Below, one piece after another: positions 1 through 64,000 of a DNA stretch of 64,000 nt. The stretch's first letter is position 1. Each line of letters opens with the position of its first letter. The translations under genes and the position numbers were made by a program. The notes beneath the pieces are model-generated. The model saw only the letters and a list, made by a program, of their open reading frames with translations, had not been told where the DNA came from and did not search any database. Source of the stretch: an uncultured delta proteobacterium (lineage in GTDB: Bacteria > Myxococcota_A > Polyangia > Polyangiales > Houyiibacteriaceae); assembly GCA_963699755.1 (NCBI GenBank), contig CAVOVB010000002.1, forward strand, positions 736,001 through 800,000, read 5' to 3'.

Positions 1-65
1 TCACCGCCGCCGGGAGCGGCTGCATGGCGGCGCTCGAAGCCGAGCACTTCCTGGCCGACCACTAG
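1..65 (+). CDS. trxB: thioredoxin reductase, C-terminal fragment
   Basis: Frame from nt 3 reads TAAGSGCMAALEAEHFLADH*, the conserved TrxB C-terminal motif; truncated by the window edge. Confidence 0.88.
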   Translation, partial: TAAGSGCMAALEAEHFLADH

Positions 66-339
66 CCACGAGGCCCCACGACTCGGCAGGCGAAACATCA
101 AGCCTGTCGCTTACAGAAAAGGCCTTCGAATTACATTTGTAAGCTTGTTTTTACGAGCGAGGTGCCGAATCTCGCCGTATCGTGCCGAAGGCTCCGCAGA
201 GCGAAGCCGAGCGTTGACAGAGAGAGAACGCCGGGCAGAGAAGAACCTGCCGGCTGTGCCCGTTGGACCGGTTGAGCCCGTAATGCCAGAAATACAGCAC
301 AGAGAGCGCCCGAGCAGACGCTCCCGCCGACCGTCGACC

Positions 340-3036
340 ATGCAGCGCTCGCGGACGCTCTCGCCAGCGATGCTCGCGCTCGCCGCCGTGACGTTCCTTC
401 CGGGGCTTACGCGGTGCGAGGGGAGCTGCTTCAACTACGACGAGCAGGGTAATCGCTACTACTTCGAATGCGTAACCTGCGTGGAGCGGGACCAAGAGCC
501 ATGTACGGTAGATAGCTGGCAGGTTCCGATGGGAGGTGTGTGCGATGTGTCTCAGCAACCGGTGCTCGAGGACGGCGAGTTGTGCCAACTCGACGGTGAG
601 CTCGGGGTGTGCGCCAACACGGTCTGCGGATCCCTCCCGGCTCGATCGGTGATCTTGAACGCCAGCCCAAAGACGGTCGGCGCCAACCAGACTTCGACGC
701 TGAGCTGGACATCGAAGGATATGACCAGTTGCACGGCCAGCGGTGCTTGGACTGGCCCAAAGCCCGTCGAGGGCAGCGTATCCACGGGTGCGCTCGACGG
801 AACGAGCACGTTCACCCTGCAATGCAGCGGTCCGACGGGCAGCGCTTCTGACTCGGTGACCGTCACCGTAGCTCCAGCCGGCGGGCAGCTCTCGTTCACG
901 CAGATGACCATCGAAGCCAGCCAGGCGGCGTGGGGAAAGAACCTGGCCGACATCGATGGAGACGGCTTCCTCGACATCCTGGAAGGCGGAGGCGTGCAGG
1001 GCGGCAAGGTATTCTGGTACGAGTATCCGAGCTGGGCGAAATTTCAAATTGGAGCCATCGGTGGCGGCGACGATATCGAAGTAGCCGACATCAACGCGGA
1101 TGGCGCCATCGATGTCGTCGTCAATGGCAACCCGATCATCTGGTACGCGAACCCGCGTGGCTCCGGCGGCAACCCGCGATCGCAATGGACCGGCCATACG
1201 ATCGACACGACCATCTCCCATGACGTCAATGTCGCGGACATCGATCGCGATGGAAAGCTCGATGTCGTGGCGGTGCAAGAGTACGGGGCGTCCTTTTTGT
1301 ACTTGCAAAATGGCGCCGATTCTTGGAGCAAGACGACCCTGTCGAACGCGCGGGTGACCGCCGGCGGCCTGACGCTGGCCGACGTCGATGCCGACGGACG
1401 GATTGACGTGATCGGTAGCGGATACTGGTTGCGCCAGCCGGCCACGCCAAGCGTGGGCAGCAACTGGGAGCGCCGCAATATCGCCGTCTGGGGGGCCGGC
1501 GGGAGCATCGACACGGCTGATCTGAATCACGACGGCCGCCTCGATATCGTCATGGCCGCATCCGAATCGGGGCCCGGCGAGATTGCCTGGTTCGAGGGGC
1601 CGGTAGACCCGCTCAACGGAAGCTGGATCGAGCACACGATCGATGAAGTCGAGGATGTACACCTCGTGCACCTGGCGGACTTCGACAAAGACGGTGACCT
1701 CGACATCGCGTTTGCGGAGATGCATCAGTCTCCGACGGATCGGGTGGGGATTTACGTCAATGGCGGACTTGGCGCGTCCTGGACTTTGGATCTCATCGCG
1801 TCTACGGGTTCACACAATGTCGCTGTCGGCGATCTCGAGGATGACGGCGACATCGACATCGTCGGCGCCAACTGGCAGCTCAGCTCTCCGGACGGCGGTC
1901 GTTTGAACTGGTGGCGCAACGACATCGATTCCAGTGCGGCATTGTCGCTCAGCCAGTGGACCCCCATCTCGGTCGACGCCTCCAAGCCGGACCAGTCGTT
2001 CGGACTGGCATTCGGTGACATCGATGGCGATGCTCGGCTCGACATCCTCACGGGTCGGGGTTGGTATCGCAGCCCCGGCGGCAACCTGACTGGGAACTGG
2101 ACGCGGACCGATTTCGGCCAGGACGCCGACGCGATGTTGCTCCTCGACGTGGACGGAGACGTCCGTCTCGACATCATCGCCGAAGGAGCGCCATCCGGAG
2201 GTAACGTTCCCGTGCTCTGGCTGCGACCCCTGAATTCAGCCGGCAGTCAGTGGGCGACAACGACGGTCGGCACCATCCCCCGCGACCCTGCGGACGGCCG
2301 GAGTCAAGGATTTGAGCTCGCCCAGATCGTGCCTGGGGGCCGACCCGAAATCGTGTTGAGCAGTGTTGGCCTCTACTACTTCGAGATTCCCGCGTCGCCG
2401 GCGGGTGGCAATTGGCCGCGGGTCCAGATCACGAGTCAGGCACGCGAGGAAGGACTTGCCGTCGGCGACATCGACCGCGACGGTGACCCCGATGTCGCCG
2501 GCTTCGTGGCGCCCGCCGGGACGACCGTGGCCTGGTGGGAGAATCCGCGAGACGGCAGCAGCAATTGGACCCGTCACGACCTCGGCACGACCTCGGGCGT
2601 CGAGCCCGATCGAATCCGTCTCGCCGACATGAACCGCAATGGTCGTCTCGACGTCGTGGTGACCGAAACGAATCTCGGATCCAATGGGAACGCGCTGTTC
2701 TGGTTTGCGCAACCGAGCGACCCGACCGCTCCAAACTGGTCGCGCAAGACGGTCGCATCCAATGAAGGCAGCTTGAACTCGCTGGATGTGGCCGATTTGA
2801 ACGGTGATGCGAAGCCCGACATCATCACTGGCGAACACCGCGGTGCGCTCGACGTTACGATCTGGGAGAACCTCGACGGCGCGTCGTCCTGGGTGAGCCA
2901 TGGGGTTTCGCAAGGCGCCGAAAGCCATTTGGGCACGCAGCTCGTGGATCTGGACGGCGACGGGGATTTGGACGTCGTCAGCATCGCCTGGGACGATTTC
3001 CAGAACCTGTGGCTCTTGCGCAACGACGCGCTTTGA
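340..3036 (+). CDS. secreted FG-GAP/VCBS-repeat beta-propeller protein with N-terminal Cys-rich and Ig-like domains
   Basis: Many DxDxDGxxD Ca-binding repeats (e.g. ADIDGDGFLDI, DLDGDGDLDV); hydrophobic N-terminus after ATG 340; Cys-rich segment, then LSWTS..SCTASGAW..FTLQC Ig-like segment. Start uncertain. Confidence 0.8.
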   Translation: MQRSRTLSPAMLALAAVTFLPGLTRCEGSCFNYDEQGNRYYFECVTCVERDQEPCTVDSWQVPMGGVCDVSQQPVLEDGELCQLDGELGVCANTVCGSLPARSVILNASPKTVGANQTSTLSWTSKDMTSCTASGAWTGPKPVEGSVSTGALDGTSTFTLQCSGPTGSASDSVTVTVAPAGGQLSFTQMTIEASQAAWGKNLADIDGDGFLDILEGGGVQGGKVFWYEYPSWAKFQIGAIGGGDDIEVADINADGAIDVVVNGNPIIWYANPRGSGGNPRSQWTGHTIDTTISHDVNVADIDRDGKLDVVAVQEYGASFLYLQNGADSWSKTTLSNARVTAGGLTLADVDADGRIDVIGSGYWLRQPATPSVGSNWERRNIAVWGAGGSIDTADLNHDGRLDIVMAASESGPGEIAWFEGPVDPLNGSWIEHTIDEVEDVHLVHLADFDKDGDLDIAFAEMHQSPTDRVGIYVNGGLGASWTLDLIASTGSHNVAVGDLEDDGDIDIVGANWQLSSPDGGRLNWWRNDIDSSAALSLSQWTPISVDASKPDQSFGLAFGDIDGDARLDILTGRGWYRSPGGNLTGNWTRTDFGQDADAMLLLDVDGDVRLDIIAEGAPSGGNVPVLWLRPLNSAGSQWATTTVGTIPRDPADGRSQGFELAQIVPGGRPEIVLSSVGLYYFEIPASPAGGNWPRVQITSQAREEGLAVGDIDRDGDPDVAGFVAPAGTTVAWWENPRDGSSNWTRHDLGTTSGVEPDRIRLADMNRNGRLDVVVTETNLGSNGNALFWFAQPSDPTAPNWSRKTVASNEGSLNSLDVADLNGDAKPDIITGEHRGALDVTIWENLDGASSWVSHGVSQGAESHLGTQLVDLDGDGDLDVVSIAWDDFQNLWLLRNDAL

Positions 3037-3082
3037 TGCCTATCGCGAGGCCTTGGGGATACTCCTGGTCGAACGCGGTCCG

Positions 3083-4075
3083 CTAGGAAGCTGCGCTGGT
3101 CCCGCTGCCATCGCCGTTCCTGCGCTCGCGTTTCTGTTGTTTGCGAAGCACCGCCTGCGCGCGGCGCTCTTTGGTCTTCTCTGACGGAATGCGCCCCCGG
3201 TGCGCCTCTTGCTCGCCATGGTGCTCGTCGAAGGTGCCCGGCTGCGTTCCGAGCTCGAAGAATGCCACCTCGCGTTTGGCGCGTTCGCCGAGTCGCAGCG
3301 GAACGATGGCCGCCCCAACCCCGGCGCCCACATAGACCGCACCCTTCGGATCGTCGGTGCCCCGGGAACCATAGAGCCCATGGATGTACTTGTGCCCCGC
3401 GAGCTTTCCGACAGAAAGCTCGTGAAGTCGCGCGACTGTAATTTGGCCGGCGTGCGTGTGACCGGAAAATACGAGCGGAACGCCGGCCTCCCAGAGCGCG
3501 TCGGCCTCTTCTGCGATGTGCGAGAGCGCGATGACCGGCAAGTCAGGGCGCAGGCCCTTGAGTGCAGCCCGCCGGTCGGCGTGACCTGTGTATGCGTCGT
3601 CGAGGCCCAGTATCTGCAAGCGCTGATGGCCGACGCTGATCGTGGTGTGTGCATTGTCGAGCACCTCGGCCCCACCCCGTCGAAGCGCTTCCCGAACGGG
3701 CTCGGCCCCCGCCCAGTGGTCGTGGTTCCCGAGGACGGCAAACACCGGCGCATCGACCTGGCCGATGACTTCCCTGAGGTCGTCGAGATAGACCTGGCTG
3801 TGGCAAACGAAATCACCGCTGATGACCACGATGTCTGGCTTTCCGGCATTGGCCATCGCGACGGCATCGTATTGGACCTCCATCGGCGTGACGCGGCCGA
3901 CGTGCAGATCGGTCAGGTGCGCGACCCGGACCCCTTCGAGGTGTTCGAGAAAGCACTCCGGACCAGCGAATCGACGAATGCGAAACCGGCGCGAGTTGTC
4001 GTGCCATGGGTCTCGCTCGCGTAGGAGCTTCTTTCGAAACTTCCGCAGTCCTTCGATGGTTGCCGAACGGCTCAT
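3083..4075 (-). CDS. calcineurin-like metallophosphoesterase (YkuE-like)
   Basis: Motifs DLH, GDF, GNHD and GHTH in the canonical order. Confidence 0.88.
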   Translation of the reverse strand: MSRSATIEGLRKFRKKLLRERDPWHDNSRRFRIRRFAGPECFLEHLEGVRVAHLTDLHVGRVTPMEVQYDAVAMANAGKPDIVVISGDFVCHSQVYLDDLREVIGQVDAPVFAVLGNHDHWAGAEPVREALRRGGAEVLDNAHTTISVGHQRLQILGLDDAYTGHADRRAALKGLRPDLPVIALSHIAEEADALWEAGVPLVFSGHTHAGQITVARLHELSVGKLAGHKYIHGLYGSRGTDDPKGAVYVGAGVGAAIVPLRLGERAKREVAFFELGTQPGTFDEHHGEQEAHRGRIPSEKTKERRAQAVLRKQQKRERRNGDGSGTSAAS

Positions 4076-4118
4076 CTTCAAATCAACTTAATCATTTTCC
4101 TCAATGCTCGCACGAATC

Positions 4119-4268
4119 TTAGCGTCGGGGTTTACGGGTTAGCTTCGAAACGGGAACATCTGGGCCCCGAGAACGGCGGCGCCTGTTCTTCCTGCCACGA
4201 AAACGCCGAATGACGTAGACGCCGGCGAACGCGACGATCAAACCTGCCATGATTTGCTGCCACGGCAT
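4119..4268 (-). CDS. small FeoB-associated membrane protein (49 aa, no Cys)
   Basis: Hand-translated MPWQQIMAGLIVAFAGVYVIRRFRGRKNRRRRSRGPDVPVSKLTRKPRR*; starts 9 nt after the feoB stop; one TM helix plus a basic tail; absent from the ORF track. Confidence 0.7.
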   Translation of the reverse strand: MPWQQIMAGLIVAFAGVYVIRRFRGRKNRRRRSRGPDVPVSKLTRKPRR

Positions 4269-4277
4269 ACTCGAGAC

Positions 4278-6443
4278 CTATCCGAAACCAAGAAGCTGGC
4301 CGCCCTGATACACCGCAAGAGAAGTCAGGTACGCAAGTACGGTCATGTAGGAGAAGAGGAATATCGGCCATTTCCACGAGCCGGACTCCCTTTTCACCAC
4401 TGCGATGGTGCTCATACACTGGCAGGCCAACAAGAAGAACACCATCAGCGAAATGCCGCTGAGTGGCGTCATGACGGGACTCCCGTCGGCGTGCCGTGCA
4501 TCCCGGAGAGCCTCTCGCAGGGGTTTGTTCTCCTCGTCACCCTCCCCGATTCCGAAGGCCACGCCAAGGGTGGAGATGAATACCTCTCGGGCCGCGAACG
4601 CGCCGATGATCCCGACTCCGATGCGCCAGTCGAAGCCAATTGGCCGGAGCGCTGGCTCGATGGCGTGCCCGAACCTGCCACCGAGACTATGCGCCAGTTG
4701 ATCGCCGGCCTCTCGCGCGTTGAGGGCATGCAAGGCCTCGGCTCTGACCGTCTCCGAGGCATCCGTCTGCTCGATCCGCTCGCGCTCGGCAGCGTAGTGC
4801 TCGGCGACCTCCGTCGACTTTGGAAACGAAAGCAAGGCCCAAAGAAGAATCGTCATCGCCAAGATGATCGTGCCCGCGTCGACTAAGAAGATCCGCAGCC
4901 GGCGCCAGGCGTTGACCCAGAGGATCTGAGCGGAGGGCCAACGATAGGGCGGCATCTCGAGCAGGAAGGTAGGAGCCGGGCCGCGGAGCACGGTGCGCCG
5001 AATGACCGCTGCGGCGCCGAGCGTGACCAAGACCGACAGGGTGTACATGAAAAAGAGTACGACGGCCCCTGCGTTGAACCATCCGAGCGACTGACCGGCG
5101 AAGACCGTGCCGACGACGAGGATGTAGATGGGCAAACGGGCGCTGCAGGACATTAGAGGAAGCGCCAACATGGTGACCAATCGATCGCGGCGGCGTTCGA
5201 TCGTGCGTGTAGCCATCACGGCTGGAACCGCGCATGCGAAGCCGGACAGGAGTGGAACGAAAGCCTTTCCGTGCAGCCCTACCGCCTTCATCACGCGATC
5301 GATGACGAACGCGACGCGCGCCAGATAGCCCGAGTCTTCGAGAAAACCGATGAAGAGAAAAAGTATCAGGATCTGAGGCGCGAAAACGATCACGTTTCCG
5401 ACGCCGGCGATGATGCCCTCGACGAGCAAGTCCCGAAGCACGCCCGCAGGAAGAATCGCTGAGGCTTCCGTCTGGATGAATCCCGTGAAGGTCTCGATTG
5501 CGCTGATGAAGGGCTCCGCCCCTGCAAAAAGCGCCTCGAAGATCCCGAGCATCACCACAGCGAAGACCAGAAGCCCGACGAACGGATGCGTCAGCACTCG
5601 ATCGATTCGTTCGCTCCCCGAGCGCCTCGGATCGCGAACCGAGCAGGACTGCTGCACGGCATCGTCGAGCCATGCGTAGCGGGAAGAGATGATCTCCAGG
5701 TCGAGATTGCGGCCCTGCGCCTCGGCGGCTTTGCGAATGCCCGCGACGGCCTGCCGAAGCTCATCGGGAACGCCGTGAAGACTGTCCTCTCCTAGGGAGA
5801 GCAGACACCAAAACGCAATGACTCGATGCTGACTGGCCGCGGTCTCTGGACGCCATCTCCCGATCAGCGGAGTGAGCTTGTCGACGTCGGCTTCGAGCGC
5901 AGCCGGGTAGGCGATGTCCGGCGTGGAGACACGAGCATCAGGCCCGAGCTGCTTCTCGAGCGCTGCGAGCAGCACGTCCAGGCCACGCCGCTTGGTTGCA
6001 ACGACGGGCACCACCGGAGCGCCGAGGAGCTCCGAAAGGCGCTCGGTATCGATGCGAAGGCCGATGCGCTCCGCCGAGTCCATCATGTTGAGCGCAACGA
6101 CCACCGGAACACCCGATTCGACGAGCTGCAAAGGCAAATAGAGCCCTCGCTCCATGGTCGTTGCGTCGACCACGCAGATCACCGCCCGCGTATCCCCCTC
6201 GGTCAGTGCGTTGACTGCGAGTTGCTCCTCTGGCGAGCTCGCCGTCAGGCTGTACATCCCGGGTACGTCGATGAGCTCGATCTCTTCGTCGCCCAGACGC
6301 AGCGGCGCACTGGTCCTGTCGACGGTCACCCCGGGGTAGTTCCCAACATGCGCGCTGCCACCGGAGAGCGCATTGAAAAGAGTGCTCTTTCCGCAGTTGG
6401 GATTGCCCGCGACCAGCACCTGGGGGGAGGCCTTGTCGATCAC
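4278..6443 (-). CDS. feoB: ferrous iron transport protein B
   Basis: G1 GNPNCGKS, VGNYPGVTV, G3 DVPG, G4 NMMD; membrane region with LEDSGYLAR and CSARLP. Confidence 0.97.
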   Translation of the reverse strand: MIDKASPQVLVAGNPNCGKSTLFNALSGGSAHVGNYPGVTVDRTSAPLRLGDEEIELIDVPGMYSLTASSPEEQLAVNALTEGDTRAVICVVDATTMERGLYLPLQLVESGVPVVVALNMMDSAERIGLRIDTERLSELLGAPVVPVVATKRRGLDVLLAALEKQLGPDARVSTPDIAYPAALEADVDKLTPLIGRWRPETAASQHRVIAFWCLLSLGEDSLHGVPDELRQAVAGIRKAAEAQGRNLDLEIISSRYAWLDDAVQQSCSVRDPRRSGSERIDRVLTHPFVGLLVFAVVMLGIFEALFAGAEPFISAIETFTGFIQTEASAILPAGVLRDLLVEGIIAGVGNVIVFAPQILILFLFIGFLEDSGYLARVAFVIDRVMKAVGLHGKAFVPLLSGFACAVPAVMATRTIERRRDRLVTMLALPLMSCSARLPIYILVVGTVFAGQSLGWFNAGAVVLFFMYTLSVLVTLGAAAVIRRTVLRGPAPTFLLEMPPYRWPSAQILWVNAWRRLRIFLVDAGTIILAMTILLWALLSFPKSTEVAEHYAAERERIEQTDASETVRAEALHALNAREAGDQLAHSLGGRFGHAIEPALRPIGFDWRIGVGIIGAFAAREVFISTLGVAFGIGEGDEENKPLREALRDARHADGSPVMTPLSGISLMVFFLLACQCMSTIAVVKRESGSWKWPIFLFSYMTVLAYLTSLAVYQGGQLLGFG

Positions 6444-6679
6444 CCATCTCCTTTGGTGCTCACCGAGATCTTCGCCGCCTCGGCACGCCTCACCGATAGG
6501 GAATAATTGCGGAGGCTAAGCTCGATCGGGTCTCCGAGGGGCGCCACGCGCACGACTCGAACCCGCGTCCCCGGGAGGAGGCCCATTTCCATCAGACGCC
6601 GTGATAGGCGGCGGTCACAGTCGATCGACACGATCTGGGCGTGCTGGCCGAGGGGCAAATCGACGAGCAACGGTTTCAT
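6440..6679 (-). CDS. feoA: ferrous iron transport protein A
   Basis: RRLMEMGLLPG..APLGDPI SH3-like motif; 4-nt overlap with feoB. Confidence 0.95.
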   Translation of the reverse strand: MKPLLVDLPLGQHAQIVSIDCDRRLSRRLMEMGLLPGTRVRVVRVAPLGDPIELSLRNYSLSVRRAEAAKISVSTKGDG

Positions 6680-6685
6680 TCACTA

Positions 6686-6714
6686 CTGATAATGAATTTC
6701 CTTTTCGTGGGCAA
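6686..6714 (-). promoter_or_regulatory. sigma70-type feoAB promoter overlapped by a Fur box (6688-6706)
   Basis: Minus strand TTGCCC-17nt-TATCAG-6nt-ATG; GATAATGAATTTCCTTTTC matches the consensus GATAATGATAATCATTATC at 14/19. Confidence 0.75.
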
Positions 6715-6776
6715 CCACTTGGAATTCCCACTGAAGTCTCTATAAAACGGGCTTACTCGTGCTTCCAAGGAGAATC

Positions 6777-7274
6777 ATGGCCACCACCGCCTTCAAGGGA
6801 ACCCCAGTTCAAACCAACAAAGACCTCCCAGCAGTGGGCAGCCGCGCCCCTGACTTTCTGCTCGTCGCTGGCGACCTCAGCGAAAAGACGCTCGCAGACT
6901 TCGCAGGGCAGAAGAAGATCATCACGATCAATCCGAGCTACGATACGCCGGTCTGCCAAGCCACGGCGCGTGGTTTCAATGAACGCGCGGCGAGCCTCGG
7001 CAACGCAGTGGTGCTGGCCGTCAGCTCCGACCTTCCGTTCGCTCAAAGTCGATTCTGCGGAGCCGAGGGCTTGGACGCGGTGGTTCCGCTATCGACGTTC
7101 CGGGGGAGCTTCCTTCAGGACTATGGGGTCGAAATGCTCGATGGCGCCCTCAAGGGGCTCGCCGCCCGTGCAATCGTCGTCGTAGATGAAAACGACAAGG
7201 TCGTTCACACCGAGATGGTCGCCGATATCGTCCAAGAGCCGGACTACGAAGCCGCCATCGCCGCTGCCAGCTAA
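6777..7274 (+). CDS. tpx: thiol peroxidase (atypical 2-Cys peroxiredoxin)
   Basis: PSYDTPVC peroxidatic motif, [23 protein letters not shown] before ATG 6777. Confidence 0.95.
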
Positions 7275-9274
7275 GCGAGCAGTCGCTGCGCTTCGGCGAC
7301 GACGTGCTCGACAGTGATGCCGAACTTCTCGAAGAGCACCTGGTACGGCGCTGATGCGCCGAACCGGTCCAGGGTGACGAACGCCGCGTCGTTGCCGACC
7401 CAGCGGTCCCAGCCTTGGCGAATCCCGGCCTCGATGACGACCTTCACCGCGCCGCCCCGTGGAAGGACTTCCCGCTGGTAAGCCTCGGCTTCTCGTTCGA
7501 AGAGCTCCCAGCAGGGCATGCTGACCACCCGCACGGCGGCGCCCTCTTTCTCTAAGCGATCCGCCGCCGCCATCGCGATCTCGACCTCACTGCCGGTGGC
7601 GACGAGAATCACGTCCGGCCCTCCGCCTCCCGCCTCGCGCAAGGTGTAGGCCCCACGCTTGACCTTCTCGGCGCTAGCGAGCGCGCTCCGATCGAAAACC
7701 GGTACGTTCTGTCGGGTCAGGGCCAAGGCCGCAGGCCCGTCCCACTCGAGGGCAGCTTTCCAACACTCGCGAACCTCGTTGGCATCGGCTGGCCGGAACA
7801 TCGCAAGGTTGGGAATCGCACGCAAGGCTGCGAGCTGTTCCACGGGTTGGTGTGTGGGGCCATCTTCGCCGAGCCCGATGCTGTCGTGGCTATAGATGTA
7901 GCGGGTATGGAGCTTCATGAGTGCGGCAAGCCGTACCGAAGGACGCATGTAGTCGCTGAACACGAGGAAGGTTGCACCGTAGGGGATCACGCCGCCGTGA
8001 AGCGCCATACCGTTCATCGCCGCACCCATCCCGTGCTCGCGAACGCCCCAATCCACGTTGCGCGGAATGCCCTCTGCACCCGGTAGGAAGCTCGAAAGGC
8101 CCTTCATGTGGCTGTTGTTCGAGCCTGCCAGGTCCGCCGAGCCTCCGACGAGCCCACCGATCTTATTCGCCAGCGCGTTGAGCACTGCGCCGCTCGCCTT
8201 GCGGGTCGGCATTCCCTTCGGATCGGGATCGAAGATCGGCAGGTCGGCGTCCCACCCCCCGGGCAGCTCACCGGCCAGTGCGACATCGAGCTCCCTCGCC
8301 GCCTCTGGGAACGCCGCACAGTAGTCTTCGAGACGGCTCTGCCATGCGCCATGAGCGTTCGCGCCGCGCTCTCGGATCGACTCGGCGGCCGCCGCCAGCT
8401 CATCGGGCACGAAGAACGGCTCGGTCGGCCATTCCATGATCTGCTTGGTGGCGATGATCTCGTCCTCCCCAAGCGGGGCGCCGTGCGCAGCCGAGCTGTT
8501 GCGCTTGTTGGGCGACGGATCGCCGATGATGGTGCGAACGCGAATGAAGCTCGGGCGCTCGTCCGCCATGGCCACGGTAGACGCCGCGATCAGGGCAGCG
8601 ATGTCCGACCCGTCGTCGACGCTCTCGGTGTGCCAACCATACGAGGCAAATCGCGCCAAGACGTCTTCGCTGAAGCTCAAGTCGGTCCTGCCGTCGATGG
8701 TGATCCCGTTGTCGTCCCAGAAGACGATGAGCTTGCCGAGCTTCAGGTGACCCGCGATCGACGCGGCTTCGGAGGCCACGCCTTCCATGATGTCGCCGTC
8801 CGAGGCGATCACCCAGGTTCGGTGATTGAAGAGCGTGTACCCGGGCTTGTTGAAGCGGGCGGCCAGGTGACGCTCGGCCATCGCCATGCCCACACCGTTG
8901 CCAATCCCCTGCCCAAGGGGGCCGGTCGTCGTTTCGACGCCCGGCGTGAGGTGCGACTCCGGATGGCCCGGCGTCAGGCTCCCCCACTGCCGAAACTTGC
9001 GGATGTCGTCGAGGGAGACCTCGTAGCCGGTCAGGTGCAGCAGGGAGTATTGAAGCATCGACGCATGCCCACAGGACAGGACGAATCGGTCCCGGTCTGG
9101 CCAATCCGGATGGGTTGGGTCGTGACGGCGAAGCTCCGAGAAAAGCGCCCACCCCAGGGGCGCGAGCGCCATGGGCGTGCCGGGGTGACCCGAGGCGGCG
9201 GCTTGGACCGCATCCATACTGAGGCCTCGAATCGTCTTGATGGCGAGCTCGTCGAGCTTCGCGGGGTTCCCCAT
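7271..9274 (-). CDS. tkt: transketolase
   Basis: [50 protein letters not shown]. Confidence 0.98.
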
Positions 9275-9464
9275 GCTGCGTTCCTCTCTGCTTGGCGGGC
9301 CCGATCTAGCAGGCCCGGCCGAAACACAAAAGGTGGGCCAGAGCGTTTTTCGGCGAGAGCTGGACATGACCCTAGATCGCCACTAACACCCGAGACCCGG
9401 TTAGCCGGTTGTTGACTGTTTCAATCGGGTTTGCTCCATGCAGCGAACCGCGCAGGAGGAAGGG

Positions 9465-10598
9465 ATGCCTCAGGTTTTCGTGCCCAAGGAAATCGTCGAA
9501 GGTGAAACTCGGGTCGCCTGTACACCGGAAACGACGAAGCGCTACGTCAAAGAGGGCTTCGAAGTCGTCGTGGAAAGCGATGCGGGCAGACACGCCCACT
9601 TCAGCGATGAGCAATATCGTCAGGCGGGTGCCAGGGTCGTCTCTGCCGACGAGGCAGGAGCTGTCTGGGGAAGTGCCGATATCCTGCTTCGGGTCTACCC
9701 GATCACGCCGGAGGAAGCGTCCGGGATCAAGGAGGGTGCGCTCTTGGTCGGGTTCATGTCTCCCCACAAGAATCTCGATTCGGTTCGAATTCTGCGCGAT
9801 CGGAGAATCAGCACGATCGCAATGGAGCTGATCCCGCGAATCAGCAGGGCCCAGTCGATGGATGCGCTCAGCTCTCAGGCGTCGATCTCGGGTTACCAGG
9901 CCGTGCTCATGGCGGCGACCTATCTCGACAAGTACTTCCCGCTCTTGATGACGGCGGCCGGCACGATTCAGCCCGCCAAGATCGTCATCATGGGCGCAGG
10001 TGTGGCCGGTCTCCAAGCGATCGCGACCGCGCGACGACTCGGCGCCGTGGTCGAGGTCTCGGACATCCGGCCTGGCGTCAAGGAGCAGGTCGAGTCCCTC
10101 GGCGGACGCTTCATCGACTTCCCGATGGACCAAAGTGGCGAAGGCGAAGGCGGCTACGCGCGAGAGCTCACAGCGGAGCAGTTGAAGGCGCAGCAGGCAA
10201 TCGTTCGCCAGAAGGTCGTGGCGGCCGATGCCGTGATTACCACGGCGCTCGTCCCCGGCCGTCCCGCGCCGAAGCTCATCACCAAGGATATGGTCGAGGA
10301 GATGCGCGAAGGCGCGGTGATCGTCGACCTCGCCGTCGAGCAGGGTGGCAATTGCGAGCTCAGCAAGAGCGGGGAAATGGTCGTCGAGCACGGCGTGACC
10401 ATCATCGGCCATCCCAACCTGCCGGCTGCGACTCCTGCGGATGCTAGCTTGCTCTACGCCCGCAATATCCAGGCCCTTCTGCTCAGCATCCTGTCCGAGG
10501 GCCAGGTCGTTTTGAACCTCGAGGACGAGATCCTCGACGGAGCCCTCCTCACCCACAACGGCGAAGTGCGGCACGGACCGACCGCCGAGGCGCTCTAG
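9465..10598 (+). CDS. pntAA: NAD(P) transhydrogenase alpha subunit part 1
   Basis: PKE..GETRVA, PRISRAQSMDALSS, GAGVAGLQA; SD AGGAGG. Confidence 0.95.
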   Translation: MPQVFVPKEIVEGETRVACTPETTKRYVKEGFEVVVESDAGRHAHFSDEQYRQAGARVVSADEAGAVWGSADILLRVYPITPEEASGIKEGALLVGFMSPHKNLDSVRILRDRRISTIAMELIPRISRAQSMDALSSQASISGYQAVLMAATYLDKYFPLLMTAAGTIQPAKIVIMGAGVAGLQAIATARRLGAVVEVSDIRPGVKEQVESLGGRFIDFPMDQSGEGEGGYARELTAEQLKAQQAIVRQKVVAADAVITTALVPGRPAPKLITKDMVEEMREGAVIVDLAVEQGGNCELSKSGEMVVEHGVTIIGHPNLPAATPADASLLYARNIQALLLSILSEGQVVLNLEDEILDGALLTHNGEVRHGPTAEAL

Positions 10599-10613
10599 GA
10601 AAGGAGACGGAAC

Positions 10614-10967
10614 GTGACTTTGGGACCTCTGCTCATAGGCATCTACGTGTTCGTGCTCGCTAGCTTCGTCGGCTTCGAGATGATCACCAAGGTGCCGCCG
10701 ACTCTGCATACCCCGCTGATGAGCGGCGCAAACGCCATCAGTGGCATCACCGTGGTCGGCGCCATCGCGGCAGCAACGACCGGCGCACCGACCGTCGCGA
10801 ATATTCTCGGCGCCGTTGCCATCGCTACGGCGACCATCAACGTCGTCGGCGGTTTCCTCGTGACCGACCGCATGCTTCGCATGTTTGGAAAGAAGAAGAA
10901 GCCAAGGGCACTCGCGCCAGGTGCCGAACGCGTCGAAGCCGACGGCCGAGAGGCGGTCCGCAAATGA
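10614..10967 (+). CDS. pntAB: NAD(P) transhydrogenase alpha subunit part 2
   Basis: VPPTLHTPLMSGANAISG, INVVGGFLVTDRML. Confidence 0.95.
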   Translation: MTLGPLLIGIYVFVLASFVGFEMITKVPPTLHTPLMSGANAISGITVVGAIAAATTGAPTVANILGAVAIATATINVVGGFLVTDRMLRMFGKKKKPRALAPGAERVEADGREAVRK

Positions 10968-12394
10968 GTCACGAGATCATGCGTTCGACTGTGGTACCGA
11001 TCATCTATCTGCTCTCGACGATGCTGTTCATTTTCGGCATCAAGCAGCTCGCAAGAGTCAAGACTGCGCGCCGGGGCAATGCGCTCGCGGCCGTCGGCAT
11101 GCTCTTGGCAATCATCGGATCGCTACTCGAGCTCGGCCTAGTCGACTACCGCTGGATCGCCAGCGGCATGCTGATCGGCACCATCATCGGCGCCGCCTTC
11201 GCGATCCGGGTCCAAATGACTGCGATGCCCGAGATGGTCGCCTTGTTCAACGGTTTCGGCGGTATCGCTTCCGCCTTGGTAGCTGTCTCGGTCTACTGGG
11301 ACCTCGTCGTTCAGCGAGCACCCACGGGGAGAGTCTACGGAGCGCTCGGCAGCTATGAGTCGATCACGGTCATGCTCTCGATTCTGATCGGCGGCATCAC
11401 CTTCACGGGGAGCCTCGTCGCACTATTCAAGCTGCAAGGTAAGCTGAAGAAGGGCCAACCGATTCTGCTTCCCGCCAGGCACTACATCACCTTTGGGCTG
11501 CTCTTTGCGTCCTTCGTCTTCGGCGGCATCGCCGTGGCAGCGGGAGCCGCGGAGTCGATCGTCTGGGTCCTCGCTCTTGCTGCAGTATCGCTGATTCTCG
11601 GTATTCTCCTGACGATCCCGATCGGGGGTGCGGACATGCCGGTCGTCGTTTCGCTCCTCAACTCATACTCGGGCGTCGCGGCTTCGATGGCCGGTTTCGT
11701 CATCGGAAATCCGCTCTTGATCATCGCTGGTGCGATGGTGGGCGCGGCGGGCCTGATCCTCACGCAGATCATGTGCGTGGCGATGAACCGCTCGCTCCTC
11801 AACGTCTTGGTCGGCGGCTTCGGCGTCACCGACGGGGGAGGTGGCGGAAGCGAGGAGTACAAGAACGTGACTTCCTGCGGTCCCGAAGAGGCCGCGATGG
11901 TCCTCGAGAACGCAGAGTCGGTCATCATCATTCCAGGTTATGGATTGGCCGTTGCGCAGGCGCAGCACGCCGTCCGTGAGCTCGCAGACATGCTGAAGGC
12001 CCGCGGCACCAAGGTCACGTATGCCATCCACCCGGTCGCGGGCCGCATGCCCGGCCACATGAACGTGCTGCTGGCCGAGGCCGACGTCCCCTACGAAGAG
12101 CTCGTCGAGATGGACGTGATCAACCCCGAGTTCAAGAACACGGACGTGGTAATCGTCCTCGGCGCCAATGACGTCGTGAACCCGGCGGCCACCAACGACC
12201 CGAGCAGCCCGATCGCGGGGATGCCCATTCTCAACGCTCACGAGGCCCGCTCAGTCTTCGTCGTCAAACGAAGCCTCAGTGCAGGCTACGCCGGCATCAA
12301 GAACGACCTGTTCGAGTATGACAACACCATGATGATCTTCGGCGACGCCAAGAAGGTCCTGCAAGGCCTCATTGCCGAGGTGAAGGCTCTTTAG
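10964..12394 (+). CDS. pntB: NAD(P) transhydrogenase beta subunit
   Basis: IGGADMPVV, PGYGLAVAQAQH, HPVAGRMPGHMNVLLAEA, GANDVVNPAA. Confidence 0.98.
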   Translation: MSHEIMRSTVVPIIYLLSTMLFIFGIKQLARVKTARRGNALAAVGMLLAIIGSLLELGLVDYRWIASGMLIGTIIGAAFAIRVQMTAMPEMVALFNGFGGIASALVAVSVYWDLVVQRAPTGRVYGALGSYESITVMLSILIGGITFTGSLVALFKLQGKLKKGQPILLPARHYITFGLLFASFVFGGIAVAAGAAESIVWVLALAAVSLILGILLTIPIGGADMPVVVSLLNSYSGVAASMAGFVIGNPLLIIAGAMVGAAGLILTQIMCVAMNRSLLNVLVGGFGVTDGGGGGSEEYKNVTSCGPEEAAMVLENAESVIIIPGYGLAVAQAQHAVRELADMLKARGTKVTYAIHPVAGRMPGHMNVLLAEADVPYEELVEMDVINPEFKNTDVVIVLGANDVVNPAATNDPSSPIAGMPILNAHEARSVFVVKRSLSAGYAGIKNDLFEYDNTMMIFGDAKKVLQGLIAEVKAL

Positions 12395-12448
12395 CGCGTG
12401 CTGGCTTGCGGGCGCAGGGATCGCTGGGCGGTGTAACGAAACCTCTGC

Positions 12449-13831
12449 CTAGTTGTCGCGGAAGTCGGACGCGCCAGGCGAGGCGCCGCCACCGTAGTAG
12501 TCGGACTCCGCGAGGTCATCGAACCTGGTGTACTCGTTGAAGAACCGAACTCGGCAGGTGCCGGTGGGGCCGGCGCGCTGCTTGCCGATGATGATCTCCG
12601 CAATGCCGCGGTCATCGCTCTCGCGATTGTAGACCTCATCGCGATAGATGAACCAGATGGTGTCGGCGTCCTGCTCGATAGCACCGGATTCGCGAAGGTC
12701 GGAAAGCTGCGGCCGCTTGTCTTTGACTCCCCGTGACTCGACACCTCTGTTGAGCTGCGAGAGCGCGATCACTGGGATCTCGAGCTCCTTGGCGAGCGCC
12801 TTCAGGCTTCGGCTGATTTCGCTGATCTCCTGCTCGCGTGAGTCGTTGCGCGAGCCCGAGCGCATCAGTTGAAGGTAGTCGACCACGATCATGCTGAGGC
12901 CAACCTCGGATTTGAGACGGCGGGCTTTGGCCCGAAGCTCGAGAAGCGTAATCGCAGGGGTGTCGTCAATCCAGATCGGCATTTCGCTCAGGGTGCCGGC
13001 GGCATCGGCCAGCTTCGGCCAGTCGTCCTTGTAGAGCTGTCCGGTTCGAATGCGGTTGCCGTCGACACGGGCCTCACTTCCAAGAAGGCGTCGAACGAGT
13101 TGCCCTTTGGGCATTTCCAGCGAAAACACGGCAACCGGAACCTTGCTCTGTTTGCAGGCGTTGTGCGCGACGTTGAGCGCGAAAGACGTCTTGCCCATGC
13201 CTGGACGCCCAGCGACGATGATAAGGTCGCCTGGATGCATGCCGGCGGTCATTTCATCGAGCTTCTTGTAGCCTGTCGGTAGGCCCGTGATCGCTTCGCC
13301 ACGATTGGCCGCTTCGTGGATCTCCTGAAACGTCCGCATCACGACGTCCTTCACGTGCTCGTAAGGATTTCGTGCACGCTCCTTGGCGACCGCGAAAATC
13401 GACGATTCGGAGTCGTCGAGGAATTCCTCGATTGGCCCGTACTCGCCATAGCCACGAGAAACGACCTCGTGACAGGCGCGGATGAGCGAGCGGACGACCG
13501 ACTTCTCGCGAACGATCCGCGCGTGCGACTGAATGTTCGAGACGCTCGGGATGGTGTTGCTGAGCGAGAGAAGATACTCGTCGCCGCCGACGGAAGCGAG
13601 CTTGCCGCTATGAACCAACGATTCGCGAAGCGTTACGTGATCGACGGGCTGGCTCCTGCGGAACAGCTCGCTCATCGCTTCGAAGATCTTGCCGTTGGCC
13701 TCGCTATAGAAGTCGTCGGCGGAGAGCACCTCGACCACGAGGTTCATCGCGTCGTTCTCAAGAAGGATGCCGCCGAGCACCGCTCGTTCGGCCTCGAGGG
13801 CATTGGGTGGGACCTGCCCCGCTCGTTCCAC
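12449..13831 (-). CDS. dnaB: replicative DNA helicase
   Basis: GRPGMGKT Walker A, DYLQL, LSQLNR, SDLRESGAIEQDAD; no intein. Confidence 0.97.
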   Translation of the reverse strand: MERAGQVPPNALEAERAVLGGILLENDAMNLVVEVLSADDFYSEANGKIFEAMSELFRRSQPVDHVTLRESLVHSGKLASVGGDEYLLSLSNTIPSVSNIQSHARIVREKSVVRSLIRACHEVVSRGYGEYGPIEEFLDDSESSIFAVAKERARNPYEHVKDVVMRTFQEIHEAANRGEAITGLPTGYKKLDEMTAGMHPGDLIIVAGRPGMGKTSFALNVAHNACKQSKVPVAVFSLEMPKGQLVRRLLGSEARVDGNRIRTGQLYKDDWPKLADAAGTLSEMPIWIDDTPAITLLELRAKARRLKSEVGLSMIVVDYLQLMRSGSRNDSREQEISEISRSLKALAKELEIPVIALSQLNRGVESRGVKDKRPQLSDLRESGAIEQDADTIWFIYRDEVYNRESDDRGIAEIIIGKQRAGPTGTCRVRFFNEYTRFDDLAESDYYGGGASPGASDFRDN

Positions 13832-13909
13832 TCCAGTGATGACCTGCTCCCTTCCGAGCTCCGGTTCTAGCGCCTATAGCGGCGTTGTGGAAGCGCAACC
13901 ACCCGCGCG

Positions 13910-14371
13910 CTACGCGCGGGTCTTGACTTCGAGCTTCACGGTCGCCGTCAAGCCGTACAACAGCTTCACCCCAAGCTCGTAGCTGCCAACCTCTTTGATG
14001 ATCAGCTCGGGCATCACGAGCTTTTTCTTGTCGACCTCCACACCTTTCGCCTTGAGGCCTTCGATCACATCGTTCGAGGTGACCGAACCGAAGAGCTTGC
14101 CGTCTTCGCCAGCTTCCTTGGCGACCATGACGGTGACCTTCGCCAGCTCGGCTGCGATCTCCTCCTGCTCCGAGCGAAGCTTGGCGATGCGCTGAGCCTG
14201 AATTGCCTTCTCGTGCTCGATCTGCCGGATATTTCCCCGGCTTGCGACGACGGCGAGGCCCCGAGGCAACAAGAAATTCCGAGCGTAGCCGCGGCGCACA
14301 CGCACCACGTCGCCAATCGAGCCGAGGTGCTCGAGGTTTTCTTTCAGTACGATTTGGACAGTAGACGCCAT
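13910..14371 (-). CDS. rplI: 50S ribosomal protein L9
   Basis: GYARNFLLPRGLA, GKLFGSVT. Confidence 0.96.
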   Translation of the reverse strand: MASTVQIVLKENLEHLGSIGDVVRVRRGYARNFLLPRGLAVVASRGNIRQIEHEKAIQAQRIAKLRSEQEEIAAELAKVTVMVAKEAGEDGKLFGSVTSNDVIEGLKAKGVEVDKKKLVMPELIIKEVGSYELGVKLLYGLTATVKLEVKTRA

Positions 14372-14378
14372 GGCTGCC

Positions 14379-14645
14379 TCACTTCGTCGCCGTGTAGGGG
14401 AGGAGCGCAATATTACGGGCGCGCTTGATCGCACGGGTCAGGTCGCGCTGCTGCTTCGCGTTCAAGCCGCTGATGCGCCGGGGCGTGATTTTTCCGCGAT
14501 CGGTGATGAAATTCCGAAGCTGCTGCGGGTCTTTGTAGTCGAACTTGAAGTCGGGAGGGAGCGAATGACCCGGCGCCTTCTTGCGCCCGCCGCGGCCGCG
14601 TCCACCTGCTTCAACGTCGAAATCTTGTCGGATTTCTTCAGACAT
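14379..14645 (-). CDS. rpsR: 30S ribosomal protein S18
   Basis: [34 protein letters not shown]. Confidence 0.96.
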
Positions 14646-14648
14646 GGC

Positions 14649-15275
14649 TTAGCCCTCCTCGCGATCGGTGTCAGCGGAATCCGTCTCAGCGCTTGGTTCC
14701 GCAGCCGCTTCTTCGGCCGCAGCCTCTTCGGTGGCTTCCGCTGCGCCTTCTTTGTCAGGGGTTGCCTCGGCTCCTCCCCGATCTTCTTGCCGATCGACAG
14801 GAGGTTCCGAGGCCGTCCCACGTGGCGCGCGTGGCGCCATCCCGAGACTACGGGCGCGCTCGAGCTCGGCATCCTCCTCGGTCACTTCCTCGTCCTCGAG
14901 GTGCAGGTACTTCACCTCTTCGGGGTCGACCGCGACCGAAGCAGGGTCGATGTCCTCGGCGAGAAGGACCGTCTGGAATCGCACCACCTCGTCGAGCAAG
15001 CGCAAATTGCGCTCGAGCTCCGGAACGAGGTCATTGAAGCCCACGTACTTCAGGTACACGAAGATCCCGCGGTTGTTCTTCTGGATGGGATACGCGAGCT
15101 TGCGCTTGCCCCAGTTGTCGAGCTTGGTGAGCGTCCCGTCGAGACGCGCGATGACGTCCTTGGCGCGGTCGACAATCTTCTCGGCCCTGTCGTTGTCAAC
15201 ATCGGGGCGAAGGATGTAAATCGTCTCGTATTCACGCGCCCATCGCTTGGCGGGCGCTACCACGGTAGTTGCCAT
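14649..15275 (-). CDS. rpsF: 30S ribosomal protein S6 with a long acidic C-terminal extension
   Basis: REYETIYILRP, WGKRKLAYPI. Confidence 0.96.
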   Translation of the reverse strand: MATTVVAPAKRWAREYETIYILRPDVDNDRAEKIVDRAKDVIARLDGTLTKLDNWGKRKLAYPIQKNNRGIFVYLKYVGFNDLVPELERNLRLLDEVVRFQTVLLAEDIDPASVAVDPEEVKYLHLEDEEVTEEDAELERARSLGMAPRAPRGTASEPPVDRQEDRGGAEATPDKEGAAEATEEAAAEEAAAEPSAETDSADTDREEG

Positions 15276-15326
15276 ATCTCCTCCTGGTCTGGTCGGCCCC
15301 AGCTCATGGCTGGAGCGAGGAAGGGC
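15276..15326 (-). promoter_or_regulatory. putative S6:S18 autoregulatory mRNA leader
   Basis: Minus strand CCUUCCU (anti-SD), hairpin GCUCCAGC/GCUGGGGC, CCG, then AGGAGG SD of rpsF; resembles the known S6:S18 leader. Confidence 0.55.
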
Positions 15327-15360
15327 GATGCATAGCCGATCTTGGCTCCTGTGCCAGCCG

Positions 15361-15930
15361 TCAGGATCGGCTGTGGTGACGATTCATCGCCTGCGTAGGC
15401 CCTTCTCGAAGCGCGGTCTCGACCATGTCGGCCGCGAGCTCCAGGACCATCCCGAGCTCTACCCGCTCCAAGCTGCTGAAATCACTTAGAACATAACTTT
15501 CCGGGCGTCCCCGGTTGGGCCGGCCGATCCCAACCCGGCACCGGACAAAGCCGGGCCCCCCGCAGTGCTCGACCATCGAGCGGAGCCCATTGTGGCCAGC
15601 CGTGCCGCCGCCAACCTTCACGCGGACCACCCCGAACTCGAGGTCGAGCTCGTCATGGACGCATAGGAGCCGCTCGACCGGCACCTTGAAGAAGCGCATG
15701 GCGCCCTGAACGGACTCGCCGCTCAGGTTCATGTAGGTCATCGGCTTGAGGAGCACCACATCCCGGTCACCGAGCGCAACCTTGGTGAACTCGCCGTTGA
15801 ACTTGTCGCGAAAGCCCGGCGCAGCCCAGCGGCGCGCCAACTCGTCGACCACCATGAAGCCAACATTGTGACGATTGCCGACGTATTTCGGCCCTGGGTT
15901 TCCGAGACCGGCGACGAGATGCGTGCTCAC
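15361..15930 (-). CDS. pth: peptidyl-tRNA hydrolase
   Basis: GLGNPG, RHNVGF, KPMTYMNLSG, HDELD, GHNGL. Confidence 0.97.
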   Translation of the reverse strand: MSTHLVAGLGNPGPKYVGNRHNVGFMVVDELARRWAAPGFRDKFNGEFTKVALGDRDVVLLKPMTYMNLSGESVQGAMRFFKVPVERLLCVHDELDLEFGVVRVKVGGGTAGHNGLRSMVEHCGGPGFVRCRVGIGRPNRGRPESYVLSDFSSLERVELGMVLELAADMVETALREGPTQAMNRHHSRS

Positions 15931-15944
15931 GGAGCGCCAGCTGC

Positions 15945-16592
15945 TTAGCTGCCGGCCTTTTCGGTGCCAGCTGCAGGCTTAGCGGCTTCACTTGCCGCGG
16001 CGGCGGCCGCGTCTTCTGCTGCCTCGGCAGCGGTGGCCTTGCGCGGCTCCAGAACGATCACGAGCGTCAGTTTGGGCTGGAGCGTACACTCCACGCCCTC
16101 AGGCAGTTGGATGTCCTCGACCGAAATCGTGTCTTTCAGCGCCAGGTGGGTCACATCCACATCGATCGACACCGGGATCTTCGCTGGGATCGTGCGCAGC
16201 GGCAAAACGCGTCGCGTGACATGGAGCACACCGCCCTGGACGACGCCCACGGACCGACCGTGAGTGTGGAAAGGCACGTTCACCTCGAGTACCTTGTCCT
16301 CGAGAATTCGATACAAATCGATGTGGAGGAGCTCCTGCGTCACCGGATCGGTCGTCAGGTCTTTGACCATGGCCAGCTCGTCCTTGCCGCCCAGCGACAG
16401 CTTGAACACCACGTTCCGCCCGCGCTCGCCGCGGAGCGCATGGGTTAGTTCTCTGGGGGACAGGGTCAGCGGCGTGGGCTCGACGCCCGGGCCGTAAAAT
16501 ACGCCCGGGACCTTTCCTTCTGCACGCAGCCGACGCGCTGGCCCCTTTCCGCGCCCAGCGCGGACCTCAGCCTGCAACGTCGTCGTTTCCAT
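15945..16592 (-). CDS. rplY: 50S ribosomal protein L25/Ctc
   Basis: GKGPARRLRAEGKVPGVFYG, HIDL; lies between prs and pth. Confidence 0.95.
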   Translation of the reverse strand: METTTLQAEVRAGRGKGPARRLRAEGKVPGVFYGPGVEPTPLTLSPRELTHALRGERGRNVVFKLSLGGKDELAMVKDLTTDPVTQELLHIDLYRILEDKVLEVNVPFHTHGRSVGVVQGGVLHVTRRVLPLRTIPAKIPVSIDVDVTHLALKDTISVEDIQLPEGVECTLQPKLTLVIVLEPRKATAAEAAEDAAAAAASEAAKPAAGTEKAGS

Positions 16593-16607
16593 TCTCGAAT
16601 GCTCCAA

Positions 16608-17549
16608 TCATACAAACAGCGAGCTCACCGAGTCGCTGTGGTGAATCCGTTTGATGGCCTCTCCTAGCAAACCTGCCACGGAAAGCACGCGGAAGCGGCC
16701 CGTCGCGATCGCCTCCTCCCGTAGGGGGATCGTGTCGGTTACCAGGACCTCTTCGAGGGGGGAATCGACGATGCGCTCGAGGGCCGGACCGGACAAGACC
16801 GGGTGCGTGGCGGCTGCGATGACCCGCTTGGCGCCCTGCTCCTGGAGGGCGCGGGCCGCGTTCGTCATCGTCCCAGCAGTGTCGATCATGTCGTCCAAAA
16901 TCATGCATTCGCGCCCGTTCACGTCGCCGATGATGTTCATGACTTCGCTGACGTTCTCGAGCTCACGGCGCTTGTCGATGATGGCCAGATCAGCCCCCAA
17001 ACGCTTTGCATAGGCGCGCGTGCGCTCGACCCCACCGGCATCGGGCGACACGAACACCGGCGGCGTGCGGAAGCGGGGCCTCAGGTGCTGCAGGAAGACC
17101 GGCATGGCATAGAGATGGTCGAATGGCTTGTTGAAGAAGCCCTGAATCTGGCCGGCGTGCAGATCCATCGAGACCACGCGATCGACGCCGGACGTCGTGA
17201 GGAGATCCGCGACGAGCTTCGCGGTGATCGGCGTCCTCGGAGCAGCCTTCCTGTCCTGCCTCGCGTATCCGTAATAGGGGATGACCGCGGTGATGGAGCC
17301 GGCGGACGCACGCCTCAGCGCGTCGGTCATCACCAGGAGCTCCATCAGGTTGTCGTTGACCGGGGCGCAGGTCGACTGGATCACGTAAACATCCACGCCG
17401 CGGACGTTTTCTTTGATCTTCGCGAACACCTCGCCATCTGAAAAACGTGAGACTCGGGCGCGTCCGACGGGCAATTCGAGATAGTTGGCGATCTTTTCCG
17501 CGAGGGCCGGATTTGAGTTTCCCGTGAATACACAGGTCGACTTGAACAT
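16608..17549 (-). CDS. prs: ribose-phosphate pyrophosphokinase
   Basis: [43 protein letters not shown]. Confidence 0.98.
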
Positions 17550-17603
17550 CGGTCGGTTCCCTTAGACTGAACGAGGAGCTGCCACCCGGTCCGAACGCGT
17601 CGG

Positions 17604-17632
17604 GGGGTAGCAAAGCGACTGTCCAGTGTCAA
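17604..17632 (-). promoter_or_regulatory. sigma70-type promoter of the prs operon
   Basis: Minus strand TTGACA-17nt-TACCCC. Confidence 0.6.
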
Positions 17633-17747
17633 CCATGGGCTCCGCCCCAAGCGCCTGACAAGAAGCGTGCCGTACTTTCCGTTGATACACGGTTGAGGTT
17701 CCTGAGCTGGGAGTGTAAACCTCATCGCTCCTGTCCTCGGAGGAACG

Positions 17748-18572
17748 ATGACGTCGAGCGTGACATTGTTGACGGAGCGCGAAGAAATGGCGCAGCAGTG
17801 GCGAGACGCGCTGCGCAAGCACGACGTCGTGCCAAAGATTGTGGCGCCGAGCGATCTGGCGAACGCAGTCGACGGTCAAGTTGCAGTCATCGTCGATGTC
17901 GACGGCGCACGACTCGATTCCGACGGGCTCTTGTCGACCCTGGGCTTTGTGCGCGCGTCCGGTGTCTTGCCCATCGCTCACCTCGAGCGCGGTCGCGACA
18001 CAGTGGAAGACCTCATCACAGAGCTCTGCGACGGGCTCGTCACGAGCGCGGCGTCAGAGGTCGAACGCGTTGCCGCGGCCATTGCACGGCGAGCAGATCG
18101 GGGACGGCGCCTCCGCTTGGAGTTCGTCACGGTCTCCCCTTGCAGCGATGAGGTCTTGGCCGTGCTCGGCAACGGCGATGCTGAGCTTCACCGTCGGCCG
18201 ATCGACGCGTCCGATGACGGCTCCGAGATCATCAGCATCACAATTGATCCGAGTGCGACCAAAGCTACGCTTCAGCTGGAAAGCGGAGCGCTGTGCCAGT
18301 TGACGGTTGCGTCGATGCACATGGCCCCCGAGATGACGAGTGGACGAGGCGACATCGCATTCGATGGAGAGCGACTCGGCGCACGTCTTCGCGAGCTTCG
18401 TCTCGCAGCGGGCCTCACGCAGGCGGAGCTGGCGCGTCGCACGGGCATCCATCGTCCGAACATAGCGCGGGTCGAAGCAGGTCGGCACACGCCCTCGCTC
18501 GAAACGCTGGCGCGCATTGCCAACGCGATCGGCGTGTCGACCACGCATGTGTTGGTACCGCGCAAATCATGA
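17748..18572 (+). CDS. XRE-family HTH regulator with an N-terminal receiver-like region
   Basis: C-terminal LRELRLAAGLTQAELARRTGIHRPNIARVEAG cro/C1 HTH; SD GGAGG. Confidence 0.85.
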   Translation: MTSSVTLLTEREEMAQQWRDALRKHDVVPKIVAPSDLANAVDGQVAVIVDVDGARLDSDGLLSTLGFVRASGVLPIAHLERGRDTVEDLITELCDGLVTSAASEVERVAAAIARRADRGRRLRLEFVTVSPCSDEVLAVLGNGDAELHRRPIDASDDGSEIISITIDPSATKATLQLESGALCQLTVASMHMAPEMTSGRGDIAFDGERLGARLRELRLAAGLTQAELARRTGIHRPNIARVEAGRHTPSLETLARIANAIGVSTTHVLVPRKS

Positions 18573-19402
18573 CGGGCGGAACGGCCGAAAAACCGATCGA
18601 AGACGCATCGACCGTCATCGTCTTGCGCCAAAGCGACGCGGGGATCGAGACCTTCTTGCTGTGCCGACACCAGCAGAGTGGCTTCATGGGGGGAGCCCAT
18701 GTGTTTCCCGGTGGCAAGGTCGACGCAAGCGACAGAGAGTCCGGCTGGCTCGGACGAATCGACCGGTCCGGAGAAGCGCTCAGCGAAGGACTTGGCGAGG
18801 CAGACGCCAGCTCGGCACTTGGTCTGCTCGTCGCCGCGGTGCGTGAGACCTTCGAAGAAGCAGGCGTCCTCTTGGCGAGCACCGTGCACGGCGCCAACTT
18901 GGCGGAAGCTCGAGAGCAGCTTCACGCTGGCGCTTCGTTCTTCGAGCTCGCGAACCAGATCGACATGAAGATCGAGTCGACCGCGCTCACCCCCTATGCA
19001 CGTTGGATCACGCCGAAGCTCGAGAGCCGTCGCTTCGATACGCGCTTCTACGTCGCCGTGCTCCCCGAAGGACAACGCGCGTCGCACGACGGGACGGAAA
19101 CCACGTCCGCCGCGTGGCTGCGGCCTGCCAACGCAATCGACAACATGTTGGCCGGACGAATCAAGTTGGCGCCGCCGACCGTTCGAACCTTGCAGTGGCT
19201 CGCGGATTTCGACGAGGCAGAGGCAGTGATCGCCGATGCACTCTCGCGGAAGCCCCCCTTGGTACGACCTCGCATCGTAACCGGTGACGCGGGATGGTTT
19301 CTGGCGCTTCCAGGCGACCCGGAGCATCCTGAAAACCAGGCCGTGCTACCGGGCGCGACGCGGATGATCTTCGACGGCGGCGCCTGGCGAGATGCACGCT
19401 AG
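18569..19402 (+). CDS. NUDIX hydrolase (NUDT19-like, split Nudix box)
   Basis: VFPGGKVD...AAVRETFEEAG, WITP..RRFDTRFY; ATGA overlap with the upstream gene. Confidence 0.88.
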   Translation: MTGGTAEKPIEDASTVIVLRQSDAGIETFLLCRHQQSGFMGGAHVFPGGKVDASDRESGWLGRIDRSGEALSEGLGEADASSALGLLVAAVRETFEEAGVLLASTVHGANLAEAREQLHAGASFFELANQIDMKIESTALTPYARWITPKLESRRFDTRFYVAVLPEGQRASHDGTETTSAAWLRPANAIDNMLAGRIKLAPPTVRTLQWLADFDEAEAVIADALSRKPPLVRPRIVTGDAGWFLALPGDPEHPENQAVLPGATRMIFDGGAWRDAR

Positions 19403-19483
19403 CCTGTTCGCTAGGCTACAGTTTTTCCAGTTTTTTCCGGTTATCCCTTGTGTCGCGCGGCGTCGAGCCCTTACCCAAGAGGG

Positions 19484-20059
19484 ATGGTGCCTCGAGCCCG
19501 AAAGCACAAGGACCTGTTCACGGCATCGCAAATCGCGCGTTTCTGCCAGGTCGATCTGAAGACGATCCACAACTGGGCCGATCGAGGTCAGATCGCCCAT
19601 TTCCGAACGCCGGGTCGACACCTTCGGTTCCGGCGCCCGCACATCCTCGACTTCCTGCGCAAGTATGGCTATCCGATTCCGGATGAGCTCGAGGCCGGGC
19701 GGCCGCGAGTCGCCGTGCTCATCAATCGGAAGCGCACCAAAGAGGAAGTGGTCGCGGCACTGAGCGCTGCGTTCGACGTGGTCGACTACCCCGACCCACT
19801 CGATGGTCTCCTTCGAATCGGCGAGCAGCCACCCGACGCGATCGTGCTGGCCGCCAGGATTGGTCATCTGAGCGGCACCAAAATCATCGAGGCACTCAAA
19901 CGGAGCAGCCACACGCAGCACATACGCGCCATCCTGTTCGCTAGTGACCAAGCGGAAAGGCAAGCAGCGCTCGAGGCGGGCGCCTCGGCTCATGTGGGCG
20001 AATCGGACCTGCTCGGGTTGAGGGACACGCTCGCGGCCCTCATGGGAGTCCGGCACTGA
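19484..20059 (+). CDS. excisionase/MerR-like HTH fused to an atypical receiver domain
   Basis: FTASQIARFCQVDLKTIHNWADRG..FRTPGRHLRF HTH, then a receiver fold (PDAIVL...ALEAGA). Confidence 0.82.
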   Translation: MVPRARKHKDLFTASQIARFCQVDLKTIHNWADRGQIAHFRTPGRHLRFRRPHILDFLRKYGYPIPDELEAGRPRVAVLINRKRTKEEVVAALSAAFDVVDYPDPLDGLLRIGEQPPDAIVLAARIGHLSGTKIIEALKRSSHTQHIRAILFASDQAERQAALEAGASAHVGESDLLGLRDTLAALMGVRH

Positions 20060-20114
20060 CGCCCAGCCACCGAGGACTGTCCGCGTAACGGGACACGGGG
20101 GCTGCGGTGAACAG

Positions 20115-20143
20115 TTGCGAACGGGGGGAACCTGGCGTACCCC
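20115..20143 (+). promoter_or_regulatory. sigma70-type hisIE promoter, probably leaderless
   Basis: TTGCGA-17nt-TACCCC-6nt-ATG(20150); no SD. Confidence 0.55.
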
Positions 20144-20149
20144 GCGCAA

Positions 20150-20806
20150 ATGTCCCTCAACGCCCTCAAGTTCGACGACCAAGGTCTGGTGGCCGTCATC
20201 GCGCAGGATGCCGAGACCGGCGAGGTTCGGATGATGGCATATGCGAACGAGCTCGCGATTCGTCGCACCCTCGAAACGGGCGTGGCGCACTTCTACAGCC
20301 GCTCGCGGCGTGAGCTTTGGATGAAGGGCGAGAGTAGCGGGAATACCCTCGAGGTTCGGAGCATCTGGGTCGACTGCGACGGCGATACCCTGATCTACAT
20401 GGTCGATCCAGCCGGTCCGTCCTGTCACACTGGCGCCGACACCTGCTTCTTCCGGCGTCTTCGGGCGGAGGGCGACCCGATCGAGGGCGAAAGCGCGGCG
20501 CCAACGCTCCTCCGTCTCGAGCGAACCCTTCAAGCGCGCAAGGCCTCGAACGCCGGCACGAGCTACACCAAGTCCTTGCTCGATGCGGGGCCCACGAAGA
20601 TCGATGCGAAGCTCCGTGAAGAAGCAGGGGAGCTTGGTCAGGCCCTCATCGAAGAGCCTGTCGAGCGAGTTGCCTCCGAAGCAGGGGATCTGGTCTACCA
20701 CCTGCTCGTCGGCCTGGTGCTTCGTGACGTTTCGCTTCGCGCCCTATGCGCCGAGCTGTCGCGGCGCTTCGGCCAATCCGGGCATGACGAAAAGAAGTCG
20801 CGCTAG
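20150..20806 (+). CDS. hisIE: bifunctional phosphoribosyl-AMP cyclohydrolase / phosphoribosyl-ATP pyrophosphatase
   Basis: YSRSRRELWMKGESSGN, DCDGD, CHTG..TCF; SYT..K.REEAGE..EAGDLVYH. Confidence 0.95.
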   Translation: MSLNALKFDDQGLVAVIAQDAETGEVRMMAYANELAIRRTLETGVAHFYSRSRRELWMKGESSGNTLEVRSIWVDCDGDTLIYMVDPAGPSCHTGADTCFFRRLRAEGDPIEGESAAPTLLRLERTLQARKASNAGTSYTKSLLDAGPTKIDAKLREEAGELGQALIEEPVERVASEAGDLVYHLLVGLVLRDVSLRALCAELSRRFGQSGHDEKKSR

Positions 20807-20811
20807 GGCGA

Positions 20812-21300
20812 CTAGTTGAGGATCTCGTCGATATCGCGCTCGATGGTCTCTTCGCGGACGCGGCGGGCGAGTGCTAGCTCGGTGATGAGAAGCTTACGCG
20901 CTTGTTCCATGAGCTTCTTCTCGCCGTAGCTGAGCTCGCCCTTTTCGGAGCGCACTTTCGCCAAATCTCGCAAGACCTTCGCGACCTTGATCGGAGAGCC
21001 GCTCTTGAGCATCTCTGTGTACTCGCGGTAGCGACGATTCCAGGGCTGTGAGGTCACCGCCACTTCGTCCTTCTTGAGCTCTTCGAGCACCGTCTTAGCG
21101 GCGCTGCGTGACATGACCTGCCGAAGTCCGACCCGATCGACCGCGTTCAGGGCCACTCGGATCGTCCCAGATTTGCCGTTCGCGAGCTTGAGGATATAAA
21201 AGTCGATCTTGTCCGAACCGATCAGCCGCTCCTCGATTTGAGTGATCTCACCGACCCCGTGGGCCGGATGAACTGCCTTGTCGCCTATGCTGAAGCTCAT
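20812..21300 (-). CDS. cdnL: CarD/CdnL-family RNA polymerase-binding factor
   Basis: FSIGDKAVHPAHGVG, WNRRYREYTEMLKSGS..LSYGEK; ~162 aa, without the HMGA-like tail of M. xanthus CarD. Confidence 0.88.
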   Translation of the reverse strand: MSFSIGDKAVHPAHGVGEITQIEERLIGSDKIDFYILKLANGKSGTIRVALNAVDRVGLRQVMSRSAAKTVLEELKKDEVAVTSQPWNRRYREYTEMLKSGSPIKVAKVLRDLAKVRSEKGELSYGEKKLMEQARKLLITELALARRVREETIERDIDEILN

Positions 21301-21403
21301 GAAATCACTCTCCTCTGGGTCGAAAACGACGAAAACCCGCGCCGGGAGCGCGGGCAGGAAACTCTTCGCCGTTGGGTGTGCAAACGAATCCGTGCACTTG
21401 AGC

Positions 21404-21432
21404 TGTATAGCAAAACCCGACCTGGAAGTCAA
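21404..21432 (-). promoter_or_regulatory. sigma70-type cdnL promoter
   Basis: Minus strand TTGACT-17nt-TATACA with extended -10 TG. Confidence 0.65.
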
Positions 21433-21527
21433 TGCTTACTTTTCATCAAACGCTTGTGATTTCAAGGACTTAAACGCTTTTCAGACCCTGTGTTCCGGGG
21501 CGCCCGCGGGCAGCCCGGACAAGGCGT

Positions 21528-22616
21528 TCAGTTTGGCCGCGGGCGCTTGCTCGCGCCGTCCTTCGCCGAAGCGGGTAGATCCACTTTGGCTTCAGCCTGG
21601 GAGGGGGCCGCCTTGTCTTCTTCGACGAGCCCATGCTGCTGAAGCAGCTTGCGTTCAACCGAGGCGAGAATGTCGGGATGCTCTTCGAGGAAAGTGCGCG
21701 CGTTATCTCGGCCCTGGCCGATGCGCTCTTCACCGTGGCTGTACCAAGCGCCCGACTTGTTGATGATGCCGGCTTCGACCCCGAGGTCGAGCACGTCGCC
21801 TGTACGGCTGATGCCCTTACCGAAGAGGATATCGAACTCACATAGACGGAACGGAGGCGCGAGCTTGTTCTTGACGACTTTGACGCGGCAACGGTTGCCG
21901 ACCGCCGCGTCGCCGACTTTGATCGTGCCGATACGGCGAATGTCTATGCGCTGCGAGGCGTAGAACTTGAGCGCGTTGCCGCCGCTGGTGGTTTCGGGAC
22001 TCCCGAACATCACGCCGATCTTCATGCGGATCTGGTTGATGAAGAAGAGGGTGGTGTGGCTCTTCTGGAGGTTTCCGGTGAGCTTTCGAAGCGCCTGGCT
22101 CATCAAGCGCGCCTGAAGACCGACGTGGCTGTCGCCCATCTCGCCTTCGATCTCGGCGCGAGGCACCAGGGCTGCGACCGAGTCGATGACGATCATGTCG
22201 ACCGCGCCCGAGCGGACGAGGGTGTCGGCGATTTCGAGCGCCTGCTCGCCGTTGTCGGGCTGGCTGACCAGGAGCTCGTCGACGTGTACGCCCAGCTTAC
22301 GGGCGTAGCTCGGGTCGAGGGCATGCTCGGCGTCGATGAAGGCCGCGATGCCGCCTTTTTTCTGGCACTCGGCGATCGCATGGAGGGTCAGAGTCGTCTT
22401 GCCGCTCGACTCCGGGCCGTAGATCTCGATGATTCGGCCCCGCGGATAGCCCCCCACGCCCAGAGCGAGGTCGAGGGAAATTGCCCCACTCGAGATCACG
22501 GGAACCTGGATTTTGGCGGATTCGTCGCCTAGGCGCATGATCGCGCCCTTTCCATAGGCTTTCTCAATGGTTCCGAGGGCTAGGTTGAGGGCTTTTTCGC
22601 GGTTCGAGTCGGCCAT
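21528..22616 (-). CDS. recA: recombinase A
   Basis: [34 protein letters not shown]. Confidence 0.99.
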
Positions 22617-22642
22617 GGCGTCAATTCCTTTGGGTGAAACTA

Positions 22643-22681
22643 CCTGAACACCCGTCTAGTCGGCTTCCTTACCTTAGTCAA
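22643..22681 (-). promoter_or_regulatory. recA promoter with an overlapping Myxococcus-type LexA box (22643-22659)
   Basis: Minus strand TTGACT-17nt-TAGACG; CTAGACGGGTGTTCAGG fits CTRHAMRYBYGTTCAGS at 15/17. Confidence 0.75.
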
Positions 22682-22801
22682 GTTCGTGCCGGCGGATGAC
22701 GGAGCGGCCCAAGGAAATGCCCGCTGCGTCCCCCCAGGTCTGCATAGGTCCGTACCCTACCCCGACCAGGTCTCGACAGCGAGAGGAGACCGACCCGAGT
22801 G

Positions 22802-24061
22802 TCAGCGCCCGTCGAGGTCGAAGCTCCTACCTAGCGCTGCGCGGCGGACGAGCTCGAGCGCGATGTAGGCAGACAAGATCTGCACGCGATCTCGCCCCCA
22901 GGGGAGCTTCCGGTGCTTGGTGATCGTCGGCTCGCCCCTGCGCGCCAGGCCGAACCAAATGGTGCCGACCGGCTTGTCTTCGGTACCGCCACCGGGCCCG
23001 GCGATGCCGGTGATCGATACGGCGATGTCAGCGCCGGCCACTCGAAGAGCGCCTTCAGCCATCGCAGTGGCCGTCTCCGAGCTTACCGCACCATGGGCGC
23101 GCAGGACTTCTTGGCTCACGCCTAGCACCGCTTCTTTGGCACTGTTGGCGTAGACGACCGCGTCGAGGAGTAGGTAGTCGGAGGCGCCAGGCACTCGGGT
23201 CAGCATCTCGCCGACCCGCCCACCCGTGCAGGATTCGGCCACCGCGAGGGTCTTCCCCTTGTCGCGGAGGGCGCGGCCCACCACTTCGGAAAACGAATCA
23301 TCGCGGCCGCCAAACACGGCGTCGCCGAGGAGGATGCGCACTTCCTCTGCTATCGAGTCCGACTGCCGCTCCGCCTCGACCGCGGAAGAAGCGCGCACGT
23401 GCACCTTCACCTCGATCTCGGGGAAGTGTGCGCGGTAGCCGAGGGTCAAGCCTTCGTGCTTCTTCTCGAGACCATGAAGCGCCTGGGCCACACCCGACTC
23501 GGTCATACCGAAGGTCCGGATATGCACCTGGTGGGTCCGAGGCTCTGCGAGCGGCGCGATCGCCGGTAGGATCGACTCAGCAAAGATCCGCTTCATCTCG
23601 CGCGGAACGCCCGGCGCGAAGAAGAATCGCGCCTCGCCGAGGGTCATTGCGAATCCAGGAGCCGTGCCCACCGGGTTTGGGAGAACCTCTGCGCCCTCGG
23701 GAAAGTCGCCCTGTTTTGCGTTCGAGTCCGGCATCACGCGTCCGAAGGCCTCGAACTTCTGCCGAATTCCGTCGACGACGCGCTCGTTACGGCGAAGCCC
23801 GACGCCCGCTGCGCGTGCCGCCGCTTCCGTGGTGAGATCATCCGAGGTCGGGCCCAGCCCGCCTGTGACGAGCACGACCTGATGCAATTCCGCAAAGCGT
23901 TGTATCAGCGTCACGATTCGCTGCAGGTCATCGTCTACGGTCGCGTGCTCGGTGACTTCGAAGCCGAGCTTGGTCAGCTCTTCCCCCAACCAGGCAGCGT
24001 TTGTATTCACCAACTCACCACGGGTGAGCTCGGTGCCAATCGATAACACAGCGGCCGTCAT
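22802..24061 (-). CDS. cinA: competence/damage-inducible protein A (MoCF-like domain plus PncC NMN deamidase)
   Basis: IGTEL..NTN, GGLGPTSDD, GTAPG, AESCTGG, GIAGPGG. Confidence 0.95.
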   Translation of the reverse strand: MTAAVLSIGTELTRGELVNTNAAWLGEELTKLGFEVTEHATVDDDLQRIVTLIQRFAELHQVVLVTGGLGPTSDDLTTEAAARAAGVGLRRNERVVDGIRQKFEAFGRVMPDSNAKQGDFPEGAEVLPNPVGTAPGFAMTLGEARFFFAPGVPREMKRIFAESILPAIAPLAEPRTHQVHIRTFGMTESGVAQALHGLEKKHEGLTLGYRAHFPEIEVKVHVRASSAVEAERQSDSIAEEVRILLGDAVFGGRDDSFSEVVGRALRDKGKTLAVAESCTGGRVGEMLTRVPGASDYLLLDAVVYANSAKEAVLGVSQEVLRAHGAVSSETATAMAEGALRVAGADIAVSITGIAGPGGGTEDKPVGTIWFGLARRGEPTITKHRKLPWGRDRVQILSAYIALELVRRAALGRSFDLDGR

Positions 24062-24176
24062 CTGGGTCGGGGAGTGTCCGCAATCGCTCGACCGGCGTCA
24101 ACCGCTTTGCCCTTAGGGGTGGATGTGGTAGCGAACCGGGAAGCTTTTGGGGGTTTCTCGCGTTGATGGGAGTCAG

Positions 24177-25553
24177 ATGAACCGGACATTGATGGGTAGA
24201 GCATTGGGGGTGCTGGTCACCGCCGCGACCTTCCTCGCAGGAAGCGAGGCCGCGGCGGAGCAGAACACCGCAGCGCTCTCGAACCTCCAGGTGAGCCGCG
24301 CATCCCTCGAAAACGGCCTGCGTGTCGTGATGAACCAGGACCATACCGTCCCGACGGTTGCCATTTCGGTCTACTACGACGTCGGCTCACGGAACGAAGC
24401 CAAGGGGCGCTCGGGCTTCGCGCATCTGTTCGAGCACATGATGTTTCAGGGCTCGGCCAATGTCGGCAAGGGCGAGCACTTCAGCCTGATCATCAATCGG
24501 GGCGGCAGCGCAAACGGCACGACGAGCAACGACCGGACCAACTACTTCGAGACCCTGCCCTCGAACGAGCTCGCGCTAGGGCTCTGGCTCGAGGCGGATC
24601 GGATGCGATCGCTGGCGATCACTCAGGAGAACTTCGAGAACCAGCGGATGACCGTCATGGAAGAACGGCGTCAGCGCATAGACAACCAGCCGTACATTCC
24701 GAGCATGCTGCGCATCAACGAGCTGGCGTACGGAGAGTACTGGCCGTACGCACACTCCACCATCGGGGACATGCAGGACTTGATCGACGCGCCCCTCGAA
24801 GCTGTCCAGCAGTTCTTCACTACCTTCTACGCGCCCAACAACGCGGTCCTGAGCATCAGCGGGGACTTCAACCCGGAAGAGGCGATGCGACTTGTCGAAA
24901 AGTACTTCGGTGAGATTCCCGCACATGAAACCCCTGCGTTCTCCGAGCCGGCCCCACCTGCGCAAAACGCGGAGCGACGCGAAACGATGTATGACGCGAA
25001 CGCGACGCTCCCGGCATTCCACGTCGCGTACCACATTCCCCCGAGTCGGACTCCCGATCACTATGCCATCGAGATCCTCGCGCTGGTGCTCGGCGATGGT
25101 GAATCGAGCCGGCTCTATCAAACGCTCGTGAAACAGAAGGAGATCTGCCAAGAAGTGGCTGTCGGAACCGACGACCGGCGCGGACCCGATCTCTTCTCGA
25201 TCTGGGCGGTGATGGCGAGCGGACACGCGCCAGACGAAGCTCAGGATATCATCCTGGCCGAGCTCCAGGCGATCGCCCACAAGGGCGTGACCGATCGCGA
25301 GCTCCAGAAGGCCAAAAACCGGATCGCCGCCGCCTTCGTGTTCGGGCTTCAGTCGAACATGTCGCGATCGCAGCGACTGGCGGAGTACGAGCTCTACTGG
25401 GGCGACGCGAACCTGCTCAAGTTGGAGCTCGACCACTACCTGGCGGTCTCCGTAGGCGACGTCAAGCGAGTGGCGCGCACCTATTTCGATGCGAGCCAGC
25501 GCACTGTGCTCGACGTCTTGCCCGGCACGGCGCCCAGTTCGGAGGAGAAGTGA
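24177..25553 (+). CDS. M16 zinc peptidase, catalytic subunit, with signal peptide
   Basis: HLFEH (HxxEH) motif, NGTT..DRTNY, EERR; hydrophobic N-terminus; SD GGGAG. Confidence 0.92.
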   Translation: MNRTLMGRALGVLVTAATFLAGSEAAAEQNTAALSNLQVSRASLENGLRVVMNQDHTVPTVAISVYYDVGSRNEAKGRSGFAHLFEHMMFQGSANVGKGEHFSLIINRGGSANGTTSNDRTNYFETLPSNELALGLWLEADRMRSLAITQENFENQRMTVMEERRQRIDNQPYIPSMLRINELAYGEYWPYAHSTIGDMQDLIDAPLEAVQQFFTTFYAPNNAVLSISGDFNPEEAMRLVEKYFGEIPAHETPAFSEPAPPAQNAERRETMYDANATLPAFHVAYHIPPSRTPDHYAIEILALVLGDGESSRLYQTLVKQKEICQEVAVGTDDRRGPDLFSIWAVMASGHAPDEAQDIILAELQAIAHKGVTDRELQKAKNRIAAAFVFGLQSNMSRSQRLAEYELYWGDANLLKLELDHYLAVSVGDVKRVARTYFDASQRTVLDVLPGTAPSSEEK

Positions 25554-27100
25554 TGACTTCGCATCGACTTCGTTTCGCCGTCATCGCCCTTGGCGCGCCA
25601 CTGCTCTTGGCAGCCTGTACGGGGTCCACGGCGAGCAGCAGCGCCGAGCCCAAGTCCGCAGAGGATGTGAAGTCGACAGCTGTGCCTGAACGGCAGCCCC
25701 CGCCCGCGCCGAGCGAGTCCAAAGACATGTCGCTTCCGCCGGTGGTCATCACCGAGCTGAGCAACGGCATGCAGGTCAACACGATCGTAGCAGACGAGCT
25801 TCCGGTCGTGTACGCAACCCTGGTGGTGCGTAGCGGCGCCGAATCCGACCCGGCAAAGCTGCCGGGGCTGTCGGGCCTGGTCGCTCAAATGCTCAAAGAG
25901 GGCACCGTGAAGCGCTCGGGCGCCAAGATCGCCGAGGAGATAGAGTTCCTGGGCGCTGACCTTTGGGCCAGCTCGGACGAAGAAAACACCTACGTTGGCG
26001 TTCGGGCGCTCTCCGAGCAGTTCGACTTGGTCATGACCATCCTGGCCGAGGTCGCTGGAACGCCCGCCTTCAGCGACAAGGAGCTCGAGAAGCTCAAGCG
26101 GCGCGAGCTCGATCGCCTTGCGCTCTCGGAACGAGAACCGAGCTACATCGCACGCCGTACCTTCTATCGACAACTCTACGGCAAGCATCCGTACGCAACG
26201 GTCGACACCAATCCGGTGGCGGTCAAAAGGGTTCGCCGCCAGGACCTGGTGCGCTGGCATCGCGAGCAGTTCGTCGGCAAGAACGCCTTCTTGGTGGTCG
26301 CCGGAGATGTCGATCCCGCAGATGTGACCGAGGCAGCTCAAAAGACGCTTGGCGCCTGGAGGGCAGGCAAGCGCGCCGTCCCGACCTACGAAGAACCGCC
26401 GCGACCTACCGACCGCCGTATCTTGGTCGTCGATCGCCCCGGGTCGGTGCAATCGGTCATCTACATGGGGAATCTCGCAATCGCGCGCGCAAACCGGGAA
26501 TGGATTCCGTTGATGGTTGCCAATCAGGTCCTGGGCGGCTCTGCGGCGTCACGGCTCTTCATGGACCTTCGCGAGAAGCGGAGCCTAACCTATGGCGCAT
26601 ATAGCGCGATTAGCGAGCGCGTGGAGATCGGTCCCTTCGTCGCTTACGCCTCGGTTCGAACCGAGGTGACGGAAGAAGCGGTCGGTGCGTTTTTCGAGCA
26701 TCTCGAACGGATCAACCGGGAACCGGCCGAACCCGAGGAGTTGTTGAATGCGAAGAGGTACTTGAGCGACTCGTTCCCGCTCAAGGTCGACACCCCGGGC
26801 AAGCTGGCCGACTTGGTGGTCGAGCTCCGGACCTTCGGCTTGCCCGACGACTATTGGGACCGCTACCGCCAAGCGATCCGGAAGACGAGCGGGTCCGAGG
26901 CGCAGTACGTCGCGCGCAACTACATCAGGCCGGACGACTCCTTGGTTGTGATCGTCGGTCAGGCAGCGGATTTTGCCCAATCCCTACAGAAGTACGGGCC
27001 GGTGACCGTAGTATCGCCGGACGGGGAGGTGAAGGCGAAGTTCGAGGACAAGCGACCAAAAGCCCCCGGCTCTGGTGCGCGGCGCGGTGCGATCCATTAG
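25553..27100 (+). CDS. M16 peptidase non-catalytic partner, lipoprotein
   Basis: Lipobox LAAC; no HxxEH; SRLFMDLREKRSLTYG motif; overlaps the upstream stop. Confidence 0.9.
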   Translation: MTSHRLRFAVIALGAPLLLAACTGSTASSSAEPKSAEDVKSTAVPERQPPPAPSESKDMSLPPVVITELSNGMQVNTIVADELPVVYATLVVRSGAESDPAKLPGLSGLVAQMLKEGTVKRSGAKIAEEIEFLGADLWASSDEENTYVGVRALSEQFDLVMTILAEVAGTPAFSDKELEKLKRRELDRLALSEREPSYIARRTFYRQLYGKHPYATVDTNPVAVKRVRRQDLVRWHREQFVGKNAFLVVAGDVDPADVTEAAQKTLGAWRAGKRAVPTYEEPPRPTDRRILVVDRPGSVQSVIYMGNLAIARANREWIPLMVANQVLGGSAASRLFMDLREKRSLTYGAYSAISERVEIGPFVAYASVRTEVTEEAVGAFFEHLERINREPAEPEELLNAKRYLSDSFPLKVDTPGKLADLVVELRTFGLPDDYWDRYRQAIRKTSGSEAQYVARNYIRPDDSLVVIVGQAADFAQSLQKYGPVTVVSPDGEVKAKFEDKRPKAPGSGARRGAIH

Positions 27101-27109
27101 AGTCGGAAC

Positions 27110-28942
<1,833 letters not shown>

Positions 28943-28950
28943 GGCGCGCG

Positions 28951-30045
28951 ATGAAAATCGGCCTCGTCACGACGGGCTTCCCACGCTTCGAGGGTGACTG
29001 CAGCGGCGCGTTTCTCTTGACGCTGGCGCGGGGAATCGTCGAGCAAGGTCACACTGTTCGCGTCATGGCCCCGGAGCCACCGGGCCCCCGCGCAGCGCCT
29101 CGCTGGCCGGGGATCGAGGTGCGTTGGGTTCCCTATCTGCGGCCCCGCGCCCTGCAGCGGTCTTTCTATGGGAGCGGCGCACCGGACAACTTGCGCCAAA
29201 GGCCGGTGCGCTGGCTCGGCGCGATTAGCTTCACGGCTGCGCTCTTCCGCGCATCGAGGCGAGAGCTCGCCGACTGTGATGCCTTGCTGAGCTCCTGGTG
29301 TATTCCAAGCGGCTGGGTGGCCTCGAAAACCGCCGGATGTCGCCCACATCTTTGCATCTGCCATGCGACCGACCTCCGCTGGCTCTCGAACATGCCCGGA
29401 GCCCGAGGCGTCGCAGTCGGGATTGCCAAAGGGGCCACCTCGATGTGGTTCTTGAGCGAGGGGCTTCGAGATCGATTCTTCGAAACCGCCGGCGTCGAGC
29501 CGTCCCTGGCATGCAGCCACGTCGGGCCCATGCCGATCGAGCGGCCCCAGGAGCTCGCCCAGGGCCGGCAGGAGCTCCGCGGCCGCCTCGGGATCGATGG
29601 CTTCACATTGCTCTTCTTGGGGCGCCTGGTGCCCGTCAAGGGCGTCGCGCGGCTTCTCCACGCCATCGCCGCTTTCCCCGAGCCGATCAGCCTCAGGATC
29701 GCCGGCGACGGCCCCGAGCGCGAAGGGTTACGCGCCCTGGCGCAACGACTTCACGTTGACGCGTGCTTCGAGGGCTGGGTGGGCGGGGCGCGAAAAGAAG
29801 CACTCCTTCGAGCCTGCGACGCGATCGTCGTTCCGTCGGAGCCTCAGGACGGGCTGCCCACGGTGCTCTTCGAGGCCAGGGCGCGTGCTCTTCCGATCAT
29901 CGCGACCGAGATAGACGCAATCGCCGAACGCGTCGGGCGTCACCCAGACGTGACGCTCGTCCCGGCAAACGATCTCGCGGCCCTCCGGGGCGCGATTCTC
30001 GCGCTTCACCGCCGCGGCGCCGCCGAGGCTTCGCTCAGGGGTTGA
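28951..30045 (+). CDS. GT4-family glycosyltransferase
   Basis: FLGRLVPVKG, IAGDGPER, PS...DGLPTVLFEA. Confidence 0.9.
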   Translation: MKIGLVTTGFPRFEGDCSGAFLLTLARGIVEQGHTVRVMAPEPPGPRAAPRWPGIEVRWVPYLRPRALQRSFYGSGAPDNLRQRPVRWLGAISFTAALFRASRRELADCDALLSSWCIPSGWVASKTAGCRPHLCICHATDLRWLSNMPGARGVAVGIAKGATSMWFLSEGLRDRFFETAGVEPSLACSHVGPMPIERPQELAQGRQELRGRLGIDGFTLLFLGRLVPVKGVARLLHAIAAFPEPISLRIAGDGPEREGLRALAQRLHVDACFEGWVGGARKEALLRACDAIVVPSEPQDGLPTVLFEARARALPIIATEIDAIAERVGRHPDVTLVPANDLAALRGAILALHRRGAAEASLRG

Positions 30046-30748
30046 CCTTCAGCGTACCCTTTGGAGCTCGAAAGCTGAAGCGCTTGTCGGGGACGTCGCG
30101 GTTGAACTTGATCTTCGAGAAGTCGAAGCGGTTGCGGTTCCCCGCCGAATCGATGATCAGGACTCGCTGCACGATGCCAGCGCGCTTGCCGTCGGTCGTT
30201 AGCGTCCGCACGTAGAAAACCAACTGCTCGTAGTTTGGCGTAGCCTGGCGGGGAATGAGCTGAAGCACATAGCCGCCCTTGAACTTCTCGTCGTCGTGCT
30301 CGAGAAGGCGAACCTCGAAGTCGTGTTCGAGGTTGCCAGTGCCGATGAGAAACGAGAATGCCGACGGGAGCTGATCCTCGCCGAGCGCACGCTCGATGAG
30401 CTGACCGCTTTTTTCGCCTTCCTCGGGCGGCTGATAGATCAACAGTCTCTTGCCGTTACTCACGAAGACCTGTCCGTTGGGCTGCGCATAGTCCCAACGC
30501 ATCATCCCGGGCTTCTTGAATACGACTTTCCCGCTCGTGCGATCGTAGCGGTCGTAGAGACGAGTATAGCGAGTCTGCTCGAAGTCCGCCTGCAAGGTCT
30601 TGGTCTGGTCGTAGAACGATTGCACCAAGCCGATGACCACTGCCGGGTCGAGCGGTTTGGCTGATTCGGCCTCCTGGGCGGCCGCGCCCCCCGGCCGCGA
30701 AACCACCACGAAACACAAAACCAAGGCCCCAACAAGTCTCGTGATCAT
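30035..30748 (-). CDS. lolA: outer-membrane lipoprotein carrier LolA-like protein
   Basis: Signal peptide; LQADFEQ..SGKVVFKKPGMMRWDY..SNGK. Confidence 0.85.
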   Translation of the reverse strand: MITRLVGALVLCFVVVSRPGGAAAQEAESAKPLDPAVVIGLVQSFYDQTKTLQADFEQTRYTRLYDRYDRTSGKVVFKKPGMMRWDYAQPNGQVFVSNGKRLLIYQPPEEGEKSGQLIERALGEDQLPSAFSFLIGTGNLEHDFEVRLLEHDDEKFKGGYVLQLIPRQATPNYEQLVFYVRTLTTDGKRAGIVQRVLIIDSAGNRNRFDFSKIKFNRDVPDKRFSFRAPKGTLKVNP

Positions 30749-30962
30749 GAAAACCTAAAACGCCCCCAGCGGGGATAGTATTCACCCTGAACCCGGACAC
30801 ACAAGGCAAGGAGAAATCCCCAAGACTGGGATTGATCATTGCGGACAACGACCGTAGGATAGGGAGGGTAGGCGTTGGTGCGTTTCGGTTTGATCTTGAC
30901 TGAATCTCACCCGTCTTGTCGCTTTCTTGGCTTGAGAAACCACTGAGCACCTCGGAGGTGAC

Positions 30963-31157
30963 ATGTCCAAGAATCACGCTCGAACGATCCCGCCGGAACG
31001 GCAAAGGTCACACCTCGAAAAGAAGCATGCCGAGCTCTCGGAACGCGTGGCAGCGCTGGATAGCCGCATGAGTCTCACTCCGAGCGAGGAGCTCGAGCTC
31101 CATCAGTTGAAGAAAGAAAAGCTTTGGGCAAAGGACGCCCTGCGCGACGTTGACTAG
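30963..31157 (+). CDS. small coiled-coil protein, YdcH/DUF465-like
   Basis: LEKKHAEL..LTP.EE.EL..LKKEKL..KD; SD GGAGG; followed by a terminator. Confidence 0.8.
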   Translation: MSKNHARTIPPERQRSHLEKKHAELSERVAALDSRMSLTPSEELELHQLKKEKLWAKDALRDVD

Positions 31158-31221
31158 TAGCCAGCGCCCTGCGCCGAAGTCCTAGCATCGCTCCTAATCA
31201 CCCCGCTTCGATAAACCGCGT

Positions 31222-31267
31222 GAACGGCCTGTCCCACCCGCTTTCTCCTGGGGCGGGCCGTTCTTTT
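31222..31267 (+). terminator. intrinsic terminator of the DUF465 gene
   Basis: 15-bp stem GAACGGCCTGTCCCA/TGGGGCGGGCCGTTC (two G.U pairs valid on +), followed by TTTT. Confidence 0.75.
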
Positions 31268-31304
31268 GCGTTGGGGGCCTCCCCTGAGAGCCGTTGGGGC
31301 ATTA

Positions 31305-31338
31305 AGACAAAATGGGCCACCGATCGGTGACCCATTTC
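31305..31338 (-). terminator. intrinsic terminator of the candidate sRNA
   Basis: Minus strand AAAUGGGUCACC-GAUC-GGUGGCCCAUUUUGUCU; the U.G pair is valid only on the minus strand. Confidence 0.75.
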
Positions 31339-31484
31339 AAACGAAAGAATCGATGCTACAGTCAATAAGCTAGGGCAAGTAAGCTAAGCTGGATTATCCA
31401 ATCCTTTGGAGTTAAGAACGACCCATCGCCACGCGGATGCCGGGCAAGCTGGAAGTGCGCGGCGAGGGGTCTTAAGGAAGCGAT
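31305..31484 (-). ncRNA. candidate novel sigma54-dependent small RNA (~180 nt)
   Basis: Bounded by a sigma54 promoter and an intrinsic terminator on the same strand; 15-bp 5' stem-loop (31420-31471); no ORF over 5 codons contained within the transcript. Confidence 0.7.
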
Positions 31485-31493
31485 TGGTTCCGT

Positions 31494-31510
31494 TGCAATC
31501 GCGATGCCAA
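31494..31510 (-). promoter_or_regulatory. sigma54 (-24/-12) promoter
   Basis: Minus strand TTGGCATCGCGATTGCA: GG-N10-GC with TGGCA and TTGCA cores. Confidence 0.8.
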
Positions 31511-31714
31511 CTCCAACGGCATTCAGAAACCAAGGGTTTTTGGATTGGAAACGCTTTGAGTGGGACATTTCTGTCATAGACACGCAGCCGATTGTCGCGG
31601 TTGGCACAATCAAGACTGGCGCGCGTCCGATAAGCGCACATTGTCCTACCGCGCAGGTTGAAGTGAGCGTGCCCTCCCGCGTATGATCTGAAGAACCGGT
31701 TAGGCCGGACTCAA

Positions 31715-32968
31715 ATGCCCAAGTGCCATAGCTGCGACGGAAAAGTGCTGAGGACGGACGCGTTCTGCGGCGCATGTGGCGAGCCGGTCCCCGGCGCAAA
31801 GCCCGTGGTGCCGATCTCTCGCGAGTTCAAGCTGAGCGACATGGGCAGCCCGCCAGAACGCTTGCGTGGCACGTTTCGCCCGGCGTCGGGGAGCTCGACT
31901 TCGGCGCGGGCCATGGCCATCGTCGCGGTCTCGGAGCCCGAAGTCGCCGAACCCGCAGACACCGCCCTCACCCGCACCTCGATTCGTGAGCGCGAGCCAC
32001 GAAGCGAGCCAGCCCCCGTCCTGCCCCTTCATCGAAAGAAGAACGGCGCCGAGAGCGACCGGCAGGCGGAGCCAAGGGAAGCCGAGGCGCGCGGAGGTTC
32101 GGTGCGGGCATCAGAGCCGGAGCGCTCGACGGCCGCAAGCCTTCCCAACATGCCGATTCCGCCGGGCCCGCCGATTCTCGCGTCCGATCTGCTCCGTGAA
32201 CAAATGCGGCCGTCGAGCCCCGGTGAAAAGGCACTGCGCGGCGCGACAATCGTCCTCAGCGCACTTGGTGCGCTCGGCGTCCTGCTCTTCGGTGGCATAC
32301 ATCCGTTGACATTCGTCGCCCTGGCGCTGCTGATCATGACTGCAACCTTGGCGCTCGCACCGATGTCGTATCGGGCCCGTGCGATCGCGATCTTCTTGAC
32401 CGGTTTGGTCACGACCGGAGTTGCTCTATGGCAACAGGCGCTCCAGGGCATCGCGCCAGAGGGCATGATTTTGGCCTGCGCGACGATCCTGCTCAGTGGG
32501 AGCCTGCTGTTTCGGGCATACTATCGGGGCGCGCGATTGGCGCGTGTGGCGGTGACTCTTGGTGTCCTGACCCTAGGCGCTTGGTTTCTGGTCTCGAGGG
32601 GCCATGAGAGCCTCGTGATGCTCGACGGCCATTGGCAGTCCTGGGCGCCTGCAATCACACACATGAGCTTCGGTCTGCTCGCCCTGCTCTCCCTCATGGC
32701 CTTCATGGACAACAGCACCCGTGGCGGCTCCCATGTCTGGGCCGTGGCGGTGCTGGCGCTCTATGCCGTTCACATAGGTCTTTTGGTTGCGAGCGCGCGA
32801 TGGCCGCTCAACCACGCGGCGGTGAGCATTCAGGGACCCACCGTGGCCACTATCATCGCCGGCATGGTCGGCACCATCCTTGCGGGCTTGGCTCTCGCGC
32901 AGGTCCTGGTCGCGATCTACCAAGCGACCTCGACCCGGACCCGATCGCGCGTCTCGTTCACGACTTGA
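31715..32968 (+). CDS. membrane protein: N-terminal zinc ribbon, disordered linker, ~8 TM helices
   Basis: CHSC..FCGACG; Pro/Ala/Arg-rich linker; hydrophobic C-terminal half; upstream TTGAAG-18nt-TATGAT. Confidence 0.75.
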   Translation: MPKCHSCDGKVLRTDAFCGACGEPVPGAKPVVPISREFKLSDMGSPPERLRGTFRPASGSSTSARAMAIVAVSEPEVAEPADTALTRTSIREREPRSEPAPVLPLHRKKNGAESDRQAEPREAEARGGSVRASEPERSTAASLPNMPIPPGPPILASDLLREQMRPSSPGEKALRGATIVLSALGALGVLLFGGIHPLTFVALALLIMTATLALAPMSYRARAIAIFLTGLVTTGVALWQQALQGIAPEGMILACATILLSGSLLFRAYYRGARLARVAVTLGVLTLGAWFLVSRGHESLVMLDGHWQSWAPAITHMSFGLLALLSLMAFMDNSTRGGSHVWAVAVLALYAVHIGLLVASARWPLNHAAVSIQGPTVATIIAGMVGTILAGLALAQVLVAIYQATSTRTRSRVSFTT

Positions 32969-32970
32969 GC

Positions 32971-34011
32971 TCAGGGCACTTTGCGGGGCCAGGAAGCCAG
33001 GAGGATGACCGCACAGGTGCGGCCCTTCGCGTCCTCCGCCTTGCCGAAGCCGCCGTCGGTGAATCGAGGGTCGGTTACCGTCATTCGATGACTAGGGCTG
33101 TCTTCGATCGCATGGAGCGCTTCCCGCATCGTCGGCGCCCGCGCCACCGCTTCGCCGACGACGCGCGCCTCGATGCCTCGCTTGAGGAGACGAGCTTCGG
33201 GGTCGCCGTTGGGGTCTAGCTCGTGACCGAATTTGCCCGAATCGCAAATCGTCTGCGCATGGCTCGTCGCCTCCTTGGTCAGTAGCCGGTTGGAGCGTAC
33301 CGAATGAGCGCCTGAAGCCCGTCGCAGCTGCATCAGCCAGGCCTCAGGGGACTGAGAGCCGCCTTGTGTCGCTGGGCCTTCCGGAATCTTGCCAACCCAG
33401 CGCTCCGCGACCGGTCGCGGACCGCTCGGCCCATCGGCAACGAGCTGTACGAAGAGCGGACGCCCCCACTCGAGCGGAACCGTGATGGTCGACCCGTACG
33501 GTCCGCCGTCGACGGCGATACGTCGCGAAGAACCTGTGGCATCGCGGACGACGAGGTACGGATCCCTGAACTCCTCGATGACCTCGGCATGAAGCTGGTT
33601 TCGACCCGAGACCGTGAGCGAGCCAGCACGAACGGCTGCGACGAAAACGATACGCTCTCCGGAGCGGGCGCGTCCGCAGATGAGAGGCGCATCGGAATTC
33701 TCGTTCAGATCTTCGAGCCAGACTTTGAAGCTGTCGAACTCTCCGGTGACGCCAAACTTCGCATACACAGGGTTCGCGTCGACTCCGGCCTCACGAGCGG
33801 TCTTGACTAGCTCGGACGAGGGCGGGATCTGTTGCAGGGCCGCCAGCTGAGCAGCAACCTCCTCGAGCTTCGCGTCCTTGATGCACAAGCGGTCGGGTTT
33901 CGCTTCGGTAGTGGGCTCGGGCTCCGCGGGAGCGTCGTTTTTCTTGTCGGCGCCGGCGGTCGCGTGGAGGGCGAGCAGCGTGGCACAAAGGAGAGTGATT
34001 TTGCGCAGCAT
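32971..34011 (-). CDS. secreted CAP/SCP-domain protein
   Basis: Signal peptide; C-terminal HA...FGH...VGEAVA...SPSHR CAP motifs. Confidence 0.75.
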   Translation of the reverse strand: MLRKITLLCATLLALHATAGADKKNDAPAEPEPTTEAKPDRLCIKDAKLEEVAAQLAALQQIPPSSELVKTAREAGVDANPVYAKFGVTGEFDSFKVWLEDLNENSDAPLICGRARSGERIVFVAAVRAGSLTVSGRNQLHAEVIEEFRDPYLVVRDATGSSRRIAVDGGPYGSTITVPLEWGRPLFVQLVADGPSGPRPVAERWVGKIPEGPATQGGSQSPEAWLMQLRRASGAHSVRSNRLLTKEATSHAQTICDSGKFGHELDPNGDPEARLLKRGIEARVVGEAVARAPTMREALHAIEDSPSHRMTVTDPRFTDGGFGKAEDAKGRTCAVILLASWPRKVP

Positions 34012-34020
34012 CGTTTTCAG

Positions 34021-35211
34021 TCACGTCCGGTAGTCGGCGTTGATCCGAACGTACTCGTGACCGAGGTCGCAGGTCCAGTAATGACCCAGGCCGCGCCCAG
34101 ACCCAACCTCGACCGAGATCTCGTACTCTGCGCGCTTCATCGTCGCAGCGGCTTTCGCTTCGGTTTTTGCGGTCATCACCGGCGTACCATGCTCGAAAAT
34201 CGAGACTTCCCCGATCTGCACCGACACATGATCAGGATTGAAACGTGCACCGGCACGGCCCGCGGCCGCCAGAATGCGGCCCCAGTTCGGGTCGCAGCCA
34301 TAGAGCGCCGTCTTGACCAGCTGGGAGCCGGCAATGGTCCGGGCGATCTGCACCGCATCCGAGTCCGTTCGGGCACCGCGAACGACGATCCGTACCAGGT
34401 GCTCGGCGCCCTCCCCGTCCGCGACGATCTTGGTGGCGAGCGATTCGAGCAGCTCGGTGAGTGCGCTGAGGAAGCGACGACCTGCCGCGCTGTGCTCTTC
34501 GATCGTTCGAGTGCTGGCCGCGCCTGACGCAAGCGCATAGATGGAATCGTTGGTACTGGTGTCGCCATCGACGGTTGCGCGGTTGAAGCTGAGCTCGGTC
34601 GCGTGGCGCAAAAACCTCGAGAGCGTCGGCCCATGGAGCGGGGCGTCGGTGGTTACGAAGGCGAGGGTCGTAGCCATGTTTGGATGGATCATCCCTGCGC
34701 CTTTGGCGATGCCGAGAAGACGGCAGGTCGTTCGGCCCACTCTCAGCTCGGCTCTTGCAACCTTTGGACCGCGATCGGTGGTCAAAATCGCCCGGGCAAA
34801 TCGTGATGCACCTGCCGCCGAAAGGTCGTCGACGAGATCGGGGATCGCCGCTTCGATGTTCTCGCGCGGCAGCTGTACGCCGATGACGCCCGTCGAGGCC
34901 GGCACCACGAGGGAGCTTCGAACACGAAGCGACCGGGCGACCGTGCGGGTCACGGCCAGGGCTGCGTTCTGCCCCTGCTTGCCCGTGCATGCGTTGGCGT
35001 TGCCGCTGTTGACGAGGACCGCTTGGCAACGCCCGCTCCTGAGTCGACGCTCACTGATCTGGACCGGAGCAGCGCGCACCCGGTTCCTCGTGAACACCCC
35101 CGAGGCGACCGCAGGCGCATCTGCGCAGATCAAGCCCAGATCCAGGCGATCGCCTCCCTTGATTCCGCCGTGTACACCAGCGAAGCGAAACCCCTTCACC
35201 CGTCCGCTCAT
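34021..35211 (-). CDS. argJ: ornithine acetyltransferase / N-acetylglutamate synthase
   Basis: NSGNANACTG, STGVIG, KGAGMIHPNMAT, DTSTND, DGEGA, DPNWGRI, WTCDL..YVRINADYRT. Confidence 0.97.
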   Translation of the reverse strand: MSGRVKGFRFAGVHGGIKGGDRLDLGLICADAPAVASGVFTRNRVRAAPVQISERRLRSGRCQAVLVNSGNANACTGKQGQNAALAVTRTVARSLRVRSSLVVPASTGVIGVQLPRENIEAAIPDLVDDLSAAGASRFARAILTTDRGPKVARAELRVGRTTCRLLGIAKGAGMIHPNMATTLAFVTTDAPLHGPTLSRFLRHATELSFNRATVDGDTSTNDSIYALASGAASTRTIEEHSAAGRRFLSALTELLESLATKIVADGEGAEHLVRIVVRGARTDSDAVQIARTIAGSQLVKTALYGCDPNWGRILAAAGRAGARFNPDHVSVQIGEVSIFEHGTPVMTAKTEAKAAATMKRAEYEISVEVGSGRGLGHYWTCDLGHEYVRINADYRT

Positions 35212-35235
35212 GGCGTGCCTCTTACCAGAAGGTGC

Positions 35236-38430
<3,195 letters not shown>

Positions 38431-38436
38431 GGCTGC

Positions 38437-38465
38437 AATCTAGGTCGGCCTGGGGAGCGGCGCAA
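38437..38465 (-). promoter_or_regulatory. sigma70-type secA promoter, probably leaderless
   Basis: Minus strand TTGCGC-17nt-TAGATT-6nt-GTG(38430); no SD. Confidence 0.6.
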
Positions 38466-38472
38466 ACGACAG

Positions 38473-39969
38473 TCAAGACCAACGCTTCGAGAGCGCGACG
38501 ACCGCCATCAGCACGAAGACGAGAAGCACGAAGGCCCAGAGGCCCCGGCCCGAGGAAGGAGTCTGCGAGGAGGGTGAGCGCCCATCACCGAACGCGTCGA
38601 GAAGCTGCCGGGCGCGGGCCTGCGCGACGAGCTCGACTCGCAGCAAGACCATGCTGACGATCAAACCGATCAAGAAGATGACCACGGCGGCCTGCCAGCG
38701 CCGGAGCTCCTGCTCGAGCTCGAAGGCCTCGTCGACACCAACCCGTGTGCTCATCCCGGGTCCGATCGCGACCACGTCGAAGCTCGGAACGGCGAACAAG
38801 GCTCGAAGGGCGTTCTCGACGGCTGCTTCGGGAAGGGTGTCCTCGAGGATCGACAGCGCGAGTGGATCGAGCCCTCGTTGATCTGCGTCCGAGAGGACGA
38901 AAGCCGCTGCTGCGCGCACCCGGTCGGGGCCGCTCTCACCTTGGACGACGTACGCGACGCCGGCGGTATTGTCCGAGAAGAGATCGGCTCGAACCTGAAG
39001 ACGCCAAACCCCCGGCCCCGGGGCGGGAAGGTGCGGGTCATCGGGGCTGAGCGAGAACGCTTGCACCCATCGACGTCCCTGAAAGACGTCAACCAAGACG
39101 GGGCTCCGCTCGCCGAGCTGCTCCCAGTCGACTCGGATTCGCTCTGCTTCGAAGGATGCCCGGGCGACGATGCCCGCTGGGACCAAGGGTAGCCGCAGTT
39201 CTCGGGCGGCGAGGAGGGTGCCGTCCGCGCTGAGCGCTTCGACCTCGACACGGCCCTCGGCGCCTGTCACCACGATCGGAAAGCGCGCGAATCCACTCGA
39301 CGGCGTCACGAGCCCCTGCTCGAGGTGGACAGCATCGAGAGATCGCAGACGCACGCGGACATCTTCATCGCCGACCCAGACCGAGACCCAGCAGCGAAGA
39401 TCGGGTACGCAGGCACCCTCTTCGACGCGCGGGTCGAGGAGAGGAACCGCTTGCCTCGAATTGGAGACGCGGATGGGTCCGAGCTCGTAAACCTGAAACG
39501 CGGTGACCGAACGTCCGGCCGGCAGGCGGGATTCGATCGCTTCACGAACGTAGAGCGTCCGCTCCACGGAGACTTCTCGCCCGTCGATCTCAGCGTGCGC
39601 CACGAGGTGAAGCGCTTCGTCCAGCTCCTCGGGAATCGCCAGTTGGCCCTCCCTTCCGTGCACCTGTGACTCTACGAGCTCCGTGCTGGCGAGCGTGATC
39701 CCTGCTGTATTGCGTAGCTCGACGACGACGGGAGGAGCGCCGACGACCGTGAAACCTTCGTCATCATCTTTGAGCTCCCACGCGCGAAGTCCGATGGTCG
39801 TGCCGGGTCGCGCGACGAGCGGTGCGCTGAAGCGAAGATCGGGAACCACGGACGGGGCACCGGAGATCCAGAGAGCCGCGAGAATGAACGCGACAAGCAA
39901 GGGCGACAGTCGAATCGCCCAAGCAAATCGGCCAATATGCCGGTCCTCGGTCCTGATGGGGATGGACAA
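38473..39969 (-). CDS. hypothetical membrane protein (N-terminal anchor, large beta-rich domain, two C-terminal TMs)
   Basis: 498-aa ORF filling the secA-fur gap; hydrophobic segments at both ends; start uncertain. Confidence 0.7.
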   Translation of the reverse strand: MSIPIRTEDRHIGRFAWAIRLSPLLVAFILAALWISGAPSVVPDLRFSAPLVARPGTTIGLRAWELKDDDEGFTVVGAPPVVVELRNTAGITLASTELVESQVHGREGQLAIPEELDEALHLVAHAEIDGREVSVERTLYVREAIESRLPAGRSVTAFQVYELGPIRVSNSRQAVPLLDPRVEEGACVPDLRCWVSVWVGDEDVRVRLRSLDAVHLEQGLVTPSSGFARFPIVVTGAEGRVEVEALSADGTLLAARELRLPLVPAGIVARASFEAERIRVDWEQLGERSPVLVDVFQGRRWVQAFSLSPDDPHLPAPGPGVWRLQVRADLFSDNTAGVAYVVQGESGPDRVRAAAAFVLSDADQRGLDPLALSILEDTLPEAAVENALRALFAVPSFDVVAIGPGMSTRVGVDEAFELEQELRRWQAAVVIFLIGLIVSMVLLRVELVAQARARQLLDAFGDGRSPSSQTPSSGRGLWAFVLLVFVLMAVVALSKRWS

Positions 39970-40012
39970 GATCGGGATGTTACCTTAGGTACGCCTGAGG
40001 GATAGAGCGCCA

Positions 40013-40471
40013 ATGGCAGCGACCGCTGAACACGACGTCGAGCAGCTCCGTGCTCGCTTGAACGAGTACATGAATAGGCACGGCCTGCGTTCGACGGAGC
40101 AGCGGCGCCTGGTGACCGAGATGTTCTTCGCCAGCTCGGACCACCTTTCGATCGAAGACCTGCTCGAGAAGGTCCGCCTGGAGGAGCCCAAGATCGGTTA
40201 CGCGACGGTGTATCGCACACTCAAGCTCCTCAAGGACTGCGGGCTCGCCTTCGAGCGCCACTTCGGCGACGGGGTCTCCCGCTATGAAGTTGCCTGGGCC
40301 AACGAGCATCACGACCACATGATCTGCGTCGAGTGCGAGCGGATCGTCGAGTTCGAGGACGAGGCCATCGAAAGCCTGCAGCACAAGGTAGCCGCAAGGC
40401 TCGGCTTCAAGCTCGTTCGTCACAAGCTCGAGCTTTACGGGGTTTGCGCCGACTGCCAGGCCAAGACCTAG
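40013..40471 (+). CDS. fur: Fur-family transcriptional regulator
   Basis: GLRSTEQR, IGYATVYRTL, HHDHMICVEC..EF, C-terminal CADC. Confidence 0.9.
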   Translation: MAATAEHDVEQLRARLNEYMNRHGLRSTEQRRLVTEMFFASSDHLSIEDLLEKVRLEEPKIGYATVYRTLKLLKDCGLAFERHFGDGVSRYEVAWANEHHDHMICVECERIVEFEDEAIESLQHKVAARLGFKLVRHKLELYGVCADCQAKT

Positions 40472-40507
40472 GTCGGCCAGGCCTGGCAGCGGCTTTGGCA
40501 CAGTGAC

Positions 40508-42349
40508 TTAGATGGCCGCGAACGCCTCGTCGGGGATCTCGACCGGGAGCGTATCGATGGCGCTGAGGCGCTGCACGCGGCTCGGCAAGGTGGTGAGCAC
40601 GTTGTTCGCGAAATACTGCGCGACGAACTTCTTGCCCGTGTAGAACGCGTGATCCGGGTGGCTCTCGGAGGTTACGGGAAGCTTTTTCAAAGCAATGGAG
40701 GCCTGCTCGAGGAGCAACCAGCCGACCGCGAGCTCGCTCATGATGTTGAGGAATTCCTCGGCGGCGAGCGGAATGTGCTCGAGCTTGCCGCCCTTGAACC
40801 AGCCGATGAACTGCGTCACCGAAGCGGCAACCGCTTCGTGCGCGCTCTGGAGGTGGCGGAGGCCGTCCTCGAGCTCCGGCGTGTCTTTGTTTTCCATGAT
40901 GAACTTCTGGATATCCATCAGAAACGCCTGTGTATTCGCGCCACCGGCCTGGCCGAGCTTGCGGCTGACCAAGTCCATCGACTGGATGAAGTTCGTGCCT
41001 TCGTAGATTTGAAAGATCTTCGAGTCGCGGCAGTACTGCTCGACCGGATGATCCTTGAGAAAGCCGTGGCCACCGTAGACCTGAATCGCGCGGCTCGAAA
41101 CGTCGAACGCTGCATCGGTGCCGTAGGCCTTCACGAGCGGCGTCAGAAGATCGACCTGGCCCTTGTGGTAGGCCTCGGATTGGTCGTCCTTGCCTTGGGT
41201 CGCTCGCAGACGGTCGCCATGGTTCGAGAGCTTCATGACCAGGGCGCGGACGCCTTCGACGCGAGCCTTCATCGCCAGGAGATCGCGGCGGATGTTCGGA
41301 TGGTCGAGGATCGGCACGCGCGGCGCGTTGGCGTCTTTAAACTGCTTGATGCTGGCGCCCTGCTTGCGCTCACGCGCGTACTCGAGCGCGCTCAGATAGG
41401 CCGCGGAAGCCACGCCGAGACCTTGGATGCCGACACCGATGCGCGCCGAGTTCATCATGTGGAACATCTGCCGAATGCCCTGGTGCTCGACACCGCCAAC
41501 GACCTCGCCGATGCAATCGTCCTCGTCGCCGAACTGCATCACGCATGTCGCCGAGGCGTTGATGCCCATCTTGTGCTCGATCGAGGGGACCTGGACGTCG
41601 TTGTGCTCACCGAGCGAACCATCTTCATTGATGCGCACGCGGGGCACGATGAACAGCGAGAGACCCTTGGTTCCTGGCTCAGCGCCTTCGATGCGCGCGA
41701 GGACCAGGTGGATCACGTTCTCGCCGAGGTCGTTGTCGCCAGCGCTGATGAAGATCTTGGTGCCGCGGATCTTGTAGGTGCCGTCGTCGTTGCGTGTAGC
41801 GACGCTCGAGGCGGAACCCACGTCGGAGCCAGCGTGCGGCTCGGTCAGACACATCGTGCCCGTCCATTGGCCGCTGAACATCTTGGGAACGAACTTCCTC
41901 TTCTGCTCTTCGGTGCCGAACTCCAAGATCAGCTCGGCAGCCGAAAAGGTGAGGCCCGCATACATCGTGAACGCGGTGTTGGCCCCGCAGAACATTTCCT
42001 CGACGAAGGAGCTCAGCATCGATGGCGCATCCTGGCCGCCCCAGCGAGAAGGCGCGCCGATGGTTCGCCAGCCGGCCTCCCAGACTTTGTCCCAGGCTTC
42101 CTTGAAGCCGTCGGGCGTCTTGACGCGGCCGTCCTCGATTCGGCAGCCCTGCGCATCTCCGCTGCTGTTGAGCGGACCGGTCACGTCGCAGACGAATCGG
42201 TACACTTCGTCGAGGACCATGTCGCACTCCTCGACGCCCCATTGCGCGAAGGGTTCCTTCCCCAGAACGGATTGCAGATCGAACTGCTCGAAAAACAGAA
42301 AACGAAAGTCTCGTAGATCCGCACGATAGCGATTGATTGCTTGCGCCAC
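40508..42349 (-). CDS. acyl-CoA dehydrogenase (long, ~610-aa type)
   Basis: GTMCLTEPHAGSDVG, GTKIFIS, EHKMGI, IYEGTN; GTG 42349 with SD GGAGG. Confidence 0.93.
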   Translation of the reverse strand: MAQAINRYRADLRDFRFLFFEQFDLQSVLGKEPFAQWGVEECDMVLDEVYRFVCDVTGPLNSSGDAQGCRIEDGRVKTPDGFKEAWDKVWEAGWRTIGAPSRWGGQDAPSMLSSFVEEMFCGANTAFTMYAGLTFSAAELILEFGTEEQKRKFVPKMFSGQWTGTMCLTEPHAGSDVGSASSVATRNDDGTYKIRGTKIFISAGDNDLGENVIHLVLARIEGAEPGTKGLSLFIVPRVRINEDGSLGEHNDVQVPSIEHKMGINASATCVMQFGDEDDCIGEVVGGVEHQGIRQMFHMMNSARIGVGIQGLGVASAAYLSALEYARERKQGASIKQFKDANAPRVPILDHPNIRRDLLAMKARVEGVRALVMKLSNHGDRLRATQGKDDQSEAYHKGQVDLLTPLVKAYGTDAAFDVSSRAIQVYGGHGFLKDHPVEQYCRDSKIFQIYEGTNFIQSMDLVSRKLGQAGGANTQAFLMDIQKFIMENKDTPELEDGLRHLQSAHEAVAASVTQFIGWFKGGKLEHIPLAAEEFLNIMSELAVGWLLLEQASIALKKLPVTSESHPDHAFYTGKKFVAQYFANNVLTTLPSRVQRLSAIDTLPVEIPDEAFAAI

Positions 42350-42475
42350 GTCTGCCTCCAATGTTCTGGGCGGTCACCCTCGGACTTGTGCGCGTGATTA
42401 CTCGCTTAGGCCCTGATGGATGCCGGCTGTAAGAAAGCTGAGGTCAGCTCGCGTTTAGGTCAAGCGCTGATAAGC

Positions 42476-43453
42476 CTATTGGCTGGTAAGATCCCTCACG
42501 AACTCGCCGATTCGGTCGATCGCGCGGCGTCCCTCTTCGAGCATCGGGGCGAAGACGTGCCAGGCGTGGATCATGTCGGGCCAGACTTCGAGCTTGACCT
42601 CGACGCCAGCGGAACGAGCGGCCTCAGCGACGCGAAGGTTGTCATCTAGCAGGGTTTCTGCGGCTCCGACCTGAATCAGCAGGGTTGGGAGCCCGGTCAT
42701 GTCGGCGTGAACCGGCGACACCAGAGGGTCGCTATGCTGGTCGACCGGAGCGAATCGCTTGGCCATCGAACGGATGCCGATCCGAGTCACGAAGTCGTAG
42801 TGACGGTTGAATTGCATGGACGTGCTGCGCGTATCCAGGTCGAACCAGCCCGAAATCAGGACCCCTCCAGCGGGTAAGGGCAACCCTGCCTCACGCAGCG
42901 AGACCAAGGTCGAGAGGGTCAGCCCTGCCCCTGCCGACTCGCCGCCCATGATGATCTGGTCTGGATGAATCCCCTGTTCCTCGATCAGCCAGAGATAGAC
43001 GCGGTGAGAGTCCTCGAGCTGCGCGGGAAACGGATGCTCCGGAGCGAGTCGGTAGTCGGCGGCCAAGACCCGCATCCCGCTTGCGATGCAGAGCCGAGCA
43101 AGGAAGTCACGGTGAGAGTTGATCGAGCCGGTGGAATAGCCGCCGCCGTGAAAGTAGAGAATCACCCGGTTGGGATCGCTCTGCGGCTGCGAAAACCACT
43201 CGGCAGACACCCCGCCCGCGTCGATCGGCTGCATCTTCACTTCGCGCATGGGCTTGGTGATCGGCCGTGGCGGATCGATCACGCGACGCTGGATCTGAAG
43301 TGGCAGAACGGTCGAGAGATTGGCCGAGCGCCGGAGCACCTCGGCCACCGTTTCGAGCTCGAGCGTCCAAGTCGGCCGGCGCGGTCCGAAGACGGCACGA
43401 CGGGCTCGAATCACGGGCTTGAGGCCATCGATCATGACGCGAATCAGATTCAC
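42476..43453 (-). CDS. HSL-family alpha/beta hydrolase (esterase/lipase)
   Basis: HGGG, DYRLAPEHPFPA, GESAG nucleophile, MIH. Confidence 0.92.
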   Translation of the reverse strand: MNLIRVMIDGLKPVIRARRAVFGPRRPTWTLELETVAEVLRRSANLSTVLPLQIQRRVIDPPRPITKPMREVKMQPIDAGGVSAEWFSQPQSDPNRVILYFHGGGYSTGSINSHRDFLARLCIASGMRVLAADYRLAPEHPFPAQLEDSHRVYLWLIEEQGIHPDQIIMGGESAGAGLTLSTLVSLREAGLPLPAGGVLISGWFDLDTRSTSMQFNRHYDFVTRIGIRSMAKRFAPVDQHSDPLVSPVHADMTGLPTLLIQVGAAETLLDDNLRVAEAARSAGVEVKLEVWPDMIHAWHVFAPMLEEGRRAIDRIGEFVRDLTSQ

Positions 43454-43496
43454 GGTGGGCTAGGATAGCATGAGACCCATCACCGAATGACGACGC

Positions 43497-43547
43497 ACCG
43501 GCTCGCGACGGGCGTGCTCGCGATTGGGCACCCCGTCGCGAGCCGGT
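43497..43547. repeat. long inverted repeat (16-bp perfect arms plus a 6-bp inner stem)
   Basis: ACCGGCTCGCGACGGG ... CCCGTCGCGAGCCGGT, between divergent genes. Confidence 0.85.
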
Positions 43548-43634
43548 ATCCGATCGGAAGCTTGACAGTGACGGCATGAGGGTCTTGCCGTATCCCGGTG
43601 GCGCCGACGCTGTGTACCTCGTAAGTCTCCAGCC

Positions 43635-45395
43635 ATGCTGCTCGCGCGCTACTTGGAATCCCTCGGCTCACAAGCCATCGAAGAGGCCCTGAGGCTCGGT
43701 GGGTCGAGGCCTGCGTTGGTTCGGCCGACGCAGGATCCGAAGTTCGGCGATTTTCAGATCAACGGCGCGATGCCGCTCGCCAAAGAGCTGAAAAGGCCGC
43801 CGCGCGAGCTCGCACAGAAAATCGCCGAGGCCCTGGCGGGTATTGACGCGATCGACAAAGCGGAAGTCGCGGGGCCTGGCTTCGTCAACATTCACCTCGC
43901 GCCTGCGTGGATCGCTTCGAAGCTCACCGACGGGCTTCGTGATGCTGCGCGTGACGGGGTGCCAGCGGTCCAAGAACCCTCCAAGATCGTCGTCGATTTT
44001 TCGGGCCCGAACATCGCGAAGCAAATGCATGTGGGGCACCTGCGCTCGACGATCATTGGTGACGCGATTTCTCGGATCTTGTCGTTCATTGGGCACGAGG
44101 TCATTCGGGACAATCACCTCGGCGACTGGGGAACGCAGTTTGGGCTCTTGATCGTCGGAATGCGTGAATGGGGCGAAGAAAGCTCGCTGCAATCGGACCC
44201 GATCAAGGAGCTCGAGCGCGTGTATAAGCTCGCATCCGAGCGTGCCGGCCAGGACGAAAGCTTCGCGGAGCGAGCGAGGGAGGAGCTCGTGAAGCTCCAA
44301 AGCGGCGACGAAGAGAACCGTAGGCTCTGGCAGCACTTCGTGGAAGTGAGCCGAGGATCTCTCGATGCGGTGTACGCGGAGCTCGACGTTTCTTTCGACC
44401 AGTGGCTCGGCGAGAGCACGTACCACGATGCGCTCCCCGGCGTGGTCGATAGCCTTCTCGAGCGGGGAATTGCACGAGAAGACGACGGGGCGGTCTGCAT
44501 CTTCTGGGACGAGATCGACAGCGCACCGAAGTCGCTACGTAAGCAGAAAACCCCGTTCATCGTAAGAAAGAAGGACGGCGCGTTTCTCTACTCGACCACC
44601 GACATCGCCACGGTTCAGTACCGGGAGAAGCATCTGCAGGCTGACCGCACGCTCTACGTAGTCGACAACCGGCAGGCGCTCCACTTCCAGCAACTTTTTG
44701 CCGTGATGAAGCTCCTCGACTCGGAGATGGAGCTGGAGCACGTCGGCTTCGGTACGGTGCTCGGAAACGACGGAAAGCCGTTGCGAACAAGGGACGCGAG
44801 TGGTCAGGTAATCACGCTGGCATCGCTCCTCGATGAGTCGAAAGAACGGGCGCGCGCACGAATCGAGGAAGGGATCGCCGAGGGTCGCTTGCGGGTTCGA
44901 CCCGAGGAAATCGACGAGGTGTCGCGGGTCGTGGGCATTGGTGCGGTGAAATATGCCGACCTCAGGCAGAACCGGCTCAGTGACTATCAGTTTGACTGGG
45001 ACAAGATGATCTCGTTCCAGGGTAACGCGGGCCCATACCTCCAATATGCCTATGCGCGCTGTTCATCGATCTTCGCGAAGGGCGAGCTCGACATCGACAC
45101 CGTTGCGAGTGGCGCGACGATCCTGCTCGACACACTGAGCGAGCAAACCCTAGGTAAGCAGTTGCTGCGCTTTGCAGACGTGGTCTATCAGGCAGGTGCG
45201 ACCAGCCAGCCCCATCTGATTTGCGAACACGTCTACGAGCTAGCGCGGGCGTTCAACGGTTTCTACGCCGAGTGTCCGGTGCTCGACGCCGAGGGCGCGA
45301 CCCGCGAAAGCCGGCTCGGGCTGACGGCATCGACCGCCCGACAGATCCGCCGAGGGCTCGGGCTGGTGGGCATCGGCGTCATCGACCGCATGTAG
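43635..45395 (+). CDS. argS: arginyl-tRNA synthetase
   Basis: DFSGPNIAKQMHVGHLRSTIIGD, GDWGTQFG, GAVKYADL, YLQYAYAR. Confidence 0.98.
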   Translation: MLLARYLESLGSQAIEEALRLGGSRPALVRPTQDPKFGDFQINGAMPLAKELKRPPRELAQKIAEALAGIDAIDKAEVAGPGFVNIHLAPAWIASKLTDGLRDAARDGVPAVQEPSKIVVDFSGPNIAKQMHVGHLRSTIIGDAISRILSFIGHEVIRDNHLGDWGTQFGLLIVGMREWGEESSLQSDPIKELERVYKLASERAGQDESFAERAREELVKLQSGDEENRRLWQHFVEVSRGSLDAVYAELDVSFDQWLGESTYHDALPGVVDSLLERGIAREDDGAVCIFWDEIDSAPKSLRKQKTPFIVRKKDGAFLYSTTDIATVQYREKHLQADRTLYVVDNRQALHFQQLFAVMKLLDSEMELEHVGFGTVLGNDGKPLRTRDASGQVITLASLLDESKERARARIEEGIAEGRLRVRPEEIDEVSRVVGIGAVKYADLRQNRLSDYQFDWDKMISFQGNAGPYLQYAYARCSSIFAKGELDIDTVASGATILLDTLSEQTLGKQLLRFADVVYQAGATSQPHLICEHVYELARAFNGFYAECPVLDAEGATRESRLGLTASTARQIRRGLGLVGIGVIDRM

Positions 45396-46450
45396 TGAAA
45401 TCACCGTATTTCCCGCCGCGCGAGCGCGAATGTGCTATGCGAAGCCCGCCAATGAGGGGCCGTGTCGTTCGAACATCCCATCTGAGTCTGTGTCTGAGCG
45501 ACAATCCGCTCGGAGACGCAGCGGAGCGCGAGCTGTACGTCTATCTGCCGCCGCAGTATGACGGGAAGCGCCGATTTCCTGCGGTGATGATGCTCGCCGG
45601 CTTCGGATCGACGAATCATTCGATCGTGGCGTGGAGTCCTTGGAAGCCCAACACGGTCGAGCTTTTCGACCAGCTAATCTCCGAAGGCCGGTGCAAGCCA
45701 GCGATCCTCGTCCTTCCGGATTGCTTCAACCGGTGGGGCGGCTCGCAGTTCATCGATTCCGAAGGTACCGGCCGCTACCAGACTTATCTTGCCGAAGAGG
45801 TCTTTCCTTTCGTCGACGCCGAGTTTCAAACGATCCCCGAACGCGAGGCGCGCGCTGTGGTTGGACGCTCCTCCGGAGGCTTCGGCGCGCTTCGGCTCGG
45901 GATGGACAGGCCAGAGCTCGTCTCGGTGATCGGCAGTCATGCCGGCGATGCGGCGTTCGAGGTCAGCATGCGGCCCATGCTCACGAGCGCAGCGATCGCG
46001 ATCGACTTGGCCGGTGGCCTCCGAGCCTTTGCTGAGGAGATCCCGGTAGCGGGCCCCACGAATGCTTCGCAGTTTGACGCGATCTTCGTGCTCGCCGCTT
46101 CTGCCGCATATTCGCCTGATTCGGCGGAGTTCCCATTCGCACGAGTCCCGATGGACCCCCGGACCGGCGAGCTTCGGGACGATGTCTGGGCCGAGTGGCG
46201 CGAGCAGGATCCGCTCGAGCGGGTGGATACATCCTTAGGGGCTTTGCAAACGATGTCGCTTATTTACATCGATGCAGGCGACAGGGATGAGCACGGGCTA
46301 CACTTCGCAGCGCGGAAGCTCAAGGATGCCCTCAGTCAGCGCGGCCTGCCTGTTTACTACGAGGAGTACGAGGGTGGCCACAGAGGCACCTCGTGGCGCT
46401 ATGAAATTTCGCTACCGCAAATCGTTGAAGCACTTCGAGGACCCGAATGA
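45395..46450 (+). CDS. putative esterase (Fes/IroE-like alpha/beta hydrolase)
   Basis: VYLPPQY, GGSQF, GRSSGG nucleophile, GGH; start uncertain (GTG 45395 or ATG 45437). Confidence 0.85.
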   Translation: MKSPYFPPRERECAMRSPPMRGRVVRTSHLSLCLSDNPLGDAAERELYVYLPPQYDGKRRFPAVMMLAGFGSTNHSIVAWSPWKPNTVELFDQLISEGRCKPAILVLPDCFNRWGGSQFIDSEGTGRYQTYLAEEVFPFVDAEFQTIPEREARAVVGRSSGGFGALRLGMDRPELVSVIGSHAGDAAFEVSMRPMLTSAAIAIDLAGGLRAFAEEIPVAGPTNASQFDAIFVLAASAAYSPDSAEFPFARVPMDPRTGELRDDVWAEWREQDPLERVDTSLGALQTMSLIYIDAGDRDEHGLHFAARKLKDALSQRGLPVYYEEYEGGHRGTSWRYEISLPQIVEALRGPE

Positions 46451-47115
46451 CGACCAAGAAGCAGAGCAGGGAAGAAGAGAAAGAAGCCGGCCAGGCAAAG
46501 AAGGCCAAGAAGGTTGCCGGTGGTGGTGCGGCGGCTGCGGCGCAGAAGATCCTCAACGACGAGAGCCCTCAATCGAAGATCGCCGAACACGGCGAAACCA
46601 TGATGGACGGACCGCGAACCGCTGCCACGCAATCGGCGCGCGTGCTCAGTGAGATCATCGCCGAGAAGCCTGAGCTCGTCGTGCCGCTGGTCGCCAAATT
46701 CGCGAAGGGCATTTCCTCGCCGAACAAGCGGGTCGTGCAAACCTCTGCCGAAGCGCTTCCGGCGATCGCCCGGATCGCACCTGCACGGGTCGCGCGCCAG
46801 CTCGACGTGCTCAAGAGCTCTTTCGAAGGTGCGAACGAGGTGGGCAAGGATGGCCTGGTCAAGGCCTTTGCAGCGCTTTGTACTGCGTCGGTCGCCTATC
46901 AGAAGCGCCTCGAGCCAGTGCTCACGCTCGCGCTCAACGGCGCCGACGGCAAGACGCTATTCGCTTGGAGCCAAATCGTGCTTCCGGCGCTCAAAGGCGA
47001 GCCACATGCGAGGGCCCGTGCCGTCGTCGAAGGCCGACTCGACTTGATTCCGCGTGCGTATGCACAGGAGATCGCGGATTTTCTCGGGATCAAGCTGCGC
47101 CTGCGTTACCGCTGA
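46447..47115 (+). CDS. hypothetical helical (HEAT/ARM-like) protein
   Basis: ATGA overlap with the esterase; amphipathic helical pattern. Confidence 0.7.
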   Translation: MTTKKQSREEEKEAGQAKKAKKVAGGGAAAAAQKILNDESPQSKIAEHGETMMDGPRTAATQSARVLSEIIAEKPELVVPLVAKFAKGISSPNKRVVQTSAEALPAIARIAPARVARQLDVLKSSFEGANEVGKDGLVKAFAALCTASVAYQKRLEPVLTLALNGADGKTLFAWSQIVLPALKGEPHARARAVVEGRLDLIPRAYAQEIADFLGIKLRLRYR

Positions 47116-48016
47116 TCGATCCGGACGAAGTCGTAGTCCTTGTTGCGGTAGTCGAAGTCTCGGTCCTCTAGACCGGGATTGAGCACCAGCTCGGGGTATT
47201 CGTAGGACTCGTAGAGCTTGCCCTCGCGGTCCCAGGACTCCGCCTTGATCAGCATGAAGGTTCGCTTGCCGATGCAGTATGTCCCGCGGCTGGCGTAGTA
47301 ATATGGCACGAATACTCTTTGCCCAGCTTGGAGGTCCGTCGGTGAATCGATCTCTTCGTTGTGGTGAAGGATGACGTACATGTCCTGGCCAACCCGGTCG
47401 GCGAATTCCCACAGGTCCTCTGAGCGCCTGGCCGTGACGTAGCGGCCCCCCGATTGAGACTCGATATCGATGCGCCATGTCGGTTCGCTGCCGACGAGAC
47501 CCCCATCCGAGATTCGGACCGTCGCGTCCTTGCGCGCGATAGCTTTTCGAATGTTGGCGGCAGCCACTTCGAGCATTCGCTCCAGACCAAAGGAAGTGAT
47601 CGGATGATGGTTGTCGGCCATGGCCAGGCGTCCGAACGGGTTCAGGCTCACCGCAACGTCGGGAACCGAGCCCTTGTGCGCTCGGAGCCTGTCCCTGTTG
47701 CTGCCGCGAATGTAAATGCCCTCGCGTCCTTCATGAGGCTTGCCATACTTCACGTACACCTTGAAGGGACGCGAAAACTTGAAGTCGATCGTTTGCTCGA
47801 TGAGCTCATCGCCGATGAGCTCTCGCTTCATCAAGGTGCCTCGATAGTCATAGATGCCAGCCATCGCGTTGAACGACTGCTCGAGCAGCGCCTCGATCCG
47901 AGCAGCATCGGAGACTGGAGGCTCGGGGAGGGCCTGGGCGCTGGCAGACGTGGCGACGAGGGAGAGCGCCGCGGCGAAGAACAGGGCGCATCCCCTTTGG
48001 CGCACCACAAATCGCC

Positions 48017-48020
<4 letters not shown>
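47106..48020 (-). CDS. secreted DUF1571-like protein with an inserted LysM-like domain
   Basis: Signal peptide; DY...KRE...KF.RPFKVY.K...GRE..Y...HPIT..G; internal LWEFA..VILHHN...LQAGQRVFVP segment. Confidence 0.72.
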
Positions 48021-49675
<1,655 letters not shown>

Positions 49676-49737
49676 GGGGCTTTCCTAGCACAGTCGTTGC
49701 GATGTTCGACGGCGCAGAAGCAGGCTATGCTCCGCCC

Positions 49738-50100
49738 ATGATCGTCGTCACCAATCGCATCCCGGTCACCGAGGGCTACGAAATCGATTTCGAGGACCGC
49801 TTTCGTAAGCGCGTACACCTCGTGGACCAGGCCAAGGGTTTCATTCGCAACGAAGTGCACCGGCCGCGGCCGATGGAGCTCGATCACCAGACCGGCGAGT
49901 GGACACGCGGACCTGCCGGAACGGGCTACTACGAGGTCAAGACCTGGTGGCAATCGTTCGACGACTTCGTCGCCTGGACCACGAGTCCTTCGTTTGCAGA
50001 AGCCCACAAGAACCGTCCGCCCAAGGAGATGTTCCGCGGCCCGAACGAGCTCACCATTCACGAGGTGTTTCTGAGCACCGACGACCCGGAGACGCTGTGA
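49738..50100 (+). CDS. ABM-family monooxygenase, IsdG/HmoA-like
   Basis: VVTNRI..FE.RF..R..GF...W.S..F.AW..S..F..AH, with the Asn/Trp/His triad. Confidence 0.85.
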   Translation: MIVVTNRIPVTEGYEIDFEDRFRKRVHLVDQAKGFIRNEVHRPRPMELDHQTGEWTRGPAGTGYYEVKTWWQSFDDFVAWTTSPSFAEAHKNRPPKEMFRGPNELTIHEVFLSTDDPETL

Positions 50101-50963
50101 GCGACCTCGCGACGGACAACCTCGGTTTCGTCGAGTGCTGGAACGAGATCCTGACACCGAAGTGGATTCGCTTCCGGCATCTGCTCTCTGGCAACGGGAA
50201 GGTTCACAGCGACATCGCCTATGCAGACTTCGGCATTCGCGAGGGCGACAAGGTGCTCGACATTGGATGCGGATTTGGAGAAACAGCCCTCGAAATCGCG
50301 GAAATCGTGGGCCCCGGCGGTGAAGTGGTCGGCATCGATTGCACCGACGCCTTTCTCGACATCGCGAAGCAGGAGCGCGACGCGGCCGGCGTCGCCAATG
50401 TCCGCTACGAACTGGGCGATGCGCAGATCTGCAACCTTCCCGAAAGCTACTTCGACGTAGTCTACTCGCGCTTTGGCGTGATGTTCTTCCAGAGCGCGGT
50501 GCGGGCCCTTCGAAACGCCAATCGCGCACTCAAGCCGGGGGGCACGCTTTGTTTGATCGTCTGGCGCTCGCTCGCCGACAACCCTTGCTGGGGTGCAGCC
50601 AAGGAGGTCGTGCTGCGCCACCTTCCGCCTCCAGGGGAAGCCGCCTCGACCTGCGGCCCGGGTCCCTTCTCGATGGCGGGCGAAGAAACCGATCGAGCGA
50701 TGCTCGAGGCAGCCGGGTTCTCGAAGGTTGAAGTCTTCAAGCGCATCGATGCCGACGTCTGCGTCGGAAACGACCTCGAACAGGCGATCGACTATCAAAT
50801 CCTGGTCGGCCCCTCCGGGGAGATCGTCCGCGAAGCCGGCGAGGAAGGGCAACGCAAGCTTCCGATGATCCGGCGAGACCTCGCCGAGCTCATGACGCCC
50901 TATTTGCATGACGACGGCGTGTTCATGCCCTCTAGCACCTGGGCGATCATGGCGCGGAAGTAG
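50097..50963 (+). CDS. class I SAM-dependent methyltransferase
   Basis: VLDIGCGFG, SRFGVMFF, LKPGG; GTGA overlap with the ABM gene. Confidence 0.9.
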   Translation: MSDLATDNLGFVECWNEILTPKWIRFRHLLSGNGKVHSDIAYADFGIREGDKVLDIGCGFGETALEIAEIVGPGGEVVGIDCTDAFLDIAKQERDAAGVANVRYELGDAQICNLPESYFDVVYSRFGVMFFQSAVRALRNANRALKPGGTLCLIVWRSLADNPCWGAAKEVVLRHLPPPGEAASTCGPGPFSMAGEETDRAMLEAAGFSKVEVFKRIDADVCVGNDLEQAIDYQILVGPSGEIVREAGEEGQRKLPMIRRDLAELMTPYLHDDGVFMPSSTWAIMARK

Positions 50964-51060
50964 CAAGGCGATGGCGCGGAAGGCGCTGGGGCGGGACCGA
51001 CTACCGTCGAAGGCGACCAACTCGCTTTCGTGATCTTTGGTCATCGTTCGCGCATTGCGC

Positions 51061-51100
51061 TTGACCGGAATAGAACTTGTTCTAAACTAGACTTAGTTTA
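51061..51100 (+). promoter_or_regulatory. P450 promoter with a KstR-type operator (51071-51084) and a second palindrome (51083-51100)
   Basis: TTGACC-16nt-TAAACT; TAGAACTTGTTCTA = TNNAACNNGTTNNA; TAAACTA-GACT-TAGTTTA. Confidence 0.7.
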
Positions 51101-51145
51101 CATATAGTAAAGTTATATCCGCCCCTCGGGTATATGGAGGATCCC

Positions 51146-52348
51146 GTGCAAAACAAGTGTCCAGCGAAGTTCCAGAATCTCGATTTCTGCGCCCCCTCGA
51201 CGCACGACAACCCGTACGAAATGTACGACTACTTCCTCGAGCACGAGCCGCTCTACTTCGATGAGACCAACGGGGTCTGGGAAGTGTTCCGGTACGACGA
51301 CGTCGTGGCGATCGAGCGCGACACCGAGACCTTCATCAATGGCGAAGGCATTCGGCCGAACATCCCGCCGGATCCAGGCATGATCTACCAAGACGGCGAG
51401 CAGCACAACAAGCAGCGCGCGCTCGTGTCTGCAGGGTTCACTCCCCGTCAGATGCGCAAGATGGAAGACCGGGCTCGCGAGATTGTCGTAGAGCTGGTCG
51501 ACAAGATGCTCGAGAAGGACGAGGTCGAGATCGTCGCCGACCTGGCCGGGGCCCTGCCCGCGCGGCTGATCGCCGACATGCTCGACATCCCGGAAGAAAA
51601 GCGAGCCTCCGTGATGACCTGGATCAACCAGATCATCATCGGCGGATGCGGCCCCGAGTACGTCTCAGACGAGGTCAACGAGGCATTCGAGAACTTCTGC
51701 ATGCACCACGAGGAAATGTACCAGGATCGACTGGCCGCTGGCTGTACGGGCAGTGACCTCCTGACCATCTGGATCAACGCGGAGATCAATGGCGAAAAGC
51801 TCGACGAGTCGCAGCTTCTATTCGAGCACGTCTTGCTCAACGTCGGTGGCGCGGAAACGACGCGTAGCGCGATCGCCGGTGGCCTCGAGCGGCTGAGCAA
51901 CGATCAGAAGCAGTACGATGCGCTCTCCGAAGATCCGTCCCTCATTCCCAATGCGGTGGAAGAGATCATCCGCTGGGTCTGCCCGTTCGTGAACATGTAC
52001 CGGACGGCGACGCGCGACTACGAGATGCATGGCAAGGTGATCAAAGAAGGTCAGCAGGTCGGCCTGACCTACCCGGCCGCGAACCGCGACCCGCGCAAGT
52101 TCAACGACCCGCACACCTTCAACATCTTCCGGGATTTCTCGAAGGAAGCGAAGCATCTCTCGTTCGGCCTGGGGCCTCACTTCTGCCTAGGCGCTTCTCT
52201 CGCGCGCCTCGAAGTACGTCTTTCGCTCGAGGAGATGACGCAGCGTGTGAAGAGGATTCGGGTCCCTGAAGGCAAGGAGGTCGAGTACGTGTCCTCTTCG
52301 TTCACGCGCGGCCTCAGCAAGTTCCCCGCGATCCTCGAGCCCCGTTGA
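51146..52348 (+). CDS. cytochrome P450, CYP142/CYP125-like (putative sterol side-chain or branched-lipid terminal oxidase)
   Basis: I-helix GGAETTR, EEIIR, heme FGLGPHFCLG; ERDTETFINGEGIRP recalls mycobacterial CYP142; GTG 51146 has SD GGAGG (alternative ATG 51134). Confidence 0.92.
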   Translation: MQNKCPAKFQNLDFCAPSTHDNPYEMYDYFLEHEPLYFDETNGVWEVFRYDDVVAIERDTETFINGEGIRPNIPPDPGMIYQDGEQHNKQRALVSAGFTPRQMRKMEDRAREIVVELVDKMLEKDEVEIVADLAGALPARLIADMLDIPEEKRASVMTWINQIIIGGCGPEYVSDEVNEAFENFCMHHEEMYQDRLAAGCTGSDLLTIWINAEINGEKLDESQLLFEHVLLNVGGAETTRSAIAGGLERLSNDQKQYDALSEDPSLIPNAVEEIIRWVCPFVNMYRTATRDYEMHGKVIKEGQQVGLTYPAANRDPRKFNDPHTFNIFRDFSKEAKHLSFGLGPHFCLGASLARLEVRLSLEEMTQRVKRIRVPEGKEVEYVSSSFTRGLSKFPAILEPR

Positions 52349-52458
52349 GGAGATTGCCTCGTGGCCTCCGACGCCGCAGAAGAAAAGACGGGAGATGAGC
52401 TAGGCGGCCGCGACGAAGGCGTCAAGGACTAGTGATTGACCAGGCAGAAGGCTGAACC

Positions 52459-52650
52459 ATGAAAATCGTGTACGACAGAGACAAGTGCAAGCTGCACGCG
52501 CAGTGCCGAGGGGCCGCCCCGGAGCTTTTCTCGTTTGCCCCGGACGGCAGCCTCGTGATTCTCGACGAGAACCCGCCAGAGGAGCTCCGTGAGGCGCTTC
52601 AGGATGCGGTCGACGCCTGCCCCGAGCAGGCGCTTTCCATCGAGGACTGA
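52459..52650 (+). CDS. [3Fe-4S] ferredoxin
   Basis: CKLHAQC...AP..F...ACPEQAL (CxxHxxC..CP). Confidence 0.9.
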   Translation: MKIVYDRDKCKLHAQCRGAAPELFSFAPDGSLVILDENPPEELREALQDAVDACPEQALSIED

Positions 52651-52765
52651 TCTAGGCGATAGCGTGGGGCCGGTTGGGCGGGCCAAACTGGCGCCGTAGG
52701 TGACCGGCCAAAGAGACGACTGCACGCATTCAGCAATCCTTCGTCGTCTGGTAGCTTAGGCACCA

Positions 52766-53380
52766 ATGGCGACATTGCCCAAAGGACTCGTCCGCGGCGA
52801 GGACGGGATTGCACGCTGCTGGTGGGGGGCCAGCACGCCCGACTATGCCGCCTATCACGACCAGGAGTGGGGTTGGCCCGTGCATGACGATCTGCGGCTC
52901 TTCGAAAAGATCTGCCTCGAAGGCTTCCAGTCGGGGCTGAGCTGGCTGACCATCCTGCGAAAGCGCGAGAGTTTCCGAAACGCGTTCGCGGGTTTCGACT
53001 ATCACCGCGTCGCCCGCTTCAACCGGCGAAGCGTCGAACGGCTTCTTCGGGACGCGGGCATCGTCCGACACCGCGGCAAGATCGAGTCCACGATCAACAA
53101 CGCGAAGCGCGCCATCGAGCTGGAGGACGAGTTCGGCTCTCTTTCGGCGTTCTTCTGGGAGCGGGTTCCGCCGAGGGGCGAGCGGCCGAAGCAGATGACG
53201 CACGCGTCACTGATGAAGCTATCGAAAACGCCCACCTCGACAGCCCTCAGCAAGGAGCTCAAGCGTCGAGGCTGGTCTTTCGTGGGCCCGACAACCGTCT
53301 ATGCGTTCATGCAGGCGATGGGCCTGGTCAACGATCACTTGGTAGGTTGCCTCGCCGGCGAGCGCATCGCAAAAAGCTAG
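52766..53380 (+). CDS. tag: DNA-3-methyladenine glycosylase I
   Basis: RCWW, YHDQEWG, LEGFQSGLSW.TILRKR, FVGPTT, NDH..C. Confidence 0.96.
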   Translation: MATLPKGLVRGEDGIARCWWGASTPDYAAYHDQEWGWPVHDDLRLFEKICLEGFQSGLSWLTILRKRESFRNAFAGFDYHRVARFNRRSVERLLRDAGIVRHRGKIESTINNAKRAIELEDEFGSLSAFFWERVPPRGERPKQMTHASLMKLSKTPTSTALSKELKRRGWSFVGPTTVYAFMQAMGLVNDHLVGCLAGERIAKS

Positions 53381-53381
53381 T

Positions 53382-54425
53382 GTGTTCGAGCTCACCAATA
53401 CGTTCTACGGAAACGAAATACGTCGCTGGCTGATTGCGCTGGTAGTCACCGTTGGCGTCCTGATCGTTCTACGGGTCATCGAGCAAGTCCTCATCGTTCG
53501 GATGCAGCGGCTCGCAGAGAAAACCCAGACGATGGTCGACGACATCGTCACCGGCTCGCTCAGAAAGACCAAGGTGCTCTTCCTCTTGGTCGTGTCGATC
53601 TTCGCGGGTTCGCTTTCGCTGAAACTAGAACCCGACGTTCGCTCGATCGCCTTGCACACACTGATCATCGCAACCCTGATTCAGGGCGGCATCTGGATCA
53701 GCACAGGGCTACAGATCTGGCTCGAGCACTATCGACGGACCGAAGTGGACGGCGCCAACCGTACGACGATGAACGCGTTGAGCTTCATCGGGAGACTCGT
53801 CCTTTGGATCACCGTCTTTCTGCTGGTCTTCGACAATCTCGGGATTGACGTCACGGCGCTGGTTGCCGGGCTGGGCATCGGCGGCGTCGCGATCGCACTA
53901 GCTGTGCAGAACATCCTCGGCGACCTATTCGCCTCGCTCTCGATCGTCCTCGACAAGCCGTTCGTGAATGGAGATTTCATCGTGGTCGGCGACATGGCGG
54001 GCTCGGTCGTGCACGTCGGCATCAAGACCACGCGCATTCGTAGCATCTCTGGTGAGCAGCTGGTCTTCTCCAACTCGGATCTTCTTCAGAGCCGTATCCG
54101 CAACTTCGGCCGTATGGAGCAGCGTCGCGTGGTGTTCTCACTCGGGGTCACCTATCAAACGCCTGCGCAGAAGCTCGAACGAATTCCGTCGCTGATTCGG
54201 GCCGCGATCGAAGCGCAGGAGCACGTCCGTTTCGACCGCAGCCATTTCGCCTCTTACGGCGATTCCTCGCTCAACTTCGAAACCGTCTACTACGTCGAAT
54301 CTTCCGACTATACGACGCACATGGACATCCTCCAGGCGGTCAACCTCGGCATCTACCGGACCTTCGAGGACGAGGGCATCGAGTTCGCCTACCCGACGCA
54401 AACCTTGTACCTGAGCAAAGAATAG
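53382..54425 (+). CDS. MscS-family mechanosensitive channel
   Basis: LVAGLGIGG.AIALA.Q..L.D..A...DKPF..GD, IEFAYPTQ. Confidence 0.93.
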   Translation: MFELTNTFYGNEIRRWLIALVVTVGVLIVLRVIEQVLIVRMQRLAEKTQTMVDDIVTGSLRKTKVLFLLVVSIFAGSLSLKLEPDVRSIALHTLIIATLIQGGIWISTGLQIWLEHYRRTEVDGANRTTMNALSFIGRLVLWITVFLLVFDNLGIDVTALVAGLGIGGVAIALAVQNILGDLFASLSIVLDKPFVNGDFIVVGDMAGSVVHVGIKTTRIRSISGEQLVFSNSDLLQSRIRNFGRMEQRRVVFSLGVTYQTPAQKLERIPSLIRAAIEAQEHVRFDRSHFASYGDSSLNFETVYYVESSDYTTHMDILQAVNLGIYRTFEDEGIEFAYPTQTLYLSKE

Positions 54426-54455
54426 GCGCGTGATATCGGGACCCTCGCTCTTTTG

Positions 54456-54482
54456 TGAAACATCTCGCCGACTCTGGCGTTA
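54456..54482 (+). promoter_or_regulatory. ECF-sigma-type promoter upstream of msrAB
   Basis: TGAAAC-N16-CGTTA. Confidence 0.55.
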
Positions 54483-54513
54483 AGGGGGCTGAGCCTTAGA
54501 TGAGGAACTGGCG

Positions 54514-55674
54514 ATGAAGAGTTGGCGTACGATTACATTGGGCGTTCCGATTTTGGTCGCGGCCATCCTGGTCGCGATCGGGGTGACATCGACGCGCGCG
54601 GATGCACCGCCCCAACGGGACAAGCAATCGAGCCCCGAAAAAAAGGGCGGCAAGCTCGCAAAAGCGACTTTCGCGGGCGGGTGTTTTTGGTGCATGGAGG
54701 CGCCGTTCGAGAAGATCGAGGGCGTCGTGAGCGTCACCTCGGGGTATACTGGCGGCAAGGAGACCGCGCCGTCGTATCAAGAGGTCAGCTCGGGGAGGAC
54801 CGGGCACGTCGAAGCCGTCGAGGTGAAGTTCGACCCCACGCTGGTCTCGTACGGGTACCTGCTCGAGGTCTTCTGGCGACAGATCGACCCCACCGACGAC
54901 GGCGGCCAGTTTGCCGACCGGGGAATGCAATATCGTACGGCGATCTTCGCGCACAATCCGGAGCAGCACGCGCTCGCCGAAGCATCGAAACGCGATCTCG
55001 CGAAGAGCGGCATGTTCAAGGCGCCGATCGTGACCGAGATTCGATGGGCCGGACCGTTCTACGCCGCCGAGGCCTATCATCAGGACTACTACAAGAAGAA
55101 CCCGAGCAACTACAAGCGCTATCGCGCGGGATCGGGACGTGAGAGCTTTCTCAACGATGTCTGGGGAAAGAGGCCGCTCGAAGCCCCAGAGAAACCCAGA
55201 GACGCAGGGAAGAAACCAATGAGCGACAAGAGCAAGTCATACCAGAGGCCGACGGAGGCCGAGCTCCGCAAGGAGCTGACGCCAATGCAGTACAAGGTCA
55301 CCCAGGAAGAAGGGACCGAGCCTCCGTTCCGCAACGTCTACTGGGACAACAAGAAGGACGGCATCTATGTCGATGTCGTGACTGGGGAGCCGCTCTTCAG
55401 CTCTACGGACAAGTATGACAGCGGGACCGGCTGGCCCAGCTTCACCAAGCCGATCGACAAAGAGAGCATCACCGAACACGTCGACCGAAAGCTCCTGTCG
55501 ACCCGGACCGAGGTTCGGAGCAAGAACGGGGACAGCCACCTCGGGCACGTCTTCGAGGACGGGCCAGCCCCGACGGGGATGCGCTACTGCATCAACAGCG
55601 CCGCGCTCCGTTTCATCCCGAAGGAAGACCTCGCCAAGGAGGGCTACGGCGAGTACCTAGCGCTCTTCGAGTAA
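54514..55674 (+). CDS. msrAB: exported bifunctional methionine sulfoxide reductase A/B
   Basis: Signal/TM N-terminus; GGCFWC and EAYHQDYY (MsrA); GTEPPF, GWPSF, HLGHVF, RYCINS (MsrB). Confidence 0.96.
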
Positions 55675-55677
55675 GCG

Positions 55678-56289
55678 ATGAGGCTTCGGGAGCGTATCAA
55701 GCCCTGGGTCCAGGACTGGGCAATGGGGTTCATGGATGACCTCAGGCCCGAAACCGTGCTGGGCGCCAAGGGCGACGTGCTCGAAATCGGCTTCGGCACG
55801 GGCCGAAATCTCAGACACTACCCGGAGCAGGTGAAATCGGTCTGGGGTATCGACCCGATGACCACTGCAGGGGTCGGTCCCGTCGAGCGGCGAATCGCTG
55901 AGTCCAGCTTCCCGGTGGAGCGAGCGACTCTCTCGGCCGATGAGCGCCTTCCATTCGATGCCGGGCGTTTCGACTGCGTGGTCTCCACTTGGACGCTTTG
56001 TTCGATCCCTGATGCACATGCTGCACTCGCCGAAATGCATCGCGTCCTGAAACCCGGAGGGCTCTACCTGTTCATCGAGCACGGGCTTGGGCGCGCCGAG
56101 CGCACGATTCGCTGGCAGGAGCGCCTGAACCCAATGTGGAGCCGGTTCGCCGACGGCTGCAACCTCAACAGGCCGGTCGACCAGCTGGTCGCGGACAGCG
56201 GCTTCGAGCTCAGGTCGCTCGAAGAGTTCAAGGGCAAGGGGCCACGGCTGGTTTCGCACCTCTACCGAGGCATCGCGGAACGCGCGTGA
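55678..56289 (+). CDS. class I SAM-dependent methyltransferase
   Basis: VLEIGFGTG, TWTLCSI, LKPGG..FIEHG, GCNL. Confidence 0.9.
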   Translation: MRLRERIKPWVQDWAMGFMDDLRPETVLGAKGDVLEIGFGTGRNLRHYPEQVKSVWGIDPMTTAGVGPVERRIAESSFPVERATLSADERLPFDAGRFDCVVSTWTLCSIPDAHAALAEMHRVLKPGGLYLFIEHGLGRAERTIRWQERLNPMWSRFADGCNLNRPVDQLVADSGFELRSLEEFKGKGPRLVSHLYRGIAERA

Positions 56290-56332
56290 GCCGCCGATCC
56301 CCTTTTCCCGCTTGGGTGCTACCCTCTCGTTG

Positions 56333-56764
56333 ATGTCGTGGTTTCGTCGAGGCTTGTCGCTCGCCTGGGAGGCACCGCAGACTGCCCTTGGAGTCGGGAT
56401 GCTAGGGGTCGAAGCCGCTCGACATCGCATCGTCAACATAGAGGTCGAGGATGGCCGCCTCGTGGTCGAGTCCGCCGGAACCGGGATCTCCCTCGGTCAC
56501 ATCGTGTTTTGGAGCCGTGAAAACAGTCGCTGGCAGGACCTGGACGTTCGGAATCGCGCCCATGAGCTCGGGCATTGCAAGCAGTCACGCCTGCTCGGCT
56601 GGCTCTACTTGCCCCTGGTGGGCCTGCCGTCTATTTCCCGCGCAGCGTATGCCCTTTTGTTTCGCGAAGTGACGGGCCAGCAGTGGACCCGGTACTACGA
56701 GGGCTATCCGGAGAATTGGGCTGACCGCCTGGGCGGCGTGATGCGCAGGAGAGAGCTGGGCTGA
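56333..56764 (+). CDS. hypothetical HExxH-motif protein
   Basis: ISLG...AHELGH.KQS..LG.LYL...E..AD; TGATG overlap with the radical SAM gene. Confidence 0.7.
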   Translation: MSWFRRGLSLAWEAPQTALGVGMLGVEAARHRIVNIEVEDGRLVVESAGTGISLGHIVFWSRENSRWQDLDVRNRAHELGHCKQSRLLGWLYLPLVGLPSISRAAYALLFREVTGQQWTRYYEGYPENWADRLGGVMRRRELG

Positions 56765-57864
56765 TGGAGCTTCAAACCGTAGGAACCAGATACCAGGGCT
56801 TCATCTACCGTCAGCAGCCTCGCAACGTGTACTGGGAGACGACGATCTCTTGCGACCTGGCCTGCCAGCACTGCCGCGCAAGCGCGATCCCTCATCGCGA
56901 CCCGGCCGAGCTGACCACCGAGCAGGGCAAAGCGCTGATGCGAAGCGTTCAGGAGCTTGGCAGCATGCTCGTGCTGACCGGAGGCGACCCGCTCAAGCGC
57001 CCAGATATCGCGGAGCTGATCGAGTACGGACGCTCGCTTCCGATTCACGTGTCGATTACGCCGAGCACGACGCCGCTTCTGCAACGCAAGACGGTGGAGC
57101 GATTTCACGAGCTTGGGGTCACCGCGATGGGCGTCAGCCTCGATGGGCCGACCGCCGAGATTCACGACGCATTTCGAAACGTCCCGGGGACCTTCGAGTA
57201 CTCGATGCGGGCGCTTCAATGGGCGCGCGAGTTCGACATTCCAGTGCAGGTCAACACGACCGTGACGGCAAAGACTCTCCCCCATGTCCAAGCGATGTAC
57301 GAGCTGCTCCGCGACCAGGCTGCGCCTCCGGTGCGTCGCTGGAGCCTTTTTCTGCTGATTCCGGTAGGCCGTGGGGCCGAGCTCGACACACCGAGCGCCG
57401 ATGACGTCGAAAAGCTCTTCGACTGGGTTTACTCGATTTCTTCAAAGGCCCCGTTCCGGGTCGGCACGACCGAGGCCCCGCACTACCGTCGCTATTGGAT
57501 TCAGCAGAAGCTCAAAGAGGGCATGCCGCTCGAAGCCATTCAAGCGCGTGCGCGGCAGATGTCGTTTGGGATCCGCGATGGCAACGGCGTCATCTTCGTC
57601 TCGCATCTCGGCGAGGTGTACCCCGCTGGCTTTCTGCCCTACCCGCTTTTAGGCAACGTCAAAGAGCAGCCGCTTCACTCGATTTATCGCGAGTCCGAAG
57701 CGCTTCACGAGATTCAGGACCCGGTCAATTACAAGGGTCGCTGTGGGCGTTGCGAGTTCAAGTTCGCCTGCGGCGGTTCGCGCGCGCGAGCGTATGCAAT
57801 GACGGGCGACCCGCTCGGAGAAGACCCGCTCTGCGCGTATGAGCCTGGCGACGCGCCGACCTGA
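56764..57864 (+). CDS. radical SAM/SPASM protein (NirJ/Ahb-related, TIGR04053-like)
   Basis: WETT.SCDLACQHCRA (CxxxCxxC), LTGGDP, C-terminal KGRCGRCEF..CGGSRARAY..DPLC. Confidence 0.88.
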   Translation: MELQTVGTRYQGFIYRQQPRNVYWETTISCDLACQHCRASAIPHRDPAELTTEQGKALMRSVQELGSMLVLTGGDPLKRPDIAELIEYGRSLPIHVSITPSTTPLLQRKTVERFHELGVTAMGVSLDGPTAEIHDAFRNVPGTFEYSMRALQWAREFDIPVQVNTTVTAKTLPHVQAMYELLRDQAAPPVRRWSLFLLIPVGRGAELDTPSADDVEKLFDWVYSISSKAPFRVGTTEAPHYRRYWIQQKLKEGMPLEAIQARARQMSFGIRDGNGVIFVSHLGEVYPAGFLPYPLLGNVKEQPLHSIYRESEALHEIQDPVNYKGRCGRCEFKFACGGSRARAYAMTGDPLGEDPLCAYEPGDAPT

Positions 57865-57894
57865 GCCCCTCGCTCGGCGACGGGGCTACTTTTT
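57864..57894 (+). terminator. intrinsic terminator between convergent genes
   Basis: AGCCCC-TCGC-TCG-GCGA-C-GGGGCT followed by ACTTTTT. Confidence 0.6.
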
Positions 57895-59010
57895 GGGGAG
57901 GCCGAGCGCACGGTCGGCGATCAGATTCAGCAAGAGGTTGTTGAAGACGTAGACGGTCCCTTCGCGGAGCTTGCGCTCGACGTGATACTCCGAGGCGAGG
58001 CCCCAGCCGCCAAAGGTGGTCAGCGCCGCACGCGAAGTCTCCCAGGCCGCTTCCGACGCCAAGACTTTCGCCATCGCCGAGCGCGGCACCGCGTCCTCAC
58101 CACGATCGACGAGCTCGAGAACGTCCCAGCGCATCAGGTCCGCGGCCTCGACTTTGGCGTAGGCTTGCACCAGCGGGTACTGGATGCCCTGGTTGACGCC
58201 GATGAGCTGGTCGAAGGTCTTGCGCGTTTTGGCATAGTCGATGCTGCGATCCAGCAGGAAACGCGCATTGCCGATCGCCTCGGAGGCCGCGAGCACGCGT
58301 CGAATCACGAAGCCTTTCATCAGGCAGGGAAGCCCTTCGCCGACGGGTCCGATCCGCGCGCTGTCCGGCACGCGGAGGTCGTCGATGAACAGGCTTGCGG
58401 TCATGCGGTGGGCGACGAGGTCGATGGGATGCATCTCGACCTGGTCGCCGACGTCATCGAGGTCGAGCAGGAAAAGCGTGGTGCCTTCATCGGCGCGCGC
58501 CAGAAGAATCAGCAAGCGCGTATGCCCCGCAAACGAGATGAGCACCTTGCTCGCGTTGATGAGCCAGCCGTCGCCCTCGCGGCGAGCGCTGCTCGCGAGC
58601 TCGTTCATGTTCGCACCGCTGTCGGGCTCGGTGGCCGCTACGGTTAGGAATCGAATGTCGCCAGACGCGACGCCTGGCAGATACCGCTGTTTTTGCTCTT
58701 CAGTTCCGTGAAGGACGAGGGTGCGGCAGATGGCCATCTGCGCGTTGACCGATGCGGCGTCGCCGCCCGCGCGGTTGATCTCTTCGACTAGCACGGATGC
58801 CACGCGGGCTCCTGCGTCCAGGCCGCCGTAGGCCTCGGGGATGAAGGTGCCGAAGTAGCCCGCCTCGCCGATCGTGTCGAAGAAGGCGCTTGGAAAGGTT
58901 TTGGCCGCGTCCTGTTCGCGCCAGTAATCGGGTCCAAAACGCTGGAGCGCGGGGCCGAGCGCAGCGCGGACTTCATCCAGCGCGAAATCGGAGCTTTGTT
59001 TGGACGCCAT
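57886..59010 (-). CDS. acyl-CoA dehydrogenase family protein
   Basis: TEPDSG, R..F...IG.NQG.Q..L, GGWG...EY.VER. Confidence 0.9.
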   Translation of the reverse strand: MASKQSSDFALDEVRAALGPALQRFGPDYWREQDAAKTFPSAFFDTIGEAGYFGTFIPEAYGGLDAGARVASVLVEEINRAGGDAASVNAQMAICRTLVLHGTEEQKQRYLPGVASGDIRFLTVAATEPDSGANMNELASSARREGDGWLINASKVLISFAGHTRLLILLARADEGTTLFLLDLDDVGDQVEMHPIDLVAHRMTASLFIDDLRVPDSARIGPVGEGLPCLMKGFVIRRVLAASEAIGNARFLLDRSIDYAKTRKTFDQLIGVNQGIQYPLVQAYAKVEAADLMRWDVLELVDRGEDAVPRSAMAKVLASEAAWETSRAALTTFGGWGLASEYHVERKLREGTVYVFNNLLLNLIADRALGLPKK

Positions 59011-59105
59011 GCGACTGCAGCTTTACATCGGGTCCGGTCAAACGCCAAAAGGGCGCAGCAGCACCCGGACGCGGACACCGAGGTCGGTCACGACGGCTGG
59101 GCCGC

Positions 59106-60485
59106 TCATAGTGTCGTGAGCCAGCGCCAATCGGCGCCGAGCAAATCGTTCGCCTCGGGCGGCCCCCAGCTGCCCCGCGGATACGGAGCGACGGGTCGAC
59201 TGTCGGCCAAAGCGCTGTCGACGATTCTCCAGGCCTCCATCACGCCGTCTTGACGCGCGAACAAGCCTGGGTCGCCGCGAAGCGCGTCACCGATCAGCCG
59301 ATCGTAGGCATCGCGGCCTTTGGGCCTATCGTGCTCGAGGTGTAGCTCGATCGGGCGACTGACCATCGCGGGCCCGGGCTTTTTGGCTTGCATCGACAGA
59401 CTGATCCCGTCGTCGGGCTTGGTGCGGAACGTCAATCGGTTTGGGCTCGGACGACAGCTCGCGTCGGCGAACAGTGGGCGTGGAGGACGGTCGAACTCGA
59501 CAACCGCTTCGGTCACGGTGGAATGAAGGCCCTTGCCCGCGCGAATGATCCAAGGCACTCCAGCCCAGCGCCACGAATCGAGCTCCAGTCGCACGGCCGT
59601 GAAGGTCTCGGTATCGGAGTCGGCGGCGACACCAGGCTCTTCACGGTATCCAAGATACTGTCCGCGCACGACCGCATCGGGGGACGGCGCCACGATCGCG
59701 CTCAGGGCTTTGGCCCGCTCGTCACGCAAGGAATCCGGGTCGTCGGAGACCGGTGGCTCCATCGCGAGCAGCGAAAGGACCTGCAGGAGATGATTCTGCA
59801 CGACATCGCGCATGGTGCCGACCTTGTCGTAGAACGAGCCTCTTCCCTCGATACCGAAGTCCTCGGCCATGGTGATTTGAACGCCGCGCACGTAGTGGCG
59901 GTTCCAAATCGGCTCCAAGACGGTGTTGGAGAAGCGAAAGATCATGAGGTTCTGAACGGATTCCTTTCCGAGGAAGTGATCGATGCGGTACACCTGGCCT
60001 TCGGGGAAATGACGGTGGATGATGTCATTGAGCTCCGTGGCGGACTGCGCATCTCGACCGAACGGCTTTTCGAGCACCAGTCGGCCGCCACGATTGAGTC
60101 CCACCGAGGCGAGGCCCTCGACGACGTCGTCAAACAGGCCCGGAGGGATGGCCAGGTACGATACGGAGCGGGTTCTGCCCGATAGCTTCGCGAAGATCGC
60201 CTCGTAGGTGCCGGGCTCGCGGTAGTTGCCGGACACGTAGCTCAGGTTGGCGGCGAGCCGCGCGAACACCTCTTCGTCGATGGGGCTGCCCGAAACTTCC
60301 AGGGCCTCCCGCGCCTTGCCTCGCAAGGTCTCGTCATCCCAGCCGCGCGACGCCACCCCGACGACCGGGATGTCGAGCTTGCCGGCGGCGGTGAGGTCGT
60401 ACAGAGCGGAGAACAGCTTCCTTCGCGCGAGGTCTCCGGTGATGCCGAAGAGGATCAGCGCATCGGCGTAGCTCGTGTCGCTCAT
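59106..60485 (-). CDS. zwf: glucose-6-phosphate 1-dehydrogenase
   Basis: FGITGDLA, EKPFG, RIDHFLGKE, RDVVQNH, RWAGVP..RAGK. Confidence 0.96.
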   Translation of the reverse strand: MSDTSYADALILFGITGDLARRKLFSALYDLTAAGKLDIPVVGVASRGWDDETLRGKAREALEVSGSPIDEEVFARLAANLSYVSGNYREPGTYEAIFAKLSGRTRSVSYLAIPPGLFDDVVEGLASVGLNRGGRLVLEKPFGRDAQSATELNDIIHRHFPEGQVYRIDHFLGKESVQNLMIFRFSNTVLEPIWNRHYVRGVQITMAEDFGIEGRGSFYDKVGTMRDVVQNHLLQVLSLLAMEPPVSDDPDSLRDERAKALSAIVAPSPDAVVRGQYLGYREEPGVAADSDTETFTAVRLELDSWRWAGVPWIIRAGKGLHSTVTEAVVEFDRPPRPLFADASCRPSPNRLTFRTKPDDGISLSMQAKKPGPAMVSRPIELHLEHDRPKGRDAYDRLIGDALRGDPGLFARQDGVMEAWRIVDSALADSRPVAPYPRGSWGPPEANDLLGADWRWLTTL

Positions 60486-61781
60486 CTAGGCCGCCAGTAA
60501 GCCCCGCAGGGCTTCGTACACGTCGGGGTGGTTGGCGATGTGGATGTGATTCATGCCGAACAAGACCGCACCGCTCGAGAAATGGATCCGGCGGGCCGGT
60601 TCAGGGGCCTGTCCCGAGGCGCTCGGCAGTCGAACCATCAGGTCGCCAAGCAACTGACCCAGTGGATGATCGGGATCACGCGAAATCGTCGCTGCCAGGA
60701 AGTAGTAGCCGACTCCGTCGACGAGCGGGATGTTGCGGCGGGCGTCGGCAAAGACCTCGTCTGGATCGCGCCCCAGCCATTCTTCGTCGACGGTATAGCC
60801 ATAGCGGAGGTCTTTGACGCCCGCGCTTCGAGCATCGAGCAATGCGGCTGGAACTTGTGCGCCCGCTGCTTCCACCTTTCGTAGCGCCCCGGTCATGAGG
60901 CTCACGGCCTTCTCGAGTGGTGCGCCGAGGTGAGGCGACCCGATGCAGGCCACGTGACGAAGCTCGGCGACCCATGGTTCGTTGTGCTCGCGCGCGTAGT
61001 GCGCCGCACTTCGGGCGACCAAGCCGCCCATGCTGTGTCCGACGAGGGCGACCTCTTCGACTGGCACCGGGTACGCTTCGAGCGTCTGGGTGATCAGCTT
61101 GGCCAGCGCACGCCCGTTCTCGGAGATGTGCCGGCCGGTGTTGTAACGCAGATAGATCGGCGTGAAGCCGAGGTCGTCCGAGAGACGCGTGCCGAAGGTC
61201 ACGTCGGGATCGCCGTAGTGGGCTTCGGAAGAAAGGCTCCAGAGCCACTCGGTCGCCGCGAGGCTGTGCACGAACACACAGACCTTGTTCGTGGGGTTCG
61301 GAAACGCGGCCGCAAAGGCCTCGGGGGTGACGGGAAGGTGCCGACCGTGGTGGCGCAGGGTCATCCCGAGATCGAGACGGCTGTTCTTTCGGCTCAGGTG
61401 GTCACCCCAAAAACCGTTGATCGAGGCCTGAAGATAGTCGAGGTACCAGGCCGCCGTGCCCGCCGCACTGGACCGCAGGGGCGTGGCGAGCTCTAGGTCA
61501 GCGGGCTCGGACACTTGTTCGAGACCAGCCTCGGCCACATCGGCGACAGCGTTTACCGTGAAGCGGCTGATGCCGTTGAGCACCCGCACCGACTCGAAAA
61601 CGCCGCTCGAAATCGCCTTTTGGACCCCGGTTACGACTTTGGCCGTGCTTTTGGCGGGCTCGACCGGCGCAAATCGCCGCACCGACCTCTCCACGACCGC
61701 ATCATGGGTTCGCTCGACGAGGTTGGTGGTCTCCTCGACGACGTCGAACACCAAATCCATGAATCCTCGAACCCTTCGCAT
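60486..61781 (-). CDS. PGAP1-like alpha/beta hydrolase
   Basis: RYNTGRHISENG, GHSMGG, GSPH.GAPLE, GD.MV...SA, C-terminal His. Confidence 0.85.
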   Translation of the reverse strand: MRRVRGFMDLVFDVVEETTNLVERTHDAVVERSVRRFAPVEPAKSTAKVVTGVQKAISSGVFESVRVLNGISRFTVNAVADVAEAGLEQVSEPADLELATPLRSSAAGTAAWYLDYLQASINGFWGDHLSRKNSRLDLGMTLRHHGRHLPVTPEAFAAAFPNPTNKVCVFVHSLAATEWLWSLSSEAHYGDPDVTFGTRLSDDLGFTPIYLRYNTGRHISENGRALAKLITQTLEAYPVPVEEVALVGHSMGGLVARSAAHYAREHNEPWVAELRHVACIGSPHLGAPLEKAVSLMTGALRKVEAAGAQVPAALLDARSAGVKDLRYGYTVDEEWLGRDPDEVFADARRNIPLVDGVGYYFLAATISRDPDHPLGQLLGDLMVRLPSASGQAPEPARRIHFSSGAVLFGMNHIHIANHPDVYEALRGLLAA

Positions 61782-61871
61782 GCCTTTGAGGCGCAGCCTG
61801 CACGCTGAGGGCCCTCCTGTCGAGGACAGGAACGGCTTGAGGGAGGGCCCTTGAAGTGCTCCACTACGACG

Positions 61872-62606
61872 ATGAAGACACGTTCGATCCAGCTACTCCT
61901 GATCTCTGTTGCCATGCTGCTCGGCGCGGCTTGCCAGAGCAAGGGTCCGGCCCCGAAAGAGGCAAGTGGGGCCGCCCCCAAGGTTGGCACCAGCGAAACC
62001 GGTGGCGCGCATCCCGGCAGTGCAAATGACCCGCACGCGGGAATGGCACCGGTCGGAGATCCGCATGCGGGAGTGGACATGACCCAGAGGCCGCAGGCTG
62101 GCGCGCCGGTCTTCGGGCAACCCGATGCGGCGGGAATGGTCGATCTGGGGGAGGTCGCTTTTAAGGTGCCCGATGGGTGGACCGCCCAGGCGCCGAAGTC
62201 GGCGATGCGTCGCGCGCAGCTGAGCGCGACAGGTTCCGCGGGGCCGGCCGAGCTGATCGTGTACTTCTTCGGCCCCCAAGGCGCAGGCACCACGCAGGAG
62301 AACATCGATCGCTGGGTGGGACAGTTCAGCAATCCGGACGGCTCGCCGGTTTCCTCTTCGAAGCAGACCAAGAGCAAGGCAGCCGGTGTGGACGTGACCA
62401 GGCTTGAGGTCGCAGGCCAGTACTCGGGTGGGATGTCGCCGACGGGTCAGCAGCAGGCCGCACAGGCCAATCAACGCCTGATCGCCGCCGTGGTGAACAC
62501 TCCGGGTGGGCCATACTACTTCAAGTTCCTCGGACCAGACGCAACGGTGGTGGAACAGGGCGCTGCCTTCGACGAGCTGATCTCGTCGCTCGTCCCCTCA
62601 CCCTGA
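61872..62606 (+). CDS. hypothetical lipoprotein with tandem DPHAG repeats
   Basis: Lipobox GAAC; NDPHAGM..GDPHAGV; later NIDRWVGQF..YYFKFLGP motif. Confidence 0.78.
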   Translation: MKTRSIQLLLISVAMLLGAACQSKGPAPKEASGAAPKVGTSETGGAHPGSANDPHAGMAPVGDPHAGVDMTQRPQAGAPVFGQPDAAGMVDLGEVAFKVPDGWTAQAPKSAMRRAQLSATGSAGPAELIVYFFGPQGAGTTQENIDRWVGQFSNPDGSPVSSSKQTKSKAAGVDVTRLEVAGQYSGGMSPTGQQQAAQANQRLIAAVVNTPGGPYYFKFLGPDATVVEQGAAFDELISSLVPSP

Positions 62607-62673
62607 GCGTCGCGCCCCCGCTTTGATCGGGCTTCCACTTGCGGGATTTCCCAGCTAAGTTCAACCCCGAACA

Positions 62674-64000
<1,327 letters not shown>

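Follow-up and report, generated by a model that had tools for sequence, protein, structure and literature searches.

The window, a 64,000-nucleotide stretch of DNA, contains what is almost certainly a real and undescribed RNA gene of the sigma54 type. From its sequence features, the RNA is one member of a CUU-repeat class that spans the order Polyangiales and has a predicted activator. The putative activator site, the apparent spread across the order and the CUU signature are new here. No prior description was found in the literature searched, and subscription papers and the TRIC-seq supplements could hold one.

Inspection of the sequence showed an intergenic gap of 557 nt (31158-31714) between a DUF465 gene and a 417-aa gene starting at 31715. 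The initial annotation had claimed a complete minus-strand unit in this gap, and all of its parts were found. The unit begins with the sigma54 -24/-12 promoter TTGGCATCGCGATTGCA (31494-31510, minus strand), an exact GG-N10-GC element as previously described, which was retained in 37/37 genus genomes. Sites of the form TTGGCA-N6-TTGCA occur only 3 times in the whole 5.35-Mb genome. The promoter spacing predicts the +1 of the RNA at about 31483 (-), in agreement with the start near 31484 suggested before. The rpoN gene was found in the host genome by the RpoN box, a motif which we take to identify it, and 24 of the 31 matches listed for the sigma54-activator profile in this genome were strong.

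The predicted RNA is ~179 nt long and contains 11 CUU triplets (31305-31483, minus strand), its ends being predicted from the promoter and the terminator. It starts with the unpaired 5' leader UCGCUUCCUUAA (31472-31483, minus strand; consensus GCUUGCUUAA), in which CUU-N-CUU is conserved. A 5' hairpin follows (31420-31471, minus strand), whose stem (31471-31457/31434-31420) has 15 positions with one C.U mismatch and one G.U pair and closes a 22-nt loop. This corresponds to the 15-bp stem-loop with one mismatch in the initial annotation; its proposed extension by UUAAG/CUUAA was not sustained, as it re-uses G31471, needs a bulge and is absent from the consensus structure. The loop includes the 18-mer UCCAGCUUGCCCGGCAUC (31436-31453, minus strand), identical in 37/37 genus copies, with the core GCCCGGC(A/G)U at 31445-31437 (-). 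The subsequent linker (31339-31419, minus strand) is variable and weakly structured and carries CUU-R(R)-CUU repeats; its indels are large and the CUU units are retained. An intrinsic terminator (31305-31338, minus strand), also named in the initial annotation and present in 37/37 genus genomes, completes the unit with a 12-bp consensus stem (98.9% paired; 31338-31309 in the window), freely varying loop letters and the U-rich tail UUUUGUCUU. This terminator was absent from the list of a simple terminator scanner, probably because the stem absorbs the U-run. The converging DUF465 gene (30963-31157, plus strand; PF04325, E 1.8e-8), a conserved neighbour, has its own terminator as claimed (31222-31267, plus strand; scanner matches at 31237-31264).

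Two elements of the gap extend the initial annotation, namely the palindrome at 31564-31577 described below and a divergent sigma70-like promoter of the 31715 gene, TTGAAG-N18-TATGAT (31658-31687, plus strand), which lies outside the RNA unit and has both hexamers conserved across the genus. The 417-aa gene itself (31715-32968) matched nothing in Pfam or NCBIfam; its product has a CxxC-CxxC pattern at the N-terminus and is hydrophobic in the C-terminal half. The gene is conserved in the genus and adjoins the RNA also in genus g27.

Within the genus, the RNA is conserved in both sequence and structure. BLASTN detected it in 36/36 genus genomes and in 0/24 genomes of other families, a covariance model recovered it in 52/54 genus genomes, and promoter, loop and terminator were all present in 37/37, with RNA lengths of 156-206 nt in these 37 genomes. 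In the consensus structure 99.3% of 923 cells pair, whereas slid-structure controls gave 35-53%. Double changes were seen in 5/25 pairs, compared with 1.2 in shuffles and with 0/500 shuffles as high, a count that is inflated by the relatedness of the genomes. The 5' hairpin has 13 consensus pairs, which are 99.8% paired, 4 of them with double changes, and both stems show compensatory and G-U changes. The folding z-score of the RNA against shuffles was -3.2; the structure of the linker was not above shuffles (median z 0.14, 37 copies). CUU occurs 11 times in the RNA and 5.8 times in dinucleotide shuffles. The assignment to the minus strand was upheld by the promoter and the U-tail, and also by pairs that change from C-G to U-G or from G-C to G-U; folding energy does not tell the strands apart (z -3.20 vs -3.06). 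One genus copy (L093, in genome G240) has no terminator of its own, and its RNA runs straight into the end of the converging DUF465 gene.

The absence of a credible coding sequence, noted initially, was confirmed. No conserved ORF was found among the 37 genus copies: one-base indels shift the frames, starts differ, and 1/37 has no ORF of at least 8 codons. A small ORF, a leader peptide and a dual-function RNA were therefore rejected, since the reading frame is not conserved. In Rfam 15, the window gave no match at the gathering score and the region only chance matches (E 1.4 and 6); no match was obtained for the RNA in 18 further loci, and no family matched the more distant counterparts that were tested. 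The RNA had initially been matched to none of 6S, SRP, tmRNA and Pxr, and the Rfam searches likewise gave none of them; a sigma54-type non-coding RNA gene distinct from these four is well supported.

An estuary metatranscriptome gives a weak hint that the RNA gene is transcribed. A 193-nt contig covers 31304-31487 with 5 differences and 1 gap and ends near both predicted ends, in a type of data whose contigs give neither strand nor ends. Other contigs of the run, over neighbouring genes, are 177-234 nt long; an identical 192-nt contig crosses the DUF465 terminator and one contig extends 60 nt beyond the RNA terminator. The run has no contig cover at 31505-32673, and such holes are uninformative.

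The likely activator of the RNA gene was deduced from conserved DNA. At 67 nt before the -24 element lies ATGACAGAAATGTC (31564-31577, minus strand), with the palindrome GACA-N4-TGTC, which is near-invariant in the genus and is a putative upstream activator site. GACAATC (31590-31596, minus strand), a conserved block in a 30-locus alignment, may be a second half-site. The exact motif ATGACA-NN-AATGTC was found in 70/79 family genomes (reversed control, 1), and it precedes the promoter in the homologues outside the genus too. The second conserved place of the motif overlaps or follows the stop codon of an FHA-GAF-AAA-HTH gene (G000:C1:1126766-1128589 in the host genome, G000), where it precedes a -24/-12 site for two downstream genes. 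It was detected at the end of this enhancer-binding protein (EBP) gene in 29/30 genus loci and in 12/20 other genomes, 10 of these with -24/-12 behind. It was not found there in 8/20, including both f17 genomes and the f16 genome, one of the 8 being cut by a contig end and another having a site visible by eye only. Since the site adjoins the EBP's own gene and also precedes the sigma54 promoter, the FHA-GAF EBP is the likely activator of the RNA gene. The protein is present in 195/201 genomes of the order (a tally that includes G318), and its helix-turn-helix is almost invariant. Against this assignment stands the presence of at least 20 other bacterial EBPs (bEBPs) in the genome. The pair of site and promoter occurs in 106/301 phylum genomes (control, 3), mostly before protein genes. 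At the end of contig C4, another activator site that looks perfect was discarded because it lies inside a broken coding region.

Several other loci with this site were inspected. The bEBP locus (L341:2267-6447, G000:C1:1126766-1130946) comprises the FHA-GAF bEBP gene, the palindrome, the second half-site, a CGGCA-N6-TTGC promoter and two uncharacterised genes, one of 162 aa without a Pfam match and one of 579 aa with CarboxypepD_reg; PilZ and CBS genes precede the locus, and lnt-like and ftsK-like genes (assigned by eye) follow it. Contigs C1 and C7 of this assembly contain near-duplicate rplL-rpoB regions and tRNA-Thr/Tyr/Gly/Trp clusters, and both carry a bEBP, in agreement with the 9% contamination figure of the assembly. 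In three genomes of families f5, f14 and f1 (L413, L458, L463), site and promoter precede a conserved gene whose C-terminus looks PilZ-like by eye and which is likely to be a member of the activator's regulon. A perfect site precedes a KdsD-type sugar-phosphate isomerase gene (by eye) in genus g142 (L316, L317), and no RNA copy was seen at this locus. Outside the order, in families f37, f48 and f54 (L570-L578), site and sigma54 promoter precede a different RNA candidate of ~70-100 nt, which starts with (G/A/C)CGGAG(A) or GCAG(G)AG, has a strong hairpin at its end and is not CUU-rich; Rfam scans of four of these candidates gave no match. In genus g46 (L546, L566, L567), the conserved stretch ACUUUACUUUGCAA lies between site and promoter and a Ser/Thr kinase gene, and is possibly a CUU-type leader outside the order.

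Outside the genus, the covariance model gave 5 weak matches, of which 4 were true and the fifth was false, inside a coding region. In the 4 true copies a sigma54 promoter is present, and the loop CUUGCCCGGCAU sits on a stem that differs in sequence; in other genera, too, differing stem sequences still close the same loop. The pattern of promoter and loop was found in 59/79 family genomes, covering six genera (reversed control, 0), and looser patterns added a seventh genus and family f5, the core shrinking to GCCCGGC(A/G)U. The core of the loop is thus conserved across seven genera of the family and also in f5, and was not found in the RNAs of f3, f7, f14, f19 and f22. Similar 5' GCUUG/ACUU starts occur in other genera and families. 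DUF465 synteny with the RNA extends over the genus, several other genera and family f5. In family f17, 3/210 matches of the pattern were coding. Among 126 matches in metagenome, viral and phylum sequences, 56 were fumarase-type coding, 28 chance and 42 real, none of the 42 being viral. One promoter spacer pattern, which fits few homologues, gave 5 real and 11 chance matches out of 16 and is uninformative on distribution.

When the palindrome and synteny were used as baits, counterparts of ~110-700 nt with little common sequence were obtained in nine families of the order. The ancestral order of the locus is RNA, a small TPR lipoprotein gene on the same strand and the converging DUF465 gene. 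With the lipoprotein gene as bait and RNA content ignored, site and promoter lay upstream in 25/29 loci (families f1, f3, f5, f7, f14, f19 and f22; L516 left out; misses L513, L518, L519 and L521). The initial annotation had called the RNA lineage-specific, which holds for the primary sequence by BLASTN but not for the type of unit, given this synteny elsewhere. In f17, the lipoprotein bait gave site and promoter in 0/30 loci, four of them cut short, and the DUF465 bait gave the unit in 0/28; the two f17 copies examined lie at other loci.

CUU is the only feature common to all counterparts found. In the first 200 nt of the 25 synteny-picked loci the median was 12 CUU (range 6-18), whereas none of 52 other promoters that share the activator site had more than 7 behind it. 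A rank test overstates this difference, the 25 loci being kin. CUU exceeded dinucleotide shuffles at p<=0.05 in 18/25 loci; 7/25 failed. GCUU was the top-enriched 4-mer (230 vs 101 expected), and CUU spacing peaked at 4-5 nt. CUU was more often unpaired than the remaining RNA in 30/30 representatives, which were partly picked and trimmed by CUU content and in which U/C-rich triplets are unpaired partly through composition. The f8 and f17 copies had been picked from pattern matches by CUU content. The compact f8 RNA folds worse than 200/200 shuffles, and CUU-dense stretches are generally not under-folded (median z 0.31). The RNA gap ties for the top CUU-type motif count among 2786 intergenic strands.

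Repeated unpaired motifs, free length and loss of primary sequence are marks of protein-titrating RNAs; in CsrB-type RNAs, length and copy number vary widely while the primary sequence is lost. By this analogy, we give an even chance to the proposal that the stand-alone non-coding RNA serves as a decoy for a CUU-binding protein, in the manner of CsrB and CrcZ. FHA and GAF domains have established roles in sensing phosphorylation and small ligands, and their presence in the EBP would imply that it responds to Ser/Thr phosphorylation and to a small ligand. Judging from the conserved DNA, the FHA-GAF-AAA-HTH protein would then bind GACA-N4-TGTC and open the sigma54 promoter. An RNA of ~180 nt would be made and end at its own terminator, as the sequence shown and, weakly, the transcript suggest. 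Its single-stranded (G)CUU units, 4-5 nt apart, would bind several copies of one RNA-binding protein, and the titration would free the mRNA targets of that protein, by analogy with CsrB/RsmZ and CrcZ. The partner would be neither Hfq nor CsrA: Hfq (PF17209; controls positive in 5/14) and CsrA (PF02599; controls positive in 3/14) were not found in the host genome. Of two further genomes that carry the RNA, G043 yielded no RRM protein and G341 no cold-shock protein. RRM gene leaders are not CUU-rich, and GCUU is enriched only 1.1-fold before start codons. The invariant loop of two families may be a later add-on that acts as a high-affinity site or as a module for pairing or self-pairing; its core is nearly self-complementary, which makes self-pairing possible. 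CrcZ provides a precedent, as it is made from a CbrB/RpoN promoter and is described in the consulted portions of the reports as an Hfq decoy (PMC4063720, PMC5113210).

The invariant 18-nt loop resembles a pairing seed more than a decoy element. The RNA could instead be an Hfq-independent base-pairing sRNA like Pxr or MXnc1, whose loop and pyrimidine repeats would block purine-rich ribosome-binding regions of many mRNAs, a reading that we consider possible but doubtful. A contiguous invariant loop on a covarying stem would suit such pairing, CUUCCUU runs resembling the 3' end of the 16S rRNA occur in some counterparts, CAAG shows a 1.24-fold enrichment ahead of starts, and M. xanthus is without Hfq, yet Pxr and MXnc1 pair near the SD according to the part of the preprint consulted (bioRxiv 10.1101/2025.09.11.675593). 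However, the loop's best match to a start region in one genome (-34.7 kcal/mol) falls within the range of 12 shuffled loops (-32.6 to -37.0). Perfectly antisense 12-mers lie in different genes in the 5 genera compared, except for the codons of MPGKVNP in 2, presumably a fumarase-family motif, though short or wobble seeds may exist; in the target ranking, the MPGK-start gene g1094 was 28th. In addition, the loop is missing in most families and the anti-SD triplet CCU is not enriched. A combination of both activities, in which CUU repeats would recruit a chaperone standing in for Hfq and the loop would be the seed delivered to targets, is improbable: both modules are under selection in f1 and f5 and neither Hfq nor CsrA was found in the host, but many counterparts consist of repeats without a common loop, and target prediction found none.

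It is very unlikely that the RNA is a 5' leader or attenuator of the downstream small TPR lipoprotein gene and a leftover in the genus. In most families the gene does follow the RNA, on the same strand at the ancestral locus, and a crude test called no terminator-like hairpin in 8/25 loci; however, such a hairpin was called in 17/25, at 127-697 nt. The lipoprotein gene is absent downstream in the genus (0/12), where the RNA is kept under strong selection in 52/54 genomes, so that the RNA does not need it. The g143, g141, f8 and f17 copies also adjoin other genes. That there is no functional RNA, but merely conserved DNA sites and back-to-back terminators, is hardly credible: TGCC-N-GGCA is a DNA palindrome, and transcription is weakly supported, with other contigs of the RNA run of similar length and one past the terminator, but both stems show compensatory and G-U changes, the stems that carry the loop in other genera are unrelated, and TGCC-N-GGCA is only mildly commoner between genes (19/126 sites vs 10.5% of bases intergenic). 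A reading of the loop as a DNA site found no support. Pairing between the linker and DUF465 mRNA was rejected, as the site is not kept (by eye) and the g143 copies adjoin other genes.

Returning to the decoy, a CUU-reading protein, the decoy RNA, the FHA-GAF sigma54 activator and Ser/Thr-kinase signalling might together form a global post-transcriptional switch of the Polyangiales, a third type beside CsrA-CsrB and Hfq-CrcZ, with an activator regulon that spans much of the phylum and, in other classes, includes a different short RNA candidate; this wider picture is tentative. The regulation of mRNAs in Hfq-free myxobacteria is largely open, and Pxr is the one well-studied sRNA in the literature found. 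The RNA would add a second myxobacterial class, order-wide, for which an activator and its binding site are predicted and the repeat motif is defined. With a defined CUU motif, the RNA-binding protein can be fished directly with wild-type and CUU-mutant RNA. A predicted DNA site and an initial regulon can be assigned to the near-universal FHA-GAF activator. RNAs of this kind are missed by BLAST and by covariance models, yet their promoter architecture finds them.

Among known RNAs, 6S RNA (RF00013) is similar in its length of about 180 nt. The closing stem with a central bubble is absent here, where two separate hairpins flank a variable linker, and identity with 6S was rejected for lack of both the long rod with its bubble and an Rfam match. 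The junction between zapA and the 5-formyl-THF cyclo-ligase gene is a usual 6S site, and the RNA lies away from the zapA locus. The rest of the genome gave no 6S match either, and the zapA to cyclo-ligase junction there (L040, G000:C1:1484155-1485071) is too tight for 6S RNA.

Pxr (RF01812, PxrR/Nla19) is, in the consulted portions of its descriptions, a myxobacterial RNA with a sigma54 promoter, EBP dependence, an Hfq-free host, a conserved 5' stem-loop and a terminator (PMC5684412, PMC5568312). The RNA here resembles it in having, from its sequence, a sigma54 promoter with an upstream enhancer site. Unlike this RNA, with its two helices and 156-206 nt, Pxr has ~108 nt and three stem-loops, and it lies directly behind pxrK-pxrR, a response-regulator EBP, whereas DUF465/lolA and a membrane-protein gene are the neighbours here. 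The 5' end of Pxr has a C-run loop in SL1 according to a primer table (PMC5568312), in contrast to the loop here. The RF01812 model found no match in the region at E<=10 or in the genome at E<=1, a search in which no positive control matched, and none in sets of 151 and 13 genomes, among which the M. xanthus lineage probably is not. With the model match absent and loop and neighbours different, identity with Pxr was rejected. Pxr is reported from Cystobacterineae only in the consulted parts of the literature (PMC5684412, PMC5568312, PMC8538405, PMC11928866). MXnc1 of M. xanthus, compared by description only, is likewise an intergenic sRNA candidate in an Hfq-free host; the consulted part of the TRIC-seq preprint states that M. 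xanthus lacks Hfq and that MXnc1 pairs with mrpC and pilA mRNAs (bioRxiv 10.1101/2025.09.11.675593).

Further parallels are found among protein-titrating RNAs. CsrB/CsrC and RsmY/RsmZ show poor primary conservation, variable length and repeat number and a repeated short motif, and the RNA here also repeats a short motif, with variable length and poor primary conservation. It differs from CsrB/RsmZ in that GGA is at or below expectation in 9/9 representatives, CsrA was not found, and control is by sigma54, not UvrY/GacA. CrcZ, too, carries many copies of a short single-stranded motif; its motifs are A-rich and bind Hfq, whereas the motif here is (G)CUU in a U/C-rich RNA with AAG 0-3 times per 200 nt, and Hfq was not found. 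The activator here, FHA-GAF, is encoded far from the RNA gene, again in contrast to CrcZ/CrcY, and there is no Rfam match. In the consulted portions of the reports, CrcZ/CrcY of Pseudomonas share with the RNA here a sigma54 promoter, a dedicated EBP and an intrinsic terminator (PMC4063720, PMC5113210). Many short single-stranded motifs, variable length and weak sequence conservation, the features of the protein-titrating class, were all found in the RNA described here.

Follow-up and report, generated by a model that had tools for sequence, protein, structure and literature searches.

Among described systems the closest to the one considered here is the KstR regulon, whose operator motif, with a box lying partly over the −10 hexamer, was defined in mycobacteria (Kendall, 2007, PMC1995591). 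The cytochromes P450 CYP125 and CYP142 make the C26 acid of the sterol side chain, which is then ligated to CoA (Doherty, 2025, PMC12100521), and a review names the C26 CoA ester as the inducer of KstR (PMC6678751). The mycobacterial circuit has a second repressor, KstR2, which runs the C/D-ring genes through the box AnCAAGnnCTTGnT (Kendall, 2010, PMC3068626), and ferredoxins with the motif CxxHxxC...CP have been described as a class (PMC6469627). In the literature that we found, KstR is described from Actinobacteria only, and myxobacteria appear as producers of sterols, in the review cited above (PMC6678751) solely as such, and likewise as producers in PMC13277303, where KstR is not mentioned. 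Neither Myxococcota nor Deltaproteobacteria occur in the main text of Bergstrand (2016, PMC4810484) or Holert (2018, PMC5790920), whose tables and charts might list them, nor in that of a preprint (bioRxiv 10.64898/2026.09.18.752586), and those sections of PMC7593942 that were available add nothing on KstR in myxobacteria. A search of main texts outside the subscription journals turned up no paper on KstR in Myxococcota and none connecting SG8-38 with steroids.

We describe here a P450–ferredoxin locus behind a KstR-type box (Table 1) in a 64,000-nucleotide stretch of DNA (the window; C2:736001-800000) from the genome of an uncultured delta proteobacterium (G000; 5.35 Mb, 11 contigs, 9 % contamination), which very probably carries a KstR-type regulon. 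The two hexamers form the sole sigma70-like promoter between positions 50900 and 52800 (spacing 16, 9 of 12 matches, 0.4 expected), and GC content is 30 % over the 60 bases that start at 51061, in a genome of 62.5 % GC. The sequence-only reading had placed the box between the hexamers of a conspicuously AT-rich promoter; the sequences, positions and base composition stand, but the last two bases of TAGAACTTGTTCTA are also the first two of TAAACT, and the box therefore runs into the −10 hexamer instead of standing wholly between the two. A 14-bp palindrome of the KstR-operator pattern TnnAACnnGTTnnA is thus present in promoter position; it scores 19.2 bits against a matrix built, without the window site, from 24 intergenic sites elsewhere in the genome, and with its TT centre it does not fit the pattern TRRAACRYGTTYYA discussed below. 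As TNNAACNNGTTNNA arises at least once in 20 of 100 shuffles of the window, a single match is at chance level and not significant alone, and the case rests therefore on the rest of the genome and on related loci.

Table 1. Features of the P450–ferredoxin locus, numbered from the first base of the window
Feature	Position	Strand	Basis
Predicted −35 hexamer TTGACC	51061-51066	+	Conserved in 11-sequence promoter alignment
KstR-type 14-bp palindrome TAGAACTTGTTCTA, predicted repressor site	51071-51084	.	Motif match, matrix score, conservation
Predicted −10 hexamer TAAACT	51083-51088	+	TA and final T conserved in promoter alignment
Second conserved palindrome AGTTTACA-N3-(A/T)GTAAA(G/C)T, where another regulator is predicted to bind	51095-51113	.	
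Cytochrome P450, CYP142-like, 404 aa, PF00067	51134-52348	+	Fold model, structural alignment, tree
63-aa ferredoxin, Fer4_15, predicted to be of [3Fe-4S] type and to supply the P450 with electrons	52459-52650	+	Motif, domain

Downstream of the box the P450 gene is followed, as had been read from the sequence, by a ferredoxin gene whose product has the motif C-x2-H-x2-C-xn-C-P (C-K-L-H-A-Q-C...C-P) and is predicted to be of the [3Fe-4S] type; the two genes adjoin in only 8 of 30 related loci. Most close homologues of the P450 are 400 aa long, and the real start is thus probably the GTG at 51146. The neighbouring genes are unrelated and of housekeeping kinds, with a methyltransferase upstream and a DNA-3-methyladenine glycosylase and MscS downstream. 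A stand-alone acyl-CoA dehydrogenase gene near the P450 (window 57886-59010) has no box of 13 bits or more, and an Rfam search of the 64-kb window gave no match. Two RNA runs (shares 0.15 and 0.07) represent mostly contigs of relatives and cannot show transcription or habitat.

The box is well conserved at the related loci. A sample of 61 genomes of the family gave 40 matches to the P450. Of the 30 best of these, 27 (26 of 29 without the host genome) have the box within 200 bases upstream of the P450 gene, and at the other three, where it is degenerate (two loci) or lost (one), the second palindrome remains. All five P450 loci from other genera have the box, it keeps its place even where protein identity falls to 55 %, and in four P450 orthologues it reads as the reverse complement of TAGAACAGGTTCTA of Kendall (2007, PMC1995591). 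Beyond the family it was present in only 4 of 14 P450 loci within the upstream DNA fetched, two of them with fewer than 60 bases to inspect.

The second palindrome was overlooked in the sequence-only reading. Its pattern is found at 22 of the 30 loci, with one-base variants at two more, and is missing from the six most distant; within the genus it is conserved even where the KstR box decays. Matches to a matrix of this element precede two further P450 genes of the host, C1:759853 and C1:1275626 (477 and 454 aa), and together with its conservation these predict dual control of the locus, with another regulator involved. A match also precedes a 267-aa gene of no assigned role (C1:223044), and a gene for a TetR_C_33 regulator (C1:760369), which has an AT-rich upstream region and is a candidate for the regulator in question, lies about 500 bases from C1:759853. 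The second palindrome could possibly define a P450-specific regulon.

By sequence the best natural PDB matches of the P450 are CYP142 (3.5e-67), then CYP124 and CYP125. A fold model built on a 122-row alignment (pLDDT 95.7, with 35 for a single-sequence fold) superposes most closely on CYP142 (TM 0.91, rmsd 1.8–2.0 Å, 32 % identity), with somewhat lower scores for CYP124 (TM 0.85–0.89, 32 % identity) and CYP125 (TM 0.84–0.88; 26–27 % identity to extant CYP125 and 36 % to a reconstructed ancestor). Members of a P450 family share at least 40 % identity with a named member, and at 32 % the protein falls outside the CYP142 family; membership of CYP125 is ruled out both by this limit and by a separate clade in the tree. 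In that tree (146-row FastTree, without representatives outside 360–480 aa) the protein belongs to a myxobacterial clade with support 1.0, nested in a 33-row clade (0.943) that includes two proteins whose best PDB match is CYP142, while true CYP125 is placed elsewhere; since the tree holds no mycobacterial CYP142 sequence, the grouping with CYP142 is by proxy. A resemblance to CYP142 had earlier been judged by eye, and it holds for the fold and, through these proxies, for the phylogeny, but does not extend to the family. Many homologues bear the JGI label CYP142A1, which is automatic and is not a test of membership.

At the level of residues, the short B-C loop of CYP142 type (GIRP..P..P.MI), the GGxETT helix and the heme motif align with CYP142, while the I helix has an invariant polar His232, unlike CYP142, and Phe285, as read by eye, replaces the Val that lies beside the heme in CYP142A1. 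The window P450 is the only boxed one among eight P450 matches in the host genome, and no CYP125-like gene was found there with it as query. A paralogue at C1:1237151-1238359 (L150), 80 % identical to the window P450, has neither palindrome nor ferredoxin and may be a duplicate under other control or contamination of the bin.

On balance we favour for the window P450, by analogy, a role as a terminal (C26-type) oxidase of the sterol side chain, because CYP125 and CYP142 yield the C26 acid for ligation to CoA, and the C26 CoA ester is named as the inducer of KstR; His232 and Phe285 are reasons for doubt. The principal alternative accepts the regulon but has the P450 act on methyl-branched or other lipids, in the manner of CYP124, or on another steroid carbon, with the second palindrome as its main control. 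We consider this possible though less likely. The protein is equally identical to CYP124 and CYP142, both residues just named differ from CYP142, the second palindrome persists where the KstR box decays and also precedes two unrelated P450 genes, and fatty-acid genes too belong to KstR regulons (part of PMC6678751); yet TM-score and rmsd are best for CYP142, the B-C loop is of its short type, the tree groups the protein with those whose best PDB match is CYP142 and away from true CYP125, and the host has no other boxed P450 to start on the side chain.

Whichever substrate the P450 may use, the box is not confined to it. The host genome has 48 sites matching TnnAACnnGTTnnA with about 22 expected, a raw count that we reject as evidence because, of 11 permuted control patterns, one has as many as 92 sites. 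What exceeds chance is the position of the boxes and their conservation: 25 of the 48 sites are intergenic by our own gene calls, compared with 10.9 % of the DNA (binomial p 2e-12), and these intergenic sites share the consensus TRRAACRYGTTYYA. Both this consensus and the matrix, which was trained on the intergenic sites, derive from the host genome, so that its 22 matches to TRRAACRYGTTYYA and the matrix's intergenic share are not evidence. At 19 bits or more there are 23 intergenic sites, distributed over 21 loci that include two paralogous pairs (C1:1833862/C7:168843, at 85 %, and C1:1722894/C7:279888, by gene content), and several host sites are letter-identical to EMSA probe cores (TAGAACGTGTTCTA and TGAAACGTGTTCTA) in the available part of Kendall (2007, PMC1995591).

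Annotation of 105 of the 168 genes called around the sites, plus further genes, places steroid and lipid functions behind many of these boxes, which bears out the enrichment of the motif before such genes that the sequence-only reading had called for. KshA_C/Rieske oxygenases occur at three boxed loci (best PDB match KshA, 4e-60), and other boxed genes encode a KshB-like reductase, a PRK07121 flavoprotein, an HsaD-like hydrolase, SCP2, acyl-CoA dehydrogenases, a thiolase and a ChsH2-like/lipid-transfer pair. A boxed KstD-like flavoprotein scores 592 bits, under the model's cut-off of 789, and boxed HsaA-like genes score 411 and 415 bits, under a cut-off of 450; the HsaD and IpdE2 models likewise score below their cut-offs in this genome. 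With HsaA-like there is a boxed hydratase/dehydrogenase/aldolase trio, and the HsaC candidate matches biphenyl dioxygenases (3e-63) better than it does the mycobacterial chain 2zi8 (1e-49). One boxed operon combines an enoyl-CoA hydratase (PRK07938) with a CoA-transferase matching 6CO6/6CON at 1e-102. For the models of boxed genes we presume the names echA20, ipdAB, fadA6, fadD19 and ltp3/4. Remaining boxed targets are generic lipid or redox genes, or genes without an assigned role.

Several further features of these loci may be recorded. A weak box of 14.4 bits precedes genes for an F420-dependent LLM oxidoreductase, an F420:NADP reductase and cofE/cofD/cofC-like products that come immediately after the steroid cluster (L020:2782-6826; C2:278782-282826), and an F420H2 reductase follows the kstD-like gene at another locus (L022), so that the regulon may have a link to F420 synthesis. 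The genome encodes eight KshA_C-domain oxygenases, some with a hemerythrin and a CxxYxxC ferredoxin as neighbours (L016, L025), a number that suggests a wide range of steroid substrates. Divergent promoters are common to boxed steroid genes and a 383-aa Hsp70-like ATPase gene or pdxJ (L009:3503-4654, L017:10375-11115).

The sequence-only reading had noted that the window holds no TetR gene. A search of the genome for a KstR homologue yielded one KstR-like regulator gene, C2:249882-250460, outside the window on the same contig as the P450; both are thus on one contig of a genome with 9 % contamination. Its product is the top match to the KstR HMM at 124 bits, the runner-up among 18 TetR-like matches in the genome having 57, and at 124 bits it lies under the curated cut-off of 280 for NCBIfam NF033703, so that we file it as KstR-like and not as a member of NF033703; none of 301 Myxococcota genomes reaches that cut-off. 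It has TetR_N and TetR_C_20 domains and is the sole PF17925 match of the host (50 bits, over 26.5), its best PDB match is KstR (1e-22), and its Atlas cluster has TetR_N/TetR_C_20 with Myxococcota as the commonest taxon. Identity to actinobacterial KstR is 32–34 % (33.7 % to the annotated kstR of Tsukamurella), and the recognition helix reads VALGTVYKRF compared with VALGTLYRYF in the latter. The gene is the last of a seven-gene run with gaps of −1 to 37 bases (SCP2, an OB-fold protein, two thiolase-like genes, an acyl-CoA synthetase, a kshA-like gene and the regulator), at whose head there is a box, and autoregulation is therefore predicted. The divergence from fadE34 that marks kstR synteny was not found, the gene being co-oriented with and downstream of the kshA-like gene. 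The palindrome is likely to be the operator of this native KstR-type TetR repressor.

The same association extends through the phylum. Among 301 Myxococcota genomes of at least 85 % completeness from 62 families, a repressor homologue (a KstR-model match at E 1e-20 or better, with 10 candidates scored per genome) occurs in 93 genomes and 26 families. At least three TRRAACRYGTTYYA sites are present in 77 of these 93 as against 10 of the 208 genomes without the repressor, while a reversed-pattern control reaches three sites in 1 of 93 and 17 of 208 respectively. When the host's own family is left aside, 60 of 75 genomes with the repressor and 10 of 207 without it reach three sites, the mean box number is higher with the repressor in all 16 families that hold both kinds of genome, and KshA_C is found in 75 of 93 repressor-positive and 18 of 208 repressor-negative genomes. 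The repressor also occurs in 48 of the 49 genomes holding the P450 group of the window. The genomes are kin and the counts therefore not independent, for which reason we attach no p-value to them.

It could be argued that the boxes are read by some other regulator, of TetR or another type, and that the KstR homologue merely travels with steroid genes. The host has its 18 TetR-like matches, 16 of the 93 repressor-positive genomes have fewer than three exact boxes, and five genomes (G095, G120, G327, G274 and G288) have 4–26 boxes and no PF17925 match in a search whose control gave no match either. Four of these five are fragmented assemblies of 180–610 contigs, however, and the equality of the box with the KstR consensus, the near identity of the recognition helices, the place of the KstR-like gene in a boxed operon and the tracking of box number with this gene in 16 of 16 families make such a reader unlikely. 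Box-rich genomes without a KstR-like match may reflect a gap in the assembly, a miss in detection or another reader of the box; we note that G274 (10 contigs, 10 boxes) also has no KshA_C.

The KstR-like repressor would appear to control a further part of the pathway in the host lineage. A KstR-type box lies within 250 bases of the C/D-ring operon in all 30 of the best-scoring loci (16 from the host's own family, 14 spread over eight further families); a coding-region control gives 0 of 30, and the KstR2 box AnCAAGnnCTTGnT is found at none of these 30, at none of 20 distant loci and not at the host operon. In the distant set, which has another gene order, a KstR box occurs in 2 of 20 loci, about 4.8 kb upstream, and at none of the four whose fetched DNA includes a divergent ligase gene; in most of the others the operon may start beyond that DNA, and these 20 are drawn from the 55 remaining matches. 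Control of the C/D-ring operon by KstR throughout the phylum is thus not upheld, and the arrangement may be limited to certain lineages. The two TetR_C_24 proteins of the host that exceed the cut-off are weak matches encoded far from the C/D-ring cluster.

The labels of relatives agree with the host being a myxobacterium, as had been supposed. The closest taxon-bearing homologues of the P450 are assigned to Polyangiales, Deltaproteobacteria or Myxococcota, and those of the repressor at 76–93 % identity are mostly Polyangiales, Myxococcales, Myxococcota or delta-proteobacterial MAGs, with one SG8_38 and a few unclassified. A regulator at 81 % identity in a record titled Coxiellaceae (L060) is also among the myxobacterial matches; that record is probably a mis-binned contig or a mislabel. 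Of the two origins offered by the sequence-only reading, a KstR-like sterol or lipid regulon at work outside Actinobacteria agrees with the single KstR-like regulator, the enrichment of the motif and these relatives, whereas acquisition of the locus with its operator finds no support as a recent event. A recent capture from an actinobacterium, with an operator that may be an orphan in the host, might be suspected since the nearest outside relatives of the P450 include Acidimicrobiales and Nonomuraea proteins at 38–43 % identity, and an ancient transfer, in either direction, is conceivable, the repressor tree having an unresolved base and only three actinobacterial rows. Recent capture is nevertheless very improbable given P450 orthologues in 26 of the 27 other genomes of the genus, the fully supported myxobacterial clade, a dicodon score of the P450 at the 98th percentile of native genes, the presence in the host of a cognate regulator and 22 sister sites, and the grouping of the repressor with its own family at 99/99. 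The circuit is native and recent capture from Actinobacteria is rejected, and we claim no donor, since the base of the repressor tree is open and its outgroup branches are long. A chance origin of the palindrome within an AT-rich promoter, to which the shuffles of the window lend some colour, is refuted by the conservation of the box in relatives, where 26 of 29 related loci keep it even at protein identities as low as 55 %, and has a negligible probability; within 250 bases upstream, such a site occurs at 33 of 4747 genes of the host.

Boxes before steroid and lipid genes, together with a relative of KstR, make it likely that one circuit runs sterol use in many myxobacteria. In the model that we propose, a KstR-like repressor would keep the P450–ferredoxin promoter and about twenty other steroid and lipid promoters shut until a sterol catabolite appears, a repressor dimer at the box blocking RNA polymerase as in mycobacteria. 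By the same analogy the P450, supplied with electrons by the ferredoxin, would oxidize a scavenged sterol at the end of its side chain, converting the terminal methyl group into the acid. The CoA thioester, made by the acyl-CoA synthetase from the repressor's own operon, would then free the repressor and so turn on the side-chain, A/B-ring and, in the host lineage, C/D-ring genes together; a second regulator would act at 51095-51113. Taken as a whole, with the P450 step included, this explanation seems to us probable. The broader proposition, that KstR-type sterol control is old and widespread in Myxococcota, with one repressor in at least nine families running the whole route without KstR2 and a distinct CYP142-like family making the precursor of the inducer, we hold with no more than even confidence.

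If this is so, a phylum known for making sterols joins the major sterol degraders, uncultured myxobacteria are regulated consumers of sterols, an operator code persists in two phyla although the proteins are one-third identical, and the split between KstR and KstR2 is not universal; the one-repressor circuit could be a simpler, ancestral form of the two-repressor mycobacterial one. The predicted regulon also offers genes without an assigned role as candidates for the steroid pathway (e.g. C1:847538 and C2:205251), and the uncharacterized CYP142-like family is a source for biocatalysis.

The mechanism, a TetR repressor acting on a catabolic regulon, is already known in kind, and the P450 family is unnamed. 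With the regulon of KstR (Rv3574/MSMEG_6042) in Mycobacterium, Rhodococcus and Nocardia the host system shares the 14-bp palindrome and a box over the −10 hexamer (in the part of PMC1995591 available), the TetR_C_20 domain and near-identical helix, predicted autoregulation, side-chain and A/B-ring targets and a sterol-type P450; it differs in its Gram-negative host, in a repressor only one-third identical and under the NCBIfam cut-off, in the place of that repressor at the end of an SCP2–thiolase–ligase–kshA operon rather than divergent from fadE34, and in having, at the 30 closest loci, a box before the C/D-ring operon as well. As in the KstR2 regulon the C/D-ring set is clustered (a CoA-transferase pair, an enoyl-CoA hydratase, FadD3, a thiolase and acyl-CoA dehydrogenases), but the host operon has a KstR-type box in place of that of KstR2. 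The P450 resembles the sterol C26 monooxygenases CYP142A1, A2 and A3 in best sequence and fold match, short B-C loop and heme motif, and departs from them in its low identity, the His232 and Phe285 substitutions, an adjacent ferredoxin that is often missing and a second operator. Finally, the host shares with the proteobacterial 9,10-seco pathway of Comamonas type the aerobic ring-cleavage genes in a Gram-negative organism (PMC4810484 and PMC5790920, in part), but where regulation of that pathway is ascribed to TesR/TeiR, the host combines KstR-type control with a predicted sterol side-chain P450.
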